DNA of 64,000 nt, from the NCBI GenBank assembly GCA_951406725.2, contig OX597816.1:81530001-81594000 (forward strand). The letters are read 5' to 3'. Each line of letters begins with the position of its first letter. The first letter of the stretch is position 1. The translations under genes and the position numbers were made by a program. Shown one piece after another: positions 1 through 64,000 of this stretch. The DNA comes from Octopus vulgaris (taxonomy: Eukaryota). The notes under the pieces were generated by a model, which was given only the letters and a program-made list of their open reading frames with translations, searched no databases and was not told the origin of the DNA.

Positions 1-856
1 AGTGAACTCAAATGATTGCTCTTAATATAGAGGATTGTAATACAAGTTTTGTACATTTGATCTATCTGTTAATGTGTAAAGTGTGCAGTACAAGTAAGCT
101 ATTTTAAAATATCCACTAATTATTTAAAACTTTAAGAAAGTGGTACATGTGTAATATATACTGCTATTTTGAAAATGTTATAAGGGTTTTAAAAAAAAAA
201 AGTAATGGCAAGAGCAGGGAAAAAGAATAATAGAAGAAAGTAAAATACTAAAAATTGAAGAAATCAAAATCATGTAAATTTATCCTTTATTTTTTAGATA
301 GGCTGGAGCAATTGAAGCAGTAGTGATAGGATTCTTGGCATATGTACATTTAATTAAAAACAATATATGAACAGGTTGTTTGAAAGAAATCTCTTTCGTA
401 AAGAGCAAACAAACAAATGATGTATACATATGAATACGTGGTATTGGCTACAATGCCGTGATTTTCATAAGAAAATATAGCTATTTCTTTGACAGTAAAA
501 AGTCATCATTAAAAATAATGAAATTGATTTATAGACTTATTGGTCTTTATTTTCAGTTTGGTTAAACATTATCAAAATAACAGTACACATCCAAAATAAA
601 CAGCATACTATATATTCATCAAAGTATTTATTTAAAAATTCAATCTGAATTTACAATTGGTATTACTGTATACTGCCAGTAATATGTACAATACATGTAC
701 ATTGTAATTATTGAAAAATATGCATAAATTGCACCTTTTTGTTTCCGCTTATGGATTTTTAAAAAAATTTATTTATTTGTTATAAAAATTAAATTATAGC
801 ATTGTAGTTGTAGGTGGGCAACCAATATCTTTAGACACAGTCTGCTACACCGTGTA

Positions 857-917
<61 letters not shown>

Positions 918-1098
918 CATCCACTACACTCTCGGAGCGGTTGGCGTTAGGAAGGGCATCCAGCTGTAGAAACTCTGTCAGATCAAGATTGGAGCCTGAT
1001 GCAGCCATCTGGTTCACCAGCCCTCAGTCAAATCATCCAACCCATGCTAGCATGGAAAACGGATGTTAAACGATGATGATGATGATGATGATGATGAT
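918..1098 (+). mobile_element. RTE-clade LINE 3' terminal fragment with (GAT)n tail
   Basis: ggcgttaggaagggcatccagc...aacccatgctagcatgga...aaacgatgatgat is the same 3' end as the RTE-ORF-bearing copy at 43550-44483. Confidence 0.8.
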
Positions 1099-1107
1099 AT
1101 ATATATG

Positions 1108-1131
1108 TTAGGGTTAGGGTTAGGGTTAGGG
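1108..1131 (+). repeat. Interstitial telomeric repeat (TTAGGG)4
   Basis: Four exact TTAGGG units read directly. Confidence 0.9.
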
Positions 1132-1543
1132 TTGATAATGAAACAATGGAAATAAATGTAGAGAAACTGAAGTATCATTATCATCATCATTTAATGTCTA
1201 CCTTCCATGCTAGCATGGTTTAGAAAGAAATAAGCTGATCCAAAAGTATTCAATTTAAAGACTGAGTGAAATTGTTATTTATCCCCATGTTGACCCTTAA
1301 TAAACAGGCCTATGATCAAAAGCTTTCCAGCCATGACTATTCCCATTTTTTGTGTAAATTCAGAACCCCGTTATCTGTGTTCTTCCATTTTTAGACAGTA
1401 GATGGTGATTTGAGGGAGATTTGGTTGCTAGTTCAAGCAAGTTGAGCAACCACATAGAGGCTGAATTCTAGTTGGCTCGATCGAACAAAATGGATGTAGA
1501 TGATAATGACAACAACAATGATGATGACTGACACAACATGCTG

Positions 1544-1727
1544 GGCACGTAAAAAGCACCCACTACACTCTTGGAGTGGTTGGCGTTAGGAAGGGCATCC
1601 AGCTATAGAAACTCTGCCAGATCAAGATTGGAGCCTGGTGCAGCCATCTGGTTCACCAGCCCTCAGTCAAAACCGTCCAACCCATGCTAGCATGGAAAGT
1701 GGACGTTAAACGATGATGATGATGATG
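1544..1727 (+). mobile_element. RTE-clade LINE 3' terminal fragment
   Basis: Near-identical to 918-1098, includes ggcacgtaaaaagcacc core, (GAT)n tail. Confidence 0.8.
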
Positions 1728-2246
1728 AAGAAGAAGACCACAGCCACATATAACTGAATCAACACTTAAAATCTACACACATACCAGAAGGAAATATATC
1801 TTTATCACTATTCTTCTATCAGTGTAGGGGAATAATCAGGAAGAGTTCAGTACCTTGTCCAAAGAACTATACCATTTCAATAGCTTTGTATGTGCTCCCG
1901 ACTCATCTAATCAACCACTGAAAACTATGTCTTGCTTCTAAATTCACAAATGATCAAAACTTATTGTTCAGTTACTTTTCTAGCCATAGGCTGGACTTAA
2001 ACCATTATGAGACGGAGATAAATTTTATCCTATTGATCAATATCAAACCAATCAGCAATTATGACCACCAATCCCAATGGTAATTATCTTGTCCACTATG
2101 GCAGAAAACAGAATCAGAAGAATGGTTTGTAAACTTGTACAATCAGCCAAAAGCTTCCAACCCAAAACTCTAACCAGGCTATTTTAAAAGTTTCACAATC
2201 CAGAACCAGGTACTTCAGTTTAGCCATGACTTGCTATCTTAGTTAA

Positions 2247-2468
2247 CCCTTTAACATTTAAACTGGTCATATCCAGCCAAAATATTCTACCTGTTTTATG
2301 TTCAAACCAGCCAGATCTGGCCTCTCATACCTCTCCTACAATGTCCTTATAAAATGTAAACAATCATATCATTGAAATCTACAAGGTCTACAAGTTAATG
2401 CATGATAATTCAGAACAATGTACATAAATAAGCATTGCATTTGATAGAATAACCCCAATGCTATAGGA
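2247..2468. mobile_element. piggyBac-type MITE (TTAA target, CCCTTT termini)
   Basis: ttaa|ccctttaacatt...aatgctatagga|ttaa; homologous copies at 4522-4741 and 63969-64000, partial copy about 2545-2650. Confidence 0.7.
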
Positions 2469-3376
2469 TTAATCTAGTTATCTTCAAAATTTGGATAAGT
2501 AATACATCTAATCAATAAAGGATATAGATTTACAGTTTTATTTTGAAACTGGTCAGATCCAGACTCTCACACCTACTCTACAATGTCATTCTAAAAATAA
2601 ACAATCACATCATCAAAATCTCAAGGTTATGAGAAAATACATGATTAATTTTTAAAGGGTCAATTTGTCTGGCCAAAGAAAATGAAAAATAAATAGCCCA
2701 AATTCAAAACTTCAGTATTGAAATTGTCCATATCCAGCCAATATAAATATTTCTATTTCTTCAAACATGCCACCATACCTCACCTTATTGTCAGCTTACT
2801 TACAGGACAAAGATACCAACCCACCATCACCATCTACTTCAAATCTTACAGAAAGCCATGTATTTTCTTTTCTTATTTCATCATTCATATATAAACAGAA
2901 CAATGCACAGAAAGAAAAGTCACCTTTTCTATCAGTAAACTATTGGTATTATGAATGCTAAAATGGATCAATAACATTGTTGTCAATAGTAATTAATTCC
3001 TGTAGCAATGATAGTAATCTAAAGATAAGCCCTTGCTGAGTCATACCTACAACTTGATTTCAATTGCTACTTTCATTTCATTCCACTAGCATACCCAATA
3101 TTTTTGAAAAAAATGTAAATGAAATACAATCTCATTTCAACCCATTATAGAGATGAAGAAATACTATTTTTACAACTGGTATAAACTTCCTAATATATCA
3201 ATTAAACAGTGATAGAGCAACCATGGTATCTATCTTTCACAGAGGTAGCATGAGGACAATTAGGCAATGTGAATGCTTAACTATTAAGTCTGTGGAATAC
3301 CACTCTGAGTGCACAGCTTTCAAACCACATGTAGAAAATGTAATGAATAATGAATTATAAAGAAAAATTTACTTAC

Positions 3377-3869
3377 TTTTGTTATCCGTGAAATCTCGGT
3401 CATTAATAGTGGTAACATCCAGATCACTGCAAGAACTGTCTGTCCTCAGCAAACCACTGGACATTTCATGACTAGCTAAATGGTCAATGCCTATAATGGC
3501 ATGAGCAGGAGATGGTGAGGATGTGTGATGAGCAGCAGTAAACAATGTGGCAGTTGTCGAGGGTACTTGATTATGACTGACCTCCACTAAGTGGGACTGA
3601 ATAGAGTTGCTTTGCTGATGAGGAGCCAGTGGGTCTTGGTGGCAGTCAGCATGTTTATCATCTTCATCTTCATTGGCCAGGCCAACTCGATAATCAGCAA
3701 AAGCTGGTGGCATGATTACTGATGAGTAACTAATCAATTCTGTAGTGTCTGCTCTGTTGACACGCTCTTTTGAGCTCAGCTGAGTTTTCTCAACAGTGAA
3801 CAGAGATGGCAAGTAACCCACACTGTGTCTAACATCAGTCACTTCTCTCTTTCTACATGTTGCCATCAT
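3377..3869 (-). CDS. First coding exon portion of an unidentified minus-strand gene (exon 3377-3925; MMATCRKREV...DRDFTDNK, phase-1 donor)
   Basis: Only long non-repeat ORF; acceptor ttttctctacAG at 3927-3926, donor GTAAGT at 3376-3371; S/H/D-rich, disordered-looking N-terminus; downstream exons not found in window. Confidence 0.75.
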
Positions 3870-3884
3870 ACACTCGAACAATCA

Positions 3885-3923
3885 TTATTTTCCTATTTTA
3901 CTCTTAAGGGATCTCATCAACAT
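3885..3923 (-). promoter_or_regulatory. Upstream ORF (MLMRSLKSKIGK*) in 5' part of the exon
   Basis: ATG 2 nt after the acceptor, TAA 15 nt before the main ATG at 3869. Confidence 0.5.
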
Positions 3924-4521
3924 GGCTGTAGAGAAAAAGCAAAAAGAGTACTGGTAAATAAACATTAACACCACAAATTAAACAAGAAAAATCAAAAAGT
4001 ATACTACATGCAGGACTATATCAACATTATCGTCTTAGTTTTTAACACTGTTATGTATGGTTTCAGTGAGATTTGGTTGTTGTTTCTAGCTGATTAAGTG
4101 ACTATGAGGTTCCTCATTGACTCTAAAAGAAGATATTTATTGCTGATCAAGTTGATAGGATACAAAAAAAAAAAGAAAAATCAACATTATCTATCTCATC
4201 AGTGGTGCTGACACTTATACCACATGCAAAGAAACTTAACTCTTAAAAGCCCAATATACCAGACAGAAAACAGAAATAATGGAAAGTAAAGTTTACTCTT
4301 ACAAGTGGTGTGAAGAGGAATTTGTGATCAAAATGTTTCAAAGCACAGTGAAATTATTTTAGTTTCTTTAGCGTTTTACCAGTTAAAGATATCTTCAACT
4401 GTGTTCCAGCATCCCAATGTGTTATGTCATTATTTTAGATCTAAACACTTGAAATCAAAAAATTAAATTAAAAAAGGACATCTATACAAAATGCTTTCAT
4501 AAACACTCTTAAATTCCTCAA

Positions 4522-4741
4522 CTCTTTCGCATTTATACTGGCCATATCAGGATCAAATACTTTTCTTCTTTTATGTTCAAACTGGCCATATCCAGCCTAT
4601 CAAACCTACCCTACAATGTCATTCTAAAAATACACAATTATATCATTGAAATCTCCAAGTTATGAGATAATGCATGATTAATTCAAAACAATGTGAATCA
4701 ATAAGTACTACATTTGACAGAGTAATCTCAATGCTAAAGGG
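4522..4741. mobile_element. piggyBac-type MITE
   Basis: Homologous to 2247-2468; ends aatgctaaaggg|ttaa. Confidence 0.7.
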
Positions 4742-5088
4742 TTAATGTAAAAAGTCTACTAAGCAATGTATTATTACAATTACAAAATATTTAAATATAA
4801 TCCATAACTTTTTATAATCCTCTTTTTGGTTATCTCTAGAGGAAGCTGAAAATATTTCACAACTTGTGAATGATAAGCTTAACATTGTATGTACTATTCT
4901 ATATTATCATTAAAGACCCTCATGCAATGGCAAAGTTTATCAAGGAGATTGGAAACTATAGTTCAGTACTAAGTGATTCCCCATCACTTTCATCAGGCAT
5001 ATAGTGGGTCTTGAACTTAGTACAAGGTAACAAAATAATTATTAGTTACCCAGTATTTCCACTCCTTACAGCAGTAACTTGCACTTAT

Positions 5089-5580
5089 ATAATAATAATG
5101 AAATTATTGTATACAGTGCTCAGGTGCACCACAATTTGTCAAAAGTGCGTATAAAGCATATGCAGTAATGTACAAATGTCTGGAAAGCGAACAGTGTATG
5201 AGTCAGATACATGCTTGCACGTGTATGGAGGGGAGAAAATCAAGTGTAGTGTTGGCGAATCTCAGGAAGCATGGAAGTTTTGAAGGATGCAGTGCTCCGA
5301 CAACTAACAACTGATGCCGGCAGTTTGTTCTATGCTTCAGCAACTCTTAGCGTGAAAAAATGTTTCCGAAAATCATGGGAGCTATGCTGTTTTCTGACTT
5401 TGTAAACACGTCCACAGGTGTTAGACAGGTGGAGTTTGAAAAGGTGCTCAGAGTTATTGTTAGTAAGATGGTTAATAATTTTATGGGTGTCTGCCAAGTC
5501 AGCTGCCAGACGGAGTTTCAAAGTATCCATGCCCAGGGAAGTAAGGCGTTCAGAATACGGCAAATGCCTGATGGATATGC
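5089..5580 (-). mobile_element. CR1-like LINE 3' end (ORF2 C-terminus, 3' UTR, (TTA)n tail)
   Basis: Translation LPYSERL..LKLR..ADL..THKII...FRKHFFTLRV matches the CR1 ORF2 C-terminal pattern; in-frame stop. Confidence 0.8.
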
Positions 5581-5954
5581 AGTAATCTATTTGCAAACAA
5601 GTTGACTGGATCTGTGATAAGTTAAATATTTTGGGCATGAACACTACAAATGATGGAGCATGGAACCATCAAACTCATACTGATTAATGCTGACTTATAT
5701 TCTCAATAGAAGTTTTAAATTTGCATGGACCCACAAAGCATTGAGGAAGGTGAATTTGATTTAACTAACAACAGTATTATACTAGGCAATGATTTATTGA
5801 AATCTGAAGGATGTAAGGATTTGAAATAAGAAAAGTAAAGGGCTCTCATTCTTAAAGCATTGCTGACTGAAGGATATACATATTCAAACAACAGAATTTT
5901 GAATAAGGTAGACAGAACCAACAAGACACAGCCTAGAAAAACATGACAATAATA

Positions 5955-6175
5955 ATAATGGTTTCAAATTTTAACATTTTGGGGGAAGGGATGACTCAGT
6001 TACATTGCCCCCAGTATTTCACCAGTACTTAATTTATTGATCCTGAAAGGATGAAAGGCAAAGTCAACCTTGGCAGAATTTGAACTCAGAACATAGCAAC
6101 AGGTGAAATATCACTAGGCACTTCATCCAGTATGCTAACAATTATGCCATATCACCAACTTAAAGACAATAATAA
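5955..6175 (-). mobile_element. tRNA-derived SINE, family A
   Basis: Reverse complement of gttctgagttcaaattc...gactttgcctttcatcct...gtaccag family seen many times in window. Confidence 0.75.
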
Positions 6176-6959
6176 TAATGGCAGCAGCATAAAAAGGGAA
6201 ATAATTTCGATTAGCTATAGATGAAAATTATGATAACAATGATACTAACAATGTCAAAAATATTAGAAATGTCAAATAAGTCTAAGAGAGAGAGAAGGAA
6301 AATAAATTAACTTTAACTAAATATAAAATATATGTGATTATGTCTTACCTATGCTGTATATGTAGCTGGTCCCTATGGGAGAACTAGCCACATTGAAACC
6401 CCTATTACAAAGCAGCATGCCCACATACAAACTGGTGGTCAATACACCTGTAACAGTAAAAATAGAAAACAGAATGTTAGGACAAAAATATACAAAATTT
6501 GTGAAATAAGAAGTTAAAAAAGTGTTGGTCTTTAAAGCTGAGCTCAATAAAATAAGTACCAGTATTATACTAATACTAAAAGGATATCCAACATTGCCTG
6601 AGAAATAAAGCACTCATTTGTTGGCTAATTATTTGAATTTGAATCATTTATTCTCTTCATTCATTCATTATGAGTCATCTTCCAAGCTGGCATAGGTTGG
6701 ATATGTACATATTTGAGACAAGATTTTACACCCACTTGCTCTTCTTGTTACTAACTCTTAACTGTTTTCCAAACAAGGAACTGTTTTATTCTACTGAGCT
6801 TTGGGATGTATTGCTCACAAGGAATGCAAATATGACATGACACTGTTGTTTCAGCTTAGTCTCATGCAAAGAAGTGAAAATGACAACATTCACTCACTCA
6901 CTCAAACACACACACACACACACACACTGTCTTGATGTATAGTTAAGAGACTTGTTGAC

Positions 6960-7135
6960 CTATCAAGTTGTTCTGAGTTCAGTCGCACTGTGTGGTGCCT
7001 TGGGCATGTGTTTTCCACTATAGTCAAGGGCCAACCAAAGCCTTGTGAGTAGATTTGATAGATGGAAACTGAAAGAAACCCATTGTGTGTGTGTGTGTGC
7101 GTGCGTGCACGCATGTGTGTGTGCATGCACATATG
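6960..7135 (+). mobile_element. tRNA-derived SINE, family B (CORE-like ccttgggca segment), 5' half ending in (GT)n
   Basis: Matches 5' half of the full copy at 63266-63612. Confidence 0.65.
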
Positions 7136-8183
7136 GGTGTTTGCGTGTTTATTTACATTCATGCTTCTCCAAAAATCACAAAGACCTGGGTGGTGATTTA
7201 CCCTGTTGAATTATTCACTGGCTTTGAGCCTTCAAAGATGTGTGGAATAATATATCACATACTTGAAAAACAAGTAAGGGTTAATGACAAGAATGGTATC
7301 CAGCTATGAATCAATGCTTCAATAATACATTTGTCTATTCCATGCTAGCATTGAAAAATAAAAGCAAAAGCAAACAACATAGGTGTGTGCATAGGTACAC
7401 TTATGTGCAGAATTTGCCCCAAGAAAGAAAGACTGCTAGGATATGAATGACATCATTGGACTGAAGGACAAATGTGGTTTTGTGTTATTAAGTTTCATCA
7501 GCTATGGGCACCTAATTCATTGCTCATAGCCCACTAAGAACAGCAGTTCTTATATTTAAACAGCAAATAGTACATTTACTGATGTGCACAAAGTACAATT
7601 AACTCAAGGCACATGAAGCAGTGCTGGTTAAAATATAGATGTGTACAGTTATGTTTAGCACATTCATGTTCACTCAAACATAGAAAGACACTTGCTGCAG
7701 AAATTATCTATAAAGGAAGATTTTCCTTATAGACAATATATACGAAAACACATTACTAAGCTATGAAAAATGTCATCAGCATGCATTTCTGCATCATTAT
7801 GCAGAGAATTTATATGGAGAATTTTTCTCCTGAGACAATTTCTAACAGCAAAGGTCTTTCCACATCCAAGTGTGCATGAATGAGTTATACACAAATGTGC
7901 ACACCTGTGTTTCAATCAATGCTACTTTGTGCACTTCTAATCAAAAATGAATAAATAAAGCTATGACAGGCTACCATACAGATTCACTGTCAATTCCACT
8001 CACTAGGCACTGGTTGACCTGAGACTGTAGTAGAAAAAACGTGCCACAAAGGCTGACTGAGCCTGAGACAACACAATTGCAAAGTGAATTCCTTAACCAC
8101 AAAGTCATACCTGTGCACAATGAAATAAAACAAAGACATTCCAGTCATGACAATCCAGTCAGTATATCTTTAATACATAAATG

Positions 8184-8247
<64 letters not shown>

Positions 8248-8252
8248 TATAT

Positions 8253-8439
8253 ACAAGGGGGTGCTGAAAAGTTCCTAGCTTTGGGTAAAAGAAAATCCAG
8301 GAGGATCAGTTAATTACGATTTTATTTAACATATTCCCCTCTCAGATTCACACACTTATTCCAGTGGTCTTTCAGTTTTTCTATGCCCTGTAAAAGAACT
8401 TGGAAGGTCTTTCATGATACTCTTAAAGCCAGGAACTTT
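8253..8439 (-). mobile_element. Non-autonomous mariner-like element
   Basis: TA-flanked; inverted ends aagttcctagcttt / aaagccaggaactt; minus strand encodes WNKCVNLRGEYVK*, the mariner transposase C-terminal motif. Confidence 0.65.
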
Positions 8440-8479
8440 ATATATGGGTTAGTCCACATTACTCTGGAAAGAGCATAGA

Positions 8480-8690
8480 ACCAGTTTCCCAGTTTCTCTG
8501 GTGTATATATTCTTCCCTGGGCAGGACACCAGCCCATTGCAAGCTTTCTCATTTTCATCAGCTGAGTGGACTGGAGCAATGCCTAATGAAGTGCTTTGCT
8601 CAAGAACACAACACATTGTCAGGTTCAGAAATCAAAACCACAATCTTACAATATTGAGTCCAACACCCTAACCACTAGCCATGCGCCATA
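8480..8690 (-). mobile_element. tRNA-derived SINE, family C
   Basis: Shares tgctcaagaacacaacac and tRNA-like head with 27707-27945 and 46420-46740. Confidence 0.6.
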
Positions 8691-8864
8691 ACACACAAAC
8701 ACACATACAATTAACTCAAGTGACAGAAATATGCAATAAAAGGTGAGAATTGGTAATTTATTAATAGAATTTGATGGTAATATATTTTGGATACAGTAAT
8801 GAATAGGTTTTTTTAAGAATAATAAGAGAGACTATGTTATGCTTTATTTCTATAATAATAATGA

Positions 8865-9078
8865 TAATCCTTTCTACTATATGCACAAGGCCTGAAATTT
8901 GTGGGGAGGAGACTAGTCGATAACATCAACCCCAGTGTTTCATTGGTACTTATTTTTTGATCCCAAAAGGATGAAGGGCAAAGTCAACCTAGGCAGAATT
9001 TGAACTCAGAACGTAAAGATGGACAAAATACTGCTAAGCATTTTGCTTGGCATCCTAACAGTCCTGCCAGCTCACCAG
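8865..9078 (-). mobile_element. SINE family A
   Basis: Full head-to-tail similarity to other family A copies. Confidence 0.75.
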
Positions 9079-9103
9079 CTTTACAATAATAATACCTCAC
9101 AAG

Positions 9104-9649
9104 GCAGCAAATAGCAGGGAAGCTGCACCAGGTTCCAGTCTGAATTGCCTTGGTTTCTACAGCTGGATGCCCTTTCTAATGGCAACCATTTTACTGTATG
9201 TGCTGGGTATTTCTAATGTGCCACCAGCATGAGTGCTTTTACATGGCACCAGCACGAAGTTGGCAAGCTGGCAGAAACTTTAGCATACCGGACGAAATGC
9301 TTAGCAGTATTTCGTCTGTCTTTACATTCTGAGTTCCAATTCCGCCGAGGTCGACTTTGCCTTTCATACTTTTGGGGTCGATAAATTAAGTACCAGTTAC
9401 GCACTGGGATCAATGTAATCAACTTAATCCCTTTGTCTGTCCTTGTTTGTCCCCTCTATGTTTAGCCCCTTGTGGGCAATAAAGAAATAAGAAACGTTAG
9501 CATGCCAGGTAAAATGCTTAGCAGTATTTCGTCTGTCTTTACATTCTGAGTTCAAATTCCGCCATGGTCGACAAATTAAATACTGGGATCGATCTAATCA
9601 ACTGGCCCCCTCCCCAAAAATTTCGGGCCTTGTGCCTAAAGTAGAAAAG
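9104..9649 (+). mobile_element. Composite insertion: copied RTE-tail segment plus SINE A dimer, flanked by 19-bp direct repeats
   Basis: aataataatacctcacaag at 9085-9103 and 9650-9668; SINE A copies at about 9262-9490 and 9491-9650. Confidence 0.7.
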
Positions 9650-10338
9650 AATAATAATACCTCACAAGACTAATTTCTCATTGTTTTCTTATCAAAATGA
9701 TGAGGGAGAAGAAGTGGCACGATCAGATCTCTGGATGCTAGAACTCACTGATAAAATGATGTAAAATCAACATGAGTAAATCCACCTAACTATTAGTAGT
9801 TTATATTGTTTAACCTCCAGCCAACTCTGATTGAGCAAGCCTATGATCAAAAGCATTCCAGCTATAACTATCCAGTCTTTCTTCAGACAAATTATATCAT
9901 TCATTGTGTCCATCTCTTTTTTTTTTTAGCACTTCTATCTTTTATTTGTTTCAGTCACTGGACTGCAGCTATGCTGTGGCACCACCTTATAGGGTTTTAT
10001 TCACACAAATTAACCCTAGTACTTACTTTCTTTCAAGTCTGGCACTTATTCTATCAATTTCTTTTGCTGAATAGCAGGGAAGCTGCACCAGGTACCAGTC
10101 TGAATTGCCTTGGTTTCTACAAATGGATGCCCTTTCTATTGGCAATCACTTTATAGTATGTGCTGAGTATTTCTAATGTGCCACCAGCATGAGTGCTTTT
10201 ACATGGCACCAGCACGAGTGCTTATGTGGCACTGACAAAGGACTCTTGCAGGTCAATCCTCTTCCTGAGGGGATGTAGCCTTAACACTTCTGCTGTGGAG
10301 GATGAGTCTTCTTGTGTACAGCAAAAACATTTTTAAGG

Positions 10339-10393
<55 letters not shown>

Positions 10394-10409
10394 GATAAGC
10401 TCCCACATA

Positions 10410-10646
10410 GATTCTTATTTCTTTACTGCCCACAAGGGGCTACACACACAGAGGGGACAAACAAGGACAGACAAAGGGATTAAGTCGATTATATCAACCC
10501 AGTGCGTAACTAGTACTTATTTAATCGACCCCGAAAGGATGAAAGGCAAAGTCAACCTCAGCAGAATTTGAACTCAGAACGTAGCGGCAGACGAAATACC
10601 GCTAAGCATTTTGCCCGGCATGCTAACGTTTCTGCCAGCTCGCCAT
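10410..10646 (-). mobile_element. SINE family A (young, CpG retained), inserted at the internal TA tract of a family B SINE (about 10650-10800)
   Basis: A/B-box-like head, family A body and tail. Confidence 0.8.
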
Positions 10647-11429
10647 CTTCATAATTTCACACAGTTTCTGTCAACCAAATTCATTACCAAGGTCAGCTTG
10701 CAGCTTTACTAGAAGACACCTGCCCAAGGTTCCACATACCTGAACTAAACCTGAAATCACATGGCTGCAAAGCAAGCTTCTTAACCACACAGCTATGCCT
10801 GGACCTGTGGTCATGCAACTACATAAACGTTGCCCTATAAGTTTGTGCTTGTATAGTGTAAGATTTAGGAGGTATGGCATTGTCAACCAATTGCTGCAAC
10901 ACTACATAGCAGTAAGAAAAACAAATGTTAAAGCACTGATGATGACAATTGTAGTGAACCTATGAGCTGATACATAAAATCAAAGTTAAGTTTATGGAGC
11001 TATGAAGAAAAGCTTGGGTTTGAAAAAGTTTCTGAAGCACAGGCATGGATGTAGCCACCTGAAAAACCTTAAGGGATATTCTTAATCTCAAAACAAGGCT
11101 GCTACTTGTTGATTTCCAACTTCTTTCCTAGACTGAAGAGAGCTTCTGTAATGTTCGTCTCAATATCAGTGCTGTTTTCTAAAGTGCTTATATCTATCCA
11201 GTTTTTTGCGGGACTTTTTTTCCTTGGATAATGGTTAAATAAATAGTATGTGTATATTATGTATAACACACAGTTAGTAGAGAGTGTCAACCACCTTTAT
11301 AACATCTATATATTGAGTATGATGCTGACAAATGTCAGATGGACAAACCAATTCATATATTACATTAATTACCATAGTATTTTGTTAAACAGAAAATAAA
11401 CATATATGTTGACTGTAATGCCATTTTCT

Positions 11430-12149
11430 GTACTTGGAACATGAGAATTAGTGTTGTGAAGGCTGACATATTGGTCCTCTCAAGAAAGTTACCCTAGTGC
11501 TCTCTACATGTTAGCAGAACTTCACTGAGACAAGTGAGGAAGTTTAAGTATCTTGGGGCTGTATTCACAAGCGATGGGATGCCGGAGGCTAAACCAAATA
11601 CTAGAATTTCAGGTGGTGGCACAGTAATGTGCCAACCCCAGTATTCAATCCTCAGAAGAGGAGAGATTAATGAAAAAGTCAAACTCACAACCTTCAGTTC
11701 AGTTTTCAAGCATAGCCTCATCCATGGCCAAGGATGCTGGGTAATAACTGAAAGAGTATGATCGCAAATACAAGCAGCCAAAGTGGGATTCCTCCAAAGG
11801 ATTATTAGAGTAACATTACTCAACAGAGAGCATAGCTCAGAGATCAGAGACTTGACCTGGAGAGACTCTACTTCTCTGCTTTGAGGGGTCACAGCTTCAG
11901 TACAACAGACATGTGATTAGGATGTTACAGGAAAGCCTCACAACACAGATTCTTCAAGCTGAGCCAACCAACAGGAGACCTAGGAGTAGACCAAGAACAA
12001 ATGCTTGGATAATATTCATTGTCTCAGTTTGGAATGCAGCCAGAAAGTCTAATGACTGTTGCTTCTGATAGGATCCTAAGAAGAGGTGTCTGAAGACTCT
12101 ACACCTATGAGCCTCTCAGGAACAGTGGTTCAGAGAAGATGGATGGATC
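11430..12149 (+). mobile_element. Decayed RTE-clade LINE 3' fragment
   Basis: VRKFKYLGAVFTSDG RT-thumb motif, RRPRSRPRT-like C-terminal motif, gatggatggat tail. Confidence 0.7.
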
Positions 12150-13215
12150 AGAAGGTTATAAGACAAAGTGTAACAAACAAAACCTTTCAATAACATTGTG
12201 TAGAGCCAGCAACATCATTGTTATAGCTATAATATTTATACAACACCAAGATTTAGTCACCATCACTTCACATTTAAAGTGGTTTCCAAAGTGATGAGAA
12301 AAAAAAGCACCAAACCAGACTTGAAACAAGAAATTAACGAAATTAATACTGAAAATACTGACACAAATAAAATTATCACTATAACTGGTTTTATTGTCCA
12401 TTTCCCCATGCTGTCATGAGTTGACAGGACTTCCAATATAGCAATCCTCCCCATAGCTCCAGCTCTAACCATCCTCCTCCTCCCCCAACCCACACATGCA
12501 CTATAGGCCTATTCTGTCAACACTTTTAAAAGCTACTTTGAATTACATTATAATACACACAACTGACATAGAACCCATGATAAAAATAAGAAGAAAAATC
12601 TGAAAGTTAGGAAAACATAAAGAGGTAACTTAAAATTACATTATAGTCATATTTTCAAACACACACACATATGTACACATGTATACACAGAAACACACAC
12701 AGACACACACACACATATATATATATGTATACACGGACATAAGCACACACACACATGCAACAACACACACATATGTATGTATTTATGTATGGACATAAGC
12801 ACATACATACACACACACTAACATACACAAACACAATTACCCAGTTCAAACTTTACCATAGCCTATTTTTACAGTTGCCAGCATACAAAGGTCCACTTCT
12901 ACTTTACAAAAAAAAGGTCGGCCATAAAGAATGCAATACAAAACAGCACTCCAACTAAAATCCATCTCCCTGTGCTAACATAAAAATTCAGTGATGTTAC
13001 AGCATGGTTTTACAAGCAACCATACGATTAATTTATTAGTAATGGTGAAAAAGGACTTTTAATTTCATTTGAAAATTTGAACAAAAATAAGAAAACAAAA
13101 AGGATCTAATAAAAAATAAATGGGTAAGGAAACTAATAGAAAGAAAATCTTACTGAGAAATTAATTATTTTTAACAGCACTGATAAAAATATCATTGTTG
13201 TTGTTGTTGTTGCTA

Positions 13216-14595
13216 AGGCAGTGAACTGACAGAATTGTTAGCATGTCAGACAAAATGCTTAGCAGCATTTCACTTATGCTTTGGTTCCGAGTTCAAATTC
13301 TGCAGAAGTTGACTTGCTTTTTATCTCTTTGGGATCGATAAAATAAGTACTGAATACTGGGATAGATGTAACTGAGTAGGCCCCTTTCCCCGTAATTTCA
13401 AGCCTTGTACCTGAAGTAGAATTTTTGTTATCAAGGTGGTAAGCTTGCAAACCATTAGAGACACAGGCAAAATGCTCACCAACATTACTACTGGCTTTTT
13501 ACTTTCTGAGTTCAAATTCCTCTAAAATCGATTCTGCCCTTCATCTTTTCAGGGTCCCTTTACCCAAATATTTCTGGCTTTTTGATGTAAGCGGTTATCA
13601 TCATCAACATTATTATTATTAAGATAGTGAGCTGACAGAATCATCAGTACACCAAGTAAAATGTTGGGCTGCACTTTGTCTATCTTCATGTTGTGAGTCC
13701 ACATGCAACTGAAGTCGACTTTGCCTTTCATCCTTTCAGGGTCAAAAAAATAAGTACCAGTAGAATACTGGAGTTGATGTAATCAACTAGCCCCTCCTTA
13801 TGAAATTCCTGGACTCATGCCTGTAGAAGAAATATCAACTAACCCCTCCCTATGAAATTTCAGGACTTGTGCCTAAAGGAGGAGGAGATTGGCAAGCTGG
13901 CAGAATCATTAGCATACCAGGTAAAACGCTTTGTAACATTACATCTGTCTTGATGTCCCAAGTTCTAATTCCACTGAGGTCAACTTTGCTTTTCATCCTT
14001 TCATTAGTACCAGTCAAGCACTGGGGTCAATGTTACTGACTTACCCACTCACCCAAAATTGCTGGACTTGAAACAAAAATTTAAAATCATCATCATCACT
14101 ATTATTATTATTATTATTATTATTATTATCATTATGGCAGCGAGCTGGCAGAATCATTAGCACACCAGATGAAATGCTTAGCGGCATTTTATCCGTCTTT
14201 ACGTTCAGAGTTCAAATTCTGCTGAGGTCAATTTTGCCTTTCGTCCTTTCAGGGTCAATGAAATAAGTACCAGTGTAACACTGCGGTCAATGTAATTGAC
14301 TAGTCCCCTTCCCAAATTTCAGGCCTTGTGCTTTTAGTAGAAAGGATTATTATTATCATTATTATAACAAAGGTGGCAAGCTGGCAAAATTGTTAGCACA
14401 TCAGACAAAATGCTTAGCAGCATTTCTTCCAGATCTTTATGTTCTGAGTTCAAATGCCATTGAGGTCTACTTTGCCTTTCATCCTTTCGGGGTCAGTAAA
14501 ATAAAGTACCAGTCACATACTGGAGTCGATGTAATTGACTAAACCCCTCCCCCAAGTTTCAGGCCTTCTGCCTACATTAGAACCAATTATTATTA
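13216..14595 (+). repeat. Head-to-tail array of about six SINE A copies, several separated by (ATT)n
   Basis: Repeated ggc..agctggcagaat..ttagca heads at about 13216, 13435, 13625, 13890, 14136, 14372. Confidence 0.75.
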
Positions 14596-15240
14596 TTACC
14601 ATTATCATCATCATCATCACTGAAAATTACTATTAATAACACTGATATATCATTGATTGTTGGGTGAGGGGCTTTGCCTTGTGCATGTACAATATGCCTA
14701 GCAATAACATTTATTAATTTCCTCCATGTCATACATTAACTTTATTTGGAATATTATATAATAAAATGTTGCAAGAGAGAGGGCGAGATGTCAAGCTTTA
14801 CAGCCAAAATAAATGAAGCAAATAGTTTTTAAATAATGTTAAAGAAGGAAAAAAAAAAAGAAGTTAAATAAAAGCTATTTTCATTTGAAAAGCAACCTGC
14901 ACTCAGCTCCATTCTGAGTAGAGGCAAGTTACATCATAAATATTAAGTAGAAAGGTTTTATGTAAAGGCAACTGTAAAAATACAGCCACCTACACCACCA
15001 CCAGTCAAGAGAAGAGGGTAGGTGTGGTGGATTCCTGGAATTACTACTTTACTACTTTATAGGGAAAGAAGACCTAAAAGAGAAAGGCTCCAGGAAATAC
15101 TGCTACTACTGCTTTCTCAAGCACGGAGGGAGAGGGAAAGAGAGTACTGGCAAAAAAGGATAGCATGCCATTTGAAAAAAAACACAAAAAACTGGCTAAC
15201 TTTTGTGAAGGATGTAGCAATGATTATGGAGAGAAAGAGG

Positions 15241-15283
<43 letters not shown>

Positions 15284-15377
15284 AAGCATTGGAAGTGAGT
15301 TGGGAAAAGTGAAGCTTAGAGGTGGGAAACATGACAATAACCTGATCCCTGACTGCTACTAACACATGCGAACTAAC

Positions 15378-15437
15378 CTTGGCTTCCACTGTCCACCATA
15401 CTACCACAGCACTTTGTTCAAACACTAAAATTACATT
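15378..15437 (-). other. Candidate 60-nt exon of the minus-strand gene
   Basis: ttctgcAG acceptor at 15439-15438, AAG|GTTAGT donor at 15377; lies in a repeat-poor block; weak pyrimidine tract. Confidence 0.35.
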
Positions 15438-17439
15438 CTGCAGAATAATGGGGTTTTTTTTTTAAATAGTCAAATTGAATGAAGAAACCAAAAAAAAAGA
15501 AGAAGAAGAAAGAAAAAGGAGACATCAGTTTCTGTTGATAGATATATCAACAGAAATAATAACAAGGGAAAATAACTGGGTTTCTGCTGGCTTCAACGAC
15601 AAATATTCAGTTGTATAATTATCTGCTCACTGAATAAGCATGTAAGCAGCTGAGTATTCCACACACACACATCCTCATCATTTAATGTCTATGTTCAATA
15701 TTGGCATGGGGCAGACAGTTTGACAGGATCTGATGAGTCCAAAGGCTCCTTTGGATTCCAATGTCTGCTGAGGTACAGTTTCTACAGCTGGATGCCCTTC
15801 TTAGTACCAATCACTTTATAGCATGTATGGGGTGTTTTTTTTTCAAAACACCATCAGTACTGAGGCCACCGTTAGCCTGCAAGATTAAAATCACCTGCAA
15901 CTGAGTGTGACTAAAGTAGAGAGAGAGAGGTATCCTTATGCTATGGGATGAGAGATTAAAGTGATGGGGGGGGGTGCAAAATAGAACAGGTTTCTTACTA
16001 TGGATGAGCAATATGGTTACTCAAATTATTGAAGAGGGTCAGAGTGATTGAGATGGAACTGAAAAGATATAAAGATAGTGGATGAGGAGTCAGGGCATAC
16101 CCTCAAGATACTAGGTAAGTAGAAATTAAAGGTGACAGAACAGGAGGTGTAGGTGGGTAAGAAGTATCAAGAATGTATGGGAGAGTGAAAAATGATTAAA
16201 GAAATGGAATGGGAGAGAGGGGAAGACAAGGAAGAAGGAAGAGATGGGGAGTTCTGTAGAAATTAAGTAGTATTGAGGGGTTAGGGGAGGTAGGGAAAAG
16301 AAGATGAGTGATAGTGCAGAAAAGGGGGTGATGTGGGGTAGTGAAGAGCAACAGAATTATAATAACTCTTTCTACCATATGCACAAGGCCTCAAATTTGG
16401 CGGGAGGGATAAGTCAATTAAATTGACCAGTGTTCAACTGGTACTTATTTTATTGACCCCCAAAAGAATGAAAAGCAATGTTGACCTTAATGGAATTTGA
16501 ACTCAGAACATAAAGACAAATAAAATGCTAACCATTCTAACCATTTTATAATTTTTGCCAATAATTTTATCTCCCTTATTTACCACCAATAGCTCATTGA
16601 GACAATAAATCGAAGAGAGGGATAGAGAAAAAGTTATATAAACTGAAGGAAGAGTCAGGAATGATATACAATAGATATGGAAACATGTAAAAAATATGAC
16701 ATAACTTAAAATATATAGAATTTAAAAAGACCCAAAAAGCAAATCTGATTACCCATTCATATATGGGTGAGAACCCACCTGTTATAGGCGTAAGGACAGA
16801 GTGAATTATATTAACTGGTATTTATTTTATCAACACTGAAAAAAAAATAATTAAAGGTAAAGTCAGTCCTATTGGGTTTTGAACTCAGAGCAACAAAGCA
16901 TTTAGGCATTTTATCTGACTCTATTGATTCTGCCAACCCATAACAACAAACATAATTTCTCATATAAGCAGAGGGCGCAAATTTGTAGAGTTAAAATCAA
17001 TTCTAGTTCTTTATTTATTCTATCTATACAGTGAAGCATTTAAATTGATGTTCCATCAATTCTTTCAGCGTTTAAGGTATTATAGCCAAATAAATCCATT
17101 CCAGTATATTACTGAACTAAGAGATGAGCAAAGGGCCCTATTGCAAACCAACTTAAGAACAATTGATAGTGACATTATTTTATTGACTGATGTCATGGAT
17201 GGATATGGTTGTAGGAATGAAGAAGAATCAAGGCTTCTGTAATGTTGTGACACAAATGAACTAACCATCTACAGCATGAATATCACAAATCCAGCCAGCC
17301 ACCTGATTATCTTCCATACAAGTAAACATACAAACTAGATAGCCTTCATTCTTCCCAGAAAATATGATAGACAGATGATCATAAATACTAAGGCCTTCCC
17401 TGGTGAAGAATCTATCACTCAGCAGAGACAGAGATAAAA

Positions 17440-17950
17440 GACTTTCTGGAGAGGATGATTGTAGAAAGTGAATGTGGAGAACATGTGGGACAACCCCACA
17501 ACAGCACCCAATGTAACACTCATTGAAGTGGTTAAAGGTATGAAGGCAGAGAAAGCAACTGGCCCATCAGGTATAATAATAATGAACTTATTGTGTACAG
17601 CACTCAGGTACACTACAACTCATCAGAAAAACGAAGTAACCAAAACTTCATGAACAGTACATAGAATATGCACAGGAACTGAACAGTGAATAAGTCTTCC
17701 AAAAAGAAAAGAAAACAGGGGTTAGGGGCATCAGGTATAGTGTTGGTGAATTTCCAGAAGCATTGAAGTTTTGAAGGATGTAGTGTCTCAACAGCTAATA
17801 ACTGATGTGAGTAGTTTGTTGCTGAGATGCTGAAAATATCCCATGAAGTAGGTTGATTATGTGAGCTAGTCTCTAGCTAGTCACCCACATAATCAGCCAG
17901 GTAATACAGGAAGTCTATCCTCAGACTGACATATACAAGAAGGACATGTC
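17440..17950 (+). mobile_element. Decayed RTE RT fragment interrupted by a CR1 3' end
   Basis: MKAEKATGPSGI [insertion] AEMLKIS reconstitutes the KAxGPxGIxAEML motif. Confidence 0.7.
17574..17820 (-). mobile_element. CR1-like LINE 3' fragment
   Basis: Homologous to 5089-5330 (gaagttttgaaggatg, ttgtgtacagcactcagg, TAA tail). Confidence 0.75.
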
Positions 17951-18892
17951 ACCCTGAAGGTACACTCTAACATCTTATTATCACCATATTTACTTCTCTT
18001 TCTGGTAATACAGCCACCTTCACCCATGTATATTGCAACATATCCATGAATCTACTCCACAACAGTAGACCTGATCCTGCTCTTCTTATTATAATTTGAT
18101 CTCTCAACAACTCATATAAAGCTAACTCTCTGTCTCCAATTCTCTCACTCAAGGGGCCTTTTTTACACTTGCAAGTTACAAGGATACTTCAATAGTGTAG
18201 ATGACACAAAAAAGTACCCAGTACACTCTGCAAAGTGGTTGAAGTTAGGAAGAGCATCCAGCCGTAGAACTCATGCCAAAATTGAGATACTAAAGCAAGA
18301 CAGATCTTGCAATCCATTGGATCTTGACAAAGCACCCAACCCAAACCAGAGTGGAAAGCAAATGAAACATGATAATGACGGCGGTGTATGAAGGACAGCC
18401 ATTCATAAAAGATAAGATGTATGAAAGACAGAGAGATAAGATGACTGAAGTGAATGGGAAGATGAGTGAAAGAAGGAAGTGGAAAACACACACATCCAAA
18501 CACAAAGAGTTGGACAGAGACTTAGGGCAGAATTTTACAGCTAAATGCCCCTCCTATCACCAACTTTTACTTGTTTTTCAGTTAATGTCTTGTTTTTTAT
18601 TATTCCACAGGTCTTCAAAAGTGTAGAGCTACTGAGGTGTACTGCTAATAGAGAATATAAGTATGATATTTTCATTTTGCTCAGACTGCCACTTGAAAGT
18701 GGAGAACATTTACACATACACAAGATAAGTTTCCATACAGTTTTTCTCTTACCAATTTCACTTACAAGGCATTGATCAGTCTGATGCTACAAGTAGAAAA
18801 CATTCCATGGGGTGAGACAGAATCCGAAACCGTGTGGCAAACTCCATATTCACAGTCATGGCTGCCCAAACTCATATATATATATATATATA

Positions 18893-18964
18893 AGGTTAAT
18901 CCAAACGGGAAAACAGAAAAAACAACAACACGTGGAACAATTACAGTATTATTATTATTAGGCG

Positions 18965-18965
<1 letters not shown>
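18893..18965. mobile_element. Short element fragment embedded in a (TA)n tract (Penelope-like, tentative)
   Basis: 73-bp sequence between two (TA)n runs; layout resembles start of 19765-19955. Confidence 0.4.
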
Positions 18966-19024
<59 letters not shown>

Positions 19025-19529
19025 GTGTGTGTGTGTGTAAGTAGAAGGGTGTACCATACAGTGTGTATTAGAAAAGCTAAGATTAATTCAGAGTAGGGAA
19101 ACAACAATGTTTAAGCTTTATGCTATGGAATTTTAAACAGATTTAAATATATCTTGTTATTCTCTTCGTACATGGAAATATAAATGCAATTGTTCTATGC
19201 TTTATGCTGAAAAGTGAAGTCAGCAATATTTGTCAAGTAAAATGAAGATATTAGACAGAAAACAACATTCAAATATGAAGCAACTTAAAAGAATCACTGC
19301 ATATGCTGGTCTTTGAGAGCAGCTCACTATCCCTAACACAGAGATGAACATACATCCTACTTAGTGTAATCACACTATTGATAAGTCAGTTACTGCAGTA
19401 TTTGTCCTGAGATGGCATATTAAATGCAATAAGTATCAGAGGAAAACTCATTGCAGCAGTACCCAGCAAAAATGCCAGACACATTTCAGCTTTTCAATTG
19501 CATGTACTCACAAGCAACCACATTCCTGA

Positions 19530-19563
<34 letters not shown>

Positions 19564-19566
<3 letters not shown>

Positions 19567-19732
19567 CACAGGAGTGGCTATGAGGTAAGAAGCTTGCTTC
19601 CCAACCACATGGTACCAGGTTCAGTCCTACAGCATGGCACCTTGGGTAAGTGTCGTCTAGTATAGCCTCGGGCTGACCAATGCCTTGTGAATGGATTTGG
19701 TAGACGGAAACTGAAAGAAGCCCATCATATAT

Positions 19733-19766
<34 letters not shown>

Positions 19767-20165
19767 TTGAAATTTACAGAAAAACAAAAGACAAAGACAG
19801 GTGTATAAACAACAAGAAGGTGTATTAGTTCGACACTCAGGAAGGTGAGAAAGTCTTTTACGTTTTGAGCCTACGCTATTCAACACAAAAGAACACGAGG
19901 AAATAAACAGAGAGGGAATAAAAAAAACTTTGGGAGTTAGCGGTCAATCATGGCATCTTTTTCTGTGTTTGTCACCCATTACTGCTTGACAACCAGCATT
20001 GGTGTGTTTAAATCCCTGTAACTTAGCAGTTCGGCAAAAGTGACCTATAGAATAACTACCAGGCTTAAAAAATAAATATTGGGGTCAATTAATTTAACTA
20101 AAAGAAAACAATTCAAGGTGGTGCCCCAGTATGGCCGTAGTCTAGTGACTGAAATAAGTAAAAGA
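19564..20165 (+). mobile_element. SINE family B with a nested insertion (19765-19955) in its internal microsatellite
   Basis: Both halves align to the uninterrupted copy 63266-63612. Confidence 0.8.
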
Positions 20166-20214
20166 TATATATCATCATCATCATCATCATCACACCCATC
20201 CACACACACACACA

Positions 20215-20370
20215 CAACAGGCTTCCACACAGTTTCAATCTATCAAATTCACTCACAAGACATTGGCCAACTCAGAGGTATAGTAAAACACACTTGCTCA
20301 TGGTGCCATGCAGTGGGACTGAACCTGAAACTATATGGATGCAAAGCAGGGTTCTTAACCATACAGCCAA
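20215..20370 (-). mobile_element. SINE family B 5' half
   Basis: Reverse complement of family B head. Confidence 0.65.
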
Positions 20371-21339
20371 GAGCTTTTAATTCAAAAAGAACGTGAAATT
20401 TACAACCATGAAAAGTTATGCTTAAAGTTCTTAATTTTCTTTACCTAATTGCCCTGCAGGTTACTGGGATAGTATATAAAAACATTGATTAAGTGTCAAG
20501 TGTAGTAATTTAGTTACAGGATGTGATTTCAATCCTTGAATCATAATAGGAGAATATCTGTGGTATGGATAATGGAATGAGAACATTGTAGTCTTGTAGA
20601 TTTAATATAACAGGTGTAGTTCGAAATTCCAAGTATGTAACCTAATGCAGCAAAGCTGAAGAAAACAGTGGGTACAGGGAATGAAATACGAATATGACAA
20701 CCGAGATGTGGACACTAGTCCAAATATATAATGATAATTCCTTATGTCAGGAATTCACACAACACACACACAGTCATGTAGTTATGCTTATGTAAGAAAT
20801 CAATGATTACACTATACTTCATTTAATAGTCTAATAATGCAAACTCATCATTATTTATTATCATTATTACTATTAATTTGTTTTGTGTTTTTAATTTTTG
20901 CGCTTTTGTATCTTCTCACAGAAACATTCCACATTCGGCCGCAATGATAAATATTTTGAATAGCAAAAACAAAAAAAATAACTGCACATATATGATTTAA
21001 TGATAGAAAGATAAGAAATGAAAGATAAACGATAGTGTGGCCTTTATGTATGCATAAAACAATGAGAATCTCTTTTTAGTAAGAGGGGGAAATAACATTT
21101 AAAACATTTTCGAAAATACATCATATGTTTATTATAAACTGGTTTGGCTGGCATGGACAATTCATAATACATAGGTAAGGCTGACATTAAGTTTTTGTCT
21201 CAAAACCTAAGTAAATTCAAGATTTTTTATTAATATATTTATCAGAATAGTTAAAAACTGTTTTTAATCAGTAAATAATTGTTGAACTGTAATTTGAAGG
21301 AAATAAAAACTATTTTCATTTAACAATTTGTCATTTAAG

Positions 21340-21396
21340 AACGAGTTGGCCACCTCAGGTTTTTGCCAAAACTTAAGTAATGCGTGTGCGTACGTG

Positions 21397-21446
<50 letters not shown>

Positions 21447-24400
21447 CGTGTGTGTGTGAATGAGTGTAGTTTTGTCAGTGTATGTAAATATATGTAGATA
21501 CATACGCCTACATACATATGTATGCGTATGCTTAAGTAATGTTTATATATGGGCGTGTGTATATGTATCTGTGTGTGCGTGTGTGTAAATGGAATGTATA
21601 GGTGTCTAATCATATATAGGTGTGTGTTTAAAACCAATTGAAATATTGTCTTGATGAAGAACTCAATACCAAATGTGTAACAGAGTGAAATATATATATT
21701 TATTCACAGTCACACTTTATAATAAGTTTGATAAATGTTTTTAACCGAAACTCTAGGTTCTTCAGCAACTCCTACAGTGTTCTCAGCAAATATAAATTTA
21801 ATATTATTTACATATATGTAATAAGTATGTTTGTGTGATAGTGTCTATGTACGTGAGTGGTAAGAAAGATGGGGAAATAACAGCTTTAGACGATGGTAGG
21901 ATTTCTACATAAAATATTAATAGAGAGGGAGGGAACAGAGAAGTGGAATGGAAGAAAGAGAGTAGTGGGAAAGGGAGGAGAATATATAGAAGTGGACATT
22001 CCGGCCGAAGTGACCATAACTTTGGTCCGGAGTCTGGCTGGAGGAAGCGAACAAGGAAGGAATTGGTAAGACAAGACGACTCTGGCATTCGGTCTTTTCT
22101 CCGGCTGGAAAGACTGAAAGATTTTTTTTTTTTAACCTAAATCAAAAGGAATGGTATTTAAATGAAATGGACAGAATCTGAATGAGAATAGAAACTACTG
22201 ATTACAATTAGTTTGGGTCAGTTTCGGAAGGAATGTCTCTCCTTCTCCTTCAGTGGACATGAATGCAGCTACTTTCGACAGTTCGCCGAACCTTCAGACA
22301 TGACACCTTACACAGATTCTTCCTCAAACATATTTTGACGTTTGCTTTCTATTTTATTCCTCTTCTTTTGGTCCTGATAATTTTATTGAGGAGAAAAAAA
22401 TATATATCTCTTTTTCTCGTGATTCATTATTATTTAATACTTCAAACACTGAATGAAATATATTTTATAGGGATGCAAAATAGATAAGTTTGACAAATCG
22501 CTTTACGATGTTCTAAGACTTATGAATGATTGGAGTAAGACATATTATTTAGTCGATCCAGTTAGAGAAAAACGTTATAGACATGATTTAAATTCATTTA
22601 ATTAAGATACTAAAGAGAAAAAAAAATACCAAAGAGAAACATCAAAGTGATTTTCAGCGAAAATATTCTTAATGAAGCAAATATTTGCAGAAGAAACGAA
22701 AATAAAGATCAACAATACCCCAAGACATTGTAACGAAATGACACGAAAAAAACAAGAGGAGGAATATAAAAACACATGTCGAGATGACAATCTAATTTAA
22801 CGAAAGTAATTAAGAAATTGAGAGTAGGAAACTAAATTTCCTATGCCCCACCAACATAATAAATCGGTTCCAGCTCTCACCCATCATCACCTTGCTGTTA
22901 ATGTTGCTTGTTTTGATTGAAGTCTTACAAGTTCCGCCATCACGGTGGGAAATTTCCGTAAAAGTCTCTCTGGAGAGATTGGCAAACTAAATTCTGGGAA
23001 GAACAACACTAAAACGTAACGTTAAGAATAATATGGAGAAGAATGATGTGTTGGGAATATATGGAGAAAAAAATATATATATATCGGAGTTACAAGATGT
23101 TTTGATGAGGATATTATTGAATACAAGAGAAAGAGAGAGGAAGAAGAAGAAAAATCTGGCAATTATAGAATAATAGAAAGAAGAAGAAATATGTCAATAA
23201 CAGAAATAAGTTTAAAAGTAAATTCGTAAACGATCGCCTTTGTTGTGATGATGATGATGAAGGAGAAGGCATGAGGAAATATGAAATTATAACATTGCTT
23301 GGACAGTGAATGTAAGGTGACGATGCGATGTTTAGGCTGGAAAAATTGACAGCTGCAACTATGCACAAGGGGGATGGAAAGAGAAGAGAGAGGAAAACAG
23401 AAGCATGCTCGCTCGATGTGAATTGATAGATCAGCCATCTTGTAATATCATCTGGTCTCTGTGTGTGTGTGTCTCTCTCTTGTAGCTCTCTCTCAATGGC
23501 CGCCCTTTGCCGGCACTCTGTCTGTTCGTCGCCACAGCACACGCCATCACATACCACACGCCACTCACACACCTCATTCCTGGAAACAACATACACCAGA
23601 AAGACATTTCCGGGCCGGAAAAACCGAAGAAAACAAAAACAAAAAAAATGCAGTCGTGAAATTATCGCTCGTCCAGATTTCATCTGTTTTCACTCGTCTT
23701 TCGGCTGAACTGACCCTGGCCAATTTTTATCTCAAAGCTCTTAGATACCAAAAAAAAGTAATAATAAACAAATAAAAAAAAATTTTTTTCACACACAACC
23801 CAACTATGTCCAAATATGTGAAAGGTGTCGTTCGACTTACCAGAGGCAGATTAGCTTGTAAGGCGGCGCCGTCCTGCCAGAGACGATGTAAGTGCCGACA
23901 TTGGCAAGCCGTTCCCAACTGATTGGCTGACCTTGCACTCAACACAATTTTTTTTTCCCTTCTCTCTGCCCTCTCTTCTCTCTCACATCATTTTTATTCA
24001 TGCTTCATACTACGTCCGTTACTTTACTTTTTTCTATCTTTTCCTGCCTTTGTGCATGTGTTGTTATTTTTATTTTTATTTTTTCCTCATTATACATCAC
24101 TCCCCTCTTCTAAATAAATTCCTACATCTTTTTCTACGCGAGCGTGTATCTGCAAACACACACACACACGCACACAAATATACATATCAAACTATCTCTC
24201 CTGTAAATTTATCTTTCCTGGACCTGGACGCTATCAAAGGTTTTTCCAATCAATCAATCACTAAAATTAGCAACACCTAACCACGTTTCCTTCAGTTTAA
24301 TTTATTATAAAAATATATTTTAATTCATTCTGTAATTACTTCAATCTATTTATTTTAATCATGCTTCCCTATTCTTTTTCTCATTTCATTATTATTAATT

Positions 24401-24780
24401 ATTTCTCCTTTTTCACACCTCTCCGAGCTTCATCTGATATAATGATTTTTAAAAAAAGACATTACTCCATGTTTATTTAAGCCTCATACAAAATAAAATA
24501 AGTGACCGGTGTCCGATTGTCCCATATACGTTTACATCTTGACCAGCATCTAACTAACTGCTCTTTAAAAGGTGCTATTTCGATATTATTATTGTCACTA
24601 GAAAGTGACAAAAGCAGCAGATTGCTGGACTAAATACTATGCAGTATTTAGTTACGCCCCTTTATGTTTTGAGTTCAAATCCCTCCTGGGTTGACTTTAT
24701 CTTTCATATCTCTCTCTCTCTCTCTGAGTCGCTAAAATAAGTATCAAAGTACTAATGAATGATTCTGTTTCGTATATTTT
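21340..24780. promoter_or_regulatory. CpG-retaining, repeat-poor island; probable bidirectional promoter centred near 23430-23520
   Basis: Many CpGs versus depleted flanks; YY1-like CAAGATGGC (minus, 23434-23442) and CAATGGCCGCC (plus, 23494-23504) pointing outward; CCAAT boxes (minus 23900-23904, 23922-23926); TGACCTTG at 23928-23935. Confidence 0.7.
23806..23887 (+). CDS. First coding exon of a plus-strand gene, mitochondrial-presequence-like (MSKYVKGVVRLTRGRLACKAAPSCQRR)
   Basis: actATG after an A-rich leader inside the CpG island; 27 codons + 1 nt then GTAAGT donor at 23888; R/K-rich with no D/E. Confidence 0.6.
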
Positions 24781-25849
24781 CTTCCCCGGATGTCATAATA
24801 CAAGGGATGAAATCTAATGAATTGAGACCTCCACAAAATTTCAAATGTCTGTTGAAATTGACTTCCATTATATTCTTCAGAAAAGCACCACAATCTCATA
24901 TAACTCGTAATTTTTGTCCATCCCCTAAAATAAAGGCTCCTTGTTCCCAGTTTTAAAAAAATATATCAATATAAAGAATGATAGAAATGGCTAAGTTTGC
25001 ACATATTTGCTTTGAGTTCAAATTCTACTAGAGCCAACTTAGCCTACCATCTGTCAGGATGGATAAGGGAATAAAATAATGCTAGTAAAATAACTTGGAT
25101 CAATTCAGTCAAATTTTTCACAAAGGCAGTTGTTGTCATCATACATCTTTTGAAAATAATTACCAAAGCTTGAGACATTTGATTTCCTTACATAAAATTT
25201 TGATGGAGACATCACCTTTTCTAAAATATTTAGAATCAAGTCACAAGAGAACTCAATAAGGTTGCTCAACCAAGAGATAGCAGTCAAATCTCCCTACACA
25301 AACCACATCCTACCATCTTAAATAAAGATACATTGGAAAAATGTTCATTCCTGTTAAACAAAGAAGCAGGATGGTCACTATTGGATTGTCTTTGATCATT
25401 GGTCTCTTCAGTCCATATTGAACTGGGACTAAACAGCAACAAATATTTAGCTAGTGTACTTTGACAAATATGTCTCCAAGAGGTTTACACTTACTTAAAA
25501 TTTACTGAAGTACAGCTCTTTCAATGTATAAGTGTCATTCTGCACTTCTATCTATGCATAGACACTTTCATCAGTGCCATATCAAGTAAGGTGGGTTCAT
25601 AATAATAGGAAGCCATTTATGCTTGCTAGACTTTACTAGCATATATTGACTGTTGTAGTGTAAACTTGGTTCCTTTTCAACTAAGCATAATGGTCTTTAT
25701 AAAGAACATGGATTGCTGAGTTAATAGGATACAAGAAACCCAGCTGAGAAGTCAGCAATTTGTGCTTTATCCTCACCATGTTTTTCTTTCTTTTTTTTTA
25801 CATAACTACAAGATCCACTCATAACAGAACTGATATCCTAAAACCAAAG

Positions 25850-26035
25850 TGCCAGGTAAAAAACACTGGTGATAATGCCACATGAAAAGCACCTAGTACA
25901 CTCTGTAAAGAAGTTAGCATTGGGAAGGGCATCCAGCTGTAGAAACCAAACCAAGAACAGAATATGGAACCTAGTCTTGCCAGCTCCAATCAAGCTGTCT
26001 GACCCATGCCAGCATGGAAAATGGACATTAAATGG
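25850..26035 (+). mobile_element. Old RTE 3' terminal fragment
   Basis: ggaagggcatccagctgtagaaa and acccatgccagcatggaaaatggacattaaa. Confidence 0.65.
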
Positions 26036-26571
26036 CATGCCTAACTTCCAAATAGCTGAGCCCATTTAACTGTAAAGAGATACCACAATAGGCATAAATA
26101 ACCACTGCAAGCAGCAGCAACATTATAAAATTGATTTGTTTCATTAACTTGCAATACCATTCCATTCCGTCTGTGAGCAAAAATTGAAAGAGAACAGACT
26201 GCTTTGAGTTAAATAACAGTAGAGAAACAAGTCTAGAATTTGGTCCTTGTTCTAAAATAAGTTGTAAGTTTCATGTCTCAATGGATTATGAAACTCACAA
26301 TTTGGTAGGTTGTGATAATGATACATACTTTTTTTTTTTTTACTAGTTTCACTCATTGGACCACAGTTATACTTGAACCCCAGTACCTATTTCCATCAAT
26401 TGGTATTATTTGTTTGTGTCTATAGTTGAAAGGATTAATTGTTATTGAGTTACTGACTTCAGAAGAATAAAAAGCAAAGTGGATTTAAATGGGATTTAAA
26501 CTCTAAACCAACTCCTGTAGGTGTTTTATTCAATTCTCAACCATATATATATATATATATATGCACACACA

Positions 26572-27413
26572 CAGGTGCAATGAGTAAAATATCACCATTT
26601 TATATTCTTAATTTCATGCATTTTGTCAACTACACAGTATAGTAGGGTCAGTTGGGTACCATCTGTGAGAAAAACAGTGCCATGATGCAATTCGCTCTGT
26701 CAGAAATTTGGAAACGACATGCTGTACCGCTTGGCATTTTCACCAGAAGCTCTAATATGAACATTTCAGAGTGTTTGGGAGTCAGTCTGAGGACAGTGCA
26801 TGTACCGAGAGTGATAAAAATCAAATATCCAATCAACATCATGGTGCTTGGAGTGACGGTGTCATTATGCCTCCATTCATCTTCGCATATGGCCTCTGAC
26901 TCAACACACAGGCCTACATTATGTATCTGGAGGAGGTAGTACTGTCCTGGGTCAAGAGGGTGACTGCTGGAATACCCTATGTCTGGCAACGACTCTGCAC
27001 CATGCCACACAAGCAGAACAGAGTTGTATTTGTCAGACAACTTCGGTGACCACATCACCCCTAACACCTGGCCACATAACTCCCCAGACTACAACCCCCT
27101 TGAATATTATGTGTGGGGCACAGTTGAGCAAGAGACCAACAAAACTCCTCGTAACACCAAAAATGAACTGAAGGCAAGGATTATAACAACATTCACCAGC
27201 TTAAACAGGGAGACCATGCAGAAGAGTTGCAAGAGATTCTGAAGTCGTCTGAAGGCTGTGGTTGAAACCAATGGTGATTTTATTGAATAAATTTACTCTT
27301 TAGTATTTCAAGATATTTCTATGTAATTTTGGTAAATATATCTGTTAAAATGAGATGTTAGTGCTATTTTCATTTCTTCATAATTTAGATGACAATATAT
27401 TCACTGCACCCTG
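26572..27413 (+). mobile_element. Internally deleted Tc1/mariner-superfamily element, maT/DD37D-like
   Basis: Degenerate TIRs (caggtgcaatgagtaaaatatc / gacaatatattcactgcaccctg); DSAPCHTS...WPHNSPDYNPLEYYVWG catalytic segment; sits in TA/CA microsatellite. Confidence 0.75.
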
Positions 27414-27706
27414 TATATGTATATATATATATATGTGTGTATATACACACACTGTGAGAGGGAGTGTGATGCAAAGAAACATGATTAGGCTTGACACTTA
27501 TAAACATATAACGATATATATACATATATAGATATATGCAGTGTGTTCAAAAAGTATCCAACTTTATATTTTTCCACCAAAACTGATGCTACATGGCCAA
27601 AATCCTCTGAGTGGAAAATGACATCACCCTTTCTGCACATGTGAAAATTTTCGCGCCAATAGGCTGCGTCAGTTCCTGGCTGTTGTGCCTAGAGTACAGA
27701 CATGTA

Positions 27707-27945
27707 CTGTCACCCATACATATCAGTCTCTCCTCTCCACGTCTCCAATGTTATCCAAGGGAAAGACAAAGTGTGATACAGCTTGGCATCAGTGACTTTG
27801 TTATTAATTTCTACAGCTGAGTGAACTGCAACAATGTCAAATGATGTCTAGCTCAAGAGCACAACACAGAGCACAGTCCAGGAATTGGACTCATCAACCA
27901 CACAATTGTAAGCCCAATGCTTTAACCACTGAGCCATGCACCTTC
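27707..27945 (-). mobile_element. SINE family C
   Basis: Homologous to 46420-46740. Confidence 0.6.
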
Positions 27946-28026
27946 ATATGTGTATGTATATATGTAATACAAGTGTGCAGACAAATAAAAGAAGGGCACT
28001 CAGCACATTTATTGGGAGTTACATGA

Positions 28027-28168
28027 ATGGATCAAACAGTTTGATTCAAATTTCTTTAGTACTTCACGTTTCAAACATGATACTAGTTCTAATTCCAATG
28101 GCTGAAGACTAGCATCATGCTTGAAACTTGAAGTACTAAAGGAATTTGAATCAAACTGTTTGATCCAT
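28027..28168. repeat. Long inverted repeat, 61-bp arms with 4 mismatches, 20-nt loop (MITE-like hairpin)
   Basis: Arms 28027-28087 and 28108-28168 are reverse complements. Confidence 0.85.
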
Positions 28169-28169
28169 A

Positions 28170-28450
28170 CATCATCATCATCATCGAAATATAATGTCCA
28201 TCTTCCATGTTGGCATGAGTTGAACAGCTTCACAGAAGCTTGCCCAGTAGAAGACTGCACCAGACTTTTGTGTCTGTTTTGACAAGGTTTTTACAACTGG
28301 ATACCCTTCCGAACTCCAACCACCCTACAGAGTGCTTTTAACATGGTACCAGCACAGGTGAGGTCAGTTTTGGCATGGTTTTCTTTTTTTTTACAGCTGG
28401 ATGCCAACCACTTTACAATGTGGACTTGATGCTTTTTACATGGCACAAAC
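28170..28450 (-). mobile_element. RTE 3' terminal fragment
   Basis: (CAT)n then reverse complement of the RTE tail, with partial internal duplication. Confidence 0.65.
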
Positions 28451-28534
28451 TCTGGCAGGGTTACCAAGTAACTTGCAACACACACATACACCATGTACAT
28501 ATATGTATGTATATATATATACATATATATAAAG

Positions 28535-29230
28535 CTGGCAGAATTGCTAGTATGCTGGGTTAAAAGCTTAGCAGCATTTCGTCTGTCTTCACATTCTGAG
28601 TTTAAATACCACCAAGGTCAGCTTTACCTTTCATCCCTTCAGGGTTGATAAAATCAGTACACTGAGGTCAAAGTAACTGACTTAACCCCCACCCCTAAAA
28701 TTGCTAGCCTTGTGTCAAAATTTGAAACCTATATTTGTTCTGACTGTGTGTTCCAAGTTCAAATTCTACTGAGATCATTCTTACCTTTCATCCTTGCAGG
28801 GTTGATAAATAAAGTACCAGTCTTATAGATGCTTCTGGAAGAAATCAGCTGCCTTTCAGATCTAGAGAGAGAAGGGATCTCTCAGGTTTAAAATACCCAA
28901 AACATGACAACATTATGTTTTGACAGCACCCCTATGACCCAATCAAGAGTTGAGGACTTCAGAAATGAAGAAAGGAAAATAACCACTACTATCTTGCAAT
29001 AAATAGGTTCCATAGGGCATCAAGCTAGCAGAATCATTTGCACATTGGGCAAAATACTTAGTGGTATTTCATCCATTTTTATGTTCTGAGTTCAAATGCT
29101 ACCAAGGTCAACTTTGCATTTCATCTTTTTGAGATTGATAAAATAAGTACTAGTGGAACACTGGCGTCGATATAATCGACTTACCACCTCCTACAAAATT
29201 GCTGGCCTTGTGTCAAAATTTGAAACCAAT
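28535..29230 (+). mobile_element. Cluster of SINE A copies
   Basis: Copies at about 28535-28730, 28745-28825 (partial), 29015-29230. Confidence 0.7.
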
Positions 29231-30169
29231 AAATAGGTGCCATCATTATATACAGTTCACTGCTGTATTATAGCAGAAGTACTGCATTACAAACAAGTGT
29301 CTCATTAACTAACATTCTTTCAATTTGAGCCCTCATAAAAGCACTTTCATTATAACCTTGCTTAACCATTACTATCACTCACATGTTAAAGTGAACTTTA
29401 TATGAATAACTGATACAGGCACACAGCCTGGGGGGATGATTGATGAGAACATATGACATTTATGCCTTTTCAATAGCATAAATGTCATAAGAACTAAGAA
29501 AAGTGATATCTAACATTATCTACAAAACATGCATACACACAGAAAAATCATTCATTAGTCATACACACTCCACAATTACAGCTAAGCCTTCATATACACA
29601 CACTGCACTGTTGTCACTACTAAATGCATACACATGTACACACTGTTATTGATAGTGATGCACATTGCCACAGAACAAACATGTTCATCACTATATATGT
29701 ATACAGGAATACACACAAAATGCATACATTTTATACCATAAAATATATATGCTATTACCACAGCATGTATGCATGCACACATACATATATGTGCTCAAAT
29801 GTGCATACAGTGGATTATCAGGTATTAAAAGGAAGTCTACACAGTCACTTGACTTTCTCGATATTACAGCTGTGTCTCTCTTCGGTAATAAACTTTAGGC
29901 CATAACACCCTACATTAAAAACAAATTGACCATAACTGGAAATGCTACTCAAACACAGAGCTGATTTTATGTGATAGGGGCTAAAGTGTGTGTGTGTGTG
30001 CACATGCATGCATGCATATATATGTGTATATATGTGGCTGTATGGTAAGAAGTTTGCATTTCAGCTACATGGTTTCAGGTTCAGTCCCATTTCATGGCAC
30101 CTCAGGCAAAATGTGAATTGTACCATACAAACAAGAAGTTGATATAATCAGTGCAGAAAATTGTCAGCA

Positions 30170-30240
30170 GGCAGTTTAACTTAATTGTAAAGCACTCAGC
30201 CGGAGTCTTGGGTGATGTGGGTTCGAGTCCTATGACTGTT
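30170..30240 (+). other. tRNA-like cassette (pseudo-tRNA) with extended acceptor stem
   Basis: A-box-like TAACTTAATTGT, B-box GGTTCGAGTCC, T-stem gtggg/cctat, acceptor ggcagtt/gactgtt; poor anticodon stem. Confidence 0.55.
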
Positions 30241-30989
30241 TGTTGACAACTTTTTCCACCTTGTAAGGGTATTCAACCATTATCTCTGCTGTACTAACAG
30301 TAATACTGCATTCAGAAAAATACCAACATTCTATAACAATATAGAATGAAAGTAAACTGCAGCCAAATGTCTTTACTCTCTTCGAAACATTTCAGTTTCA
30401 ACCCACTCTGAAGCAGCCGTAAAAGAACTGATATTAAAGATGTATTGTTAATGTTTCCACCATGGTTTATGCCCACAATATAATCTGAATTCAGCTCTGG
30501 AAGTTAATAAAGCACTCATCAATTTTACAATGCTTCCACTCTTAAGTGAACCATTCCACCCTATGATGTCTGCTTGCAATTAAGTGTACTTGGACATGAG
30601 AGTGAAATGACTTCTTCTTTGGTATCTTTGACATCCAATGCTCTCTTCATACAGTTACACCTGCATCATATCTAATTAAGCATGAACTACATTAGTTTCA
30701 TTGTGAATGCTATAGTTTAGGTAGGTAATTAATTTTTTGCATGATTAAACATATATGCTTAGTTTTGCAAGTCATATGGCAACCTCACTAGGCTGATGTC
30801 ACAAAAGATGCATACAGTACGCTCTGTAAAGAGGCTGACATTAGGAAGGGCATCCAACTGTAGCAACCATGCCAAAGCAAACACTGGAGCATGATTCAGT
30901 CCTCTGATCCATTGGATCCTGTCTAACAGTCGAAACCATACCAGTATAGAAGACAGACATAAAAAGATGCAACTGATTACATATACGTA

Positions 30990-31063
30990 CATACATACAT
31001 ACATACATACATACATACATACATACATACATACATACATACATACATACATACATACATACA
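30990..31063. repeat. (TACA)n microsatellite after an RTE tail fragment (30800-30975)
   Basis: Direct read. Confidence 0.9.
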
Positions 31064-34000
31064 TTCCTATATACATACACACATATATTTTGTTGTGTCT
31101 GGGGAGAGTATATATATATATATATACCCACATACAGAGACATGCACAAACACTTATACACACACACACATTCACATGTGATGTAATCATGATAACAGTT
31201 TGCAAAAATAAGGCTGTTAGACCCATACTGAATGTTTACACCAACACACTAACACAAAAGTCTTATACATCTATTTTCTTAAACACTAGTTGATGTACAA
31301 AAATAGTGTTTGAGATATTCTTTAGACAATTGACTATACAGCTGATTTGCTTTGGTATGTTTTCGTCCAAGGCATGAACTATTTGAAATTACCTTACCAT
31401 AAAAGTTTCTTTTTTTATTTATTTATTTATTTATTTTGTGCTCTACACAAAATTGTTTGACACATAAAATGGATTGAGCTAGAGTACCATGAAACTAAAA
31501 CTGGGGAAATGTTTAGTCTGTCTAAAGCTTTCAGAGAAAACGAAGTTAATCCTTTCTTTTTATCTTTGAATTGATAAAAAGAAAAAGAAAGGGAGAATTG
31601 TAATAAATAGTTAAGAAAACTTTGTAAAAAAATAGTTAAGAAAAACTTTGCATGACTAAAAAAAAAGTAGTTTTTCTTTTTTTTCTTTTTTTCTTTTCAT
31701 TATTTCACTAAGGATCTTGGAAATATATTTGGAGGATAAATAATTCAAAAATATATACTTCAAGAAATTAGTTACTAGATTTTTTAATATTATCATTGTT
31801 ATTTTTGACTGAAGTATGAATAAAAACACTTATGAATTTGTTTAAGACACTTAAGTATTTCTGTTCTACTACAACAGCTCTTTGTGTGGACTAATACTGA
31901 TATTTTACTTTGGCATAAGACCACTAGATTATATTGACCCTAATGCTTGACTAGTGCTATATTTAATCAATCCTGGAAATTAAGCCGGGGTAGGATTTGC
32001 CTATCCACCGTAACACTTTTCTAATAGTTTTTTTGTTTTTTGGGGGGTTTTTTTGCTACAGGCACAAATTTTCTATTATAGGCCTGAATTTGGGGTTGGG
32101 GCTAATCGATTTTATCAACCCCAGTGCTTGACTGGTATTTATTTTATCAACACTAAAAAGTTTAAAGTCAAAGTCAAACTCAACAGCATTTGAACTCAGG
32201 GCATACAGCTAGAAGAAATGCCACTAAACATTTTGTTCAGTGTGCTAATAATTCTGCCAGCTCATCATCTTACTATGCCTGAATATTAAAAGCAAAATTC
32301 AGTATAATAATATTGACATGTACTAAACATTAATATTCTAAACAGAGAGAATCAATTCCAAATAGCTAATTAACTAATTTAATAATGTGATTGAACTTGA
32401 CCCTGTAATTACCAGATTTCCTAAAGATCTGACAGTCATTAGCAACGGTCTTTACTCATTAAATTGCTTAATTTAACAAAATTTGATGAAATTGATGAAT
32501 TGGAGCCAACAGATTTCATTTCTTCAAAAGTTTTATACTCATTTAAACCCAACAATAATTATTGATGCTTCAAATACTTAATGAGCTTTTCTTCAACATG
32601 TAAGTTATCTACATTTGGTAAAACAGGAATTTTTTTGTGAGGAAATATTGAGAAATCATCAAAAATGCAAGCTATCAATCATATTGAACTGAAAATTTCC
32701 AACTTTCCAGTAGTTTAATTAATTTAACGTAATTAAATTCCTACAGGTAATTTTCTAATGCATTAATAAGTAGCCTTAGACAACATATTTAGTTTCTAAT
32801 TGAGTTAGATGGTTGAAGTATATTATACCATAATATGGGACAATATAATGAATGATCTAATTCTTCTTGTCATTAATTTGTTCTTTGGTGCTGTATTGTC
32901 ACAGAAATTACCAGAGCAGCATTCGAGACAATGCTGAACTGCCTTGCATATTCAGACTTTCAATTTTCACATTTTCTTTTAGCATGTCTCTATTTAAAGA
33001 ATAGGGATGTGCTGAATGGAGAAAATTAGTTCTCTTGGTAATTATTTTGTTAAAATATCATATCCAAGAGCACAAACCTCTTCTCTGTGTGACATTTGCT
33101 AGCACCACTCTATTACTCAGCAAAGGTGATAGATGATAATAATACTTATGCACAAAGCCACACTTTACAGCAGAGCGAATAAGACTGTATTATGTTCGTG
33201 CTTTTCTGAAGGAACAGAAGAAAATTTCAACCCAAGACCCAAATTGGTTCATGAACTTTACCTTCTAGAAGCTTGCCTATTGTTCTGTGCTGCTCACATA
33301 TAACTCTCCCTGTTAATGTGTTAAATTGATGTGAAGAAGAATAATGTAACTGAAAAAAACAAATTAGTCCCTGTTATTTTCTAGTGATTTGCTATGACAG
33401 AAAATTGTGAGCATTGCCAGCTGCTCGAGACTTTAAAATGATTAAAGTATCAAGTTATCAAATAGAACACTATGCCACTGTCCTGTCAAATCTAAATGTA
33501 CTTTCTAAAATTCAATCTGGCATACATCTGTGAATAGACAGAACTGTGAGCATTTCAAAATTTCACAATTGCTAACATTACTGTATTTTTAGATGTGAAC
33601 ATTTTCCTTTGCTGAAGAATTTAGTTCACTTATAGAGTGTTTCCAAGCAAGAAAGAAAAGCCTATACTTTAAAAAAATTTAGCCTGATTTAAAAAGAATA
33701 CAAACACTTTAACTCTTTCTCATTAGACTGATCTTTACCAAATGTTTCCCCCAGACCTGTTTTGATCTTTTTATATAGTATCAGCTGGCAATGGTTGTGG
33801 GAAATGGCATAGAGGGATAATAGTAAGAAAGGTATTAAGAAGCCCAGAAGCAGCAGCCAAATCTATCTCAAATTAAACCCAGCATCTTAAAAAAAGAAAG
33901 GGTATATTGGATAATGCAGTCCTAGATACACTCTTTATAGAAGAAAGAAAAATTGGATATTCTTAGTTGGAATGTGTTTAGTTTTAGATCATTTCTGTCA

Positions 34001-34439
34001 AGATCTACCTGGGTTAAACATCAACATTCAAATGACCAGATTTGCAAATATCATCACACCTATGCTAACAGGAAAAATGTTTAATTGTCAGAACAGTATA
34101 AGTTTTATTTTTTATTTATTCATTTATTTATTTATTTATCTATTTAGTCAGGAGGAAGGCAGTGCTCATTATTCTCTACAAGGTCTCCAAGGCTAATGAT
34201 AGAGAGGGAAGAAATTATACACAAGCTAGAGACCTGATTTGCAACTGAAAGGACTCTGATAAAGGTCCCCAAGGGACAAGTGAAGAATTGAATCAAGGGG
34301 TGTATACTAGTGAACCACAAATAACTTACAACCGTAATGATTAAGATGATGATGATGAAGATGACAACGACAACAGAGGCAACAATGACAACAATGATAA
34401 TCATTATCATCATCATCATCATTACAGTTCCTATGTATA

Positions 34440-36490
34440 TCATTTTATATATCCTAGAAGGCCAGATCCCAGCTATGAGTCTGAGGTCCTATACAGATGT
34501 CATTTGATTGACAGTACTCTCTGCAAAAGGTGGCGAGCTAGCAGAAACATTAGTGCACTGGGTGAATTGCTTAGTGGTATTTTGTCTGCCGTTACGTCAA
34601 ATTCTGCCGAAGTCGACTTTACCTTTCATCCTTTTGGGGTCGATAAATTAAGTATCAGTTATGCACAGGGTCGATAAATTAAGTACAAGTTATGTAATCG
34701 ACTTAATCCCTTTGTCTGTCCTTGTTTGTCCCCTCTATGTTTAGCCCCTTGTGGGAAATAATGAAATAAGTACTCTCTGCAATATGTTGCTGTTCTCAGC
34801 AAGATGATTTGAACTGTATAGGCAGTGATGTTCTGGTGTACAGATGGTAAACTTTTCAATTCCCTTCTTCATGAGGCCTTGATTTCTGTTGACCCCTAGT
34901 ATTATTTCAGTTTTTATATTCCCCATCCTGTTGATTTCAGTTTCTTCATACATAGTCAGCTTCCTTTGATTTTACAAAGAGGAGTTACTTTCATATAGTA
35001 TTGTTATGTTGATAAGTATGCACTATTTTTTTTGTCTCTGATGACAGTGTCTGGCTTATTGGCTCTTTCTTCTCTGTCAGTGTAAGATGGACATATCTCA
35101 GAGGATGGGAACACTGTTAGTGACAGTGACTGTCTAAACAGAAGATTGGACTATTTCTCAGTCATCTTCATCTTGTAATTCTTGCACATTTTTCAGAGAA
35201 GGTATACAACTATCTCATTATGCCTGTGAATGTATTGAGTCTTTTCCAGTTCCACACATTCAGAGACAATATGGTGGATGGAATTTTTGCATTGCAGATC
35301 AGTTCCATCCTTGATGGTGATAGGATCTTGCTGTGAGACTCTAATTTTGTGCAATAATCAAGCTCTCTACTTTTAGTTTATTGTTCTTTAGCCATGGGTA
35401 TACCTGTTGTTGTTGTTTGTAGCCACATCATATTGAGAAGCACTGGTTCTTGCCTGATCATCAAAATAATTCACATTGATTCTAGTAAGTTCTTGGATAG
35501 GTGACTATTTGGGAAAAATACCTAATTGCAGCAAACAGATCCTTTGATTAGAGAAGTAGGTTGACAGATTCATTAAAGTGTTGCAAAAAAACCTTGTAGT
35601 ATTTAGTCACAGCTCTTTACATTCTGATTTCAAAATCCCACTAAAGTCATCTTTGCCTTTCATCCCTCTAGGGTTGCTCAAATAAAATAACAGTCAAAAA
35701 CTGAATCTGATGATAGTGTCTAGGCCTCTCCACTCAGAATTACTAGTTTTGTTTCTAAATCAGAAACAATTATTTTGGTTTGGTTCAGGTTTTTCTTTTT
35801 GCTCCAGCAATTCTCTACAATCAATTTATTTATAAGTAATTGATTTTTGCATCCATAAGAATTCCTTTTACAACCTTTTTGAGCTTGTGGAAGGATAGCG
35901 TTCTGTTCAAGGAAAGTGTATATTCTTCCAGTTAGTATTGATGTGAGGATCTTGTGGGTAATGTTGAGACATGTTATCGATTGGAAGTTCTTTGGATTTT
36001 TCAATGTCTTCAGTTTTTGGTAGAAGGTATGTTGTTCCTTCGGTCAGCCAGGCAGATATTTGCTTTGTGTTCTGAATGACATCAGTTAGAGATGAAGCAA
36101 AATGCTGGTGTACTTCTGTCAAACAATTCAGCCAGAATTTAGGGATCTGATCCAGTCCTGGGGCTTTCCATTTGTGAGACTTTCTAAGAACACATCTTAC
36201 CCTTCCACTCTTATTACCTCACATTTCTGCTCAACTTCATTCAGTCTTACTTTCTCACATTCTATCCAGTGAGCTTCAACTTTATATTGTTTTTTGTTAC
36301 TCCATATCTTCTTCCAGAACTATTCCATTTCCTCGGACTTAGGTGGCTCCTTTACTTCTATCTTGCTTTTGCCAATTTCCTTATAAAATTTCTTTGCATC
36401 CATCTTGAATACCTTGTTTTGTGGATAAAATTTGATTCTTTTGTCATACCTTCTGAGCTGTTGGGCTTTCAGTTGTATTTGTTGCAGGGA
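34440..36490 (-). mobile_element. Decayed R4/Dong-like non-LTR retrotransposon (RT plus restriction-like endonuclease), internally deleted
   Basis: RT segment NFQSITCLNITHKILT...QKGCKRNSYGCKNQLLINK; zinc-knuckle remnant HHIVSEC...YIHRHNE (about 35215-35280); RLE motif ANKPDTVIRDKK (about 35030-35065); terminal LQRVLSIK*. Confidence 0.8.
34527..34768 (+). mobile_element. SINE A with 14-bp target-site duplication inside the R4/Dong ORF end
   Basis: agtactctctgcaa at 34513-34526 and 34769-34782. Confidence 0.9.
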
Positions 36491-37805
36491 TGTTAAGTTT
36501 AAAGCAAAACAAGGAGCAAACAGAATCATGGAGCAGAGCTTCAGAAAAAGTGCCTTGTGTTATTTCTTCTAGCTTTTTACATTCTATGTTCAAATCCTGC
36601 CAAAGCCATTTTTGCCTAAAATAAAGTACCAGTCAAGTACTGGGGTCAATGGTATCAGCTACCCACTACCCTTAAAATTGCTGGCCTTGTGCCTAAATCA
36701 GAAACCATTATTAGTTTTAGTGTGTAGAAAGTATTTGGAATGATTCCGAGTTCAGAACAGAATTCATTGTTGAAAAACACCAAATGAAACATAAAAATAG
36801 CTGAGTGATCTGATGCTGGAAGGAGTTAGATATAAGTTATAATCAGCACTAAGTAATAATAACTGCAATAATAATAAAGAAATCAGTGTATCTATAGAAA
36901 AGGAAACCTACTGTGCCAAAAGACAGAAGGGGAAAAAAAGTATAGATTACAAGCTGAAACCATTTAATGTTGTTGGATGATGAATATAACTTAAAGGAAT
37001 AAGAAAAAGCTACCAAACAAAATTACTCTCATTAAGGGAATTGAGAAGTACAGATGATATTTGGCAAAAAGTAAAGGTAATGAATGATGTTCTTAAAAAG
37101 ACAAGTAAATAGCTCAACTAATACTACTATTGATTTGTTATATTATGGAGCTGTGCAATAGAGAATAATGATAAAAGAACATAACAATAGAAGAAAAGAA
37201 GACTGGAAGGACAAGTGAGAGAATTCAAAAGAGATCGGCATCAGTTTTCTTTCAATTTTGGAAACGAATATGAGAAACAGGATATATGAAAAACTACAAA
37301 GAAAATATAAACTGGGATAAAAAGACCCAAAGATTGAAGTAGAGTAAATGGAACAATCATCATCATTATTTTCCATGCTTTCAATGCCGGCATGGAATGG
37401 ACAGATTCTCATGGTCCAAGTCAGTTCTTATTCAGAGTTACTGCCCACCTAGATAGGTTCCTAACACCAATTGCTTTACAGAATGCTCTGGATGTATTTT
37501 ATCATAGCACAGACAATTGTTATTGCACAAGTAAAACAAATAATTAAAGTGAAGATAGAGAAAAGTGAAAGGATGAAAACTTGAACAAGAAATATTGCAT
37601 TTGTAGGAAATTTTCCTAGCAAAAACAAAGACAGCAAGAAGAGAACAATGAACTCGTCTGGAAGGTGGAAGAATGAAGAAAGGAAATAACCAGTATTTGT
37701 AGTAGATAAGTGGCAATTCTTTTCACTCAAAATGCGACTTATATAATGAACCCTGCTCAGAGTTTAAAACTTGCTGTATGCATTAATATACATACACATG
37801 CATTA

Positions 37806-37809
<4 letters not shown>

Positions 37810-37873
<64 letters not shown>

Positions 37874-37878
37874 ACACA
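37810..37878. repeat. (CA)n microsatellite
   Basis: Direct read. Confidence 0.9.
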
Positions 37879-38372
37879 CTCTTAAATTCTCATGCACAAT
37901 TGACTGTGTAGGGTAGATTGGCCCTGTCACTGTTCAATTTATGTGAATATCAACAATAATGTAAACAAATACATGTTGATGGCATCATGAGTGGAACAAA
38001 AACTTACTGTTTAAGCAGAATTTGATTCTGCTACATAACAAACATGCTTGTGATGATACACATTCTCATGAATTTATACATAATGCCTTCTGGATGTGCA
38101 AAACATTTATACACAGTTTTCTATTGCCCAGCTGTAATTCTAACACCCTTTTGCAACTATGTATATCGTCAGTCAACAGGAGTGGTGATTTAAAAGCCTG
38201 TTTATTCTGCCCTTTGATCATAGAAATATATTGCTACAATATCTATGCTTCCAAGACTAAACAAGATTGCATTGGCAATGATCGGGATTATTTCAGCTAA
38301 ATGTTTTGCTTGTTTTATTGTTTTGTTTTGTTTTTTAAATGAAACATGCAAGTGAAGTTGCAAACAGTATTT

Positions 38373-38502
38373 GCAAAAAGCAACATGCATCTAATATACA
38401 TGTGAAAAACTGAAGTCAAAATATCATAAATACAAAGGCAAAAAGCAACATGCATCTAATATACATGTGAAAAACTGAAGTCAAAATATCATAAATACAA
38501 AG
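38373..38502. repeat. Perfect 65-bp tandem duplication
   Basis: 38373-38437 identical to 38438-38502, GCA microhomology at junction. Confidence 0.9.
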
Positions 38503-40006
38503 GCAGTGCACCTCATATATGAGATGTACACCTAGTATAAGAGGTGCACACCTTATATATAAACAGAAGATGAAGCAGAAAAATGTCAATCCTCTTGCAT
38601 GTAATTTCAGCAAGATGGCACAAAAAGCTTAAAAAAGTAAATATGATATGGTAGGATAGAATAAATACTTGGAGATCTGGATTCAAAGTAGATGGAAATG
38701 GCACCATTACATTGAGAAGCTTTTATTTAAAATGTTTGTCATAACATCTTGGGAATTTCTTTGTGAAAACTGGCTATTAGTGCAAAAAATATATATAATC
38801 AAAAAAGAAAAAGCTTACAGAACCATTGGCGTTTTCTTTATTGTAATCATAGCTGAGTCAAAGCAAAAGAAATAGAAGAGATTTAAAGGTAGATGAATTT
38901 GGCAAGTAGGCTAAGAAAACATTAGGTTATGTGAAGGAAAAAAAGTTATTCTACTTGTAACTACAAATAACATCAAATGAACTTCTTAGAAAAACTGAGA
39001 ACATTGGAATTAAGACTTGAACAGTAAAATGTAAAAGCTACTATCCTTTATTTTACAGGAATTCTGCACAAAGCTCTCCCTGACTTTCATTAAGGATCTA
39101 TAGAATGCAAGAACTGAATAATACTTAATTATTCTCTTTGTGATCACACACTGTATTGTGCATTGTTCTTAAATGTGTTTTTATATCAAAGTTGTCTCAG
39201 GTTCATAGATTTAAAATCAGAACTGAATGTAACAAGATAATGATATGAGTAAAACATGCTTTGGCAATCTCTATAATTTGCCACCATTTTCCAAATACTT
39301 GTCTGTTCCACCCCTATTTTCAGACTGCACCAATTTCCTCAAAATGTAATAATAAATTAAATTAATAAAAAAAAACTTTACCTTTTTACAATTCTCTGCA
39401 TTCTTGTGACTGTAGAATAGGGTCTTCAAACTAAAGTATTTGGACTCATGGATTATTTTTGCTATTACCTTAAACCTGTGAGGAAGCCTCTATATGTCTG
39501 TTGTATCTGCTGGAAATAGCAGCCAAATTACCTTCAAATCAAAACCGTTTCATCTTAAATAAAGAAGGATACTCTGGAAAAAGTACTTTCTGATATATAA
39601 AAAGTATGGAATGGTTAAGTCTGGAACACCTCTGAACATACGTCTGCTTGATTAAGACTGACCTGTGCAAAACAGTAGCAAAACTGATTGTATCTAAAAT
39701 TAACAAAATCATGTGGCTTAAAACACTAACTCTTGATGGTAGTCTTAGAACATTATTAAATAACAATAAACTTTCTTTTAAAGCAGATTCTATCGGATAA
39801 AACAGGAAACAGTGTAGAAAAGTTAGTATTTTCCAAATGTGGAATTAATAATACCCTGTGGATTTACTGATAGCGCTTAGAGACATGACATGAGAACTAA
39901 TATTAAATTTATAGACTTTGATAATATTAACAAAAAAATTTTAACTCATAAAAGCTTCCCAAAAAGATTAACAACAAAGTGGTACTATACAATACATGTA
40001 TGTATA

Positions 40007-40102
40007 CATCATTATCATCATCATCATCATTATCTTCACCACCACCACCACGATCATCATCATCATTATCATTATCATTATCATCGTCATCATCATCATC
40101 AT
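40007..40102. repeat. Imperfect (CAT)n/(CAC)n trinucleotide tract
   Basis: Direct read. Confidence 0.85.
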
Positions 40103-40879
40103 TTAATGTACATTGTCCTTTCGGGTATGGATTGGATGGTTCTTTCTCTATACGTATATCTCTCACATATGCTGATCCCCACTCTCTTCTTTCTCTCTCT
40201 CTCTCTCTCTCCTTCTCTCTCTTTTGATATGACATGTCATTACTTTCATTTTGCTTAAATCTTTATCACTGTAATGTGTTTGCTTTCATTTCTTGATTGA
40301 CAATTTTCATGCAGAAAATGCTAGCTTCCAAATCCTGTTTCCTGGATTAAGTAAAAATTATCAAAATTTAAACATCTGTGACATTTTTCTAAATATTTTC
40401 TGGAATAAATGAATCACTAAGTTGGATTGAACATGAAAAATTAGATCAATGTACCAAATTTGAAAATTTTCACTTAATATTAAAATTTCCAAAATCTGTG
40501 ACAGCAACAGAAAAGATCCCCTCTTTCCATCTAACTCTACAAGCATAAAATGCATCAATTAAATATTAAGTACCACAAGAATCTCCATCATAGAGAATCA
40601 GGAGACAATGTCGCATTTCAGTTCAAACTACTTCAATTTCCAGTGAGTCTTAGTTTTGCCATGACCAGCAACAAATTAAGGGCAAACATTTTCAGTTGCT
40701 GGTTTACATCTTGAAGAGCCCATCACCCATGGTCATCTTTACATTGGATGTTCAAGAGTAGGAAATAAGAAAAGATTGTACATCTATGCACCAAATGGAA
40801 AAACAAAACAAAATTTTATTTGTAGAGACATCATAAATTGACCCAAATAATGCAGAAATCCATCCTGATCAAGATACCT

Positions 40880-41287
40880 ATCCACCAGAGCAGCTGTCTG
40901 GCTTCCGTGCCGGTGGCACGTAAAAAGCACCATTCGAGTGTGATCATTACCAGCGTCACCTTTCTGGCACTTGTGCCGGTGACATGTGAAAAAGCATTCA
41001 AGCGAGGTCATTGCCAGTGCCACTGGACTGGCTCCTGTGGAGATGGCACGTAAAAAACACCATTTGAGCATGGCCGTTGCAAGTACCGCCTGAGTGGCTC
41101 TCATGCCGGTGGCACGTAAAAGCACTCACTACATTCTCGGAGTGGTTGGCATTAAGAAGGGCATCCAGCTGTAGATATTCTGCCAAATCAGATTGGAGTC
41201 TGGTGCAGCCACCTGGTTCGCCAGTCCTCAGTCAAATCGTCCAACCCATACTAGCATGGAAAGCAGACAGTAAATGATGATGATGAT
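40880..41287 (+). mobile_element. RTE 3' UTR fragment with four tandem units of about 65 bp
   Basis: Cores at 40907, 40973, 41037, 41103; common RTE tail and (GAT)n. Confidence 0.8.
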
Positions 41288-42064
41288 ATATATATGTGTG
41301 TGTGTGTGTGTGTATATATATAAATAAATATATATATATATACGCACACACACACATGTATATACACATATATACACAGGCTTCTTTAAATTTCTATCTA
41401 CCAAATCTACTCACAAGTCTTTGGTTAATCTAAGGTTATAGTCCAAGATGTAAAGCAGGGTGACTGAACACAAGTATCTATTTTGGCTACCAGTGTTGTC
41501 ATTGAAATATGCTTTATAAATAGTTGAAACAGATTAAAATAATCCTTCCTATTATAGGCATAAGGCATGAAATTTTATGGAAGGGGGTTAGTCAATTACA
41601 TCAATCACATTGCTTGACTGGTACTTATTTTATCAATCCCAAAAGGATAAAAGGCAAAGTCAAGCACAGTAGAATTTGAACTCAGAACATAAGGACAGAT
41701 GAAATACCACTAAGCATTTTGTCATGCTAACGATTGGCTAATGCCTTAAAAACAGATTAAAATAGTGAAATGACATTAGAAAACTGTTCAATCAAGTAAT
41801 TTGTTGCCAACTAAAAAGAAATATAGAAAAGAAAACCCAAAAAATTTCAGGAAAAAAATAATAAAATAGATTAACATATAATAAAAACAAAAAATAGTCT
41901 ATTACATTAACAGTTTTTAAACTGCCAAAGATAGAGGATAAAGAACTACATTGTTTTATATATTTTTTGTTTTCTTTTCAGATATTCCCTTACACAAGTA
42001 TAGATACATAGATACATGCATACACATATACATGTGTGTATAGATCTGATACTAAAACTAGTGT

Positions 42065-42359
42065 TAAGATGATGATGATGATGACGATGACGAGGAAGGT
42101 GGTAATAATCGTAGTGGTGGTGGTGGTGATGATGATGATAATGACAATGATGACAACGATGATGATGATGATGATGACAATGTGGAACAGAGTGGGGAAA
42201 TTAAAACTATTAAGTGAAGGAAAGGTGAAGATGAGGAAAAGCAGTAGTAGTAGTAGTAGTAGTAGTAGGGGGAGGAGGAGGAGGAGGAGGAGGTAAGGAA
42301 TTATTGAAACAATCTGTGCTGTAAAGATATTAGAAACAGCTTGTGTCATTGTTAAATCC

Positions 42360-42412
<53 letters not shown>

Positions 42413-42430
42413 ATAAGAAAGGAGGGAGGG
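42065..42430. repeat. Compound microsatellite block (GAT/GGT/AGT/GGA/GA)n
   Basis: Direct read. Confidence 0.85.
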
Positions 42431-43149
42431 TGAAAAAGAGAAAGAAGGATAAGTAATAAACTGAAGCAGACATATAAGATAAGCTAACCAAAGACTGTAA
42501 GGGAAGATTTCAAGAGTGAAGGATATTCACTAAACATGCATTCATTAATGCACATACACACATGCATAATATCTGAAGTCCTGCAATAATTTTAACATTG
42601 TTTTTCAAGCATTGAATAGGGCATTTTATGCCAAAATATCAGTTATAAGCCAATGTTCAGTTTCTATCATAATTTAAACTGAGTATTCTAAATTGTAAAA
42701 GCCATACTGCATGGCCTAATTCATTTAACTTATATAAGCTGTACTTTTAGAACTTTTCATAGATTTTAATTTAACTACATACACTTGATCAGCCAGATGA
42801 GGAGCAAGGTGATAAGAAAGGATTAAAAATGAAAAAATTGATATTACTTCCATTAATATTGTTTGAGATTTCAGCAAGGTTACTGCCCTACATCAAGACA
42901 AAAAAGGAAGCAGTAAGCTATCAGTAGAATTTTAAAATGGAAACCTGTTTAGAAATTTTAACTCACAAAAGTTTAGTGTGGATTTTAGAACTAAATGGTA
43001 CACAAAGAATGAAGTATATTTTCCTTTCTCTGCTGTTTTTCAAGTTTTTTTTATAGGGCATTAATGCCACAATGTTGAACTATATAAACAGTATCTTATA
43101 TAAAGAGATTCATAACAATTATATATACTAATAGTGTATGGCTTACTTA

Positions 43150-43205
<56 letters not shown>

Positions 43206-43410
43206 ATTGTGATTCAAGAAATTTCATATCCAAAAATACTGAATGATCTCCAGCAGATGATAAAACCATGATTCCTTTATGTGAATATCAGGAGCTGTTA
43301 CAATTTCTTTTATTTTCAATGGTATTCTGAGTTTGTGATATTGTATGTTCAGATTGAAAATATACTATATGGCTCATTAAGTATTAATATCTATTGTCAT
43401 TTTCTTTCAG

Positions 43411-43455
43411 TTGGTTCAATATGATGGACTTTACAACTATGAGTGGATTAATGAG
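43411..43455 (+). other. Candidate 45-nt exon (51 nt with alternative donor)
   Basis: ttttctttcAG acceptor; GAG|GTAAGG and G|GTAAGT tandem donors at 43456 and 43462; phase-0 frame LVQYDGLYNYEWINE open. Confidence 0.4.
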
Positions 43456-43549
43456 GTAAGGGTAAGTAAAGTGCCATAGAATAAAAAGTTTATAGCTTGA
43501 AATTACAAAGGTGTCAATAAGTATTTTGCTGTAGGTATATTTTTGTATG

Positions 43550-44483
43550 ATATGTGTAATGCCGGTACTCACACTCGGCAGAGTGTAAGTACCTTGAGAG
43601 AAAAGCTGGACCTAAGAAGCATCAGTTGTGGTGTGCAAGAGAGACGTTTGCGCTGGTATGGTCATGTGGCGAGAATGGATGAAGATAGTTGTGTGAAAAA
43701 GTGCCACACCCTAGCGGTTGAGGGAACCTGTGGAAGAGGTAGACCCAGGAAAACCTGGGACGAGGTGGTGAAGCACGACCTTCGAACTTTAGGTCTCACT
43801 GAGGAAATGACTAGAGACCGAGACCTCTGGAAGTGTGCTGTGCGCGAGAAGACCCGGCAGGACAAGTGAGTCCATAACCCATGGCCTTCTACATGGGATG
43901 GAGCCGGCCTACGTATGCATACCTTCCCTTCTTGGGACACAAAACTCTACTTGTGAAGACGTGTTGAGGCAAGTGAGGATCAGAATCGAAATCGATCAAT
44001 GGAAATTGCGGATGTGCTACCAGTGCCGGTGGCATGTCAAAACTCTGCTTGTGAAGACCCGTTGAGGCAAGTGAGAATCAGAATCGAAATCGATCAATGG
44101 AAATCGATCAATGGAAATTGCAGATGTGTTACCAGTGCCGGTGGCATGTAAGAGAACTTTCCGTTTCGTGACCGTTGCCAGCACCGCCCCGTTTCGTGTC
44201 CGTTGCCAGCCTCGCCTGGCCCTCGTGCCGGTGGCACATAAAAAGCACCATCCGTTCGTGGCCGTTTGCCAGCTCTGTCTGGCACCAGTGCGGGTGGCAC
44301 GTAAAAAGCACCCACTACACTCATGGAGTGGCTGGCGTTAGGAAGGGCATCCAGCCGTAGAAACACTGCCAGATTTGACTGGGCCTGATGAAGCCTTCTG
44401 GCTTCACAGACCCCAGTAGAACCGTCCAACCCATGCTAGCATGGAAAACGGACGCTAAACGATGATGATGATGATGATGATGA
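43550..44483 (+). mobile_element. Young 5'-truncated RTE-clade LINE (intact ORF C-terminus to 43869, long repetitive 3' UTR, (GAT)n tail)
   Basis: ERRLRWYGHVARM...GRGRPRKTW...DRDLW are RTE C-terminal motifs; CpGs retained. Confidence 0.9.
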
Positions 44484-46419
44484 TAAGTGACAGTCTATCA
44501 AGGTAGGATATCTCTGATAATGCGATAATTGGTGAATGATTGTTTGGAGTAAATAGTTATATATTAACCCATTCAATTTTCCAGTGTTTCAGCAAATATT
44601 TGTTGTAATGGTAACATTTGGTGAAACTTTTCATCAAACATCTTGATAATCTGCACATTTATTGAGCCTCTTATCAACTGTACACAATACCCAAGTTTTC
44701 ATGTCATTTCTATATGGTCGACATCTTTAAAGGTACATGGGTGTCATTGGTTCAATTCCTGGGTCAGGTAGTATGTGTGCCCTTGAGCAAGGCACATCAT
44801 TCCAAGTGTCTACTAAACTGAATTAAATATTGGTTGGGTGCTGTTGTAGCCCTCTCTCCCTCCAACTGTTACATCCTAGATGTCCCACTGAGTCACAAAT
44901 GAGAGGGCTAAGAGGATATCTATATCTAGTCACGACTACATAGCCACATAAAACAATAAGCAAAATCATCATTATACATACTGCCAAGTGATAAGGCAAA
45001 AATAATAAGAAATATTCAAAGGATTTTCCTCTAGATGTTGAATACAGTCAGCCCCAACAGGATTTGATTTCATAACAAACAGGACAAAACTGTAAAACAT
45101 TTATCCATAGTCCTCCCAACTAAATGTCAAATTAAATGCATTGTTGTTTAACTTCATTTATCTGTATAGTTTGCATTCAAATCTTGTCAGGATAATTCAG
45201 GAATTGCATTTATCCAAAATTAAGAAAATAAGTGAAGGTAATTCAGATAATTATAGCCTATCCTCTTCAAAGGTTGACCTTGTGCTAAATGAAAAAGAGA
45301 TCCCTATTATAGAGGCAATGATAAAATGAAGATTTCAAGTGAGAACTAAATATCGCAATAAAAAAGGCAGTGAAGTGCTTGACTAAAATAACTTCCAATG
45401 TTTTGTTACAGTCTTTAACAAACTCAATATAAATTCTACAGATTTAATTTAACTTTTCATTTCTATGAAACTAATAAAAGTACCAGTAATATTCCTGGCC
45501 ATGTCTATTGGATGTATCTTTCCATTACAAATTTTTTGGTCCTTTACCAAATTATGAAATTGTTATGTTTATAATAGGGAGAATAGATTGGAACAAATAG
45601 TGTCTAAGCACATTATAGAATATAGTGTAGCTAAGTTCACATCACACTGTTGCTGATAAATGGATGATAATTTGTCATTCATTCCTTCAAGACTTATTTG
45701 TTATTTTAGCCTCAAGTAACCCTTTACTGAGCAGATCTATGATGAAAGCCATTCCACCCATGAACACTGTTTTTTTTTTCTAATATAGTGTATTTAGGTC
45801 TGCAATTCCTTCTTTAAGACTATACAGTGTGATTTGAGGGAGATTTGGCCACTATTTCCAGTTGGTCAACAGACTGTGTGGAGGTGCCCTCATTGACTTC
45901 TAGAAAGAAGCACCAATAATATGACAGAATCATTTCAATTAGCTACAATTTGATGACAGGAAAAGTATCTAGCTGTAGGAAATCTGCCTCAACAAATTCC
46001 ATTCGACCCATGCAAGCATGGAAAAGTGGATTACGATGATGATATTTCAGTGTTCACCCAGGATGATTTGAGTAGTTCCAATTAGTGAATCCACAGCATC
46101 ACAAGAACAGAGGACATCATGCTCAGTGACCACTAACAATTAAGCAGGCCCCCGATGAAAATGTTTTAGCCATGACCACATTGTTTTCTTTTCAGACACA
46201 GTATATCTAGGATTACATTATCCAATGTGTTTTGCCTTGTTTGATGCAGTAAGGACATCACATAGCAGTCCCAATATTTGTTGTTTATTTAGCCCCAGGT
46301 CAATCCCAATTAAGTACACCTCTGATCAAAAAGTTATCCAGCCATGCAGCACCATCATTTTAGAGTTATGTAGGACTATGTTATCTTGTCCTTGTATGAA
46401 GGGTACAGATCCCCTTTGA

Positions 46420-46740
46420 TCATGAATGATCATAGGATTGTACCAAGAAAGTTACTCTCCAAGACACAAATCCAAACAAAGTTGTATATGGAAGACCAGC
46501 TGTCACCCATGCATACCAGCCTCCCTTCTCCACACCATTGAAGTTATCCAAGGGAAAGACAAAGGCTGATAAAGCTTGGCACTAGTGATGTTACAATTCA
46601 TTTCTACAGCTGAGCAAACTGGAGCAACATGAAATAAAGTGTCTTGCTCAAGAACACAACACACAGCCCAGTCCAGGAATCAAACTCACTACCTCATGAC
46701 TGTGAGCCCAGTGCTCTAACCACTGGACCAAGCACCTTCA
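46420..46740 (-). mobile_element. SINE family C, near full length
   Basis: Minus strand tggtccagtggttagagc (A box) and gagtttgattcc (B box), then cttgagcaagacact. Confidence 0.7.
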
Positions 46741-47129
46741 CTGTCTTCATATAAGAGTGTAGAATGTGATATGAGGGAGATTTAGCTGTTATTTCTAGCA
46801 GGTCAATTTATAGAGGCTTCCTAATTGGGTAATATGCTGAGTTTGCTTCAGCAGACTGTATCCAATTGCCTTAGAATTCTGTAACCTCATGTCAATGCAA
46901 GAAATCATTATGGTAGCAGTGATAGAATAAAGATATCAAATTAGAATCCTTCACCAATAAGGATTTTACAAGATAGGAACTGATTTGGTTTTTAAACAGT
47001 CTCTAATGCTTTAATGGTATTCCTGGTCACATACTGAATGGTGAAGTTACAAGAATAACTCACAGAAATCTCTCAAACAACTTTACATTTGTTATATAAA
47101 TATTGTTTTTTGGCTTATGCATGTATCAT

Positions 47130-47408
47130 AAATAACACACATAAGTACATACATAGACACACACACACAGTAGCATATATACAAATATTTTGCGGTTTAC
47201 TGACAGAATATATCATATACATGCACATGCATATACATACATATGTGAGCATTACATGCATATGCATACACACACACAAATACACTCACATATATACAAA
47301 TGATGTTCTTGTTTACTAATACATTCATATATACATAAACATATACAAAATTCTTATGAATGTATACACTCAAGTACACATACATTTGAATAACCAACAT
47401 GTATTAAT

Positions 47409-47451
<43 letters not shown>

Positions 47452-47528
47452 CCCATACACACAGTTACAAATACATACTCTTTCCAGCTAACAGAAACAA
47501 CTAAAAATTTACACAAGAATATACACAT

Positions 47529-47597
<69 letters not shown>

Positions 47598-47754
47598 CGC
47601 TAATGTAGATGCCCTCATACCCAATTTAATGATAAAACCCTCACACATCAATATATACTCACACATTCAAACATGCAGACACACTGGAATGCATACATTT
47701 GCATGCACCCAAATGAATATACAAATTCACATATACACACACATTATAAGAGGC

Positions 47755-47829
<75 letters not shown>

Positions 47830-49030
47830 TATATATATTATATTATATATATGTACACACATGTTGTTCTAATGCAGGCAGTAATGTTGTTCATGGTGGT
47901 GGTGGTGGTGGTGGTGGTGGTGGTGGTAGGAAGAGAGATAGTGCAGAAATTTCTGGAAACTACTAGAAGAGTGATTTATATAGTCCTTTATTGATTACCT
48001 GGGTGATAGGTTGTACTTGGTTCAGGGTGTTGTGTTGTTATGGTGATGCAGCAGAGTACATGGACATTTTTTGTGTGCTTGTGTATGTGTGTGTGTATGT
48101 GTATGTGTGTGTGCCTGTTTGTATGTGTGCATGCATGCGTGTGCATATATGTGTATGAGCGAGTCATCATCATCATCATCATTGTTTAGCGTCCGATGAT
48201 GATGATGATGACTCGCTCATACACATATATGCACACGCATGCATGCACACATACAAACAGGCACGTGTATGTAAATGTTTGTGCATGCGCGTGTGTGTGT
48301 GTGTGAATATGTGTATATATGTGTACATGTGTGTGTGAGTATGTGCATGTGTGTATGTGTGTGTGCATGCATGCGTGTGCATATATGTGTATGAGCGAGT
48401 GTGTATGTAAATGTTTATGCATGTGTGTGTGTGTGAATATGTGTATATATATGTGTGCATGTGTGTGTGTGAGTATGTGCATGTGTGTATGTGTGTGTGT
48501 GTGTGTGTTTGAATGAGTATTTGTCTGTATGTGCATATATGTATGAGAGGGAGTGAGTGTATGTGTGTGAGAGTATGTGTGTATGCATGTGTGTGTGAGA
48601 GAATGTGAGAGAGTATGTGTGTTGTGAGTGTATGTGTATGTGTGTGTGTGTGAACATGTTGGAATCTGTCATTTAAGTGTCAGTGCTGCTATAGAAATAT
48701 AGTAGAGTACATAGATACTCGTAGCTGTGTGGGGGTGGTGTAGGATAGTGATGGGGGCGAAGTGGGGGACGTCATCAGGGTTATTGTATTGTCATGATAA
48801 TACAGTAGGGTAGATGGGCACTTGTGACAAGCTTTATGTTGCTGTAGTGGGGTATGTAGGTCAGCAATTGAGTATTGTCATGGTTAATATGACAGGATTG
48901 TATGGACACCTGTGACTGGAAATTGTATGTGTATGTGTATTTGGATGTGTGTGTATGTGTGAGTGTGTCTATGTATAGGATAATGTAATGAGGTGTGTGT
49001 GTGTGTGTGTGTGTGCGTGTGTGTGTGTGT
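47130..49030. repeat. Large CA/TG/TA low-complexity region with higher-order TG minisatellite units (about 48080-48660)
   Basis: Direct read; gtgcatgcatgcgtgtgcatatatgtgtatgagcgagt recurs at about 48127 and 48363. Confidence 0.85.
48111..48264. repeat. Perfect 70-bp inverted repeat with a 14-nt loop derived from the RTE 3' end
   Basis: 48111-48180 is the exact reverse complement of 48195-48264. Confidence 0.95.
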
Positions 49031-49164
49031 TTATGTGTGCGTGTGCAGATCACTGTGGTATTTTGTTATGATAACATGGTACACAGCACCTGTTGTGACT
49101 AGCTGTATATAAGTGTAAAGGGTGTGTTTATGTCAGACAATCCTGAAGTCAGATTAATATTGTA

Positions 49165-51119
49165 GAGTGGTTCCCAACCACTTTTTTTTAGCTCGTTCCC
49201 CCCTCCCCCACCAACCACCCACTGTGGAATCTTTAATATTTTTATGTAGTGGAGGCTCTTGACATTATTAGTGAAAAAAAGTACCTCAATTTTGTAATAA
49301 ATGGTCAAGGTCACTTTTGAGAAATTAAAAGTAAAATCCTTTAATAAAAATAAAATTCACAAAACTTATCAAACAATAATGATTTCAAATTTTGGCACAA
49401 GGCTAGCAATTCTGGGGAAGAGGATAAGTCGATTACATTGACTCCAGTGTTCAACTGGTACTTATTTTATTGACCCCGAGAGGATAAAATGTAAAACTGA
49501 GCTTGGTTGAATTTGAACTCAGTATGTAGAGATGAATAAAATGCAGCTAAACATTTTGCTCAGCGTGCTAACAATTCCGCTAGCTCACTGCATTAGTTTA
49601 TCAAATAATAATGATATTTTAAATAATGTTTTAAATTAGTTTTATTATCATAAAACTTATTTCTATGAATATTTTTAAAATTGATAATTTGTCATGAAAA
49701 CAATTGTGAATTAAAATTGATAATAAATAAGCAATTAAAATGAATTTTTTTCAAAGTGATCTGTTTTCTATCATTAACATGATAAACTCCATTAGAAAAT
49801 CAGTTTCTATTAATTGCACATTTATTTTGTTATTCTATTTCACAAAAACAAAAATATTTTTGCGGTTTCAATAAAACAACCATTTATAATCATTAACTAT
49901 TTTTCTGGTATATCACACAAAGCAAAAAACTTCTATTGACATCCAGAAAATAAAATAATTAAAAAGAAAACCAATTACTTTTTGAGATCCCTTATCAAAG
50001 TGAAAAGAATATCATACTACCTTTTTATCCAGTGAGATCTTGTGGCTGAAGCAATTTTCCAAGTTTTTCAGTAGCAGGGTCCATAGTTATTAGAGACAAG
50101 GGAGGATCATCTTTACTAAGAATTTCTAAGGAATTGCATACAACTAATACTAGGAAAGACACTTGGTTAAAATCTGGCTCAACTAGGTAAGATATAGGAA
50201 AGGCAATGAAATATAATTTTATTTCCTACCAAAGTAATGGGAATTTTATAGCAATTTCACACCTTGTCCACTAGTTATTGAACTTATGATTAAATTTAAT
50301 TTGAGCAGTTTGATTATTCTGCAACTTAATGTGACTTTTTTGTAGTTTGATATCAATATTTGATGCATTTGTTCCAAATGAGTCTACAACCCAACTTGGA
50401 ATATTCATTTCCAGGAGGTCTTTTAACCTAATTTCCATATCATTGTGCAATTTCTTCAATTGCTCAATGTACACTAAAATATCATTATCTTGCAGTTCCT
50501 CGTCAATTGCTGCAAAGGTTAAAAATGCATCAGCTTCTTACATCCTGTATTTATACTGAAGAAATTAAGTTCAAGGAAAGAATAGTAGCTTCTTTGCAAA
50601 TTAAAATATTTGTATTTTTACCTTGTAGCTGTTTGTTTAGCAAATTTAGCTTCTCAAAATATATCTATAATGTAGAATAGATCATATTTGGCAGCTAGGA
50701 TATTTTCTCCAAGCTGCTTATCATTCAGAAACATTACAACACTGTCCCAAAGTTCAATGAAGCGATGCAGGTAATTATCCTTAGAGATTGTCACCTGATG
50801 TATGAACTTTAAAGCAATAACATAATATTTAATTCATACAAGACTTTCCAAAACCAACTTGATACTTTATTCATCAATGATAAATTGTTATCAAAGTGTC
50901 AGATGAATCTCTTTTTTTCCTTTCTTGTCATGACAGAACTTTTGCTATAGAAGATGTATTGTATATGTATGTTTTTGTTTTAGAAATCTTAAAGAGTTAC
51001 AGTCAGAAATAGAAAATTCTAGAAACAGAGTAGTTGTGAGCCTCTTCATTGAGCCAATAACTCCTCTTGATTCCTAAATTTTTAGGAACTTTATCATGGC
51101 CCCAGGTTAGAAAACATTG
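49165..51119 (-). mobile_element. hAT (Charlie/Buster, SCAND3-like) transposon remnant with nested SINE A (about 49378-49590)
   Basis: Minus-strand peptides LHNDMEIRLKDLLEMNIPSWVVD and FPISYLVE; hAT-like ends agtggttcccaacc and ggttagaaaacattg; no 8-bp TSD seen, so the ends may belong to different elements. Confidence 0.65.
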
Positions 51120-51995
51120 TTGAAGGGTACAAGGATTGGATATTTGTAATTGTGTGTCTGTGTGTGCATGTGCATGTATGTGAGATTGCTTCTTTTTCTT
51201 TAAGAGACAGCCTTTTTCAAGGACTCCAAGTATAGTGGGACTAATTGAAGGATTTACCCTCAGACTGGAGACTGGCCCACATGTTTGCAAAAGAGTCAAC
51301 CTTGCTAGAGGCACCCCAGAGTCAGGTGGCAATGTTAAACTTGTCTATGGATTAAGTCTAAAACTGAAAACATGGACAATACTCCTATGAGCTTCCACAC
51401 AATTTTCATCCACCAAAATTCACTCACAAGGCTTTGACTGAGCTGAGGCTATGTTAGAAGATGCTTACCCTAGATGCTACACATTGGAAGTGAATCCCAA
51501 ACTACATACTTACAAAGTGAACTTATAAATCATACAATCATGGCTACACCCAGAATGTGTCTTGATAATAAATACTTTTTTCATTATATACTTGAAAAGT
51601 AGTGACTCATAAGGGAAAGGGGAAGAGCTTTTGAATTTTGGAGACTTTCTAAAACTGGGAATTTCTGCAGATTGATGCCTATACGAAAATAAGAGTAGGG
51701 AAAAAATTCTGGTGGGTTGCAGTTATGGAAATTAGGCAAAAATCATTTAGTGTGAGATCTGAGAGTAAGACAGTTGGTAGTGTGCCAAATGGTTGAAGAG
51801 ATGGGCTAGGATCATTTTCATTGCTTAGCTCCAGGTTTGCCTGAAGAGAAACCGATGACCAAAGGCATTCCAGTCATTCACATCATTTTATATATACATA
51901 CATGCATACATACATACATACATACATACATACATACATACATACATACATACATACATACGTATGCACACACACACACACACATATATATATTA

Positions 51996-52175
51996 TGGCT
52001 GCCCCCTTGTTATCGAGTATGGCCATTGCATGAAGCTTAACTGTTATTGGTGCTGTGGTCGAATGTGACTTTTTAGCCCAGCTAAAGATCTACAATGTCT
52101 TGTACAAAATTGGCAACTAAAACCTTTACTGGTAATAGTCAGCTGTAGTTGTAACTGGGCTTCATGTACCTTTGC
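51996..52175 (-). mobile_element. RTE (BovB-type) 3' end with C-terminal zinc finger
   Basis: FSCQFCTRHCRSLAGLKSHIRPQHQ* followed by a short 3' UTR. Confidence 0.65.
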
Positions 52176-52331
52176 ATATATATATATACTTAAACGACAT
52201 GCAAAGGTATATATATATATACACATAAGATACAGATCAGGAAATAATTTTATTCTTAAATGCCGGATAATGCTAATAATATCGCATGATCAGGATAAAC
52301 TATCCATATTTTGCAGAAAAATCTGTTGGAG

Positions 52332-52402
52332 GCCAGCCATGAGACTCAAACTCACATCCCTGTGATTACATATCAAGTGCTTTACTATTAAGCTAAACTG
52401 CT
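52332..52402 (-). other. tRNA-like cassette related to 30170-30240
   Basis: Minus strand gcagtttagcttaatagtaaagcact...gatgtgagtttgagtctcatggctg. Confidence 0.5.
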
Positions 52403-52861
52403 TGAATGACAAATTCTTTTGTAAATTTAGGATATATAAATCTAGCTTTATAAGACATTATCATATGTTAAATTCAACTTACATTGAAAGTCAACAACAA
52501 AGTTTGCTTTAGAAGCATTGAGATGTATTGAAAGATATATTACCCAATGTGTTCATTATCTAAAACAATGATTTGAGAAATATTTGGTTGCTATTTGTAT
52601 CAACCAAATTTCCTGCCTAAGTTAAGCAACTACAAAGAGATTCCTTTGCTAGCTTAAGTTGGCCAGGGAGAGATGAGATGCCGATTATGAATTAGAAGAG
52701 CAGAGGTTGTTGTAAAAGCATTTAAAAAGAGAGAAGGAAGAGTTTATCTGTGATCAGCAGTTGTTTATCCAGTAAAGTGTTAATGAGGGATGTTTGTGTG
52801 TGTAATAGTAGTGCCTTCCCATTTATGTGAGCAGAATTGAACAATATTCTGATATGTTTTA

Positions 52862-52914
<53 letters not shown>

Positions 52915-52917
<3 letters not shown>

Positions 52918-53176
52918 TATATGAAAGAATGGAATTAGGAATATGCAGCCTTCGAAGCATATGTCGAGAATAAAGGATATTTGTTAACTAGTTGTTCAAC
53001 TTCATTCTTTCATATACTTATAATTTTAAAATAAACATACAAATTTCCGCACGAAGACACGTAGTCTATGCCCTAGGGACGTAGCTTCAACCGTGTTCTT
53101 TCTGATATGAATTTGCTACCCAGGTATCGGTTAGCTTTCGAATTATCCTTTATAAGATAATTCATTCAATTACTCA
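52915..53176 (+). mobile_element. CpG-rich insertion inside a (TA)n tract, Penelope-like terminal fragment (tentative)
   Basis: (TA)n on both sides; cgaagCATATGtc then aataaa resembles the 3' half of a minimal hammerhead. Confidence 0.5.
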
Positions 53177-53399
53177 AATATATATATATATATATATATA
53201 TACTCTTGGACATAATGATGTGGTTGTAAGATTTGAACATATGATCATGTGGCCATAAAGCTAGCACCTTGACTTCACAACCACTATACTTCCTTTTTGT
53301 TAATGAAATAAATTGTAAAAATATGATAAGGCAACATTTAAATTATCCATATTTCCATATCCTAACCCTAACCTGTCTCTTTCAATAATATTGAATTTC

Positions 53400-53975
53400 A
53401 TTAATTACACTTAACAACAGAAGTTTTAAGCCACATTCTTCCTGTTCATGAAAATTACACTGTTAAAATCTTGACAATGCTAAGCTTCACACTTCTTGGA
53501 TGATGCTATTGAAGCTGCATCCTGAAATAAGGTTTCTCTTTTGACCCTAAAAATACTTCGCTTCTGATCAGTTACTTATTTCTTTCAACCTACATTAGAG
53601 TGCTATTCACATATTTGACAAATTGGTGTTGCTGCTATAATATTCAGTACTGCATTAAGAAAAATCCATATTGCTGTTTCACAAAAGCTCATCAATAACC
53701 TTCTAATTCACAAACCAGCTGTTCCTTCTCTTTACCTCTTTCACTACCACTACAATACCTTCTAATCCTCTAAACAAGCAAGCTGTGTTTCATCTCAGTT
53801 GAATCCCATTCAATGCATTTACCTGTACTCTTTACATTATCCTAATTGTGTTTCATCCTAAAGTCCTGTACTAAACTTTTTTCCAACCATTCCTCCTCAG
53901 AGCTGCAACCTTCTGGAATTCCCTCCCTGTTGACATTTTTCCTACTGAAGTTTAAACCGAATATCAGTATGAGTC
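53400..53975 (+). mobile_element. Decayed CR1/L2-like LINE 3' fragment
   Basis: RAATFWNSLPVDIFP motif near 53900-53945. Confidence 0.55.
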
Positions 53976-54209
53976 TAGAAGGACTTAAAGTGATTCACAC
54001 ATCATAGAGACTTTTGCTTCTTTCTTGGTTAATCAATAAGAGGGAAAACAGGCATGGCTGCAACCATGTAGTTTCAGGCTCAATTTCACAGCAGAAAACC
54101 TCAAACAAATACCTTCTACTATTGCACTGATTCAGCCAAAGCCTAGGAAGGAAGTTTTATAGATGGAAATTGAATGGAAACCTATCAGAGCTTTGTGTGT
54201 GTGTGTGTA

Positions 54210-55414
54210 CACTATGTGATCAAAAGTATCCAGACACCCCACAAAACATGTTTATCATAGAAGGTGACACAGTAGATTACAGAGGGCATCACAGTATTTC
54301 CATTTATCATACAGAACACATGGTCAGCAATCTCAGTAGTCAGCAGACAGTGCTAGACAACAGAATGGGATGCTCTGCAGAACTAACAGACTTTTGACAT
54401 GGTTAGAAGGTCAGGTGCCACTTGTCTAATAAGCCTGTGCACAAGATTTCTACCCTTCTGAACATCCCTAGGTTCATTGTTTCTGATGTAATAGTGAAGT
54501 GGAAAGATGAAGAGCTGACCTCCCATGTTAAGACAGCTAAGTGTTGAAGAGGGTTGTACAACATAATCGTCTATCACCTCTCACCACTATCACACAGGAA
54601 TTCCAAATTGCATCAGGATCTACTCCAAGCACCATGATTGTTCAGCACAAGGTGTGCAAAGTTGGTTTCCATGGAAGAACAGCTGCCAATAAGCCACATA
54701 TCACACAGACAAATGCCCAATGCCACCTTGTAAGAGCATTGAAACTGGACTATAGAACAGTGGAAAACCATTGTGTAGAGTGAGGAATCACAATGTGGCA
54801 ATCCAATAGTAGTGTGTGGGTGTGGTGAATGCCCGGTGAACGATATGCACAAACCTGTATGGTGCTGACTGTGAAATTTGGCGATGGTGGGGTCGTGTTT
54901 CTCCTAGTAAGGGCTTAGTCCCCTTGTTACTTTATATGGCACTGTCACAGCGCAAGCTTACAGTGACATTTTAACCACTCTCATGTTGCCTACCGTCGAA
55001 GACCAGTTCAGGTATGACCTTTGTGTTTTCCAACATGACCAAGTACCCATCCATTCTGCAAGGGTTGTAGGGGAGTGGTTTGACTACAACAGTGTCCCAC
55101 TAATGGACTGGCCTGTGCTGAGTCTTGATTTAAATCCCATTGAACAACTCTGAGATGTTTTGAAATGCTGACTTCATGCTAGACCACACTAACCCACACC
55201 AATACCTTCGCTCATTTCAGTGCTCCATGAAGAATGGGCTGCCATTCCCCAGGAAACTTTCTGCCGCCTAATTGAAAGTATGCCTGTGAGAGTGGAGGCT
55301 GTCATCAAAGCTAAGACTGGGCCAACACCATATTGGCTGCCAGTGTTCCTGATGGAGGATAGTCCAAATTTGTACTTCATTATCAGGTGTCTGGATACTT
55401 TTGATCACATAGTG
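54210..55414 (+). mobile_element. Tc1-family DNA transposon, both ends intact, transposase pseudogenised
   Basis: Perfect 29-bp TIRs cactatgtgatcaaaagtatccagacacc (54210-54238, 55386-55414), TA duplication; FQHDQVPIH...WPVLSLDLNPIEQL DD34E-type motifs with stops and frameshifts. Confidence 0.92.
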
Positions 55415-55429
55415 TATGTGCGTATGTAT

Positions 55430-57260
55430 CATCACCGTCTTCGTTTTCGCACTGTGTTATCCATCTATGCCTGAATTGGCTGTATTTCCTCCAGCACTAC
55501 TGATAACCACTTCTTGCTGTCCTTTATCATCATCCTGAGGTTTGGCATCCTAATATCTGAACTTTATTACTTCTTCCCATGTCTTCTAAATCTTTTATGT
55601 ATTCCTTCCTCTAGAATTGTTTAGTAAGTCTTTACCTAACTGTCTTTCTCAATATGTATCACACCTTTACCAACTCACTTTTGTTCCTTTCATACTGAGT
55701 TTTTCTCTCATCACATCTGTACTCCATTGTTCATGCACTCTAATATTAGACATCCAGTGGAACATGCTCACCTCATTTCTATCCTGCCTTCACATATCTT
55801 CCACAGTCAATGACCATTTTTACTACCATACAAAATTTCACTTCATATGCAAGCATTATTCAATCTGCTCTTTAACTTGAAGAGAGAAACCTTTTACTGC
55901 CAGAAGAAATAATAGCTTTCTGAACATTTTCTATCCTGTTCTTATTCTGTCTGTTAAGCTTTTGAAACACTTTTCTCTATAGCAAATTAGTTTTGCTAGG
56001 TAACAGAAGCTACCAATTCTAAGGAGCCTTTCAAGCATTTGAAAGAATTTAGTCATAGATGTTCTTGCTGCTAAATACTCTTGTGTATCTGCTATTCTCA
56101 AATTTCTTTACTCTGTTAGGAAGTCATTCATCAATATTTGTGTAAAAGCTCTCAAAAACCATAATTTCTTGTTATTCTTCTTAGCAACCACCAGACAACA
56201 GAGTGGCACCTTGTCAAAGACCTCCAGATCAAGAAAGCTAGTGAGTTACTTTTAACAAAGAACTTTTCCTATAGTTGTAGCTGCCTCACCAGCAGGAGAG
56301 CATCAGTCATATTCTTTCAAGACACAAACCCAAACTGCAGCTCATCTAAGCTTTTTATTTAATTCTTTCTGTGATTTTCACAATTTGGTCCATCTGTTTG
56401 ATGCTTTTACAGTTGCTTCTTTCCAAAGCATATTGTTTACCTTTGTAGCAGCCTGTGACGTTTTCTCATAGCAGAACACTGGCAAACCTCATAAATTTCA
56501 GCTTTTCTTTCTGTTACATATACATAATTTTCTACATACTCTTCTATGCTTGATAGTGCTACCTGCTCCCTTTCTTCTGATCTTTCCAGGACTGTCTCTT
56601 AGTTTTTATGGCCTTATCTACCATATCATTCCATCACCATGTCACTTTTCTTCTTGCTAGAACTGGTTTCCTTCTATAGAACTACTGTATGGCTCACAAA
56701 TTCCTGATTATTCTTTATGTCATAAGTTTCTATCCTCTTCTTATCATCATATGCATCAACTAGTATTTCTTTGTACCTATGTCTTACCAAGGGATTGTTT
56801 AATGTCCATATCTTCCTTCTCCAGATTGTCCAAAGTGTCACTGAGTTTGACTTGCTCTTATTTTGAAGTTTGCTGATCCCTAATTCATGTTAAGTGACAG
56901 ATTCTGGGTTAGACTTAGTATTCACAACTAATTACTTATTTACTGTGAGTATAAAATCTAACTGGGTTGTGTGTTTGCCTAATTGTTAGGTAACTGCATG
57001 GTTGGTCAGCTAACTTCATGAGATCACTATTGCAAATGATTAATCCATTTACATCACAAAACTCAAATCTCCAAGAGCTTTGATTCTTCTTTATTCAATG
57101 TACTACATTAGATCAGATTTCATAGTGTTGCACAGTATAATCATTAAGGCACTAATAATGAGGTGGCTATCATTTGTTAGTGAAGCTGTCTGCAAGAGGA
57201 TTTCATGAAAATGTCCTTTTCCTCATCTACCTGTCCTGATTGGAATGCATATGCACAGAT
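55430..57260 (-). mobile_element. Old RTE LINE remnant including APE endonuclease region
   Basis: Minus-strand AYAFQSGQVDEEK and KHTTQLDFILT resemble RTE APE motifs; many stops. Confidence 0.6.
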
Positions 57261-58713
57261 CACTAACAGATTGGAAAACTGGGTACAGTATTAAATCCTG
57301 ATGTATCTAAGTTTAATTATTGTGTCTCATATTCTGACTACAAGCAATCAAAAATATCTTGTGATATTTGATTTTGACTCAATTGTATCCCTCTACACCA
57401 AGGTCAACTTTGCCACTCCTTCTCATGAGATTTATAGAATAAGTATCTAAGAATTGACTCAATTAATTAGAATACCTTGAAGATAATGCTCTAAAGACTG
57501 AAAGCTGTAAAATAAAATTGAAAAATGTAATAATGCTTGCTTTAGTTTACTCAAATCAGGTAAAATCATGATCTACTTTTGAAACATGTTGAAAAATAAT
57601 AAAAGCTGACAGAATTTGAACTCAAAACAAAAAGAGATGAGACTAAATATTGGTAGATATTTTGTCCAATGCTGTACATATTTTGCCAATCTATCACTAT
57701 TCCCATCTCCAAATTGATACTAAGTTGGCAGAAACAGTGGAACTGGTAGTTGCTTTGCTTTTTATTTTACCAAGGCTGATAAAATAAGTACCAGTATTAT
57801 GCTTGGGATCTTTACCTTTCATTCTATTTCTCACCTACAAAAAAATTGGCCTTTTGCAGAGTAACCTCTCTCCACCACCTAGAAATCAATAATGATAAGT
57901 GTTAAAAAAGATAACAATAGAAGTAACACCAAAATTGGAAGATGATGATGAAATTATTGATGCAGATGCTATTGATGAATCCAGTGCACTGGCAGCAACC
58001 ATAACAAAATTATCCTCTATTTTATGTACTACAAAGAAACGAAAAATAAAAAATAAGGTGTTACCATGGTAACTAGGTTCTAAGAATGGAATAGATTGCA
58101 GTAGTGTGGAGGAGTGGAAGAAGAGAGAAGAGGAGAGATGAGCTATGAAGGCATTAGGTCATTCAGTCAGGTAAACAGATGCATGCAGGCTGTTCCAAGC
58201 AGTAGCTCTGTAGGAAGATGGTGAAGTTGGCAGTGCAGCAAGATAGAAATTAAATGTATAAAAAAACAGAAGGAAAAAGAGGAGGAAGCTTGCAGGTATA
58301 TTTTAAGGCAGTGTATGCAGCACAGGAAGAAGTAGTCAGTCAGTCAGTGTTGTTTATGTTACTCAGTAATCTTGGTCAGAGTCGCAGATAGTTGAGTCAT
58401 TAAGGTGTCAGGCTAACAATCAAAGAGTTGGCACTTCATATCCTCACCAGCATTGTGATATGTTCTTAACAGAGTCAATTAGCTCTCAACAGTTCAAGCT
58501 CACATACCTGTTGCATAAATAAAGCAAGAAGAGATACAACCCAGAATTGTAAGCTGCAGTAGCACTGTATAATTGACAAATAGTTTATTAGATTACTGAA
58601 CTGATTTCAATTCCTGCTGAGTGATTAATTTTCGCAGTTATATTATGGTGTTTCTATGACCCAATAGATTATGGGACTAACTCTCCAAACAAATCAGTTT
58701 GATTTGAACAGGT

Positions 58714-58938
58714 TTAATCCATTTTTAATCATATTTCTGTTAAAATAGTCTGGTTTTGTCTAAATTAATTTTGGAGATAATGAAACACTTAGTAAATAAC
58801 TCATTCATTAAAGTGGGGTTTGAAACATAAATTAACATGGAATTTTGATGGAAAGTTTTTATTTAGGTTACTTTCAAACAGAAAGTTTGTATTATGGAAC
58901 CAGAGGTGATCCTGGATGTGTTGGTATCAAAAGGATTA
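58714..58938. mobile_element. Decayed TTAA-flanked MITE (piggyBac-type)
   Basis: ttaatccattttt...ggtatcaaaaggattaa ends. Confidence 0.45.
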
Positions 58939-59754
58939 AAACACAGATGTAGGCAATCAAATGTGATAAATTTTCATATCCTTGACGTTACAAATATACA
59001 TTTCCTATATTGTTACAGTCACAAACATTTAATGGAGGGGCTAAATTAAACTGAATTGATCATCATTTTATTAGTTGTAGTAGGATGAAAGGCAAATATC
59101 GACCCTAGTAGGAAATGAACTTAGATGACAGAAAGATATAACTACATACTATAAAATATGCAGTTAGCTCTACAGCCTTTCTGATACTCCACAATTTTTT
59201 TCTTGTTACTTAATATAAAACGTCTGTTGAAATGAGTCAGAATAACTATTCTAGCAGAGGTTGTCTTTTATGTATTAAAAGAACTATTTTAAGATTAAGG
59301 GCTTAAGATGTTAAAATGTCTATTTTAAAAATGGTGGTGAGTTTGTTGAGAGATTTGGTTGTTATATTAAATGTATGTCACTTTACTGTTCTTCAGGGGA
59401 TGAAAATCTTTTTAGCAATGCTTTTATTAATTTGTATTATATCCATGACCAAGATACTTAATTGTTCACTAAGTTCACTGACTTAAACAGTAACAGTTAT
59501 TATAAAATTGATTAGTGTTTTACCCTTCTGGAAACAAGCTCAGAAGGATAGATGCACATAGAGTAATCAACCAACTCCTGTAAAAACATACTGTGCAAAG
59601 GATGTCAATGACACAAAAAGCTACATCCGAAATTTTTATACACAAAGAAGCAGAGAGATTTCAATTTCTAATGAGTTATTTCACATTAATTTTACAAAGA
59701 CATGTAGCTCACACTTCCTATTTCTCCTTTCCTGAAGTATCAGGTCTTTTTTTT

Positions 59755-60330
59755 GGCAGAACCATTAGCATGCCAGATAAAATGCTTAGTGGCATTTCTT
59801 CCAGCTTTTTCTGAGTTCAAATGCTGCTAAGCTCAACTTCACTCTTCATCCTTTCATTGTTGGTAAAATAAGTAGTGTTTGAGAAGTGGGGTTAATGTAA
59901 TCAACTTAACTTCTCCCTTAAAATTGCTGGCCCTATGCCAAAATCTGAAATCATTATTATTATTATTAAGATGGCAAGCTGACATAAATGTTAGCAAGGT
60001 AGACAAAATACTTTGAAGCATTTTTCCTGGCTTTACATTCTACTAAGATTGACTTTACCATTCATCCTTTCAGGGTTCATAAAAGTACCAGCTGAGCACT
60101 GGGGTTGATGTAATGGACTAGCCCCTTTCCTTGAAAATTTCAAGCCTTGTGTCTACAGTAGAAAGAATTATAATAAAGGTGATGAGGTCATAGAATTATT
60201 AATCAGTCAAACAAAATCCTTAGCAGCTTTTCTTCCAGCTCTTTATGTTCAGGGTTCAAATTCTGCCCAGTCAACTTTGCCTTTCATCCTTTTGGGATCA
60301 ATAAAATTAAAATGAAATACCAGTTGAACA
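59755..60330 (+). repeat. Three tandem SINE A copies separated by (ATT)n/(ATA)n
   Basis: Heads at about 59755, 59972, 60178. Confidence 0.75.
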
Positions 60331-61542
60331 TAGTGTAACTAGAAGAGAAGGCAATACAAGTAGAGAAAAAAAATCAGAGTAACAATCAGAAAGAAGTGAG
60401 GGTATTATAGGGAAACAGAATGATCGGTATGACAAGTATGGAAAAGGGAGAGATTAGTGGAACACTGCTAGGAAGAGTAATGGAAGAGAAATAGTAATGG
60501 CAAAGTGTAAAGAGACACAGCAAATTGCAGACAGTAATGAGAGAGAGAGAGAGATTAATGACAGCTATGTTTGTAAGAGAGCATGATGAATGTCAACAGT
60601 GAGTGATCTGAAGGAGAATGAGAGGTTAGCTACTAAAGAAAGGGTGATGAAATGAAAAAGTGAATAATGGTAAAATTTGACAAAATAATATAGTTTTCTG
60701 TCTCTCAAAGACCAGTAAAATAAGCACCAGGCATGTGTAAGAGACCAATTCTATGTATTGTTTGCAAGAAATCCTAATTTGATTGAGAGTAAGCAGTAAG
60801 CTTTTAGCTAGAAAAGTTTATAACTATTAATCTCTATCCAACGTTACTGAATTTCCACTGCTAATAAGAATTAAAAAAATTCACAATATCATCAATGTTA
60901 GGAATGATTATTTGGTTTCTGAACTCTATCCTATCAATTGTCCATTTTCTATGCTTGCATGGGTTGGACTGGTCTTCTCCAGCAGTGTCTTGTCATATGT
61001 TGAGGTGCATTGTCTCTTTTGTAAAAAAAAAAAAAAATCAATATTCTGAAATAAGCTTTCACTACTTCTTCCTGCCAGTTGGATTACTTGGTCTTTCTTT
61101 ACCTAGCTATCATCTTTCATATACATCACAGGTTTGAATCAAGTTGACCACTACACTAGTACATTACACCTAATTTTTCTCTGAATTCATTTGTACTCCA
61201 TCATTCAAACAAAATAACAATTCACACCCAGTGGGTCATGCTCTCCTCATTTTTTTCAGTTTCACTACCATGCAATAATGTATCATACAATCTGTCTTTT
61301 ATTCATAGATAATCCCTTCGTTGTGCCTAGGCACGATAGTTCTATAAACTTTTCTCCACTCCATCTTTACTGTAACTGCCATGCCTCTGGAACATCTACC
61401 TCTATTACTGATTAGATCATCTAAATTACAAAACAATCAACAACTTCTAGGTTGCCTTCTGGGCATTTCAAAGAATTCCATCGATGGAAGCTCTTCTGAC
61501 TACTCCTGTACATCTGCTACATATAAATTCCTTGTCAGCCTG

Positions 61543-61598
61543 CCTCTGATCCTATTGTATCACTTGTGCACCTCTGATCCTATTGTATCACTTGTGCA
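61543..61598. repeat. Perfect 28-bp tandem duplication
   Basis: cctctgatcctattgtatcacttgtgca twice. Confidence 0.9.
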
Positions 61599-63265
61599 CT
61601 TCTGCACGTCATTTTGACCAAATCCTTTTCTGCATATTGAGCTTCATCACTACCCAGATGGCCTGGAGTTCTGCATTCTTGCTAATTAAGACTGCTCTTA
61701 GTAGATTTGCTTTTAGCCCTCTTGGTTAATTGACCACTTCCATGTTTGAATGTTTTCTCTCATCATTTGATTGATTTAGTTGAGAGTACTGCATCTTAAG
61801 TATACAGGAGTTTTCACAGAGAGCCAGTCTTGAACTTTTCTTCAACCTAGAGAACTATAATAAACATGATGTGGCTGAAAACCAAGATTTGATAAACAGC
61901 AATTTGCTTTCTTTACTGAACTCTCCCCTTTCTGATCGTAGCCTTACATATGGATTGCATAGCTTTCACAAGTCATTCATCTACACCCAGGTTCCCAAGT
62001 GCCTTTCAGACCTCAGATTGTGGCCATCTCAGAATCAACAAGTGACTTGCTCTTACTTCTGTAGGAGGGAGCAAACCTAAACTGTACCTTTTTTTTAATT
62101 AGTTGTTACAACTCTCTTACTTTTCCATTTTGTCTCTATCGTTACTTCTTTCAAGAGCATCTTCTGTGCCCCTTGTAACAGATGAAATTATTGCTAGTCA
62201 TTGGAAACACTGATGTACTACCTAACTGATCATCTAAATAACTAGCAGGTTCCAACCTCAGTTTATTTTCAGCATCTCAGTGACTATCCTTGATAGCCCT
62301 GTTGTTTTCTCAGTTTTCATACACTCAATTGTTCTTTCAACATCTTTTCACCATCAACTTCAATAGCTAGTCCTTTTGTAGAGTCTATTCAGTTGGTCCT
62401 TATTTCCCTCATATATTCTTCTCAACCTCTCGAGTAGCCTTTGTTAGGGTGATAGGTTAAGACTATCATCCAAGAAGGCTACAGCAAAATTTGAATTTAG
62501 AATGCAGAGTTGAAACAAATACTGAAAAATTCTCATGATTCTATATCCTAGACTGGTATTTTATAGATCCCAGAAAGACGAAAAGTAAAGCTGACCTCAG
62601 TAGGATTTCCTCATGAAACAAGGAGCCAGACTGCAAGGGAATTTTTTCAATGCTAAAATGATTCTGTCAGTAGCTATGACTTGGAGACATTAGACTACAG
62701 TATTGAATTCCCCATTCTTAAAGTCACTGTAAGGACTTTTAGCATAACTATGGCAAGATATGACACCTTAACAACAGCTACATCCTCCCCCTACTAAGTG
62801 TCATAAAGATAGTTTCAAGCTAACCCTCTCTGCCTTGTACCATGAGACAGCCTCTTCACTAGCCATCATCCCGCCCATCTTTAAGGACTGCATGTTATTT
62901 GAAAGATAATAATAATAATAATAATAAAAAAAAACAGCCACTTCAACATCAAGCTGATATATCACAAAAGGAGAAAATTAACATACATTCAGATTAATAA
63001 CAATTCTAGTAATTGTGGTATGATCAAACACCAATGCTACACAATCACCACAGTTGTTTCTAGGAGGGCATGCAGCCATTAAAAGCTCCTGCTAAAATAT
63101 CCACCAAACACACATCAACATACACAACATAAACACATACGCAACTGACTTTTTTTTACTTATAATTATGACAATGCATCTTACATAACTGAATTGTTTT
63201 TAGCACATGCACTGCAAGCTACATACATAAAATTATTGGCTAAAACTTTAATGTCAAAATTTTTG

Positions 63266-63612
63266 TGTGGTAAGTAGCTTGCTTACGAACCACATGGCTC
63301 TGGGTTCAGTCCCACTGCATGGCACCTTGGGCAAGTATCTTCTACTATAGCCTCGGGCTGACCAAAGCCTTGTGAGTAGACGGAAACTGAAAGAAGCCCA
63401 TCATATATATGTATGTGTGTGTGTGTGTCCCCAACATCGCTTGACAACCGATGCTGGTATGCTTACGTCCCCTTAACTTAGCAGTTCAGCAAAAGAGACT
63501 GATAGAATAAGTACTAGGCTTACAAAGAATAAGTCCTGGGGTCGATTTGCTTGACTAAAGGCGATGCTCCAGCATGGCCAGTCAAATGACTGAAACAAGT
63601 AATGGAGTAAAA
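63266..63612 (+). mobile_element. SINE family B, uninterrupted copy with internal (TA)/(TG) microsatellite
   Basis: tRNA-like head, CORE-like accttgggcaagt, internal microsatellite about 63405-63428, 3' module ending tgactgaaacaagtaa. Confidence 0.8.
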
Positions 63613-63968
63613 GAGTATATCATAAACATAAATTTGAAGCAGAGAAAGAGCCCACATCTCTTGCTTGGTAGTCACAAAGAAACAGTAGATATGCAATTCA
63701 GATCATGTCATTGGTCCTTCCAATGTTTAATACCCAATATAAATTGCTTAACTAGATCCATGACAATGAGGAATTTGAAGATGACAAAGGCTATTTGGGA
63801 TTCTAATTAAAAGTAAAATCAGGTGCAAAATTTCACATTTCTAAATAAAAAAAAAAATATTAGTTATCTCTAGAGCAAAGGCCTGCTGAAGTAGAGTTGA
63901 CAGTGACTTCCAAGGGAATAAAAACAAGTGTTTTACAACTGAACTAAAATGATACTTCATTAATTTAA

Positions 63969-64000
63969 CCCTTTAGTATTTAAACCGGCCATATCCGGCC
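63969..64000. mobile_element. Start of piggyBac-type MITE (runs off window)
   Basis: ttaa|ccctttagtatttaaaccggccatatccggcc, same family as 2247-2468. Confidence 0.7.

Follow-up and report, generated by a model that had tools for sequence, protein, structure and literature searches.

At positions 48111-48264 of the window, by which we mean the whole 64-kb stretch of DNA analyzed here, two 70-nt arms (48111-48180 and 48195-48264) are exact reverse complements of one another and enclose a 14-nt loop, ATTGTTTAGCGTCC, bearing out the perfect 70-bp fold-back claimed in a preliminary description of this DNA. No perfect inverted repeat in the window exceeds these arms in length when spacers of up to 300 nt are considered; the second-longest perfect inverted match, at 41 nt, lies between the hairpin's own right arm and a neighboring repeat unit.

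The left arm opens with host flank, a GT-rich repeat unit (48111-48164, plus strand) that holds GTGCCTGTTTG, served as the template of the inverted copy and would represent the primer side. Beside it lies a 100-nt insertion (48165-48264) made up of (CAT)6, a T, GTTTAGCGTCCG, the reversed tail minus one unit and a reversed copy of the flank. Within this insertion, 48165-48182 is a LINE 3′ tail, (GAT)6 on the minus strand, the same tail being present at 44461-44484, and 48183-48195 (minus strand) comprises the last 12–13 nt of the LINE 3′ UTR in its young AGCG variant, with a C>T change at 48183 and a G at 48195 that is compatible with both the cDNA and the inverted copy. The tail then reappears on the plus strand as an inverted copy, one unit shorter (48195-48211), followed by 53 nt of inverted host flank with zero mismatches (48212-48264, plus strand). 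At 48265-48330 (plus strand) the host repeat resumes at the point where the left flank had stopped, with neither a TSD nor a deletion.

An older, neighboring repeat unit (48357-48466, plus strand) shows the empty site: by alignment, the 44 nt preceding the insertion and the DNA following 48264 match this unit with no gap or duplication, in agreement with the earlier claim that the arms contain host minisatellite that resumes after the right arm, and it is from this unit alone, in one genome, that the empty site at the locus is deduced. Because the inverted copy carries GTGCCTGTTTG, which is absent from the neighboring unit, the left flank was its template.

As the preliminary description had it, the loop together with (CAT)6 corresponds, in reverse complement, to the LINE 3′ end at 44450-44467 apart from a single base, a T at 48183 where C is predicted. 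This difference is a C>T at a CpG and is likely later decay; G>A changes matching it are found in the right arms of two other loci, L069 and L098. The stretch of element sequence past the tail is short, as described, but measures 12–13 nt instead of the claimed 14. Microhomology at the turn amounts to 1 nt, rising to 2 nt should the T at 48183 have arisen secondarily.

The parent LINE family

The element sequence in the hairpin comes from a young LINE family, a 5′-truncated ordinary copy of which lies at 43552-44484 (plus strand) and served as the 3′-end reference. The family yielded 150 scored matches at 99–100% identity, 8 of them within 1059-aa open frames. The copy at locus L139 has a single 1059-aa ORF with RVT_1 and Exo_endo_phos domains and no RNase H family (Pfam), and its Atlas matches are RT-endonuclease clusters without names. 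In this ORF (L139, 1245-4424) a PHD-like finger follows the RT domain (Pfam E = 6 × 10−4, below the cut-off), a feature common to about half of the nearest Atlas clusters. The (GAT)n tail is found at 44461-44484, L139 and L140. Short tandem-repeat 3′ tails are described as a feature of the RTE clade (PMC6007223), and a LINE combining an AP endonuclease, an RT and a (GAT)n tail would, judged by these sequence features, fit that clade. RTE-2_OV, an octopus RTE-clade LINE, likewise has one long ORF with endonuclease and RT and was recently active; its ORF is described as 1109 aa, compared with 1059 aa here, and the available text of that report does not mention fold-back insertions for octopus RTE-clade LINEs (PMC9115989).

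The 3′-end pattern of the parent LINE has 32,585 genome matches, 16,472 of them on the forward strand, which probably cover several subfamilies and non-autonomous partners. Among 30 ordinary loci and 6 distinct young matches whose 5′ end was recovered, few of them informative, no clear TSD of 7–15 bp was seen outside (AT)n. The suggestion that the inverted duplication arose instead of a TSD is not supported: ordinary copies for which both ends were recovered, few in number, have no clear TSD either. Elsewhere in the window, at 1042-1133, a LINE 3′ end with (GAT)9 runs into (AT)n and then into 4.5 copies of the telomere-like repeat GTTAGG.

Recurrence of fold-back centers and inverted flanks

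The exact center of the hairpin has 35 genome-wide occurrences, whereas a reversed-pattern control has 0. Centers with a gap of 1–30 nt gave 138 forward-strand matches; the 412 reverse-strand matches for the same gap count tail registers repeatedly, and forward counts were used. Shorter centers gave 56 forward matches, counted by pattern, and gaps of 31–90 nt merely 37 rows. Doubling the forward counts, we extrapolate to ~400 fold-back loci, or ~1% of the parent LINE's matching 3′ ends, a lower bound because the patterns are exact, yet one in which not every center is a snap-back. The preliminary description had named as one refutation a lack of other RTE-centered palindromes genome-wide; hundreds of such centers were found. 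Their arms are locus-specific and the center alone is common to them, and a MITE or DNA-transposon palindrome is ruled out on these grounds. Two fold-back centers lie 147 bp apart at L020/L021, and at L011 the center itself was partly recopied in reverse.

We examined 80 loci, comprising all 35 exact centers and all other listed matches with a 1–30 nt gap from contigs 1–3, for inverted copies of their own flanks. The inverted-flank score exceeded all 28 cross-pair controls in 37 of them (median 77.5 versus 4). Loci with complex, non-microsatellite flanks accounted for most of this signal (28/40 above the null and 12/40 not), compared with 9/40 of those with microsatellite flanks, which are self-complementary and hard to judge, the other 31/40 being indistinguishable from the null. 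Across the 37 loci the copied flank spans 15–232 nt (median 84); arms are perfect in 9 and carry mismatches or gaps in 28, with pooled substitutions of 1.9%. An inverted BLAST match was present in 8 of the 43 remaining loci, and in L001, L002 and L109 the copy is displaced by 336–522 nt; at L109 another LINE, a later insertion, sits between the arm and the displaced copy. Amongst longer-center loci, 9/24 beat the null (7 of the 24 are shared with the tail-keeping set from symmetric patterns described below). A TSD after the inverted copy was sought in all 37 loci, yielding just microsatellite or 4–5 nt matches. Following the right arm of L071, and less closely of L085, is a second element 3′ end, tail-first, which suggests re-priming.

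Could the hairpin be a library or assembly fold-back chimera? Short reads were compared over 47900-48274 in 4 of 24 runs. Among the contigs listed none spans the whole hairpin, and X1, the sole run shown with both junctions, may be the sample from which the assembly was made; among the pieces listed there is no junction piece from X2, X4 or X8, which is not evidence of absence. Against an artifact, X1 short-read contigs carry 48145-48191 (depth 18.7) and 48235-48274 (depth 22) with no differences, at depths resembling the 17.9 of the unique flank, and contigs matching the fold-back center with 1–3 differences occur in 4/4 runs under 3 organism labels. Arms elsewhere have also aged, as seen in the 28/37 loci with mismatches or gaps and the later insertion in the L109 arm. 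We regard a chimera as the most improbable of the explanations considered.

Another explanation invokes two primings, one from each end of the break, joined head to head, with the arms being chance microsatellite matches. Three loci do have this appearance: at L029, L142 and L182 two 3′ ends meet head to head with no inverted flank, and L182 combines two sequence variants, as expected from two separate priming events. The 31/40 simple-flank loci that resemble the null also suit this account. It cannot yield the 53-nt exact, flank-specific inverted copy at 48111-48264, however, nor the 28/40 complex-flank cases. Two primings are thus refuted for the hairpin by its exact flank copy, have very little probability as its origin, and suit a minority: L029, L142 and L182 constitute a separate minority class, and not all centers are snap-backs. 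L1-type twin priming was likewise ruled out, the inverted segment being tail plus host flank and not internal element sequence.

The turn and the timing of the event

To characterize the turn, we used the 52 loci of contigs 1–3, excluding 12 with unexplained bases and retaining 40 clean junctions. Microhomology of at least 1 nt was present in 36/40 clean junctions, compared with 45–48% of simulated blunt turns (P about 2 × 10−8), with lengths of 1 nt (n = 23), 2 nt (n = 9), 3 nt (n = 3) and 4 nt (n = 1); microhomology of at least 2 nt characterized 13/40, compared with 14–17% in simulation. The element sequence past the tail measured 12–16 nt in 37/52 loci, the lower bound being set by the search pattern, and stop positions spread from about 4 to 32 nt of element. 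A sharp stall at the element's 3′ stem-loop was rejected, since the stem is weak (z = −1.74, equaled by 11/200 shuffles) and stops are dispersed. At L141, L144, L145 and L154, 4 of 14 head-to-head loci, the turn uses one shared junction, which lies within the stem-loop native to the element's 3′ end. We also rejected slippage as signaled by a longer right tail (22 versus 19, P = 0.76).

We then considered whether the fold-back arose during insertion or afterwards. In the latter case, an ordinary longer copy would have inserted first, and a later double-strand break near its 3′ end would have been repaired by fold-back and end joining that deleted the rest. Such events have precedent, since fold-back inverted duplications arise at yeast breaks without any retrotransposon (10.1101/2024.03.07.583931), and other hairpins do exist in this genome, with 8 in 202 kb of unselected DNA. 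Of these 8, however, 3 touch the parent LINE's tail and 2 are one palindromic repeat. The copies at L040 (1177-1450) and L136 (2794-3081) are apparently a single MITE-like palindromic repeat with arms of 128–139 nt.

A later break predicts both polarities, whereas symmetric patterns recovered 14 tail-keeping centers and 2 tail-less ones (P = 0.004); clear inverted flanks of at least 85 nt were seen in 5/14 of the tail-keeping centers, a count to which no null was applied. An opposite-polarity search, anchored on a tail-less sequence with 47,374 copies, gave 7 matches, namely 5 tail-to-tail pairs and 2 tail-less palindromes with unlike arms. In the tail-to-tail pairs (L155, L156, L158, L159 and L160), the tail of one copy directly adjoins the truncated 3′ region of another in the opposite orientation.

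A later break should also leave 5′ remainders of the element after the arm, whereas none that is young was found in 37 loci; the nearest case, at L091, is an older, 72%-identical copy lying 29 nt off. Nor does it give any reason for exact resumption at the target site. The host repeat resumes within a few bases at 48111-48264, L104 and L108, with offsets of +47 at L061 and −64 at L097, few of the 37 loci being informative in this respect. Lastly, comparable rates would be expected in other LINE families. In a control family with a (CTAA)n tail, which we take to be CR1-like from its translated end, we observed 0 fold-back centers among 2,618 3′ ends against about 22 expected (Fisher P = 2 × 10−9), a comparison that involves a single control family and a pattern slightly more stringent than that for the parent LINE (12 tail letters against 10); a second family with an (AAT)n tail was dropped for want of a clean tail motif.

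Given this polarity, the lack of 5′ remainders, the resumption and the family specificity, an event tied to the element's insertion is favored over general break repair, and we consider a later break unlikely. On the basis of polarity, absent 5′ remainders and blunt resumption, we favor a snap-back that would have formed during insertion, before 5′ joining.

Proposed mechanism, precedents and host context

The hairpin is best read, with a probability we put at roughly 0.78, as the product of aborted target-primed reverse transcription whose cDNA end folded over and used its own strand as the template for further synthesis. This was the core of the preliminary description (an abortive insertion, a snap-back and an inverted copy of tail and flank), and it now draws on recurrence, inverted flanks, microhomology, polarity and family specificity. 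We infer five steps, all from end products. The LINE endonuclease would cut the target, and the flank end would prime on the (GAU)n tail; synthesis would halt after about 4–30 nt of element; the cDNA end would pair by 1–4 nt, either with the tail or with the bases of cDNA made first, leaving a loop of about 7–23 nt; a polymerase would copy the tail and 15–230 nt of exposed or displaced flank; and the new end would come free and be joined, in most cases bluntly, to the opposite side of the break.

Most of these turns have 1 nt of microhomology, less than host polymerase theta usually employs. For the copying step we place the element's own RT slightly ahead of a host repair polymerase because of the family specificity, the mostly 1-nt microhomology and the second 3′ end at the end of the L071 copy. 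A host enzyme is conceivable because polymerase delta and end joining generate the same product in the yeast pathway, and family specificity could instead stem from the manner in which the endonuclease cuts. More tentatively, and at somewhat less than even odds, this LINE's RT may have a built-in second outcome in which ~1/100 insertions abort, self-prime on the cDNA and copy host DNA backwards, making the family a specific hairpin factory. If so, there would be hundreds to thousands of hairpins per genome that could feed RNA editing or small-RNA pathways, and their junctions would preserve, as a natural fossil record, the first steps of target-primed reverse transcription, which normally escape view.

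Several known systems resemble the proposed event. In R2 snap-back junctions obtained by PRINT (PMC11371274, PMC11331408), the cDNA 3′ end likewise primes on the cDNA or nearby target before the 5′ junction is made, and here too a cDNA end continues into the reverse complement of the cDNA itself or of target DNA close by. The R2 junctions were, however, produced by engineered proteins in cultured human cells as a low-frequency class and, for one protein, mostly after full-length cDNA, whereas the octopus loci are natural inherited insertions of an APE-type LINE with an early turn (about 4–30 nt), after which copying proceeds past the tail and on into host flank. L1-induced inverted duplications and fold-backs include two inverted-duplication examples, from somatic or cancer clones, that lie at the reciprocal end (10.1101/2024.12.14.628481), whereas in the octopus loci, which number in the hundreds and are fixed, it is the primer end that folds, duplicating the tail. 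In L1 templated insertions the growing cDNA likewise switches to nearby DNA, with templates of <250 bp within 15 bp of the site; these number 22 within a set of 3,598, a frequency of similar order, and are tumor insertions, some of which may be inverted like the octopus loci (10.1101/2024.08.27.596794). Yeast break fold-backs similarly combine microhomology-directed fold-back synthesis at one end with end-joining capture at the other, and short microhomology marks the turn here as well (36/40, 1–4 nt); they involve no retrotransposon and mostly span 5–34 bp, compared with our median of 84 nt (10.1101/2024.03.07.583931). A literature search, with subscription journals largely outside its reach and supplements excluded, returned no report of a heritable, family-specific, genome-wide snap-back class. 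Snap-back and fold-back events are therefore known in themselves; the number, inheritance and family specificity of those described here are what is distinctive, and notable.

How the 5′ end of non-LTR insertions is completed, and which steps belong to the element and which to the host, has yet to be settled, and the answer matters for R2-based gene insertion too. Hundreds of inherited junctions provide a natural data set of stop positions, microhomology, loop sizes and copied lengths. They also point to a LINE route to perfect hairpins of host DNA that leaves as little as 12 nt of the element itself, likely too little for repeat annotation to detect.

The predicted RNA fold of the hairpin has a free energy of −138.9 kcal/mol (z = −20), and a perfect 70-bp stem would, if transcribed, be a good double-stranded RNA substrate; were some of these hairpins transcribed, they would give a lineage with heavy A-to-I editing a ready supply of double-stranded RNA. 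One might accordingly suppose that the hairpin is a selected RNA structure, an editing or small-RNA substrate kept for host function. The preliminary description had seen in it a likely ADAR or Dicer substrate and had placed it in an intron, a placement we could not confirm, as no host exon was identified among 140 of the 538 window frames of at least 45 aa scanned against Pfam (none above the curated cut-off, the best being transposase fragments) or in a 170-aa frame at 3372-3881, which had no Atlas match. The perfect arms are explained without selection by young age, since older loci decay. Selection for host function therefore seems highly doubtful to us, and a neutral scar is the simplest reading of the hairpin.

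Other duplications and mobile-element traces were observed in the window and beyond. The window contains a perfect 65-bp tandem duplication (38373-38505) and a Tc3-type transposase HTH fragment (54541-54780). A second hairpin at 28027-28186, with 61-nt arms, few mismatches and a 20-nt loop, is directly followed by (CAT)5CG, which looks like the parent LINE tail alone, possibly reflecting a fold-back first and an abortive priming second. At L036 (1523-1698), a 60-nt inverted flank duplication immediately adjoins the tail of an ordinary copy.
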